Positions 1 through 34,075 of a stretch of 34,075 nt of DNA are shown in pieces; the first letter of the stretch is position 1, and each line of letters opens with the position of its first letter. Source of the DNA: Ruminococcus sp. (GTDB lineage: Bacteria > Bacillota > Clostridia > Oscillospirales > Acutalibacteraceae); assembly GCA_045532065.1 (NCBI GenBank), contig JAZSFG010000063.1:1-34075 (forward strand), in the 5' to 3' direction. A program made the translations under genes and the position numbers. The notes under the pieces were generated by a model. It was not told the origin of the DNA. It did no database searches and was given only the letters and a program-made list of their open reading frames with translations.

Positions 1-410
1 CTGCACAGGCTAACGCTGAGCGTGACGGTGTTGATATGCGTATGTATCGTATTATTTACGATTGTATCGAAGAAATCGAAGCTGCTATGAAGGGTATGCT
101 TGCTCCGAAAACAAGAGAAGTTATCTTAGGTACTGCAGAAGTTCGAAATGTTATCCGTATTAAGTCAGTCGGTAACGTTGCCGGTTCTTACGTCAAGAGT
201 GGTAAAATCCAGCGTGGCGCAGGTGTACGTGTTGTTCGTGAAGGTATCATCATCGCTGACGATACAATTGCAACTTTACAGCGTTTCAAGGACTCTGTAA
301 AAGAGGTTGCTGAGGGTTACGAGTGCGGTATCCTGTTAGAAAAATATGCAGACATTAAAGAAGGCGATATCTTCGAAGTATTCACAATCGAAGAGTATCG
401 TGAGGACTAA
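1..410 (+). CDS. infB: Translation initiation factor IF-2, C-terminal part (truncated by window start)
   Basis: Frame open from position 3 ([19 protein letters not shown]...[18 protein letters not shown]...): IF-2 domain IV motifs; followed by rbfA. Confidence 0.97.
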
Positions 411-413
411 CTT

Positions 414-791
414 ATGGCTAATCATAAAATCGGACGTACAACCGAAGATATAAAGCGCGAGCTCACGGCTATTTTCCGTGAGCTTAAAGACCCGCGCGTA
501 ACGGAAGTTTTTCTGTCTATCGTGAGAGTTGAGGTCACAAACGACCTGTCATACTGCACAGTTTTTGTCAGCTCTTTAGAGGGACTTGATAAAACAAAGA
601 ACGCGTGCAAGGGACTCGACTCAGCGGCAGGATATATCCGCCGAGAGCTCGGCCACAGATTAAAGCTCCGTCACGTGCCGTCGCTTATTTTTACAGCTAC
701 TGATTCTATTGAATACAGTGCTGAAATCTCGAGAATTCTGAATTCTCTTGATATTAAGGAGAATGAAAATGAGGATGATAACGCTATCTGA
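414..791 (+). CDS. rbfA: 30S ribosome-binding factor A
   Basis: LKDPRV, VEVTNDLSYCTVFVS, AAGYIRRELG..LKLRHVPSLIF motifs; canonical position after infB. Confidence 0.96.
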   Translation: MANHKIGRTTEDIKRELTAIFRELKDPRVTEVFLSIVRVEVTNDLSYCTVFVSSLEGLDKTKNACKGLDSAAGYIRRELGHRLKLRHVPSLIFTATDSIEYSAEISRILNSLDIKENENEDDNAI

Positions 792-1716
792 AGCGGCAAC
801 TCTGCTTAGTGAAAACGATAATTTTCATATTCTGACACACCGTTATCCTGACGGTGATACGTTAGGTTGTGCGTTTGCGCTTTGTTACGCGCTTCGCACA
901 CTCGGCAAGAACGCTAACATTATTTTAGACTCAAAGCTTCCGTCGAAATTCACCTATCTCGCTGAAAATTACTGTGATCAGGATTTTGTCTGTGATTTTG
1001 TTGTGTCAGTTGACGTTGCGGCTCCTCAGTTGCTTGGTAGTTTACAGGAGCGATACGCTGACAAAATCGACCTTTGTATCGACCACCACGCGTCGAATTC
1101 TATGATAGCGGACAACATCTGTGTTGACGCAACTTGTGCTGCTGCGTGCGAGATTATCCACGTGCTGATTAAAGCGATGGGTGTTGAAATCACGAAGGAT
1201 ATCGCAAATGCGATTTACACAGGCGTGTCGACTGACACAGGTTGTTTTTGTTACACAAACACAACTGCACAATCTCATCATATCGCCGCTGAGCTTATTG
1301 ATTTAGGTTGCGATTTAGAGATGATCAACCGCATTAACTTCGAGACAAAAACACGCGCTAAGCTTAAGATGGAGCGTATGGTTTACGACACAATGGAGTT
1401 TTATTGTGGTGGAAAATGTGCGATTATTTACACAACAATCGCAATGCAGAAAGCACTCGGTGCGGGTGATGATGAGATGGAAGGTTTAGCTTCTATTCCG
1501 CGTCAGGTCGAGGGTGTTAAAATCGGTATCACCATGCGCGAAAAAGAGGACGGAACTTTTAAAGTTTCTGTTCGTACAAACGACGGTGTGGATGCTTGTG
1601 ACTTCTGTGCTCGTTTTGGCGGTGGTGGTCACGTTGCGGCTTCGGGTTGCTCGATCAAGGGCGACTTGCAAAGCGTAAAGTATATGCTGATTAAAGCAGC
1701 CGAAGAGGTACTATGA
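775..1716 (+). CDS. nrnA: DHH/DHHA1 phosphoesterase (NrnA-like oligoribonuclease/PAP phosphatase)
   Basis: HRYPDGDTLG, IDHH, STDTGCF, GGGGHVAASG motifs; ATG at 775 (MITLSEAA) preferred over TTG 748; canonical position between rbfA and truB. Confidence 0.9.
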   Translation: MITLSEAATLLSENDNFHILTHRYPDGDTLGCAFALCYALRTLGKNANIILDSKLPSKFTYLAENYCDQDFVCDFVVSVDVAAPQLLGSLQERYADKIDLCIDHHASNSMIADNICVDATCAAACEIIHVLIKAMGVEITKDIANAIYTGVSTDTGCFCYTNTTAQSHHIAAELIDLGCDLEMINRINFETKTRAKLKMERMVYDTMEFYCGGKCAIIYTTIAMQKALGAGDDEMEGLASIPRQVEGVKIGITMREKEDGTFKVSVRTNDGVDACDFCARFGGGGHVAASGCSIKGDLQSVKYMLIKAAEEVL

Positions 1717-2618
1717 ACGGGATTATCATCATAGACAAGCCGACTGATTTCACCTCTTTTGATGTTGTCGCTGTTGTCAGACGAACTTTGCACACGAAAA
1801 AAGTCGGTCACTGCGGCACACTTGACCCTAATGCGACGGGTGTTCTGCCTGTTTTAGTCGGTAACGCGACAAAAGCTCAGGACATTATCCCGAATCACGA
1901 TAAAAGTTACGTAGCCGATTTTAAATTCGGCTATTCTTCCGATACTTTAGACGTGTGGGGAGAGGTGAAAGAGGAGAAAACTCCTCGCGTTACGAAAGAA
2001 AAGCTCTGTGATACAGTGAAAAACTTTGTTGGCGAACAGCTTCAGGTTCCGCCGATGTATTCGGCGATACAAAAAGACGGAGTCAGACTTTACGAGCTTG
2101 CACGACAGGGCATCGAAATCGAGCGTGAAGCTAGAAAAATCAATGTTCACTCGTGTGAGGTTTTGAGTTTTGACGAAGAAAAGCAAGAAGGAAAACTCGC
2201 CGTATCGTGTTCAAAAGGCACGTATATACGCAGTTTAATCGATGATATCGCGAAGAGTATGAACGAATCTGCCGTTATGACCGCGCTTGTTCGTACTACT
2301 GCGTGCGGATTTACTCTGGATAATGCCATTTCACTTGATAAGCTGAAGGAAATAGCTGACAGCGATGAGCTTAGTAACTATATGCAGTCGATTGAGAGCC
2401 TTTTTGTGACGTACCCTGAACTGGTTGTATCTGACAAGCAGGCACACAGATTCAGAAACGGTAATCCGCTTGATATAAATCGTACGAAACTACGCGATAT
2501 TGAGCCTGAAAATGGTGATATTTACCGCGTAAAAAGCGAAGAAGGCGAACTGCTCGCACTTGGAGTCGTCGATTTAGCAAAAGGCGCAATTAAAATTTAT
2601 AAACATTTCGGTAAATAA
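1713..2618 (+). CDS. truB: tRNA pseudouridine(55) synthase
   Basis: KVGHCGTLDPNATGVL, QVPPMYSA, CSKGTYIRSL motifs; ATGA overlap with upstream gene. Confidence 0.97.
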   Translation: MNGIIIIDKPTDFTSFDVVAVVRRTLHTKKVGHCGTLDPNATGVLPVLVGNATKAQDIIPNHDKSYVADFKFGYSSDTLDVWGEVKEEKTPRVTKEKLCDTVKNFVGEQLQVPPMYSAIQKDGVRLYELARQGIEIEREARKINVHSCEVLSFDEEKQEGKLAVSCSKGTYIRSLIDDIAKSMNESAVMTALVRTTACGFTLDNAISLDKLKEIADSDELSNYMQSIESLFVTYPELVVSDKQAHRFRNGNPLDINRTKLRDIEPENGDIYRVKSEEGELLALGVVDLAKGAIKIYKHFGK

Positions 2619-2652
2619 AAAAGCTTCCGTTAATTCGGAAGCTTTCTTTTTT
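2617..2652. terminator. Bidirectional intrinsic terminator
   Basis: aaagcttccg-ttaatt-cggaagcttt stem with A-run before and T-run after, between convergent genes. Confidence 0.85.
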
Positions 2653-2664
2653 GTCTTATTTGTT

Positions 2665-3366
2665 TTATTCTTTTGTTTCGACTTTTTCGGATGTCAGGAA
2701 ACGTATACTTCTCTCGGTTGCATCTTTACTGTTTTTGAAGTCGCCGCCTGCGTTTCTGTAGTCAAACATAGTAGTAAAATGGGTGACATCATCGTAGAGT
2801 GAGTCAAGGTAGTTTCTGCACAGTGCGTTTGTAATTTCGCAGAAAGCCTTCATATCCTTGTTTTTTATACCGCCCTTCTGAGCTGCTGCGCGGTGGAGTA
2901 ATTCGTAGTGGTTAAGACACAGGTAGTCCTGCTTTTTAAATAGCTCGCGGAACTCTTCGTCAATCCCAAACTGCACAAAAACCGTAGAGAGCAGGTGCTT
3001 TATATCTGCGTCGATTCTGTCACACACGTAACATGAGTGACGAGCTTTGTGAATATTGTCGAGCTGACTTTTGCTTGGTTTTGTGCTTAAGTTTTTCGGC
3101 ACCATATGCTCTTTAACGTAGTCAAGGCGAGTCTGCATAAGCAGAGCGTTTGATAGCTTAGGACCTGTTTTCATCATCATTTCATAGTGCTTGTGACAAA
3201 AGCCTTTTTCATTAGTGATAACGCGGATGTTAGGCGCCATCATCGCAGAACCCGTGATGTATTCAACGTACTGTTCCTGAATGCTCTCGTACATACGGCA
3301 GATAGGACAGCCATCGGTTTCTCTGAAAACGTCATTTATCGGGATAGTACAGATATTTTCTTTCAT
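2665..3366 (-). CDS. DUF6062-like conserved hypothetical protein, probable double zinc-binding module
   Basis: Start MKENICTIPINDVF at 3366 with GGAG RBS; repeated CxxC...CxxH pairs (CPIC/CHKH, CYVC/CLNH). Confidence 0.75.
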   Translation of the reverse strand: MKENICTIPINDVFRETDGCPICRMYESIQEQYVEYITGSAMMAPNIRVITNEKGFCHKHYEMMMKTGPKLSNALLMQTRLDYVKEHMVPKNLSTKPSKSQLDNIHKARHSCYVCDRIDADIKHLLSTVFVQFGIDEEFRELFKKQDYLCLNHYELLHRAAAQKGGIKNKDMKAFCEITNALCRNYLDSLYDDVTHFTTMFDYRNAGGDFKNSKDATERSIRFLTSEKVETKE

Positions 3367-3389
3367 AATATCAACTCCAACATTTAGCA

Positions 3390-3651
3390 TAGAGTGAGAC
3401 AAATAAGTCCGAATCAGATTTTTGATGGATTGTTTTTGTCAACTCTTTGTTAAAATACAGTTAACCGTCAGGATACACTGTGTTTTTTGTCGCGATTGAG
3501 CCAAAAATTCTACGACCTAAATTATAAGAAGTTTCAGTTAATTTTTGGTGGCTGAGAACCCTGCAAGGCTGACGCCTGTAGGGTTTAAAACGCCAAAAAG
3601 TAGCGAAAATACTATAATTTAGGCTGGTTAGGATTTACTCGGCTCACTCTA
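3390..3651. mobile_element. MITE-like non-autonomous element with imperfect terminal inverted repeats
   Basis: Left TAGAGTGAGACAAATAAGTCCGAATCAG versus reverse complement of right end TAGAGTGAGCCGAGTAAATCCTAACCAG (22/28 identical); internal ~108-bp imperfect palindrome 3516-3623; no ORF in the track covers it. Confidence 0.65.
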
Positions 3652-3657
3652 AGACTA

Positions 3658-3690
3658 ATTATAGCATATTATTACTCTTTGTGGTATAAT
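3658..3690. promoter_or_regulatory. Back-to-back extended -10 promoters (TGnTATAAT) for DUF6062 (-) and the glycosylase (+)
   Basis: TGCTATAAT on minus at 3658-3666; TGGTATAAT on plus at 3682-3690. Confidence 0.6.
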
Positions 3691-3721
3691 GTTTTCATAA
3701 ATATTTTAAGGACAGATGATT

Positions 3722-4537
3722 ATGGGAAAAGTTTCATTTAAAAATATATATCCGTTTGATTTAGCCCAGACGCTTGATTGCGGACAGAGTTTCCGATGGG
3801 TAAAAAATGAGGACAACTCTTTTACCGGAGTTGTGAGAGATAAGGTAGCAACAGTGTGGTATGAAGGCACCACGCTCACAGTAGAATATAGTGGTGAAAC
3901 AGACGAGTCGCTGTGGCGCGAGTACTTCGATTTGGATTTAGATTACGCAGGCATAAAAGATGATTTGTCAAAAATGCACCCTGTTTTAGCACAGGCATCT
4001 GTGTATGCTGGAGGCATACGAATCTTAAAACAAGAGCCGTTTGAAGCGCTAATTTCTTTTATCATTTCGCAGAACAACAACATTGAAAGAATAAAAGGTA
4101 TAGTTTCGCGTCTGTGCGAAAATTTCGGCGAGTGCATTGACGGAGTTTATTACACTTTCCCGAGTGCCGAAAAATTAGCTTTATTAAGTCCTGATGATTT
4201 AGCGCCTATTCGCGCGGGTTTTCGCAACAGATACATAATAGACGCCGCACAAAAGGTCGCAAATGGTGAAATCGATTTAGAAAAGCTTCGTGATGTGGAT
4301 TATTTTGAAGCTCAAAAAGAGCTTATGAAAATCGTCGGAGTTGGTGTGAAAGTCGCTGATTGCGTTCTGCTTTATGGTTTGCACCGACTTGAGTCGTTTC
4401 CACTTGACGTGTGGATGAAGCGAGCGTTAGAAGTGCTGTTTGAGGGATATGATGGTAGCGAATTCGGTTTATATGGCGGTATCGCGCAGCAGTATATTTT
4501 TCACTACTCGCGTATGCACAAAGAGCTTTTCAATTAA
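3722..4537 (+). CDS. ogg: 8-oxoguanine DNA glycosylase (OGG-type HhH-GPD glycosylase/AP lyase)
   Basis: TLDCGQSFRW N-domain, FIISQNNNI, HhH IVGVGVKVADC with catalytic Lys, FPLDVW Asp, GIAQQYIF; alternative start 3716. Confidence 0.88.
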   Translation: MGKVSFKNIYPFDLAQTLDCGQSFRWVKNEDNSFTGVVRDKVATVWYEGTTLTVEYSGETDESLWREYFDLDLDYAGIKDDLSKMHPVLAQASVYAGGIRILKQEPFEALISFIISQNNNIERIKGIVSRLCENFGECIDGVYYTFPSAEKLALLSPDDLAPIRAGFRNRYIIDAAQKVANGEIDLEKLRDVDYFEAQKELMKIVGVGVKVADCVLLYGLHRLESFPLDVWMKRALEVLFEGYDGSEFGLYGGIAQQYIFHYSRMHKELFN

Positions 4538-4667
4538 GCGCCGAGCACCGGAGCCTTTAAAAATCAAGTGCGAGATGGGACTGCCCGTAGGACACGTAGT
4601 GTCCGCAGGGTGGTTAATCGAGAACGTGGATTTTTAAGGATTAGCATAGGTGAACGAGGCGTGATAT
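4536..4667 (+). repeat. Structured palindromic repeat / candidate ncRNA, copy A
   Basis: Long imperfect hairpin with apex ggacac-gta-gtgtcc; homologous to 20477-20610 (-) with compensatory changes. Confidence 0.75.
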
Positions 4668-4705
4668 GAAAGCGCTGAAGCTCACACACTTCGTGTCTAA
4701 AACAT

Positions 4706-4734
4706 ACATATTTTCACCTTAACTGCACAAACTA
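4706..4734 (+). promoter_or_regulatory. Possible sporulation sigma (sigG/sigE-like) promoter
   Basis: ACATA-N17-CAAACTA 16 nt upstream of ATG 4751; resembles the sigG consensus GHATR-N17/18-CATACTA. Confidence 0.3.
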
Positions 4735-4750
4735 CTGTCGGGGTGATAGT

Positions 4751-5176
4751 ATGGATGACGAAAAGTTGCTTAATCTTATTTCCAAAAACGCTGAGATGGG
4801 TGTGGTCGGAATCGATGCGGTCAAGGACTACGCGACTTCCGACAAGTTCAAAAAAGAGCTAATGAATCAGCGAGAGGAATACAACAAAATTTATAAAAGC
4901 GCTCACAATATGCTAAAAGAGCAAGGAAAATCCGTTGAACATCCGAATGCGATGGCGAAAGTATCGACTGAGATGATGAGCAGGATGAAGACGCTCGTTG
5001 ACCCGACCGACGCAAAAATCGCCGAAATGATGTTACAGGGAAGCGCGATGGGTGTCGCAAAGGTTATCCGTAACGCAAAAGATTATACCGGCGAGGATGA
5101 GTCTATCGTTGATTTAGCGAACAAACTTCAGCGTACCGAAGAGCTTAATATTGAAAACATGAAGCGCTATTTATGA
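4751..5176 (+). CDS. Conserved clostridial hypothetical protein, predicted helical bundle (ferritin-like), possibly sporulation-related
   Basis: GGGGTGA RBS, 141 aa helical pattern (KNAEMG...KIAEMMLQGSAMG...IENMKRYL), own terminator. Confidence 0.7.
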   Translation: MDDEKLLNLISKNAEMGVVGIDAVKDYATSDKFKKELMNQREEYNKIYKSAHNMLKEQGKSVEHPNAMAKVSTEMMSRMKTLVDPTDAKIAEMMLQGSAMGVAKVIRNAKDYTGEDESIVDLANKLQRTEELNIENMKRYL

Positions 5177-5180
5177 GAAT

Positions 5181-5210
5181 AAGCCTGACAGTCATTTGCT
5201 GTCAGGCTTT
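5181..5210 (+). terminator. Intrinsic terminator
   Basis: aagcctgacag-tcatttg-ctgtcaggcttt. Confidence 0.75.
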
Positions 5211-5288
5211 AAATTTTCGGTTTGTGTTGAAAACTAAAAGATGCCATGATATATTATAATTGTGTACTCTATTGTTTTGGAGGGCAAG

Positions 5289-7601
5289 ATGAAGGCTTTA
5301 TTTTTACTACAGATTTTGTGCCTGATTATCGGGTGCGTTACTTTATTTTTGAAGAAAGAGAGTAAAATGCTCAAGCTTGTAAAAGTAGTAGCTTTAGCGC
5401 TCAATGTGGTTTTAGGATTAGCAGTGTTTTTGTTTGAGCCTACTTTTTCTTCAGTTTCTCTCGGGATAAGTATTTTTACCGTAATTTCGTTTTTGATACA
5501 TATTTTCGCTAGCGGTAAAGGAGCTAAAGAGGGACTAAAAAATACTGCGAAATTTGTGTCAAAGGCGATACTTATTATTCTGATTTTAGAGGCGCTCGTA
5601 TTTAACTTTAATTCTTTCCACGTTATGTCCAAAGACTATGAGGAGTTTTCTCTTTCGATAAGCGAGGGTAGAGTCGAAAATCTAGCAAAAGAAAGCGGCG
5701 GATATAAATTAAGCGAAGACAACCAAAGAGCCGTTATTGAGTTTACGGATATTAATGAAGAAATCGGAACGATTTTCTTTGATGTAGACTCCTTGTCGCC
5801 GAGTGTTAGTTACAGCATTGATTTTTCAGACGAGAGTAACAGCAGTTATTATATTCGTCAGGGATTAGTAGAAGGCGAGATTTTCCCTGAGATTGAGGAC
5901 AGTAAATACGTTATCTGTAATTTCTCGGGCGATGTTTCGAAAATAAAAATTTCGCTCGAAGCAACGGACGGAGATTTCACTCTTCCTGATACTATCGACT
6001 TTAACAAGGACCATCCGTCAACCTTTTCTATACTGAGAATGCTGATTTTTTTGGCATTTGCGGTGTTTGTTTTCCTGTTTATAAAATCAGTTTATCTGAA
6101 TCGCTCTATAAAAGAGCAGAAAGACAGTATAAAACACGTTACAGCGTTAGTGGTTTTAGTGTTACTACTTATTATGATGTTTATGACGACGGTTGCGTCA
6201 ATAGGTCAGGATATTTTCCATCTCACAACCGGTAACCAAATGACGCAGGAGCTTGTTGACGCATTTAAAGACGGACGCGTTACGCTTGATACTGTACCGA
6301 GCGACGAGCTTTTAGCACTTGAAAATCCTTATGACTGGAGTCAGCGTACAGAAAGCGGTGTTGACGCTTTGTGGGACCACGTTATGTACGAGGGGGAGTA
6401 CTACTCTTACTACGGCATAGGGCCTGTGCTTTTACTGTTCTTACCGTATAACCTTATTACGGGCTACTATTTTCCGAGTACAGTAGCCACTTTCCTTTTC
6501 TCGGCAGTAGGTTTAGTTTTCTTAGCGCTGACCTTTATGAAGCTTTCTAGGAGATATTTTAGTGATATACCGCTTTCGATGTACCTTGTATCTCTTATTA
6601 TGATACTTTCAACCTGCGGTATCTGGTACTGTATACTTCCATCGAATTTCTACGAAATAGCTCAGACCTCGGGATTCTGTTTTGTGACACTCGGAGCATA
6701 TTTCTTAGTAAGTTCGAATTTGCTGTCTGCAGGAAAAATCAGACTATTGCCTCTTGCACTCAGCTCGCTGTTTTTAGCTATAGCGGTTACCTGTCGACCG
6801 ACAACTGCTGTGTGGTGCGTTGTGGCTCTGCTGTTTATCGGCGCTGGGGTAATTAAGCTCTATCGCGAGCATAAAGAAAAAAAGAAATCGTCGGTTTATG
6901 TGAAATATTTGTTATCCGCACTTGTGCCGTTTGCTGTAATCGGTGCTATGCAGATGATTTATAACTACATTCGTTTTGATTCGGTTTTTGACTTCGGTAT
7001 TCAGTACTCGCTTACAATAAACGATTTTACTAAAGCACAGTATCATACTCAATTTGCGGCAATAGGTTTTTATAACTATCTTTTAGCGCCGCCGTCGTTT
7101 AGTTCACATTTTCCGTTTGTAGTGACTAATATAACGGACCTTGATGTAAACGGCTACTATTTTACAGCAACAAACAACGGTTGTGGACTGTTCTTCAGGG
7201 CGTTGCCGATGTTCGCACTGTTTTTGTCACCTTGTGCATTAAAATATGTCAGCAAGAAAAACCGGGTTTTAGTTTCGGTACTGTTTTCAGCGGTTGCTTT
7301 TGTCGCACCGTTTATAGTTATTTTCTCCGTGTGGGAGAGTGGCTATGGTGTGAGATATATGGTCGATTTTGCGTGGCAGATGCTTATGTGTGCACTTTTT
7401 GTCGTATTTTTACTTTATCAGAACACAAAGTACGAAGAAACAAAGAAGATTTATCGTTACGCAATGCTTGTTTTTATGTTTTTATGTGTAATCGTAAACT
7501 TCGCACTTGTGTACGCGTATATTTATCCTAATAATCTGCCGCTGGGTGCATATACAATTTTTGAGCGCTTTGCACGTGCTTTTTGCATATTTAATACCTG
7601 A
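5289..7601 (+). CDS. Multi-pass membrane protein, probable GT-C fold glycosyltransferase
   Basis: GGAGG RBS before ATG 5289; many TM segments plus large soluble loop; motifs WDHVMYEGEYYSYYGIGP, YEIAQ, CRPT, YNYIRFDSVFDFG, VRYMVDF resemble lipid-linked-donor glycosyltransferases. Confidence 0.65.
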   Translation: MKALFLLQILCLIIGCVTLFLKKESKMLKLVKVVALALNVVLGLAVFLFEPTFSSVSLGISIFTVISFLIHIFASGKGAKEGLKNTAKFVSKAILIILILEALVFNFNSFHVMSKDYEEFSLSISEGRVENLAKESGGYKLSEDNQRAVIEFTDINEEIGTIFFDVDSLSPSVSYSIDFSDESNSSYYIRQGLVEGEIFPEIEDSKYVICNFSGDVSKIKISLEATDGDFTLPDTIDFNKDHPSTFSILRMLIFLAFAVFVFLFIKSVYLNRSIKEQKDSIKHVTALVVLVLLLIMMFMTTVASIGQDIFHLTTGNQMTQELVDAFKDGRVTLDTVPSDELLALENPYDWSQRTESGVDALWDHVMYEGEYYSYYGIGPVLLLFLPYNLITGYYFPSTVATFLFSAVGLVFLALTFMKLSRRYFSDIPLSMYLVSLIMILSTCGIWYCILPSNFYEIAQTSGFCFVTLGAYFLVSSNLLSAGKIRLLPLALSSLFLAIAVTCRPTTAVWCVVALLFIGAGVIKLYREHKEKKKSSVYVKYLLSALVPFAVIGAMQMIYNYIRFDSVFDFGIQYSLTINDFTKAQYHTQFAAIGFYNYLLAPPSFSSHFPFVVTNITDLDVNGYYFTATNNGCGLFFRALPMFALFLSPCALKYVSKKNRVLVSVLFSAVAFVAPFIVIFSVWESGYGVRYMVDFAWQMLMCALFVVFLLYQNTKYEETKKIYRYAMLVFMFLCVIVNFALVYAYIYPNNLPLGAYTIFERFARAFCIFNT

Positions 7602-7617
7602 TATCGCCAAAAAATGA

Positions 7618-7646
7618 TTGAAAAACTAAAACGCTTGTGGTATAGT
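7618..7646 (+). promoter_or_regulatory. sigmaA promoter
   Basis: TTGAAA-N17-TATAGT with TG extension. Confidence 0.55.
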
Positions 7647-7681
7647 CATAGTACTTTTTAATTTAAGGCAGGCTCAGATAA

Positions 7682-7921
7682 ATGAAAAAGTTTAATAAAA
7701 AAGCGTTTCTAGTTGCACTTGTTGTGTCGCTTGTGCTTCTTGTTGTTGCGGTAGCGGCGACGCTGTTGTTCGATTACTATAATGATACTATAAAATTTGA
7801 TACCCTTGGTTTAGTGCTCGGTCATTCTATCGGTTTTGTTTTGCTGTTTTTTATTGTGTACAGATACGAAGCAAAGGACGAAACGGATGATAACAACAAT
7901 ATCGATCACAATATATACTAA
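7682..7921 (+). CDS. Small two-TM membrane protein, hypothetical
   Basis: 79 aa, two hydrophobic segments, own promoter and downstream terminator. Confidence 0.7.
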   Translation: MKKFNKKAFLVALVVSLVLLVVAVAATLLFDYYNDTIKFDTLGLVLGHSIGFVLLFFIVYRYEAKDETDDNNNIDHNIY

Positions 7922-7924
7922 AAG

Positions 7925-7956
7925 AAAAGCTCAGGCTGTGTTTAGCCTGAGCTTTT
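7925..7956. terminator. Bidirectional intrinsic terminator
   Basis: aaaagctcaggct-gtgttt-agcctgagctttt between convergent genes. Confidence 0.85.
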
Positions 7957-7974
7957 AATTTTATTATACATTTA

Positions 7975-9168
7975 TCACTTAATTTTTCTGGCTTCAATGT
8001 AGTAGCGCTTATCGTGAGCGTGACCCATCGAGAAAGTCTTTCTCGGGAGTGAACCGTCAGAAACAACTGCAGGGAAGAGGTCGCTTTTGCCCATACCCTC
8101 GAAGATGAAACCTAAGGTGTTATCCTCTTTGCACAGGTCATACACAACCTGTTCGCCGTGAATATAGTCGATTTTAACCTGCTTGTTTTCCTTTAAGTAC
8201 TCGTCGATGAACACCTGAAGTGTGCCGACAGGAAGTTCGGCTGTCGCCTTAACTGTTATGTATTCCTTGCCTTCTTTTGTAACACACTCGAAATCCTGAG
8301 TGTTATCACCGCTTGATACAGCGTGAGCGGATAAGAACTTATTCATAAAGTCTTCAGCGTCAACATTGAACATAACGCGGTAAATCGGCTCGAATTCGAT
8401 AGACTCATCGTGGATATTAACGATTTCAACGAGAGCGTAGCGATTCTCAGGTGTTGGGTTTAAGCGATAGCATTCTTTTGCTGTTGCGAGTGAGTGGTTG
8501 CCGTCACCTACAGCAAAGAGCATTTCGTTTTCTTTGCCACTTAAGAGGCTCTCAATAGCTTCCCCAACTACGTTTTGTGTGTCTTTATCGATGAAGTAAC
8601 CCTCGATATGACCACCACCCTGCATAAGAGTGAAGTCATAAGCGTTTTCAAACTCGCTTTTTTTGTTGCTTAACGGTTCGATGACTTTTCTGTCTTTATC
8701 GTCGATTAAAAGCATAACGTGTGGCATCTCTAAAACAGCATCTTTGCGGATTGCAACACGAGGTGGAATACGCTCAAGTACAGTCTGCTCGGTTGCACGG
8801 ATTAAAGCGTGTGAGCCTTTTGTGTAGTCGTAGTCCTCTAAATCGATAACACCGACGATACCTTTTCTTACTGTGTTGTTAGATTCACGCTCAACATAAA
8901 TCATAGCGTCGTCATATTCTTCGAAAACTCCCTGCTTTAGGTAGTCGTTCATACAGCTGTTTATAGCGTTGATACGCTCTGAGTTATCGTCACTTAAATA
9001 TATCTCAGGAAGGATGATGTTGAGTGCAGACGGTGAGTCTTTAACAATCTCCTTTACCTCGTCCCAGTACTTCTGTTCTGATGTGTACTGGTCACATGCC
9101 ACAACAGACCATTTCTCAAAGTCCTTTTTTGGCAGTAAAATTTTAGCAGAATTAAAATGATATTTCAT
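7975..9168 (-). CDS. DUF1015 family protein
   Basis: WSVVACDQYTS, IRATEQT, AVGDGNHSLATAK, FEPIYR, LPRKTFSMG motifs; GGAGG RBS; TTGCAC-N17-TATCCT promoter at 9197-9225 (-). Confidence 0.85.
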   Translation of the reverse strand: MKYHFNSAKILLPKKDFEKWSVVACDQYTSEQKYWDEVKEIVKDSPSALNIILPEIYLSDDNSERINAINSCMNDYLKQGVFEEYDDAMIYVERESNNTVRKGIVGVIDLEDYDYTKGSHALIRATEQTVLERIPPRVAIRKDAVLEMPHVMLLIDDKDRKVIEPLSNKKSEFENAYDFTLMQGGGHIEGYFIDKDTQNVVGEAIESLLSGKENEMLFAVGDGNHSLATAKECYRLNPTPENRYALVEIVNIHDESIEFEPIYRVMFNVDAEDFMNKFLSAHAVSSGDNTQDFECVTKEGKEYITVKATAELPVGTLQVFIDEYLKENKQVKIDYIHGEQVVYDLCKEDNTLGFIFEGMGKSDLFPAVVSDGSLPRKTFSMGHAHDKRYYIEARKIK

Positions 9169-9287
9169 AATGCGCCTCCAAAAATTTCTACATTAAAGGA
9201 TACCACAAAGAGAGCATTCGTGCAACTTTTTTATATTTGGTATTGATAAAAACGCTTTGAGGATGTAAAATGGTAAACGGTGATTTT

Positions 9288-9995
9288 ATGAAAAAGCTTA
9301 TTATGACTGATCTTGATTGCACATTACTTATTATGGATCAGGATGTATATATAAAGAAATACGTAAACGAAATTGCGAAGATGTTCTACGAACTCGGTTA
9401 CGATGGAAAATTCATCGCGAAGTCTACTATGCAGGCTAGTATGATGATGGCAAAAAACGACGGAAGCAAGACAAACGCACAGGCGTTTGAAGAAGCTTTT
9501 GAGTCGATTGTCGGCGATGGAGCTAAGAAAATTATCGAGCTTTTTGACGATGTTTACGGCGATAGATACAACTCTATTAAAGAGATTACAACTTTTAACC
9601 CGCACGCAGAAGAAATTGTCTCCCTTATGCGTGAAAAAGCCGAGCATATTGTTGTTGCTACTCAGCCGATGTTTCCTCTCGAAGCTGTCAGAAAGCGTCT
9701 TTCGTGGACAGGACTCAAGCCTGAGATGTTCGACCACGTCACAGTTTACGACAACAGCACTTTCTGTAAGCCAAACCCTCTTTATTACAAAGAAGTTATG
9801 GATAAATTCGGTGTTACAGCTGAGGAAACCCTGATGATTGGTAACGACATAACAGAGGACATCCTCCCGTGTCAGAAACTCGGCGTTGATACATTCCTCG
9901 TTATGGATGGACTTATAAATACGATAAACCACGATTTATCTGGTATCCGCAAAGGCGGATATGATGACCTTATCGCTCATCTTAAATCTCTGTAA
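9288..9995 (+). CDS. HAD-superfamily hydrolase (phosphatase)
   Basis: Motif I DLDCTL, VATQP, KPNP, MIGND...D; ATG 9288 with GGTGA RBS. Confidence 0.88.
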   Translation: MKKLIMTDLDCTLLIMDQDVYIKKYVNEIAKMFYELGYDGKFIAKSTMQASMMMAKNDGSKTNAQAFEEAFESIVGDGAKKIIELFDDVYGDRYNSIKEITTFNPHAEEIVSLMREKAEHIVVATQPMFPLEAVRKRLSWTGLKPEMFDHVTVYDNSTFCKPNPLYYKEVMDKFGVTAEETLMIGNDITEDILPCQKLGVDTFLVMDGLINTINHDLSGIRKGGYDDLIAHLKSL

Positions 9996-10034
9996 AAAAA
10001 CGCACAGCTTTGGGCACCCAAAGCTGTGCGTTTT
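9994..10034. terminator. Bidirectional intrinsic terminator
   Basis: aaaacgcacagctttggg-ca-cccaaagctgtgcgtttt long perfect stem. Confidence 0.88.
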
Positions 10035-10035
10035 C

Positions 10036-10611
10036 TTATGAATATCGGGTTTCTAAAATTTTATTGCCGTTGTCTGTGTGATTTTCAAGATAGTCTAAAA
10101 TCTCGCTTTCGTCATCGCTTACGAAAAACAGCTCGAGGTTAGCGCTTTTAAGGAAGTTCTGCTCTACGCCGTTTCTTAAAAACTCAATCAGACTGTCGTA
10201 GTAGCCGTTAGTATTCAAAATTGCGATTGGCTTTTTGTGGCGGTCGAGCGAGCGCAGAGTCAAAATTTCAAAAAACTCTTCGAATGTTCCGATACCGCCC
10301 GGAGTAACAATGAAGGCGTCGCTGTGGTTTTCCATCAGCATTTTGCGTTCTCTCATTGTATCAGTGAAAATCATCTCGCTGCATTTGTCAAAAAGTGCGC
10401 CGTCAATGTTGAAGAACTGCGGTACAATACCGAGAATGTGACTTTTGCTGTCGCATATTCCGCGAGCGACAGCACCCATCAGTCCGTTTGCGCCGCCGCC
10501 GAAAACAAGGTCGTGGTGGTGTTTTCCCATTTCTTTGCCTAACTTTTCGCCTGCTGTCAGAAAAGATTTGTCAATTTCATTTGAAGCGGCGCCATAAACA
10601 CAAATTCTCAT
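10036..10611 (-). CDS. LOG-family (TIGR00730) nucleotide phosphoribohydrolase
   Basis: ICVYGAAS, LVFGGG, MRERK, PGGIGTFEE motif; start at 10611 with GGAGG RBS. Confidence 0.9.
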   Translation of the reverse strand: MRICVYGAASNEIDKSFLTAGEKLGKEMGKHHHDLVFGGGANGLMGAVARGICDSKSHILGIVPQFFNIDGALFDKCSEMIFTDTMRERKMLMENHSDAFIVTPGGIGTFEEFFEILTLRSLDRHKKPIAILNTNGYYDSLIEFLRNGVEQNFLKSANLELFFVSDDESEILDYLENHTDNGNKILETRYS

Positions 10612-10624
10612 AAAAAACCTCCGA

Positions 10625-11791
10625 TTATAAGCACATTTCAAAAATCTTCTCGATGTCTGCAGGATAAAGTTTTACAAAGCCGTTGATGCACTCACCCTCG
10701 CACGCTTTTTGAGCCATAATTTTGAAGTGTTCTCTGTCGATTCCGACCTGCGTGAAGGTACTCTGAAGCCCTAATGTGTTAAAGAAGAAGTCACAGAGTT
10801 TTTCAATACTGAGTTTTGCGATCTCCATAGGTGGGAGATTTTTGTCAATATCAAAAACGTTAACGCCGAACTGCACGTATTTATCGACATTTTCATCATT
10901 TAAACAGTAGCTTAAGAATCTAGGAGTGAGAATCGCAAGGCCTAAGCCGTGAGTTATGTCATAAATAGCTGAAAGTTCATGTTCGAGTGGGTGACAGCTC
11001 CACTCGTGGGTTTTACCTGCTTTGACAAAGGTGTTTATAGCCCATGTGGACGCCCACATAAGGTTAGCGCGAGCTTCGTAGTCGTTAGGGTTGTTAATTG
11101 CAACTTCACCGTATTTGATAACAGTTTTCAGTAAGCCCTCCATAAATCTGTCGAGCATATACATATCATTTTGTGGTGCAAAGTAAACCTCTAAAATGTG
11201 GCTTATTATATCCGCACAACCGCACGCTGTCTGATACTTGCTTACAGAGTAGGTGAGAGTCGGGTCTAAGAACGACGCTTTTGGTAAAAGCGGACGGGCG
11301 AGTCTGCCGATTTTATCTTTTGTCTGTGGATTAGAGATAACACCACCGCAGTTCATCTCGGAACCTGTTGCGGAAAGTGTAAGGACAGTGAGTACAGGCA
11401 GAGCGTCATCTACATCAGCCCACTTAGAGAAGAAATCCCACGCGTCGTGGTCTACTTTAGCACCTGCCGCAATCCATTTTGTAGCATCTAAAGTAGAGCC
11501 GCCACCGACAGCGAGAAGTACGTCGATGTTTTGCTCTTTACAGATTTTCACACCCTCGCGTACAGAGTCTATACGAGGGTTTGGCTCAATTCCCGAGAGT
11601 TCAAAAACTTCGCTTCCTGCTTTAGTAATCTCGTCAATAATCGTATCGTAAAGACCTGATTTTTTAATCGAGCCGCCACCGTAGCATAAAAGCACCTTTT
11701 TGCCGTAGTTTTTAAGCTCTGTGTGAAGATTAGAAACGGCGTTTTCGCCGAAATATATTTTAGTCGGTACGTCGTAAATAAAACTGTTCAT
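10625..11791 (-). CDS. Iron-containing alcohol dehydrogenase (BdhA/B / YqhD-like)
   Basis: GIEPNP, AVGGGSTLD, TLSATGSE, D..SH, HPLEHELSA..DITHGLGL metal ligands. Confidence 0.9.
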   Translation of the reverse strand: MNSFIYDVPTKIYFGENAVSNLHTELKNYGKKVLLCYGGGSIKKSGLYDTIIDEITKAGSEVFELSGIEPNPRIDSVREGVKICKEQNIDVLLAVGGGSTLDATKWIAAGAKVDHDAWDFFSKWADVDDALPVLTVLTLSATGSEMNCGGVISNPQTKDKIGRLARPLLPKASFLDPTLTYSVSKYQTACGCADIISHILEVYFAPQNDMYMLDRFMEGLLKTVIKYGEVAINNPNDYEARANLMWASTWAINTFVKAGKTHEWSCHPLEHELSAIYDITHGLGLAILTPRFLSYCLNDENVDKYVQFGVNVFDIDKNLPPMEIAKLSIEKLCDFFFNTLGLQSTFTQVGIDREHFKIMAQKACEGECINGFVKLYPADIEKIFEMCL

Positions 11792-11826
11792 AGCATCCTC
11801 CTTAGAACAAGTGGAGTAAGTACTCC

Positions 11827-13674
11827 TTAATCTGTTTCAAACTGGCTGTTGTAAAGCTGTGCGTAGAAACCGCCTAAGCTTAATAGTTCTTCGTGTGTGC
11901 CCACAGAGTCGATGTCACCGTCTTTTAGTACAATAATGACATCTGCATTTTTGATGGTCGAAAGTCTGTGCGCAATTACAAACGAAGTTCTGCCTACTGT
12001 GAGCTTATCCATAGCGTCCTGAATAATGCGCTCAGTACGTGTGTCGACCGAGCTGGTCGCTTCGTCCAAGATGAGAAGTGGAGCATTTTCAATCATCGCA
12101 CGAGCGATGGTTAACTGCTGTTTCTGTCCTGCTGACAAGGTTGTTTTGTCGTCTAGGACTGTATCGTAGCCGTGTGGAAGCGAGTGGATAAAACGATGGA
12201 TTCCGACCGCTTTGCACGCGTTTACGAGTTCTTCGTCGCTTACGTTTTCTTTCGAGTAAATAAGGTTTTCCTTAACTGTGCCCTCGAACAGCCATGTGTC
12301 CTGAAGTACCATACAGAAAAGTTTGTGAACATTGTGTCTGGTAAGCTCATCGATTTCGATGCCGTCGATGAGAATATCACCGCTGTTCACTTCGTAGAAA
12401 CGCATAAGCAGGTTAACAAGCGTTGTTTTACCGCTTCCGGTTGGTCCGACAATAGCGACTTTCTGACCTGCTTTAACCTTTAAACTGAAATCTTTGATGA
12501 TAGTTTTGTCTTTTGTGTAGCCGAATTTTACGTTTCTGAACTCGACGTCGCCCCTGACGTTTTCAAGCGTCGTCTTTTTGTGGCTCTCATCGTTTAATTC
12601 AGTAGCCTTGATGTACTCGAAAACTCGCTCGCTAGCTGCGGCTGTTGACTGCATACTGGTGAAAGCCTGCGCAATCTGTGACAGAGGATTTGTGAAAAGT
12701 CTGATGTACACCATAAACGCTACGACAACACCGAATGTGATTTTTCCGTTTATCGCGAGTAAAGCTCCGACGATACACACAGCAACATATCCGAGGTTTC
12801 CGATGAAATTCATCAAAGGTTGCATTAATCCTGAAAAAGCGGACGCTTTGAATGAGCTGTCGCGCAGGTGGCGGTTAATTCGCTCAAACTCCTGCTTCGA
12901 CTGTTTCTGTGCGTTGAAAACTTTAACAACTGTATGGCCTGAGTAAATCTCCTCGACGTGACCGTTAATCGCACCGAGATGTCTTTGTTGACGGGTAAAA
13001 TGCTTCTGTGAGTGCTTCATAATGAAGCTCATCAAAAAGAAGCCCAGAAGTGAAGTGATAATCGCGGTAAACGCCATAATGTAGTTTGTGACAAACATCA
13101 TTATAAGCGAGCCAATAAACAGCGTGAGTGATGAAACGAGCATGCCGATGCTCTGATTGAGCGTCATACCGATGGTGTCGACGTCGTTTGTGATACGCGA
13201 CAGCACATCTCCGTAGCTTGTTTTATCGAAGTAGTTAAATGGCAGACGGTTTGTTTTTTCTATAATATCTTTTCTCAGCTTTTTTGACAGTACCTGTGTG
13301 ACGGTTGCCATAATATAGTGCTGTGAGAAATTGAGCACCCAGCTTATCACGTAGAGCACCGCCATAAACACAGAAAGTTTTGTTACGGCAGCGGTGTCTA
13401 CAGTAGTAGTAAGACCCTGAGTGATGATGTCTGTAATAGAGCTTAAAAATTTCGGTCCGACGAGCGATACGATAGTGCCGAACAACGAACACACTATAGC
13501 GATTATGACGAGCGGAACCTGCTTTTTAGCGTATTTTATGAGTTCGCCCCATGTTTTTCTGAAGTCTTTCGGTTTTTCTCCGTTGAATTTATTCCCAGGT
13601 CCGTGACCTCCTCTGTGAGGAACAGGAGGTTTTTTTGTGTTTTCGCCGACAATAGTCTTTTTCTTTTCTATCAT
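11827..13674 (-). CDS. Heterodimeric ABC exporter subunit (TMD-NBD), canonical Walker B/H-loop
   Basis: GPTGSGKT, LSAGQ signature, LILDEATS, IAHR. Confidence 0.93.
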   Translation of the reverse strand: MIEKKKTIVGENTKKPPVPHRGGHGPGNKFNGEKPKDFRKTWGELIKYAKKQVPLVIIAIVCSLFGTIVSLVGPKFLSSITDIITQGLTTTVDTAAVTKLSVFMAVLYVISWVLNFSQHYIMATVTQVLSKKLRKDIIEKTNRLPFNYFDKTSYGDVLSRITNDVDTIGMTLNQSIGMLVSSLTLFIGSLIMMFVTNYIMAFTAIITSLLGFFLMSFIMKHSQKHFTRQQRHLGAINGHVEEIYSGHTVVKVFNAQKQSKQEFERINRHLRDSSFKASAFSGLMQPLMNFIGNLGYVAVCIVGALLAINGKITFGVVVAFMVYIRLFTNPLSQIAQAFTSMQSTAAASERVFEYIKATELNDESHKKTTLENVRGDVEFRNVKFGYTKDKTIIKDFSLKVKAGQKVAIVGPTGSGKTTLVNLLMRFYEVNSGDILIDGIEIDELTRHNVHKLFCMVLQDTWLFEGTVKENLIYSKENVSDEELVNACKAVGIHRFIHSLPHGYDTVLDDKTTLSAGQKQQLTIARAMIENAPLLILDEATSSVDTRTERIIQDAMDKLTVGRTSFVIAHRLSTIKNADVIIVLKDGDIDSVGTHEELLSLGGFYAQLYNSQFETD

Positions 13675-15431
13675 TTGCTCAACTCCTCCTTTGACAACTG
13701 TGAAAGAGCAATCTCCTTGTAAACATCACAAGTGTCGAGTAACTCTTTGTGCTTGCCCATACCTGCTATTTTGCCTTCATCGAGGACGATAATCAGGTCT
13801 GCATCTTTAATAGTACCGATTCGCTGAGCAACGATGATATTTGTTGTGCCTGAGGTTTCTTCTTTAAGTGTCTGTCGCAAAGTGCGGTCGGTTTTGTAGT
13901 CAAGTGCTGAGAAAGAATCGTCAAAAATCAGGATTTCAGGTTCTCTGCACAAAGCTCGTGCTATACAAAGTCGCTGGCGCTGACCGCCCGAAACATTTGT
14001 GCCGCCTTGTGTGATATCTGATTCATATTCATACGGCATTTTTTCGACAAAATCCTGAGCCTGTGCGATTTTTACTGCTCGTTTTACATCATTTTCAGAG
14101 TAGTCTTTGTTTTCTTTTTCACCGAAAGCGACGTTTGTATTGACACTTCCTGAGAACAGGAGTGCTCTCTGTGGAATATAACCGAGTTTATCGTATAGAC
14201 TCTTCAGCTTATAGTCTTTTACGTTTATGCCGTCAACTAAAACTTCGCCCTGTGTTACGTCGTAAAATCTCGGGATAAGGTTAATGAGAGTAGTTTTGCC
14301 ACAACCGGTCGAGCCGATAATCGCGACTGTCTGACCTTTTTTTGCCTTAAACGAGATGTCTTCGAGCACGTAGTCTGATGAGTCGGGATATTTAAAGCTG
14401 ACGTTTCTGAATTCGATTTCGCCTTTAACTTCAGTACTTGTGCCGTCGTTTTCGCCGTCAAAAATGGTAGGTTCTGTGTCGATAACCTCATTGATACGCT
14501 GTGCTGAAATGATAGCACGCGGCGCCATAATAAAAATCATATTAAGCACCATAAACGAGATGATAACCTGTATTGCGTACTGTGAGAACACGATCATTTC
14601 CGAGAAAATTGTGAGTTTATCTCCCATAGCCGCCTGATTGATGAGGAATGCACCTATCCAGTAAATGATGAGCGACATTCCGCTCATAACAACGTTCATA
14701 CTAGGCCCCATAATCGCCATAACGCGGTGTGCGGATAGGTTGTTCGAGGTGATTTCCTCGTTTGCTTTTTCGAACTTTTCTTCCTGATACTTTTCTGCGT
14801 TGTATGCGTGTACAACACGTAAGCCGTTTAAGTTTTCGCGTGTGATTCTGTTGATATTGTCTGTCAGTTTCTGTATACGCTTAAATTTAGGGAGTGCGAA
14901 GAAGTAACAGATGAGGAGTATTATACATATAAAAGCTACGCACAAAGCGGTCGCTAAAGTCCACTGCCAGTGTTTAGTTGAAATTTTTGAGATTGCCCAC
15001 ACACTCATCACAGGAGCTTTGATTATAGCGAGTGTGCCGAAAACGATGATATTCTGCACCTGTGTGATGTCGTTGGTTGAACGAGTGATGAGAGATGGAG
15101 TAGAGAAGCGGTTCATCTGTTCAAGCGAGAACGACTCGACTTTATCGTAGAGCTTTGTGCGGACGCTGAACGAGTAATCTGCGGCGATCTTAGCCGATAT
15201 AAAATGTATAAACACAGCAAGCAAAAGTGTAAATATCGCGCACAGCAACATTTGTGCTCCTGCTGCGATTATAGCCGACATTTCGGTGCCTTGTGTCTGA
15301 GTAAGCGTTGTGATTTGTGCCATATATTCAGGCATTTTCAGCTCAAAAAACACCTGTATGAGTATGCAGACGGCGTTGAGTGCAACATAAAGCCAGCACT
15401 TTTTCGGGAAATGTTTCAGTATATGTTTCAC
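13671..15431 (-). CDS. Heterodimeric ABC exporter subunit (TMD-NBD), degenerate catalytic site
   Basis: GSTGCGKT, VSGGQ, IFDDSFS (E to D), VAQR (H to Q); GTG start coupled to marR; TM287/288-type pair. Confidence 0.93.
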   Translation of the reverse strand: MKHILKHFPKKCWLYVALNAVCILIQVFFELKMPEYMAQITTLTQTQGTEMSAIIAAGAQMLLCAIFTLLLAVFIHFISAKIAADYSFSVRTKLYDKVESFSLEQMNRFSTPSLITRSTNDITQVQNIIVFGTLAIIKAPVMSVWAISKISTKHWQWTLATALCVAFICIILLICYFFALPKFKRIQKLTDNINRITRENLNGLRVVHAYNAEKYQEEKFEKANEEITSNNLSAHRVMAIMGPSMNVVMSGMSLIIYWIGAFLINQAAMGDKLTIFSEMIVFSQYAIQVIISFMVLNMIFIMAPRAIISAQRINEVIDTEPTIFDGENDGTSTEVKGEIEFRNVSFKYPDSSDYVLEDISFKAKKGQTVAIIGSTGCGKTTLINLIPRFYDVTQGEVLVDGINVKDYKLKSLYDKLGYIPQRALLFSGSVNTNVAFGEKENKDYSENDVKRAVKIAQAQDFVEKMPYEYESDITQGGTNVSGGQRQRLCIARALCREPEILIFDDSFSALDYKTDRTLRQTLKEETSGTTNIIVAQRIGTIKDADLIIVLDEGKIAGMGKHKELLDTCDVYKEIALSQLSKEELSK

Positions 15432-15432
15432 T

Positions 15433-15888
15433 TTATGCCTCCTGTGTAAGATTTTTCTTGATTTTCTCGAGTGTTCTGATGAAAGCCTTCAGTTCTTTTT
15501 CGTCTATATCTTTAGTGATAGTATCGTCTAACACTTTTCGTATAGGGTTTAGCTTTTCTGCTATGGCTTCGCTTTTTTGAGTCAGAACGATTTTCTTTAG
15601 TCGGCGGTCGTTTTCTACAGCGACACGTTCTATTAGATCTTTTTGTTCCATAAGAGAGAGTGCTTTCGAGGCGGTCGAACGGCGCACCTGAAACTCGCGT
15701 TCGATGTCTTTCTGATAGACATTCTCGTCATTTTTATCGTATAAAAACGAAATTATACACGCTGTAGTGTGTGATATTGTGCTTTCGTTACCGTTTTGTG
15801 TTGTTCTGCTCATATCCGTCTGCAAAATCCGTCGATGGATAAGGTTGTTTACCTCTGCAATATGTCTGCCGATTGATTTTTTTGTCAT
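15433..15888 (-). CDS. MarR-family transcriptional regulator
   Basis: VYQKDIEREFQVRRSTASKALSLMEQKDLIER...DRRLKKIVLT winged-HTH. Confidence 0.92.
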   Translation of the reverse strand: MTKKSIGRHIAEVNNLIHRRILQTDMSRTTQNGNESTISHTTACIISFLYDKNDENVYQKDIEREFQVRRSTASKALSLMEQKDLIERVAVENDRRLKKIVLTQKSEAIAEKLNPIRKVLDDTITKDIDEKELKAFIRTLEKIKKNLTQEA

Positions 15889-15901
15889 AACACACCTCTT
15901 T

Positions 15902-15930
15902 GTTAGATGTCAAACTGTTTGCTGTCTAAC
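15902..15930. promoter_or_regulatory. Tandem MarR operator palindromes
   Basis: GTTAGATGTCAAAC (15902-15915) and GTTTGCTGTCTAAC (15917-15930), immediately downstream of the marR -10. Confidence 0.7.
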
Positions 15931-15959
15931 ATTATATTATATACGTTTTTCTCTGTCAA
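15931..15959 (-). promoter_or_regulatory. Consensus sigmaA promoter of the marR operon
   Basis: TTGACA-N17-TATAAT on minus strand. Confidence 0.8.
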
Positions 15960-16013
15960 TATTTATAAAATGTATTAAAATTATGTTGAAAAGTCGAAAA
16001 AGGTTAGAAAAAG

Positions 16014-16042
16014 TTGAAAAATCAAAGTCAGAGTGCTATACT
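16014..16042 (+). promoter_or_regulatory. sigmaA promoter
   Basis: TTGAAA-N17-TATACT with TG extension. Confidence 0.6.
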
Positions 16043-16082
16043 ACCTTTACACGAAGTTATTCATAAAAATGAGGTGTAAGAA

Positions 16083-16970
16083 ATGGTACATATTTTGTAT
16101 AATCCGAAGTCAAATTGCGGAAAAGACTTCGAAAATGTGCTCGGTAGTGTAAAAGACTACTACAAAAACGAGGAGCAGAACATAATTGATATCACTACTG
16201 TTAATGATATAAAGGCACTTTTTGATGCCTTTGCGGACAGTGATGATGTAGTGCTTGTCGGCGGTGACGGCACACTTAATGTTTTATGCAACAATTTACG
16301 TGGCTATGATATCAAGAACAGACTGTTTTTGTTCAAAGCAGGTTCAGGCAACGACTTTTTACGCGATGTAGAGTTATCCCTCGAGGGTGATGACGTAAAA
16401 GCTGTACAGATTAACGAGTACATAGACAACCTGCCTGTAGTAACTGTAAAAGGTAAAGAGTACCTCTTTATTAATAACGTAGGCTTCGGTATTGATGGTA
16501 AAGTGTGTACAGCGGCAGAGGATGAAAGAGCAAAGGGTAAGAAGGAAATCAACTACACTACTCTCGCAATCAAGCTTCTTTTGACTTCATACAAGAGTAA
16601 CGGAGCTAAGGTTACTGTTGACGGAGTAACAAAAGAGTTCAAGAAAGTATGGCTTGCTCCTGTTATGAATGGTTTGTTCTATGGTGGTGGTATGATGCCT
16701 GCTCCACAGCAGAATAGAAAGGGAAACGACCTTTCATGCTGTGTTGTTCACTCTACTAACGCGCTTCAGACTCTTATCATTTTCCCATCACTCTTTAAGG
16801 GTGAGCATGTAAAATATAAGAAAAAGGTTGATGTAATGTCAGGTAGAGAAATCAAAGTCGAGTTTGATACTCCACAGGACGTACAGATTGACGGCGAAAT
16901 CATCCGTGATGTAACTGAAATCTCTGCGAGAAAGTTTGCTGACTGTAAACTCAGAGACGATAACCTTTGA
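16083..16970 (+). CDS. Diacylglycerol-kinase-family lipid kinase (YegS/BmrU-like)
   Basis: YNPKS, VGGDGTLN, AGSGNDF, FINNVGFGIDG, NG.FYGGG, QIDGE motifs. Confidence 0.9.
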   Translation: MVHILYNPKSNCGKDFENVLGSVKDYYKNEEQNIIDITTVNDIKALFDAFADSDDVVLVGGDGTLNVLCNNLRGYDIKNRLFLFKAGSGNDFLRDVELSLEGDDVKAVQINEYIDNLPVVTVKGKEYLFINNVGFGIDGKVCTAAEDERAKGKKEINYTTLAIKLLLTSYKSNGAKVTVDGVTKEFKKVWLAPVMNGLFYGGGMMPAPQQNRKGNDLSCCVVHSTNALQTLIIFPSLFKGEHVKYKKKVDVMSGREIKVEFDTPQDVQIDGEIIRDVTEISARKFADCKLRDDNL

Positions 16971-17001
16971 TTTTTTATTAAAAACAAATATTTTTAGCAA
17001 T

Positions 17002-17030
17002 AAAGAGGGCTCTTGCCCTCTTTGTTTTTT
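17002..17030 (+). terminator. Intrinsic terminator
   Basis: aaagagggc-tctt-gccctcttt then T-run. Confidence 0.8.
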
Positions 17031-17109
17031 GTTTATACTGTTCATAATAATCATTATGAAGAAAATGAAGTACAAATTTTCAGCAAAAAGTCAAAAACTC
17101 ACGATTTTG

Positions 17110-17138
17110 TTGACTTTAGCATTTCATTGTAGTAAAAT
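17110..17138 (+). promoter_or_regulatory. sigmaA promoter of hppA
   Basis: TTGACT-N17-TAAAAT. Confidence 0.6.
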
Positions 17139-17173
17139 CAAGGGTATACTTTATAAGGAGGATTGCCCTTTTT

Positions 17174-19306
17174 ATGGAAAAATATCTAGTAATTGCGACC
17201 TTTGTCGGTGCGGTACTGGCTCTTGCTTTCGCTGTTATTATGGCAAAACGTGTGCTCAGTTTCGACGAAGGTACAGAAAAAATGAAAAAAATCTCTCAGT
17301 CAATCAGACAGGGTGCGAACGCATACCTTAAAAGGCAGTACACTATCGTGTCTATCTTTTTCGGCGGAATGTTCCTTATTCTCTGTGCGATGGCGATATT
17401 CGGCTTGCTCACACCGTATGTTCCGTTTGCGTTCATCACTGGTGGTTTCTTCTCAGGTCTTTCGGGCTTTGTAGGAATGAAAATCGCTACAGCTGCAAAC
17501 GCTCGTACTGCTAACGCGTGCAGAAGCGGTCTTAACAAAGGTTTAAGAGTTGCTTTCTCCGCTGGCTCTGTTATGGGCTTTACAGTAGTTGGTTTAGGTC
17601 TTTTAGATATCTCAATCTGGTTCTTCTTACTCAGATTCGTGTTCCACTGCGAAGCTGCTGAAATTACAAGCGCTATGCTAACATTCGGTATGGGTGCTTC
17701 GTCTATGGCGCTCTTTGCTCGTGTAGGCGGCGGTATCTTCACAAAGGCTGCTGACGTTGGCGCTGACCTTGTTGGTAAGGTTGAGGCCGGTATTCCTGAG
17801 GATGACCCTCGTAACCCTGCTTGTATCGCTGATAACGTAGGCGATAACGTAGGTGACGTTGCAGGTATGGGTGCTGACCTTTACGAGTCTTATGTTGGTT
17901 CAGTTATTTCTGCTTCAGCATTAGGTGTTGCTGCGTTCTCTAATTTACACGACAAGTCATTCGGCTTCTACGCTATGGCTGTCCCTATGCTCATCGCAGC
18001 AGTAGGTATTCTTTGTTCTATCTTAGGTACATTCTTTGTACGTACAAAGGAAAACGCTACACAGAAAATGCTCTTAAAATCACTTTCACGTGGTACAAAC
18101 CTTTCAGCTATTATCATCGCTATTGCTGCATTCCCGATTATTTACTATATATTAGGTGAAGGCAGTATGAAGAATATCGGTTTCTACTTCGCTATTTTAG
18201 CAGGTCTTGTTGCTGGTGTGCTCATCGGTCTTTCTACCGAGTACTTTACTTCTGACTCGTACAAGCCTACAAAGAAGCTTGCTGGTAAGTCAGAAACAGG
18301 TTCTGCAACTATTATTATCGGCGGTTTAGGTTTAGGTATGCTTTCAACAGTACTTCCTATCGTAATCGTTGGTGCTTGTATTCTTATTGCTTATTATGTA
18401 TCAGCTGGTAGCTTAACTGAAGCAAGTGGCGCTTCAGGCGGTCTTTATGGTATCGCTTTAGCTGCTGTTGGTATGCTCTCTACTTTAGGTATTACACTCG
18501 CAACTGATGCTTACGGTCCTGTTGCTGATAACGCAGGCGGTATTGCTGAGATGTCAGGTTTAGAGCCTGAGGTAAGACAGAGAACAGACGCTCTTGACTC
18601 TTTAGGTAACACAACTGCTGCTACAGGTAAGGGTTTTGCTATCGGTTCTGCTGCTTTAACAGCGCTTGCTCTTATCGCTTCATACATCGACGAGATTTCT
18701 GCAGCAACCGGTTTTGACTACACATCATTCACAATTATGAACCCTTGTGTACTCGTAGGTATCTTCATCGGTGCTTGCTTACCGTTCGTATTCGCAGCTC
18801 TTACTATGGAAGCTGTTGGTCGTGCGGCACAGTCCGTTGTTATCGAAGTAAGACGTCAGTTCAAGCAGATTACAGGTCTTTTAGACGGCAAGGCTGATGC
18901 TGACTACGCAAGATGTGTTGACCTTTGTACAAAGTCAAGCTTAAAGGAAATGATTCTTCCTACTATCGTTGCAGTTGTAACTCCTGTTGCAGTTGGTATG
19001 ATTTTAGGTGTTAACGGTGTTGTTGGTATGCTCGGCGGTGCTACTGTCACAGGCTTCCTGCTCGCAGTATTCATGTCTAACTCCGGTGGTGCGTGGGATA
19101 ACGCTAAGAAGTACATCGAGTCAGGTGTACACGGTGGCAAGGGAAGTGACCAGCACAAAGCTGCCGTTGTTGGTGATACAGTAGGTGACCCATTCAAGGA
19201 TACATCAGGTCCTGCTATCAACATTCTTATCAAGCTGCTCTCTATGGTATCTATCGTATTCGCAGCTCTTGTAGTGAACTACTCAATTGCAAACTTCATT
19301 TTCTGA
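17174..19306 (+). CDS. hppA: Membrane-bound K+-dependent pyrophosphatase, probably Na+-translocating
   Basis: DVGADLVGKVE, DNVGDNVGD, GNTTAA (Ala = K+-dependent type), GDTVGDPFKDTSGP. Confidence 0.96.
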   Translation: MEKYLVIATFVGAVLALAFAVIMAKRVLSFDEGTEKMKKISQSIRQGANAYLKRQYTIVSIFFGGMFLILCAMAIFGLLTPYVPFAFITGGFFSGLSGFVGMKIATAANARTANACRSGLNKGLRVAFSAGSVMGFTVVGLGLLDISIWFFLLRFVFHCEAAEITSAMLTFGMGASSMALFARVGGGIFTKAADVGADLVGKVEAGIPEDDPRNPACIADNVGDNVGDVAGMGADLYESYVGSVISASALGVAAFSNLHDKSFGFYAMAVPMLIAAVGILCSILGTFFVRTKENATQKMLLKSLSRGTNLSAIIIAIAAFPIIYYILGEGSMKNIGFYFAILAGLVAGVLIGLSTEYFTSDSYKPTKKLAGKSETGSATIIIGGLGLGMLSTVLPIVIVGACILIAYYVSAGSLTEASGASGGLYGIALAAVGMLSTLGITLATDAYGPVADNAGGIAEMSGLEPEVRQRTDALDSLGNTTAATGKGFAIGSAALTALALIASYIDEISAATGFDYTSFTIMNPCVLVGIFIGACLPFVFAALTMEAVGRAAQSVVIEVRRQFKQITGLLDGKADADYARCVDLCTKSSLKEMILPTIVAVVTPVAVGMILGVNGVVGMLGGATVTGFLLAVFMSNSGGAWDNAKKYIESGVHGGKGSDQHKAAVVGDTVGDPFKDTSGPAINILIKLLSMVSIVFAALVVNYSIANFIF

Positions 19307-19335
19307 TAATTGGATTATAAATAGTAATTATATAC

Positions 19336-19374
19336 AAACAGCGTGTGGATTTTTCTACACGCTGTTTTTGTTTT
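19336..19374 (+). terminator. Intrinsic terminator
   Basis: aaacagcgtgtgga-ttt-ttctacacgctgttttt. Confidence 0.8.
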
Positions 19375-19378
19375 CTGA

Positions 19379-19407
19379 TTGAACACGCAACCTTTTGTTG
19401 ATATAAT
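19379..19407 (+). promoter_or_regulatory. sigmaA promoter
   Basis: TTGAAC-N17-TATAAT with TG extension. Confidence 0.6.
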
Positions 19408-19435
19408 TAGATTATGATATTTAGGAGGCAGTATT

Positions 19436-20389
19436 ATGAAAAGATTCTTTTGTATTTTGATTGCTGTAATAATGATTCTGTCCTGTGTTATTACTTCGTC
19501 TGCGTTTGGTTGGGAAGATCCTGAGATTATCACAGTTGATGAAGCTGTTAAGGAGCACGAGCTTAAAACAGGCGAAAAAGTTGAGACAAACAGATACTAC
19601 TTCCTTATGCCTAATGGCTCTAACGGTGATTTGGGCGATGATGATTCGGTTGACGAGTTCGGTTATCCGATAGGACATTTTGGAGAGTATTCTGAGTCTT
19701 GGTTTACTACTTTATCAGATGGAAGTCCTGCGACAAATACTGCTTGTATTTACTGGTGGGATACAAGAGTTGCTGACCCACCATCATGGGTAGGATATCT
19801 TCCTTCCGGTATTGACGCGAGCGACCATTGTGTCTTCTATGCCGACGTTCCGAAAGCTGTTAGTGCAATCATCTGGAATAATGGTGTTGATGCTGGTATG
19901 GACACCTCAGCAGATATATATAAATGTCGTCGTCAGACGATTTGTATCCCGTGTGAATTTTATGATCCATCTGAATCACCGAATTATCCTGATGGATTAG
20001 AGTCTTTTGACAATATGATTTATGTTCTTGACCCTGACAAATGCTATACTTGGAACATAAAAGAGTATATCGGTGAATGGTATTACTATTATGGTGATGG
20101 CTGTTATGGCTTTAAAAAAGATGGTACAAAGGCGGATTGCCTTCGCCACGACCACTTTGATGCGGATGGTAAACACATAGAATTAGAGGAATCAGGCGCA
20201 GTAACAGGTGATGTCGATGGTGACGGGTATCTCAGCATAATGGACGCAACATTGATTCAGCGTCACGTAGCACAGATCGATGACTTCAGTGATGAACAGG
20301 TTAAATCTGCTGATATGGATAAAAGTGGAGCAGTTAGCATTTTCGATGCAACAAAAATCCAGATTTACCTTGCGGGTTACAGAGAATAA
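19436..20389 (+). CDS. Secreted protein with C-terminal type I dockerin and possible divergent CBM26-like domain
   Basis: Signal peptide (MKRFFC...SSAF); GDVDGDGYLSIMDATLIQRHVA / ADMDKSGAVSIFDATKIQIYLA dockerin repeats; AGGAGG RBS. Confidence 0.85.
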   Translation: MKRFFCILIAVIMILSCVITSSAFGWEDPEIITVDEAVKEHELKTGEKVETNRYYFLMPNGSNGDLGDDDSVDEFGYPIGHFGEYSESWFTTLSDGSPATNTACIYWWDTRVADPPSWVGYLPSGIDASDHCVFYADVPKAVSAIIWNNGVDAGMDTSADIYKCRRQTICIPCEFYDPSESPNYPDGLESFDNMIYVLDPDKCYTWNIKEYIGEWYYYYGDGCYGFKKDGTKADCLRHDHFDADGKHIELEESGAVTGDVDGDGYLSIMDATLIQRHVAQIDDFSDEQVKSADMDKSGAVSIFDATKIQIYLAGYRE

Positions 20390-20411
20390 AATAATAGTTT
20401 TGATTTATCAC

Positions 20412-20447
20412 AGCGTATCAGGCAACTGATGCGCTATTTGTTTTTTT
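20412..20447 (+). terminator. Intrinsic terminator
   Basis: agcgtatcag-gcaa-ctgatgcgct followed by T-rich tract. Confidence 0.8.
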
Positions 20448-20476
20448 AAAAGGCTGCGGTGCTCAGACGTTTAATG

Positions 20477-20610
20477 ATATCACGCCTCGTAGTGCTGCGC
20501 TGTTCCTCGGAAAAAATCCTACTCGTCTAACCACCATACGGGCACTTTGTACCCTTTGGCAGTCCCGACTCGTATGTCGTTTTCTCGAGGGCTGTGCACC
20601 TCGGACGCTT
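20477..20610 (-). repeat. Structured palindromic repeat / candidate ncRNA, copy B (plus partial third copy 20442-20472)
   Basis: Reverse complement aligns end to end with 4536-4667 (shared GGGACTGCC, GGTGGTTA, ACGAGGCGTGATAT) with covarying stems. Confidence 0.75.
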
Positions 20611-20616
20611 AGATTT

Positions 20617-20630
20617 CGAACACCTGTTCG
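20617..20630. promoter_or_regulatory. LexA (Cheo/SOS) box-like palindrome
   Basis: CGAAC-ACCT-GTTCG matches Gram-positive CGAAC-N4-GTTCG. Confidence 0.55.
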
Positions 20631-20644
20631 AATAATTCGCTATT

Positions 20645-20745
20645 AGAATTAACAATTACAGACTGAAATCTTTATATCTTACAGAGAATTAACTATTACA
20701 GATTGAAAGTTTTTATTATTCCAAACGGAATTAACGATTGCTAAA
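20645..20745 (+). repeat. Three phased imperfect direct repeats (core GAATTAACnATTRC, spacing 40 and 42 bp)
   Basis: agaattaacaattacagactgaaa (20645), agaattaactattacagattgaaa (20685), ggaattaacgattgctaaactgtaa (20727). Confidence 0.7.
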
Positions 20746-20931
20746 CTGTAAGTCAGATATATAAAGGTGTAACTGGAGTTTTTTTGCTCTGTCTGTTAAA
20801 ATATAGTTGTAAGGTAAAGAGCCTTACTAATACAAAACCTTACTTTTTTAATAACTTTGAATACAAATCTTTCACAGATTGGATATACAGAACATTAAAC
20901 TTTATGGAATTTTTTGAAGGAGGATGAATTT

Positions 20932-21102
20932 ATGCGTATCAATGTAATGGGCGAAAAGGTTTCGGACAAGATTGTAAAAATGTACGTAAACGAATTGGTA
21001 AAAGCACATCCTGAAAAGAGAATTTCTACGGTGGATATCATCGTAGAGGGCGATTTTCTGAAGGTTAAGTGCAAATATGAGGAATTAGACTGCATCGCTT
21101 GA
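20932..21102 (+). CDS. 56-aa hypothetical protein
   Basis: AAGGAGG RBS 8 nt before ATG 20932; MRINVMGEKVSDKIVKMYVNELVKAHPEKRISTVDIIVEGDFLKVKCKYEELDCIA; TGTTAAAAT extended -10 at 20794-20802; terminator directly after stop. Confidence 0.75.
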   Translation: MRINVMGEKVSDKIVKMYVNELVKAHPEKRISTVDIIVEGDFLKVKCKYEELDCIA

Positions 21103-21140
21103 AAAAAACCTCCTGCTGATTAGCAGGAGGTTTTTTATTT
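21102..21140 (+). terminator. Intrinsic terminator
   Basis: aaaaaacctcctgct-gatt-agcaggaggtttttt. Confidence 0.88.
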
Positions 21141-21143
21141 TGC

Positions 21144-21172
21144 TTGACATTTTTATAAAAGAAGGCTATAAT
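21144..21172 (+). promoter_or_regulatory. Consensus sigmaA promoter
   Basis: TTGACA-N17-TATAAT directly upstream of the riboswitch. Confidence 0.85.
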
Positions 21173-21178
21173 CGTTTC

Positions 21179-21281
21179 AGTAAAGGGGAGTAGGAAGCAG
21201 CTTTGCTGCGGTATGGTTCGTCATCTCGTAGAAATACCGGACCACGCCCGAGACAGTTAGTTTTGTGACGAGACTTTTACT
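21179..21281 (+). ncRNA. yybP-ykoY (Mn2+) riboswitch aptamer
   Basis: AAAGGGGAGTAG...CGTCATCTCG...GACGAGACTTTT hallmarks; P1 agtaaag/ttttact; upstream of a cation antiporter. Confidence 0.88.
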
Positions 21282-21309
21282 GCGCAAGGCGCAGTAGGAG
21301 TCTTTTTTT
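21272..21309 (+). terminator. Riboswitch expression-platform terminator
   Basis: gacttttactgcgc-aag-gcgcagtaggagtc-ttttttt; 5' arm overlaps the aptamer P1 3' strand (ligand-ON logic). Confidence 0.8.
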
Positions 21310-21325
21310 ATATTTGGAGGTCTAT

Positions 21326-22261
21326 ATGATTTGGCTTAACGTTTTGCTTTTGCTCGTTGGTTTTGTGCTTTTAGTTAAAGGCGCTGACTTTTTCGTTGAC
21401 GGCAGTTCGTCGGTTGCCCGATTGCTTAAAATTCCGTCGGTTGTAATTGGTCTGACGATTGTGGCTATGGGTACTTCAGCACCTGAAGCGGCTGTTAGTA
21501 TCACAGCGTCTTTGCAGGGAAGTAACGAGATTGCCCTGGGTAATGTTGTCGGCTCGAACATCTTCAATCTTCTAGCTGTTGTCGGTATGTGTGCGTTGAT
21601 TAAGCCGTTTGATTTAGACAAGACAATTTTAAAAAGAGACTTTCCTGTGAACCTTATAGCCTGCGGCGTGCTTCTTGCTTCTTTGCTGATAGGCAGACTT
21701 ATCGGTATTCTGGACGGAATAGTAATGCTTGCATTGCTGATAGGATACATTACATTTTTGGTCATCGACGCATTGAAAAATCGTACAGAAGGCGACGAGA
21801 ACACAAAGAAAATGTCGCCAATAATCAGCATCATTTGTATCATCGGCGGTCTTGCTGCTATTATCTTTGGCGGTAACCTCGTAGTTAATAACGCAAAAGA
21901 GATTGCTTCGGTTGTAGGTTTGAGTGAGACATTCATCGGTCTTACAATTGTTGCTGTAGGCACATCGCTTCCTGAGCTTGTGACTAGTATTGTCGCATCT
22001 AGAAAGGGTGACAACGGGCTAGCTCTCGGAAATGTTGTCGGTTCTAACATCTTAAATATTCTGTTTATTTTAGGACTTTCGAGTGCTATAAGCCCGATTA
22101 CAGTTGATATGAGCGCTATTATCAATACAATCATTATGATTGCATTGACAGTTACCATATTTATTGTTTGTGTTATCTGCAAAAAGCTCGGCAGAGTTGA
22201 AGGAGCGTTGATGGTAGCTTCATACATCGCTTATACGGGCTATCTTATTTATGTAGGTTAA
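21326..22261 (+). CDS. Ca2+/Na+ antiporter (CaCA, YrbG family)
   Basis: Two alpha repeats GTSAPE...GNVVGSNIFN and GTSLPE...GNVVGSNILN; GGAGG RBS before ATG 21326. Confidence 0.92.
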   Translation: MIWLNVLLLLVGFVLLVKGADFFVDGSSSVARLLKIPSVVIGLTIVAMGTSAPEAAVSITASLQGSNEIALGNVVGSNIFNLLAVVGMCALIKPFDLDKTILKRDFPVNLIACGVLLASLLIGRLIGILDGIVMLALLIGYITFLVIDALKNRTEGDENTKKMSPIISIICIIGGLAAIIFGGNLVVNNAKEIASVVGLSETFIGLTIVAVGTSLPELVTSIVASRKGDNGLALGNVVGSNILNILFILGLSSAISPITVDMSAIINTIIMIALTVTIFIVCVICKKLGRVEGALMVASYIAYTGYLIYVG

Positions 22262-22283
22262 GTTAATAAAGAATATAGAATAT

Positions 22284-22325
22284 AAAAAAGCCACCTCACA
22301 AACGTGAGGTGGCTAAATTTATTTT
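22284..22325. terminator. Bidirectional intrinsic terminator
   Basis: agccacctcac-aaac-gtgaggtggct between convergent genes. Confidence 0.82.
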
Positions 22326-22334
22326 AGTAGATTC

Positions 22335-25300
22335 TTACTTTGTTTTGTAAGTACCGATACCATATCCGTCGTTAATCTTTGCAACGAATCTCTGGACTAA
22401 TGTAGCGTCTGTGATAGATACATCACCATCACCATTTACGTCACCAGCAACTAAGTCGATGTCGCCAGGGATTTTTGCAACGTGTCGCTGAATGTATGTA
22501 GCATCCGAAATAGATACTGCATCAGATCCATCTACGTCACCAACCATGTACTGTGTGCTTGAGCCTGTGCAGATGTTATCAGCCTTGTCGAGTACGAAGT
22601 AATCGTACTGAACGTTGTTGTCAGGTCTGTACTGCTCTGAACCGTATGTGTGTGTATCCTGTGACATATTAGAGTCGTAGTGATTAGCCTTGTCGTACTT
22701 AACAACGATTTCGTGGTTGCCTTCTGTGAGATTTAAGAGAAGGTGTGTACTTGTCTGGAAATCGAAGTTTACTACAGGGAATACAAGTGCGCCTACGTCT
22801 TTACCATCAACGAATACGGAACGGATAGCAGCATTTGAGCAGGAAGTAGGGTCGTTAGAGCTGTAGTCGTTGTAGCAAGCGAAGAAGAGGTACTGGCCAG
22901 CTTCCTCGATGTTTACGTTAATCTTGAGCTCTCTGTTTACGTTTGCAGCGAAAGTATCTGTAACAACCTGCTTGCCGGAAACAGTAGCCTTAGAAAGATT
23001 TGTGAGTGTGCAACTTTCTGCTTCAATCTTAATGCGGCTTGGGCTTACGATGATTGGTCTTGACATTTCGCTCCATACGCCATCGCGAGAGATTACTACT
23101 ACTGAGTATGCACCGTAAACTGTAGGGTCTACTGTGTATGAGTTAGTAGCGCAGTCAACGTACTCGCTGCCTGTCCATACTTTGTATGTACAGCCTGACT
23201 GTGCGCCCCATGTGAGCTTGTTGCCTGAAAGCTTAGCAACAGGCATTTTAGGAGAGATAACGTGGTTTTTCTCGTCGTTGAGGTTTACTTTCTCGTCGTT
23301 GTACTCGTTTTCACTTTCCTTAACAACGATGTCGATTTTGTAATCGCCAGTTGCACCGAATGGGAGTGTGTAGGATGTGCCTACATTCTCGCCGTTTACT
23401 GTGATAGAAACGATTTCACTTCCCTTACCTGTGAGTGAGAGGTCGATTGTAGCATCACAGTATGTGTAGTTATCAATGTAGAACGGACCTTCCATCCACT
23501 CAGGAACGTAAGGCTCGAATGTGATACCGTCAGTATCGTAAATCATACCGAAGAGCACCTTGTAGTAACCTGAAAGTGTAGCCGCGATAGACCATAACTG
23601 GTGGTTAACGTGGATACCTTCACCTGTTGTGAAGTCGACAACTTCTTTGTTTACAAGAGAAGTAGCAGCCGCTGTGATACATGAGTTCCAGATTTCTTCT
23701 GAAAGCTCGTCGTAGCCGTGTTCTGCACCGGCAAGCATAAGCTGTGCTTCCCAACCAGGCCATACACCGCGGTTGTGGTAAATTCTGTCTTTGTGCTCGA
23801 GGTCACCCTGTTTGCTAGGGTAAACTACGTTTGCACCGTAAGTTACGAGTGGGTAATTTTCAGCGATTGACTTAAGCTGTTCTTCAGTACCGATGTTAAA
23901 CCAAAGTGCGTAGCCGTTTGCGATACAGTCGATCTTGTATGCAAGTGGAGCGCCCATGTAGCTTGGATACTCCCAAGCAGCGTATGCACCGAGTTCATCG
24001 TGCCACAGTCTTTCTGTAACTGCTTTGTAGAGAGCATCGTATTTTTCCTGTAAGTATGCTTTGTCGTCTTTGCCTAAAATTTCAGCAGTTTCGATCATCC
24101 TCTGGAGTACGCCGAGGTAAATCATATTAACAGAAGCAGCTTTACCTTCTGCGATGTTAGCAAGAGATTCTTCAACCTCGTTGCCCATCCAGTCAGGATA
24201 TGTCTGTGAACGCCAGTCAAGACCACAAGTTTCGCCCTTGATAAGGCCTGACTCTTCGTCATAAACTGTGTTGTAGTCCTGCTTGATGTTATCTAAGCAG
24301 ATGTCGTAGAAATATTCGAGTACAGACTCGTCGCCTGTTGAGAGGTAGATTTCCCATACTGAGAGGTATGTGATAATCTTGTCAGTTGATACAGGGTAAG
24401 AACCGCCTGTGCCTGTGTCTTCTTCGAATACTTTAAAGCCGTTGAAGTGAACAACTTTTTCTTTCGCACAGTTAAGAGAAATTTCAGGATAGATAGCAGC
24501 TAATGAGAATTCACATGACATAGCTGTGTCACGAGTCCATACCTTTCTCCATGTTTCACCTGTGTAGAAAGCTGTACCAAACTCAGACTGGAACTTGTTG
24601 ATTACTGTTTCTTCCATAGAGAGGTTGTAAACAGCTTCAGCTAAAGGTGTGTTAGGAGCACGGAAAATAGGCATATCGTCAGTTTTCTTTGTCTGTGTCC
24701 ATGTTTTAGCTGTACCTGAAGTTGTAGATGTGATTGATGTAGGTGAGTTTACAGTAACTGTACCCTTTGTATCAACAATTCCGTTAGGATTTAATGTATA
24801 TGAGTAGCCGTATACATAGTCAAGGTCAGCATTAAACTGTGTGCTTAAGTAGTAAGCAGGAAGCTGTGAAGCCTGAACATAACCGCTTTGCTTTTCTGTA
24901 TTGAGAGTAAATCCGTCAGCGCCAACACTGAAAATACGATATTTGCCTGTAGAATTGTCTACATACCATTTGCCATAGCTATCCTTGTTACCGTCAGCAA
25001 CACAGAATACATCTGCAGGTGAAACATCGTATCCTGTTACTTTCAGGTAATTTCCTGTTTTTGCATTCTGGATGTAACAAACCTGTGGATCATCTTCTGT
25101 TGGGATGAAGTTCCATGTTGTGTTAGCAGAGGCGTAGTCAGCAGCATTTATGCTGATATAAGCAAGCTTGCCGTCTTTTTCACACAGTACCTGGTCAGCG
25201 TGGTCACTCCAAGCGCTCTGGATAGAAACGTTCTGCTGGATTTTATCGAATGTGTAGAAGTTCTTTGTATCGCCTGTAAGTACAGTTGCGTTGTATGCAC

Positions 25301-25901
25301 CTGTTAAAGCGCTTACTTCGAAAAGAACAGAGCTCTCTTTTGAGAGAGTAATCTTAGCGTTGTCGCCTGCAGGAGTAGCCCATGTCCAGTCGGAAATTGC
25401 GAACTTGTACTCGTGAGTACCTGCAGGAAGAGTCTTAACTAAAGCAAAGTTGTTGTTACCTTTGTTTTCGAGTTTGTTTTCTTCTTTTGCAGGCCACATC
25501 TCGCCGTCGAACGAACCGCGAAGATAAATCGCCTGTGTAGGAGCAGTAACTGTTTCTGCCTTTACTGTGTAAGCGTTAGGGTCCATAGTGAACTTAACTA
25601 AACCGCCTTCAGTAAGAGTCAGCGTTGCGTCCTGACTTGGTACCGACCAGTTCCAACCATCTCTGGCAACCTTGTATTTGTGAGTGCCTGCAGGGAGAGT
25701 AACGGTAATAGAGAATGTGCCGTTACCGTTATCGGCGAGGGCATATTCACTACGCTCTTCCCAGTTGTTAAATGTTCCTCTTAAGTAGTATGTAGAAGCA
25801 GCAGATGCAGAAAGTGGCGCAACCATAACGGTAGCCATCATCAGCATCAGTACTAATACAAGTGAAACTACTTTACAGAGTAATGATTTTGATTTTCTCA
25901 T
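22335..25901 (-). CDS. Secreted modular glycoside hydrolase: 2x X25/CBM48-like, beta-trefoil, (alpha/alpha)6 GH core, CBM6/35-like, dockerin
   Basis: Signal peptide; repeated YLRG.F..W...TLPAGTH.YK; WTRDTAMS, LDWRSQTYPDWM, YHNRGVWP, QLWS core motifs; IKIEAE CBM start; GDVDGSDAVSISDATYIQRHVA / GDVNGDGDVSITDATLVQRFVA dockerin. Confidence 0.82.
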   Translation of the reverse strand: MRKSKSLLCKVVSLVLVLMLMMATVMVAPLSASAASTYYLRGTFNNWEERSEYALADNGNGTFSITVTLPAGTHKYKVARDGWNWSVPSQDATLTLTEGGLVKFTMDPNAYTVKAETVTAPTQAIYLRGSFDGEMWPAKEENKLENKGNNNFALVKTLPAGTHEYKFAISDWTWATPAGDNAKITLSKESSVLFEVSALTGAYNATVLTGDTKNFYTFDKIQQNVSIQSAWSDHADQVLCEKDGKLAYISINAADYASANTTWNFIPTEDDPQVCYIQNAKTGNYLKVTGYDVSPADVFCVADGNKDSYGKWYVDNSTGKYRIFSVGADGFTLNTEKQSGYVQASQLPAYYLSTQFNADLDYVYGYSYTLNPNGIVDTKGTVTVNSPTSITSTTSGTAKTWTQTKKTDDMPIFRAPNTPLAEAVYNLSMEETVINKFQSEFGTAFYTGETWRKVWTRDTAMSCEFSLAAIYPEISLNCAKEKVVHFNGFKVFEEDTGTGGSYPVSTDKIITYLSVWEIYLSTGDESVLEYFYDICLDNIKQDYNTVYDEESGLIKGETCGLDWRSQTYPDWMGNEVEESLANIAEGKAASVNMIYLGVLQRMIETAEILGKDDKAYLQEKYDALYKAVTERLWHDELGAYAAWEYPSYMGAPLAYKIDCIANGYALWFNIGTEEQLKSIAENYPLVTYGANVVYPSKQGDLEHKDRIYHNRGVWPGWEAQLMLAGAEHGYDELSEEIWNSCITAAATSLVNKEVVDFTTGEGIHVNHQLWSIAATLSGYYKVLFGMIYDTDGITFEPYVPEWMEGPFYIDNYTYCDATIDLSLTGKGSEIVSITVNGENVGTSYTLPFGATGDYKIDIVVKESENEYNDEKVNLNDEKNHVISPKMPVAKLSGNKLTWGAQSGCTYKVWTGSEYVDCATNSYTVDPTVYGAYSVVVISRDGVWSEMSRPIIVSPSRIKIEAESCTLTNLSKATVSGKQVVTDTFAANVNRELKINVNIEEAGQYLFFACYNDYSSNDPTSCSNAAIRSVFVDGKDVGALVFPVVNFDFQTSTHLLLNLTEGNHEIVVKYDKANHYDSNMSQDTHTYGSEQYRPDNNVQYDYFVLDKADNICTGSSTQYMVGDVDGSDAVSISDATYIQRHVAKIPGDIDLVAGDVNGDGDVSITDATLVQRFVAKINDGYGIGTYKTK

Positions 25902-25930
25902 ATAGTTTACCTCCGTATATTAGTAGTACT

Positions 25931-25959
25931 ATTATACATAAAACCCCAACAATTTGCAA
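25931..25959 (-). promoter_or_regulatory. sigmaA promoter of the glycoside hydrolase
   Basis: TTGCAA-N17-TATAAT on minus strand. Confidence 0.65.
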
Positions 25960-26087
25960 TATGTTTTTAATACATTACACAACTTTTTTGACAAATCACA
26001 CAAAAAAGCAGTCCCTTTACGAGACGGCAGAAAATCGACGATACAGGTTGTGGTTTCTTAGTATTTAAGACACAATTTGTTGTAAAG

Positions 26088-26118
26088 AAAAAGACGGCTG
26101 CCAATAAGACAGCCGTCT
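26088..26118 (-). terminator. Intrinsic terminator of the NhaC gene
   Basis: Minus strand agacggctg-N9-cagccgtct-tttt. Confidence 0.75.
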
Positions 26119-26140
26119 GCTAATTATCTTTAAGTCAGGA

Positions 26141-27811
26141 TTATTCGTACTTCTTATTCTTTGTAGCAAGCTTGATAACAACAAGTGTGCCGATTGTAAG
26201 AACAACACCGATAGGAAGAACGATGTACCAGCTCTGTACAAAACCAGCAACAATGTAGCATACAAAGGAAATAGCAGCTACTGTGATAGCGTATGGAATC
26301 TGAGTTGATACGTGGTTTAAGTGGTTACACTGAGCGCCTGCTGATGACATGATAGTTGTATCAGAGATAGGTGAGCAGTGGTCACCGCAAACAGCACCTG
26401 CAAGACAAGCTGACATGGAGATAATCATCAGCGGATTTGTAGGGTCTGCAGCGAAGAGGTATGTAACAATAGGGATGAGAATACCGAATGTACCCCATGA
26501 TGTACCTGTTGCGAAAGCAAGTACACATGCTACTAAGAAGATGATAGCAGGTAAGAAGTTCTGGAGTGCAGGAGCAGCGTTTGCCATAAGGTCGCCGACA
26601 AAGTACTTAGCACCGAGTAAGCCTGTCATATTCTTTAAAGCTGTAGCAAATGTGAGGATGAGGATAGCAGGAACCATAGCGATGAAGCCCTTTGGAACTG
26701 CTTCCATAGCCTCTTTGAAATTGATAACTTTTCTGATGAGAAGGTATGCAATAGCAATAACAAGAGCAATGAGACCGCCCCATGGAAGACCTACTGTTGC
26801 GTCTGTGTTAGCAAAAGCATCAACAAATGTAGCGCCGTCTAAGATACCGCCGTTGTAAATAAGAGCGAATACGGAAATTGCGATGAGGACAACAATCGGT
26901 AAGATAAGGTCAATAACCTTACCCTTAGGGTTAGGTGTCTCGTCTTCGCTTTCCTGTTTTTCGCCACTGAAGAGGTCACCGTACTCTTTTGCTCTGTACT
27001 CGTGCATTGCCATCTTACCGTAGTCAAAACCCATGAATGCGATAGCGATAACAAAAACAAAAGTTAAAAGTGAATAGAAGTTGTACGGAATAGCAGAAAT
27101 GAAGAGGTCAAGACCCTTGCCGTCTTCTGCATACGCTGATACAGCAGCAGCCCATGATGAAATAGGAGCAATCATACAGATTGGAGCAGCAGTAGCGTCG
27201 ATTAAGTATGCAAGCTTAGAACGTGAAATCTTGTGAGCGTCTGTAACAGGGCGCATAACCGAGCCTACTGTTAAGCAGTTGAAGTAGTCGTCGATGAAGA
27301 TAAGCACGCCTAAAACGAAAGTAGCAAGCATTGCACCAACGCGTGTTTTGATGTGCTTAGCAGCCCATTTACCGAAGGCAGCAGAGCCACCAGCTTTGTT
27401 AACAAGTGCAACTAAGATACCGAGTTCAACGAGGAATATAAAGATACCTGCTGTGTCAGAAACTGCAGAGATAAGGCCGTCGTTGATGACTGTGTCCATA
27501 GTTGTGAGGAATGAAAACTTAGAGTAAATCAAACCACCTGTAACAATACCGATGAGCAGTGAAGAGTAAACTTCTTTTGTGATGAGTGCAAGACCGATAG
27601 CGATAACCGGTGGAAGAAGAGCCCAGACTGTACCCTGAACAGCGCCTTCGCCTGCACATGTTTCGCACGCAACGTCGTCAACAACGCCGGTAGCGTGACA
27701 GTCCATACAATCAACAGTGCCGAGGTAACCGCCGGAAACTGCTGCGTATACGAGCAGGCCGATTATACAAACACTGGCGATAGCAAGGACAATCTTGTTT
27801 GTCTTTGACAT
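26141..27811 (-). CDS. NhaC-family transporter, probable lysine transporter (LysW-like)
   Basis: WALLPPVIAI, IFIDDYFN, DATAAP..APISSW, FATGTSWGTFGI, GDHCSPISDTTI; under a lysine riboswitch. Confidence 0.88.
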   Translation of the reverse strand: MSKTNKIVLAIASVCIIGLLVYAAVSGGYLGTVDCMDCHATGVVDDVACETCAGEGAVQGTVWALLPPVIAIGLALITKEVYSSLLIGIVTGGLIYSKFSFLTTMDTVINDGLISAVSDTAGIFIFLVELGILVALVNKAGGSAAFGKWAAKHIKTRVGAMLATFVLGVLIFIDDYFNCLTVGSVMRPVTDAHKISRSKLAYLIDATAAPICMIAPISSWAAAVSAYAEDGKGLDLFISAIPYNFYSLLTFVFVIAIAFMGFDYGKMAMHEYRAKEYGDLFSGEKQESEDETPNPKGKVIDLILPIVVLIAISVFALIYNGGILDGATFVDAFANTDATVGLPWGGLIALVIAIAYLLIRKVINFKEAMEAVPKGFIAMVPAILILTFATALKNMTGLLGAKYFVGDLMANAAPALQNFLPAIIFLVACVLAFATGTSWGTFGILIPIVTYLFAADPTNPLMIISMSACLAGAVCGDHCSPISDTTIMSSAGAQCNHLNHVSTQIPYAITVAAISFVCYIVAGFVQSWYIVLPIGVVLTIGTLVVIKLATKNKKYE

Positions 27812-27835
27812 ATTAATGTCCCCCTTAATTTTTAT

Positions 27836-27866
27836 AAAACAAAAACCGCGGCAAAAGTGCCACGGT
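27836..27866 (-). terminator. Lysine riboswitch terminator
   Basis: Minus strand accgtggca-cttt-tgccgcggt-ttttgtttt. Confidence 0.78.
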
Positions 27867-27878
27867 CGTAAATCCTAC

Positions 27879-28045
27879 GAAAAATAGCACTCCACCTTTA
27901 CAGGTGACAGTGTAATACATATTTTGCATTACACCAGCCCTAACACTTTGCGAAAGCGTCAAGACTTCGGCGATGATTCCTTTCACACACGCTCAAAATT
28001 CGCGCACAGCATGTACTACTCTTAAGCACCGCGCCTCTACTTCTT
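27879..28045 (-). ncRNA. Lysine riboswitch (L-box)
   Basis: Minus strand AGAGGCGCG...AAGAGTA...GAAAGG...CGCCGAA...CTGG...AATA...ACTGTC...GGAGTGCTA; promoter TTGACG-N16-TATAAT (with TG extension) at 28058-28085. Confidence 0.92.
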
Positions 28046-28139
28046 GTTTATGTATCGATTATAGCAAAAAACCTCGTTTCGTCAAGTGTTTTGTCGCTTT
28101 TTTACTTAATTGTAACCGAAGATTATGAGATTTTAACGC

Positions 28140-28168
28140 AAAAAAGCCCTGCTTGTTAAAGCAGGGCT
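28140..28168 (-). terminator. Intrinsic terminator
   Basis: agccctgctt-gtta-aagcagggct with A-run on plus (U-run on minus). Confidence 0.8.
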
Positions 28169-28185
28169 GACTTTGTAGGTGGATT

Positions 28186-29106
28186 TTAGTATTTTAGCGA
28201 GCTGTTTCCGATGAATTCGCGCATAAGTGAGTTGTGTGGAACAAAACTCGGGTTAAGCGGCTGCGCTTGTTCAATGACTTTGCACAAAAGAGCAACATCA
28301 TCGGTCTGTGGGAGAGTTCCTAAGGTGTTAAAAAGCAGTGAGCGATAAATGTTTATCTCATATGGGATGGTTGTGTCGATTGAATAGTTGCACCTGCTCA
28401 TAAACGGGCGGATGTACATATCCTCACCATCGTTAACGCTTTTAAACATATTAAGAGTGTCGTGAGGGTCGCGGTCTCTGGTTTCTGTGTCGCGAAGTAT
28501 ACGGCGACCAAGACGGATAGTTTTCGAGCGAAGCTCCTCATTTTCAGCGACAAACTGACTGCGGATGCTGACGTAAAGGCGTGCGCATCTCTCGTCATCA
28601 ATCCTGATTACATCGGGATTGAGTGCATGAGTGCCCTCGAAAATGATGATTTCTCCGTCTTTTCTTTTAAGTGTCCATCCCGAAAACTCGCGTTTACAGG
28701 TAACGAAGTTGTATCGCGGAATGTCGACGCTCTTTTTCTCGAGAATTCCTAAAAGCTGTTTATTTAAGTAGTTGCTGTCAAGACGAGCGGGTGACTCTAA
28801 ATCAAGCAACCCGTCTTTTGAAAGCTTCATTTCTTCGTCGCTTAGCTCACGGAAATAGTTGTCGAGAGATATGGTGTGCGTTTCGTGACCCCACGAATCA
28901 AGAAGCTCTTCAAGTCGCAGTGCGGTTGTAGTTTTACCGCTGCCCGATGGACCTGAAATCAGCACTACAGGAGCAACGTCTGCGTTTTGCGCGATACTTT
29001 TAGCTACATTTTCGATTTGTGTAGCGTACTCTTCTTCACAGAAAGTGACGAATTTCTGTGGATTATTTTTAATCTGGTAATTTATATCATCGATGAAGTA
29101 TTTCAT
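28186..29106 (-). CDS. Uridine/nucleoside kinase family protein (PRK/UK fold)
   Basis: SGPSGSGKTT P-loop, ISLDNYF, PRYNF, FEGTHALN, RRILRD. Confidence 0.85.
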   Translation of the reverse strand: MKYFIDDINYQIKNNPQKFVTFCEEEYATQIENVAKSIAQNADVAPVVLISGPSGSGKTTTALRLEELLDSWGHETHTISLDNYFRELSDEEMKLSKDGLLDLESPARLDSNYLNKQLLGILEKKSVDIPRYNFVTCKREFSGWTLKRKDGEIIIFEGTHALNPDVIRIDDERCARLYVSIRSQFVAENEELRSKTIRLGRRILRDTETRDRDPHDTLNMFKSVNDGEDMYIRPFMSRCNYSIDTTIPYEINIYRSLLFNTLGTLPQTDDVALLCKVIEQAQPLNPSFVPHNSLMREFIGNSSLKY

Positions 29107-29169
29107 AAAAACACCTACCTTTTACAAGAATATTTTATCATACAGTTTAGCAAAAATGTAGCAAAAAAT

Positions 29170-29202
29170 AAAAAACAGCGGTAAAAATTTCACCGCTGTT
29201 TT
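29170..29202 (-). terminator. Intrinsic terminator
   Basis: aaaacagcggt-N9-accgctgtttt. Confidence 0.75.
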
Positions 29203-29208
29203 AGTGTA

Positions 29209-29982
29209 TTATGCTGAAACAACAGAGAGATAGCCTTCCTGTACTCTGAATTTTTCGTTTTGGTTGTCGCCTTTTATGACTACTGCATTTAGTAGTTTGT
29301 GGTCGGTGTCTTTGTCGCGATAAATAACGTAAAAACCCGAAAAAGCACGTGTTATCCTGTCAGCATCCGAAAAACTCGTATTCTCGTCAATAACATAATC
29401 GTACTCATCAGGTGCTTCTTCGTACACACCCTCGCCCTGTGCTTTTGCGTTGTTGTAGTAATATTCAAAATCGCTTATCAGAGAGTTTACCATATTCGGT
29501 AAAAGCGAGTAAATCTTTTCCATATATGTGTAGAGCGTATCACTATCATCTAAAGTAAACTCTTCTTGCATTAGAATTTCACCTGTATCAAAGCTTTCCT
29601 CCATTTTGTGGAAGGTAACACCGCTTTTTTCACACTTGTTCAGTATACACAGTGGCATCGGCCACGCTCCACGACCTAAAGGCAGAAGGGACGGATGAAC
29701 ATTTATCATCTTAAAGCCGTCTAAAATCGGCACGCGGTAGTAGTATGCAGCGCAAAAAAGCGCATCAACACCTTGTTTTTTAAGCTCTTTTAGGTCAGAA
29801 AGCGTGATTTTTTCGTGTGTTATTTCGATGTTGTGAGCTTTTGCAAACTCACTGACGTGAGTATTAAATTCCGTAACGTTGTCGACCGAGTTTGTAAAGA
29901 TTTTTACAATTTCGCACCCGTTATCAAAAAGACTTTCGAGCATTGGATAAAACAAGTCAAACCCTGCATATGCGATTTTCAT
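29209..29982 (-). CDS. Formyltransferase family protein (Fmt-like, short C-terminus)
   Basis: INVHPSLLPLGRGAWP, SGVTFHKM..FDTG formyl-THF motifs; 257 aa. Confidence 0.85.
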   Translation of the reverse strand: MKIAYAGFDLFYPMLESLFDNGCEIVKIFTNSVDNVTEFNTHVSEFAKAHNIEITHEKITLSDLKELKKQGVDALFCAAYYYRVPILDGFKMINVHPSLLPLGRGAWPMPLCILNKCEKSGVTFHKMEESFDTGEILMQEEFTLDDSDTLYTYMEKIYSLLPNMVNSLISDFEYYYNNAKAQGEGVYEEAPDEYDYVIDENTSFSDADRITRAFSGFYVIYRDKDTDHKLLNAVVIKGDNQNEKFRVQEGYLSVVSA

Positions 29983-30048
29983 ACTATCACCTCTTTTTCA
30001 TACTATATCACACTTTGTAAGTATTTATCAATCAAATTCACTTACTTA

Positions 30049-30077
30049 TTGACTTTAGTGCGACTTTGCGATAAAAT
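30049..30077 (+). promoter_or_regulatory. sigmaA promoter of scfA (divergent from the formyltransferase promoter at 30002-30031 -)
   Basis: TTGACT-N17-TAAAAT on plus; TTGATA-N18-TATAGT on minus. Confidence 0.6.
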
Positions 30078-30107
30078 AGCGGTAGACTATTATAGGAGGT
30101 TACTACT

Positions 30108-30260
30108 ATGAAACATATCAAGACTATCAAGACTCGTAATCTTTGCGAAAGCGCAAAGAAGGGCGGCTGCGGCGAGTGCCAGACTTCATGTCAGTCTGCT
30201 TGCAAGACAAGCTGCGGTATTGCTAACCAGAAGTGCGAGAGCAAAAAGGAAAGCAAGTAA
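30108..30260 (+). CDS. scfA: SCIFF (six-cysteine) ranthipeptide precursor, 50 aa
   Basis: Translated by hand: MKHIKTIKTRNLCESAKKGGCGECQTSCQSACKTSCGIANQKCESKKESK; AGGAGG RBS; not in the ORF track. Confidence 0.97.
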   Translation: MKHIKTIKTRNLCESAKKGGCGECQTSCQSACKTSCGIANQKCESKKESK

Positions 30261-30273
30261 TTTTGTTTTAAGG

Positions 30274-30304
30274 AAAATGCCGCTGTTGTACAGCGGCGTT
30301 TTTT
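30274..30304 (+). terminator. Terminator-like hairpin between scfA and scfB
   Basis: aaaatgccgctgt-tgt-acagcggcgtttttt. Confidence 0.7.
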
Positions 30305-30337
30305 ATTGATATACGTTCATAGATTTGGGGAGTAATT

Positions 30338-31717
30338 ATGATTCATCAGTATAAACTTGGTGGCTACAACATCGTGCTCGACGTCTGTTCAGGTGCAGTA
30401 CACGCGGTGGATGATGTAGCGTACGACATCATCGCGATGTTTAAAGATTTTGAAAAAGACGAAATTATCAAAGCGATGGTAGAAAAATACAAAGACCACG
30501 ATGATATAAAGAAAGAAGATATAGAAGAGTGCTACGCTCAGGTGCTCGAGCTGAAAAATAACGGAGAGCTTTTTGTCGAGGATTCTTTCGAGCCTATGGC
30601 AGGTGAGTTGAAGCGTAAGACAGCAGGCGTAGTAAAAGCGCTGTGCTTACACATCGCGCACACTTGTAACTTAAATTGTTCTTACTGCTTTGCGTCTCAG
30701 GGTAAGTATCAGGGTGAGAGAGCTTTGATGAGCTTTGAAGTAGGTAAGCGTGCGCTTGATTTTCTTGTAGAAAATTCAGGTAGCAGACATAATCTCGAGG
30801 TTGACTTTTTCGGTGGTGAGCCGCTGATGAACTTCGATGTCGTAAAACAGCTTGTAGCCTATGCTCGCTCTATCGAAAAGGAAAAAGGAAAAAACTTCCG
30901 TTTTACACTCACTACTAACGGTGTGCTTATCGACGATGATGTAATCGACTTTGCAAACAAAGAGATGTGCAACGTTGTTTTGAGCTTAGACGGTAGAAAA
31001 GAAGTCCACGACAAGTTCAGAGTTGATTACTCAGGCAACGGAAGTTTCGACAAAATCGTACCGAAATTTCAGAAACTCGTAGAAGCTCGTGGCAACAAAG
31101 ACTATTATATGCGTGGTACTTTTACCCACCACAACCCTGACTTCTTAGAAGACATCAAAACGATGCTCGATTTAGGTTTTACTGAGCTTTCTATGGAGCC
31201 GGTTGTGTGTGCGGATACTGATCCGTCAGCACTTACATACGATGATTTACCAATTGTACTCGAGCAGTACGAAAAACTCGCAGAGCTTATGATAAAACGC
31301 AGAAAAGACGGCAAACCGTTTACTTTCTACCACTATATGATTGACCTTCAGGGTGGTCCGTGTATTTACAAGCGTATTTCCGGTTGTGGCTCAGGTACTG
31401 AATATATGGCGGTTACTCCGTGGGGCGACCTTTATCCGTGTCACCAGTTTGTCGGCGACGAGAAGTACCTGCTCGGTAATATTTTTGACGGTGTTACTAA
31501 CACAAAAGTCGTTGACGAGTTTATGGAGTGCAATGTTTACTCACGAGAAGAGTGTAAGGATTGCTGGGCACGACTTTACTGTTCGGGTGGTTGTGCGGCT
31601 AACGCGTACCACGCGACAGGCTCTGTAAAAGGCGTGTATAAATACGGCTGTGAACTGTTTAAAAAGCGTATGGAATGCGCGATTATGGCAGAAGTCGACA
31701 GACTTCTTGAGGATTAA
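30338..31717 (+). CDS. scfB: SCIFF radical SAM/SPASM thioether-forming maturase
   Basis: MIHQYK..GYNIVLD RRE start, CNLNCSYC, DFFGGEP, SPASM Cys motifs GPC..GCGSG..YPCHQF..C..C...CSGGC..C. Confidence 0.97.
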   Translation: MIHQYKLGGYNIVLDVCSGAVHAVDDVAYDIIAMFKDFEKDEIIKAMVEKYKDHDDIKKEDIEECYAQVLELKNNGELFVEDSFEPMAGELKRKTAGVVKALCLHIAHTCNLNCSYCFASQGKYQGERALMSFEVGKRALDFLVENSGSRHNLEVDFFGGEPLMNFDVVKQLVAYARSIEKEKGKNFRFTLTTNGVLIDDDVIDFANKEMCNVVLSLDGRKEVHDKFRVDYSGNGSFDKIVPKFQKLVEARGNKDYYMRGTFTHHNPDFLEDIKTMLDLGFTELSMEPVVCADTDPSALTYDDLPIVLEQYEKLAELMIKRRKDGKPFTFYHYMIDLQGGPCIYKRISGCGSGTEYMAVTPWGDLYPCHQFVGDEKYLLGNIFDGVTNTKVVDEFMECNVYSREECKDCWARLYCSGGCAANAYHATGSVKGVYKYGCELFKKRMECAIMAEVDRLLED

Positions 31718-31718
31718 T

Positions 31719-33056
31719 ATGAACACACCAATCTGTGATTTTGTAGAAAATTATAGTAAAAAGAATATGGTACGTGCGCATATGCCGGGTCACAAAGGCG
31801 AGAGTGTTTTAGGCGTTGAACATCTCGACATAACCGAGATTAAGGGTGCTGACTCGCTTTTTGAGTGTGACGGTATTATAAAAGAGAGCGAAAAAAACGC
31901 GGGTGAAATTTTCTCTTGCGATACCTTTTTTTCGACAGAGGGTTCGTCGCTGTGTATAAGAGCGATGCTTTATCTTGCTCTCCTTTATGCTAAAAAAGAG
32001 GGAAGAGAACCTCTCCTGTTAGCGTCGCGAAATGCTCACAAAACGTTTTTGTCGGCGGTTTCACTTCTTGATTTCGATGTCGAGTGGCTTTACAGCAACA
32101 GTGGGTGTTATCTCTCGTGTGAAATAAGTGATGACGAGCTTGATAAAAAACTCAGCTCGATGAGTAAAAAGCCTGTCGCTTTCTACGTTACAAGTCCTGA
32201 TTATCTCGGCAATATGGCTGATATAAAGGGTATGAGTGAGGTGTGTAAAAAGCACTCGGTTTTACTTCTTGTTGATAACGCTCACGGAGCGTATCTTAAG
32301 TTTTTGAATGAATCAAAACATCCGACGGATTTTGGTGCTACCATGTGCTGTGACTCTGCGCACAAAACCCTGCCTGTTTTAACGGGCGGTGCGTATCTAC
32401 ATATAAGTAAAGATGCAGACGATATTTTTAAGAATAGCGCGAAGAAAGCACTCTCGCTTTTTGCGTCCACATCTCCGTCGTATCTGATTTTACAGTCACT
32501 CGATAAAGCAAACGAGTATCTGTCTAATGGATTTAAAGAGAGCTTGTGCGAGTTTGTTATTAAGATTTTGACACTTAAAGAAACGCTTACAAAAGGCGGC
32601 TACACCTTATGTGGCGATGAAGAGTTAAAACTCACGATAAACGCAAAAAGCTACGGCTATAGGGGCGAGGAGATTGCACAGATTCTGAGGGATAACAACA
32701 TCGAATGTGAGTTTGTTGACCCTGATTTTGTGGTGCTGATGCTTACACCTGCAATGAAAGACTCAGACCTTAAAAAAATCGAGAAAGCACTTTTAGATAT
32801 AGAGAAAAAAAGTGAAATTATCGATAATCCACCTGCGGTCGTAAGACCACAAAAGGTGATGAGTGTCAGAGAAGCGATGCTCTCACTTTCGCAGACAGTA
32901 AGTGTTAATGACAGCGTAGGTAAAATTATTGCAACCCCGAATATTTCCTGTCCTCCTGCTGTGCCGATTATCATAAGCGGAGAGAGAATTGACGAAAAAG
33001 TACTTTCTGTGTTTGAGTATTACTCTATAAGCGAATGTGACGTCGTAATTGAATAA
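31719..33056 (+). CDS. PLP-dependent Orn/Lys/Arg decarboxylase family protein (YaaO-like)
   Basis: HMPGHKG, DITEI.GAD, RNAHK, TSPDY.G, DNAHG, DSAHKTLP (PLP Lys), STSPSY, CPPAVP; ATG 1 nt after scfB stop. Confidence 0.9.
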   Translation: MNTPICDFVENYSKKNMVRAHMPGHKGESVLGVEHLDITEIKGADSLFECDGIIKESEKNAGEIFSCDTFFSTEGSSLCIRAMLYLALLYAKKEGREPLLLASRNAHKTFLSAVSLLDFDVEWLYSNSGCYLSCEISDDELDKKLSSMSKKPVAFYVTSPDYLGNMADIKGMSEVCKKHSVLLLVDNAHGAYLKFLNESKHPTDFGATMCCDSAHKTLPVLTGGAYLHISKDADDIFKNSAKKALSLFASTSPSYLILQSLDKANEYLSNGFKESLCEFVIKILTLKETLTKGGYTLCGDEELKLTINAKSYGYRGEEIAQILRDNNIECEFVDPDFVVLMLTPAMKDSDLKKIEKALLDIEKKSEIIDNPPAVVRPQKVMSVREAMLSLSQTVSVNDSVGKIIATPNISCPPAVPIIISGERIDEKVLSVFEYYSISECDVVIE

Positions 33057-33100
33057 AAATAAAAATCCCCTTGGTACTTTAGTATCAAGGGGTATATTTT
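33057..33100. terminator. Bidirectional intrinsic terminator
   Basis: ccccttggtact-tt-agtatcaagggg with A-run before and T-rich tract after. Confidence 0.8.
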
Positions 33101-34009
33101 TTATAAAACATCAAAAAGTGTGTGTAAGTTTTCGTCGGAGTACTCGATTTCGCTCGAAAACTGGCGCATAATATCAAGCTGAGTGTTAACAGAAAAATCG
33201 CCGTTCTCTGCATAATAGTGTTCACCGAGCTTGTAAATAAAATCGAGTGCGAAAGCAGTGAATCGGGCACGTTTTTGCGCTTCTTCTATGTCGGGAGCAT
33301 TTGCGAAATGGCGGTAAATAAGGTAGACGCAAAACTGTTCGTACTCGTGCTCTCTACTCTTCAAAAATTGCGAAAAGTCACTCGACTTTTTTTCTTCTTT
33401 CGCGCTTTCGAGTAGGTGCACCCACTCTTCTTCTAATATTTCGAGTGAAAGTAGAAGTCGTGAGTAATTGCTAAGGCTCTTTTTTTCATACTGAGTGTCG
33501 CACTTTTGGAGCATTTTTTCGATTCTTTCTTCGATTCTTAGCGTTCTGTCCTGTAAAATTTTTATGATTTCATCGCGTAAAACGATGATTTCGTCGTCGG
33601 TTTGCGTTTTTCCTATGAAAGTTGTTTTTTCTTTATTTGTGATGATGAGCCGACACGCTTCTTCACAGCAAAGACCTAAACCGCTTTCGATTCTGTCTGG
33701 CAGTTCGTTGTGAAAACGCGGGTGCTGCGTGCATATATCACAGATATGCTCTTCGCCTAAAGTACAGATAATATCGCACAGATTTTTATCGTTTAAAAAC
33801 GGACAACGCTCGTTTTCAGTTAAGATAAAGTGCGGTGTGTTCTCATAGCTTATGCTGTTTTTGAGTCGTTCTTTAAGCTCACCACTGTGGTTTTCGTAAA
33901 ACGACAAAGTGTCATCATCTATATCGATTTCCCACCCGATACAGCAGTTGTGCTTGCATTTGTCAGCAATACAGGTGAATTTTTCGTAGTAATCAGGATA
34001 ACAGTGCAT
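33101..34009 (-). CDS. FliB-family (flagellin lysine-N-methylase-like) Cys-cluster protein
   Basis: YPDYYEKFTCIADKCKHNCCIGWEIDID, RCPFL..LCDI...IC..HPR, GLGLCCEE, FSSEIEYSDEN; GGAGG RBS; TTGCAC-N17-TACAAT promoter 34036-34064 (-). Confidence 0.85.
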   Translation of the reverse strand: MHCYPDYYEKFTCIADKCKHNCCIGWEIDIDDDTLSFYENHSGELKERLKNSISYENTPHFILTENERCPFLNDKNLCDIICTLGEEHICDICTQHPRFHNELPDRIESGLGLCCEEACRLIITNKEKTTFIGKTQTDDEIIVLRDEIIKILQDRTLRIEERIEKMLQKCDTQYEKKSLSNYSRLLLSLEILEEEWVHLLESAKEEKKSSDFSQFLKSREHEYEQFCVYLIYRHFANAPDIEEAQKRARFTAFALDFIYKLGEHYYAENGDFSVNTQLDIMRQFSSEIEYSDENLHTLFDVL

Positions 34010-34075
34010 ATTTACCCTCCTTTAAAAGCACTTATATTGTAGCATATATGTAGGCTTTGTGCAAAAACATTTACT

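What the first reader, a model, noticed from the sequence alone, without database searches (positions are those of the whole stretch)
4536..4667. Dispersed ~133-nt structured element present twice with compensatory base changes (copy A; partner 20477-20610 -)
Seen: A = aagcg-ccgagCACC..agcc..cgagATgggactgccC..GGACACgtaGTGTCC..GggtggttaATcgag..GGTGaacgaggcgtgatat; B (reverse complement) = aagcgtccgagGTGC..agcc..cgagTCgggactgccA..GGGTACaaaGTGCCC..TggtggttaGAcgag..GCACtacgaggcgtgatat. Loops and ends are conserved while paired arms change together (CACC/GGTG to GTGC/GCAC; AT/AT to TC/GA; C-G to A-T; apical stem). The conserved gactgcc/ggtggtt helix has three G-U pairs only in this orientation. Inference: selection acts on a single-stranded RNA or ssDNA fold, i.e. 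a structured ncRNA family or a REP-like element processed by a HUH transposase. Copy A overlaps the ogg stop codon and no separate terminator is evident there.
Basis: partly seen in the sequence, partly recalled or inferred. Interest (0 to 1): 0.78.

Follow-up and report, generated by a model that had tools for sequence, protein, structure and literature searches.

The report
Arm-swapping hairpin repeat of Ruminococcus
The two look-alike stretches are copies of a gene-less, roughly 130-base hairpin repeat scattered through gut Ruminococcus genomes (including R. bromii), which sits at gene and RNA boundaries, comes and goes between relatives and swaps matched parts between copies, so it is likely a small mobile element moved as a folded single strand by an enzyme not yet found, rather than an RNA gene.

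Summary
Observation confirmed: both copies and every paired change are there, and only the stated strand folds well (RNA z -5.5 and -5.7). They are 2 of 10 full copies in this genome. The family occurs in 71 of 222 genomes of the genus, including Ruminococcus bromii, and in no other genus searched. It has no Rfam match. Covariation is strong: 20 of 28 pairs, 67 copies. Copies form head-to-tail mosaic arrays, often just after stop codons, terminators, tRNA ends or promoters. They are present or absent at orthologous sites, and interiors are swapped between sister species while flanks stay. One 4-bp stem has 12 variants, paired in 145 of 148 copies, yet barely follows the tree of the interior. 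Best reading: a non-autonomous element that pops in and out as a folded single strand, DNA slightly more likely than RNA. No RAYT, IS200, IS110 or reverse transcriptase tracks it. New variant of the REP/BIME/bcr1 kind of repeat.

The parts
4538..4666 (+). Copy A, full rod unit (subtype with GGGACTGCC/GGTGGTT central helix; C-GTA-G apical triloop)
   Evidence: (131 bits)
4535..4537 (+). TAA stop of ogg, which is also the upstream triplet of the element (TAA class, matching the GATA tail)
4667..4687 (+). Junction spacer and decayed second 5' arm after copy A; absent with the unit from the empty site of sister species G023
3716..4537 (+). ogg (8-oxoguanine glycosylase), the upstream host gene; not part of the element
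4751..5176 (+). DUF2383-like gene (weak Pfam match, E 3e-4), the downstream host gene; spacer is 214 nt here and about 50 nt at empty sites
20478..20608 (-). Copy B, full rod unit (C-AAA-G apical triloop), antisense to both neighbouring genes
   Evidence: (124.5 bits)
20444..20477 (-). Junction spacer and decayed second 5' arm after copy B
20617..20630 (.). Palindrome CGAAC-N4-GTTCG 8 nt upstream of copy B. Resembles a Firmicutes LexA box (label recalled); kept at both filled and empty orthologous sites, so it is host sequence

Best explanation
This is a genus-wide family of non-coding, 126-148-base rod-folding repeats that is gained, lost, tandemly multiplied and exchanged between chromosomal sites, and it is likely moved as a folded single strand, probably a unit-length circle, by an enzyme that remains unidentified. 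Shown: dispersal, covariation, head-to-tail arrays, empty versus filled sites, strain-level copy-number variation, interior swaps at fixed sites, and joint exchange of the two strands of one stem. Inferred: a unit would be released between two junctions of an array as a circle in which the two arms are neighbours. It would integrate by strand exchange at a 3-5-base core in or just before the outermost helix, preferring existing copies, which builds arrays and leaves a short 5' arm behind the last unit. A second exchange in the 3' arm would remove the old body and leave the site's own ends around a new interior. New sites would be colonised where a similar core lies in tolerant sequence: right after a stop codon, terminator, tRNA end or promoter. 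The folded molecule is judged more likely DNA (about 55%) than RNA (about 45%).
For: Family: 10 full copies in G000; 55 and 34 of 222 genus genomes with two tail patterns, union 71; model R1 finds 0 of 149 genomes of other genera in the family and 0 of 150 in the order sample. Fold: 94.6% of cells paired, 20 of 28 pairs with two-sided change, 0 of 500 shuffles as high, slid controls 25-45%. Mobility: of 16 genomes with the same ogg-DUF2383 gene order, 3 carry a rod, each a different subtype starting right after TAA, and 13 do not, including the closest relative. The B site is filled in 2 of 5 relatives and empty in 3. Four sites are filled in G023 and rod-free in G000. R. bromii-type contigs show 1-2 units at the aspartokinase site and at the rarA promoter, and filled, collapsed and empty alleles in the rRNA spacer. 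Exchange: at 4 shared sites G000 and G023 keep flanks, junction and site-private ends but differ in interior subtype. The 4-bp stem has 12 left-arm variants, is paired in 145 of 148 parsed units, and needs 47 changes on the interior tree (minimum 10, shuffled 62.5). Ends: the upstream triplet covaries with the 3' tail (GAA with GACA 36 of 37; TAA with GATA 56 of 61; 117 sites). Flank and junction share longer suffixes than a within-class permutation (0 of 5000; 55 arrays). At the tRNA-Ala site an AGC core lies on both sides of the insert. DNA hint: 53 of 72 apical loops are triloops, 48 closed by C-G, against 48 of 331 in terminator-like hairpins; GNA and GNNA loops closed by C-G are much more stable in DNA than in RNA (PMC13037366, passages). 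An excision-circle-reinsertion model is published for BIMEs (PMC3333891, passages).
Against: No circle, cleavage or enzyme was observed. No Y1, RAYT, IS110 or RT gene tracks the element, and no open reading frame of a mobile type is bracketed by it. Orientation follows transcription (49 sense to both neighbours against 9 antisense), which an RNA route explains as well. R. bromii-type copies mostly end in GNRA tetraloops (38 of 139 short units once many strains are included). Only 19 of 53 triloops are GNA. The replichore test was inconclusive (31 lead, 53 lag, 14 ambiguous; biased by codon usage), and A and B face opposite ways on a contig whose cumulative GC skew rises almost throughout. Most empty/filled pairs are between species about 10-15% diverged, so the crossover point rests mainly on one within-species pair, which may be affected by assembly of repeated rRNA operons. 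Collapsed alleles show that plain hairpin deletion also shapes the sites. Sites in related genomes are not independent, so the P values overstate.
Confidence: 0.5

Rival explanations
1. The working molecule is RNA: copies are co-transcribed at RNA ends, the rod is processed or circularised, copied by a reverse transcriptase in trans and reinserted. Once inserted it may protect mRNA or rRNA ends.
For: Sense bias 49 to 9. 49 of 117 sites start 0-7 nt after a same-strand stop codon. Others follow terminators, SAM and T-box leaders, tRNA CCA ends inside rRNA operons and a promoter -10 box. RNA folding gives the larger strand asymmetry. GNRA loops occur in R. bromii-type copies.
Against: Triloops dominate outside R. 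bromii. No RT was found in 31 of 60 genomes searched, among them copy-rich G063, G085, G086 and G203, and 0 of 31 RT loci have a rod arm nearby. Copy B and 8 other sites are antisense to both neighbours. There is no ribozyme or intron match in Rfam.
Confidence: 0.2
2. The copies are relics of an element whose transposase is gone. They are now reshaped only by host processes: slippage makes arrays and deletions, gene conversion swaps interiors, and template switching between arms makes paired changes without selection.
For: Many sites are shared by sister species, and some across the genus. Deletion scars and chimeras exist. No driver gene is found in a marker-complete genome with 15 copies.
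Against: Template switching should erase the mismatched loops (general knowledge), yet the tandem G-A, GNA/GNA and 4-nt bulge motifs are nearly invariant. Only 3 of 148 units have a mismatched 4-bp stem despite free reassortment. Three different subtypes at the ogg stop with an empty nearest relative suggest repeated arrival.
Confidence: 0.2
3. The rods are an unusual REPIN type mobilised by the RAYT (Y1 HUH) transposases present in the genus.
For: RAYT-like genes are present in many rod-positive genomes. Rods and GTAG REPs use the same intergenic spots. One RAYT gene lies next to a full rod (L220).
Against: These RAYT genes mostly carry GTAG REPs inside or beside them. Only 4 of 84 Y1/RAYT loci show a rod arm. 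RAYTs occur in genomes with no tail-pattern match (G012, G120, G235) and are not found in G063, G135 (only a weak partial Y1 match) or G023. The rods have no GTAG foot.
Confidence: 0.05
4. Each copy is a trans-acting structured non-coding RNA gene kept for a cellular function.
For: Strong covariation; rod-only fold on one strand.
Against: Most genus genomes lack the tail motifs (151 of 222). Orthologous sites are often empty. Copy number varies among strains, interiors are interchangeable, and there is no consistent promoter-terminator frame.
Confidence: 0.05

Closest known systems
REP / BIME / REPIN with TnpA(REP) (RAYT) (PMC3333891, PMC6006769, PMC3733652; passages read)
   Same: Intergenic, often just downstream of genes; mosaic arrays with variable copy number at a locus; one-strand fold; a published model of excision as a single-stranded circle and reinsertion.
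   Different: The unit is 126-148 nt, not 20-65. There is no GTAG/GTGG or CGTC foot. Arrays are mostly head-to-tail, not inverted doublets. There are 10-15 copies per genome, not hundreds, and no flanked RAYT gene.
bcr1 of the Bacillus cereus group (via review PMC3184786; passages read)
   Same: Firmicutes, clade-restricted, about 155 nt, patchy between relatives, compensatory base changes, no dedicated enzyme named in the passages read.
   Different: bcr1 is cruciform with a fixed 5-bp direct repeat. This is an unbranched rod with conserved G-A-rich loops, no fixed duplication, arrays, and paired-arm exchange.
ERIC/IRU, RUP, Correia (MITE-like) and pneumococcal BOX elements (named in PMC3184786 passages; details recalled)
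   Same: Size of about 100-150 nt, intergenic, folding; BOX forms modular tandem arrays.
   Different: No true terminal inverted repeat: the outer helix is 5 bp with a G-T pair and is flanked by G-A mismatches. No fixed TA duplication was seen.
IS200/IS605 non-autonomous derivatives (PMC6006769 passages; rest recalled)
   Same: Precise 5' end next to a short A/T-rich target; a tail motif that covaries with the target-side triplet, as a guide might.
   Different: One long rod rather than two end hairpins. The IS200-type end hairpins seen in this genome look unrelated (by eye). No replichore rule was shown.
Group IIC introns (recalled)
   Same: A minority of copies read GTGCG...AT and follow terminators.
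   Different: No intron domain match in Rfam, no ORF, 130 nt only; most copies start AAGCG or AAGAG.

Membership tests
REP/REPIN/BIME | 20-65-nt hairpin with GTAG/GTGG (or CGTC) tetranucleotide foot | tested here: not met
   Units are 126-148 nt; alignment A2 shows no such foot; definition from PMC6006769 and PMC3733652 passages
REP/REPIN/BIME | A tnpA(REP)/RAYT gene flanked by the repeat | tested here: not met
   4 of 84 Y1/RAYT loci have any rod arm; RAYTs mostly carry GTAG REPs; none in G063
REP/REPIN/BIME | Inverted doublets as the basic unit | tested here: not met
   Arrays are mostly head-to-tail; inverted pairs are occasional (C143, G063:C75)
REP/REPIN/BIME | Intergenic mosaic clusters with variable copy number at a locus | tested here: met
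REP/REPIN/BIME | Cleavage and strand transfer by the cognate HUH enzyme on ssDNA | not testable with these tools
   Needs biochemistry
MITE-like repeats (bcr1, ERIC, RUP, Correia) | Terminal inverted repeats | tested here: not met
   Outer helix of 5 pairs includes an almost invariant G-U/G-T pair (66 of 67)
MITE-like repeats (bcr1, ERIC, RUP, Correia) | Fixed-length target-site duplication | tested here: inconclusive
   Flank/junction shared suffix is 0-9 nt, above permutation but not fixed; 3-nt cores on both sides at a few empty/filled pairs
MITE-like repeats (bcr1, ERIC, RUP, Correia) | Patchy occupancy between relatives and compensatory changes | tested here: met
IS200/IS605 derivative | Active strand on the lagging-strand template | tested here: inconclusive
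   31 lead, 53 lag, 14 ambiguous with a codon-biased estimator; A and B on opposite strands of one contig
IS200/IS605 derivative | Ends related to those of a resident tnpA element | tested here: not met
   (by eye)
Described Rfam RNA family (incl. Clostridiales motifs, ribozymes, group II intron) | Covariance-model match | tested here: not met
   No match over any copy at E<=1 (window), E<=0.5 (20 loci), E<=0.1 (10 loci)
Integron attC cassette site | RYYYAAC/GTTRRRY boxes, cassette ORFs, integrase | not tested
   Considered from recall only; no cassette ORFs between adjacent units

The most novel reading that the evidence does not exclude
The unit is a minimal (about 135-nt) circular single-stranded replicator, DNA or viroid-like RNA, that needs no gene of its own. 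It folds into a closed rod, is copied and recombined by housekeeping enzymes, homes to the boundaries of transcribed units, and evolves by exchanging base-paired modules between copies, with its 3' tail reading the target triplet.
Probability: 0.15. Interest if true: 0.85.

Novelty: new variant of a known kind. Interest (0 to 1): 0.52.

Why it matters
How enzyme-less structured repeats such as bcr1, CGTC REPs and ERIC spread and keep their fold is an open question. This family makes it testable in a culturable human-gut keystone species (R. bromii), with few copies, polymorphic alleles (including inside rRNA operons and at the rarA promoter), and a clear signature of paired-arm exchange. It also warns that excellent covariation can mark a mobile repeat rather than an RNA gene. 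Earlier notes of this scan list several families of similar style in other bacteria, so the kind is recurrent, which tempers the surprise.

Tried and rejected
Rfam: no match over any copy. tRNA/tmRNA: none in the window. Sequencing runs: none was listed for window 3700-5200, which says nothing about expression. Viral contigs: 0 and 1 hit (the one hit is 62% GC with three hairpins). Plasmids and phages: no match. Driver search: Pfam Y1_Tnp in own genome (one broken IS200-type gene) and in 50 + 5 genomes; RAYT profile in own genome (none) and 40 genomes; RVT_1 in own genome and 60 genomes; GIY-YIG in own genome (one hit in a 619-aa frame, not followed); IS110 in 5 genomes. Neighbouring-gene clustering gave housekeeping genes only, and ORFs bracketed by element parts showed none of a rod-linked mobile type. 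Replichore orientation was inconclusive. A universal fixed target-site duplication was not seen. Group IIC intron, bridge RNA, attC and SECIS-like readings were considered from recall and dropped: no intron domain, invariant rather than variable loops, no cassette ORFs, and TAA rather than TGA stops. ViennaRNA's DNA set printed no triloop bonuses, so loop energetics could not separate DNA from RNA. R-scape is not available. Literature: searches found no description. In PMC8040213 the 12 'bromii' places of supplementary file 2 are candidates of 32-52 nt; its sequence archives (files 7, 8, and three oversized files) could not be read, so a fragment of this element may be among them.

Full report
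1. Observation. On the stated strands each folds as one unbranched rod (RNA z -5.5 and -5.7; opposite strands -2.2 and -0.9; DNA parameters give the same ranking more weakly). Rfam has no match over either copy. The unit proper runs 4538-4666 (+) and 20478-20608 (-), each followed by a short spacer and a decayed second 5' arm. Copy A begins on the base after the TAA of ogg. Copy B lies antisense to both neighbours, 8 nt from a palindrome resembling a LexA box (label recalled).

2. A family, not a pair. A covariance model built from 67 units finds 10 full copies and one hybrid in this genome. Two exact tail patterns match 55 and 34 of 222 genomes of the genus, 71 together. The reversed-pattern control matched 0 genomes and 6, so a few single hits may be chance. 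The model finds nothing in 149 genomes of other genera of the family or in 150 genomes of the order (one or a few per genus, strict filters). A metagenome scan returned many human-gut contigs; the rarA protein beside one copy is named Ruminococcus bromii, and genus genome G064 matches that gene at 99%. The window's organism is therefore in the genus that holds R. bromii. Nothing credible was found in phage, plasmid or viral collections.

3. Anatomy. All units share an outer frame: a 5-bp helix, a tandem G-A pair, a 2-nt bulge, a variable 4-bp stem, a GNA/GNA (or second tandem G-A) loop, two G-C pairs and a 4-nt bulge. Inside lies one of several interior subtypes, giving units of 126-148 nt. 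On 67 units 94.6% of cells pair, 20 of 28 pairs show two-sided changes, no shuffle of 500 reaches this, and slid controls give 25-45% (this is not R-scape, and relatedness inflates it). The second base of the unit and its partner change together too (C-G 120, A-T 59, T-A 5 of 191). The three bases before the unit covary with the 3' tail (GAA with GACA in 36 of 37 sites, TAA with GATA in 56 of 61), in a way that keeps one Watson-Crick pair beyond a G-A-rich mismatch.

4. Where it sits. Of 117 distinct first-unit sites, 49 start 0-7 nt after a same-strand stop codon, 23 of them at 0 (crude ORF calls; orthologous sites in different species are counted separately). Others follow terminator T-tracts, including those of SAM and T-box leaders, tRNA CCA ends in the rRNA spacer, the -10 box of the rarA promoter, or parS-like palindromes (label recalled). 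Where both neighbours point the same way, the folding strand is sense in 49 and antisense in 9. Neighbours are housekeeping genes.

5. It moves and exchanges. Among 16 genomes with the ogg-DUF2383 order, 3 have a rod (three subtypes) and 13 do not, including the nearest relative G023; three of the 13 have a GTAG-type REP there. The B site is filled in G023 (as a B/A chimera) and G018, and empty in G098, G100 and G101. Of 13 G023 sites compared with G000, four are rod-free in G000, one is shared unchanged, three are decayed in one or both, one could not be placed, and four keep flanks, junction and trailing arm but differ in interior. At two of these four, site-private end variants persist in both species, so the exchange points lie inside the outer helix. 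R. bromii-type contigs show one or two full units at the aspartokinase stop and at the rarA promoter, and filled, collapsed and empty rRNA-spacer alleles. At the tRNA-Ala site the insert sits inside a host hairpin with AGC on both sides. The rarA promoter of G173, 95% identical in the gene, is empty. The 4-bp stem has 12 left-arm variants and is fully paired in 145 of 148 parsed units (43 of 191 not parsed), yet it needs 47 changes on the tree of 92 interiors (minimum 10, shuffled mean 62.5; short alignment, many forks open). Its two strands, about 110 nt apart, thus travel together and largely apart from what lies between them.

6. Mechanism. The simplest account, which is inferred, is pop-in/pop-out of a unit-length single-stranded circle in which the two arms adjoin across the junction. 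Integration at a short core, preferably an existing copy, would build arrays and leave a trailing arm. A second exchange in the other arm would give interior swaps, and slippage would give collapsed alleles. A similar excision-circle model was proposed for BIMEs (PMC3333891, passages). For DNA: 53 of 72 apical loops are triloops, 48 closed by C-G, against 48 of 331 in terminator-like hairpins, and GNA/GNNA loops are far more stable in DNA than RNA (PMC13037366, passages). The link of tandem G-A, GNA/GNA and AAA-loop motifs to DNA is recalled, not checked. For RNA: sense bias, location at RNA ends, and GNRA loops in R. bromii-type copies. Replichore orientation was inconclusive. No driver was found. 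The RAYT-like genes mostly carry GTAG REPs, as the 'inserted in tnpAREP' subclass of PMC6006769 does (passages). Rod arms occur at 4 of 84 Y1/RAYT loci, 0 of 31 RT loci and 0 of 1 IS110 locus. G063, with 15 copies and 100% marker completeness (100 contigs, so repeats or mobile genes may be missing), has none of these genes.

7. Known kinds. It behaves like BIME arrays and bcr1 but fails their defining features: no GTAG/CGTC foot, no flanked RAYT, no terminal inverted repeat, no fixed duplication. Papers seen: passages of PMC6006769, PMC3733652, PMC3184786, PMC3333891, PMC13037366 and PMC10589994 (unrelated CRISPR repeat); supplementary table rows of PMC8040213, whose sequence archives were unreadable; listings only for the rest. 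None of these describes the family. Gene labels other than ogg, DUF2383, rarA, aspartokinase and the Rfam hits are my recognition from sequence.

8. Verdict. Real, strongly covarying, not found in the sources searched, and best read as a non-autonomous structured repeat with paired-module exchange: a new variant of a known kind. Interest 0.52; the most novel reading (a gene-less circular replicator using host enzymes) has probability about 0.15.

Noticed in passing
window 27877-28047 (-): Lysine riboswitch (120 bits) upstream of the 556-aa transporter gene at 26141-27811.
   Followed up: no
window 21144-21313 (+): A perfect TTGACA-17-TATAAT promoter, a structured leader and a terminator before a Na/Ca exchanger gene. 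The leader recalls the yybP-ykoY manganese riboswitch (recalled), but Rfam gave no such hit at E<=5.
   Followed up: partly
window 20617-20930: Non-coding stretch conserved in five relatives with a LexA-box-like palindrome, the only such exact motif in the assembly, and two 17-nt direct repeats at 20646 and 20686. It precedes a 56-aa ORF with no Pfam match (20932-21102).
   Followed up: partly
L253 (G000:C66:6810-7907): Stand-alone 365-aa retron-like reverse transcriptase (YCDD and VTG motifs; label recalled) with about 300 nt of non-coding DNA upstream and no obvious effector gene; similar-sized RTs in G023, G098, G100, G009.
   Followed up: partly
L203-L223: RAYT-like genes of the genus mostly carry two GTAG-type REPs inside their own coding sequence, several copies per genome.
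   Followed up: partly
G000 C10:15215, C83:8352, C108:263, C109:4127, C182; L010, L083, L101-L103: A second repeat type with a CTCCTCTCCCC motif and a C-G-closed triloop hairpin joins rods at a GATATC palindrome or lies inside a rod arm.
   Followed up: partly
L327, L328, L335, L415: R. bromii-type 16S-23S spacers are polymorphic for this element after tRNA-Ala and tRNA-Ile, which could affect spacer typing.
   Followed up: partly
L347: Contig joins the aspartokinase-site flank to the rRNA-spacer flank through one rod: an assembly chimera or a true recombination between copies.
   Followed up: no
L034-L037, L039, L040: Six Binatia genomes matched the first end-to-end pattern at the same 118-nt span; probably a conserved coding stretch, not examined.
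   Followed up: no
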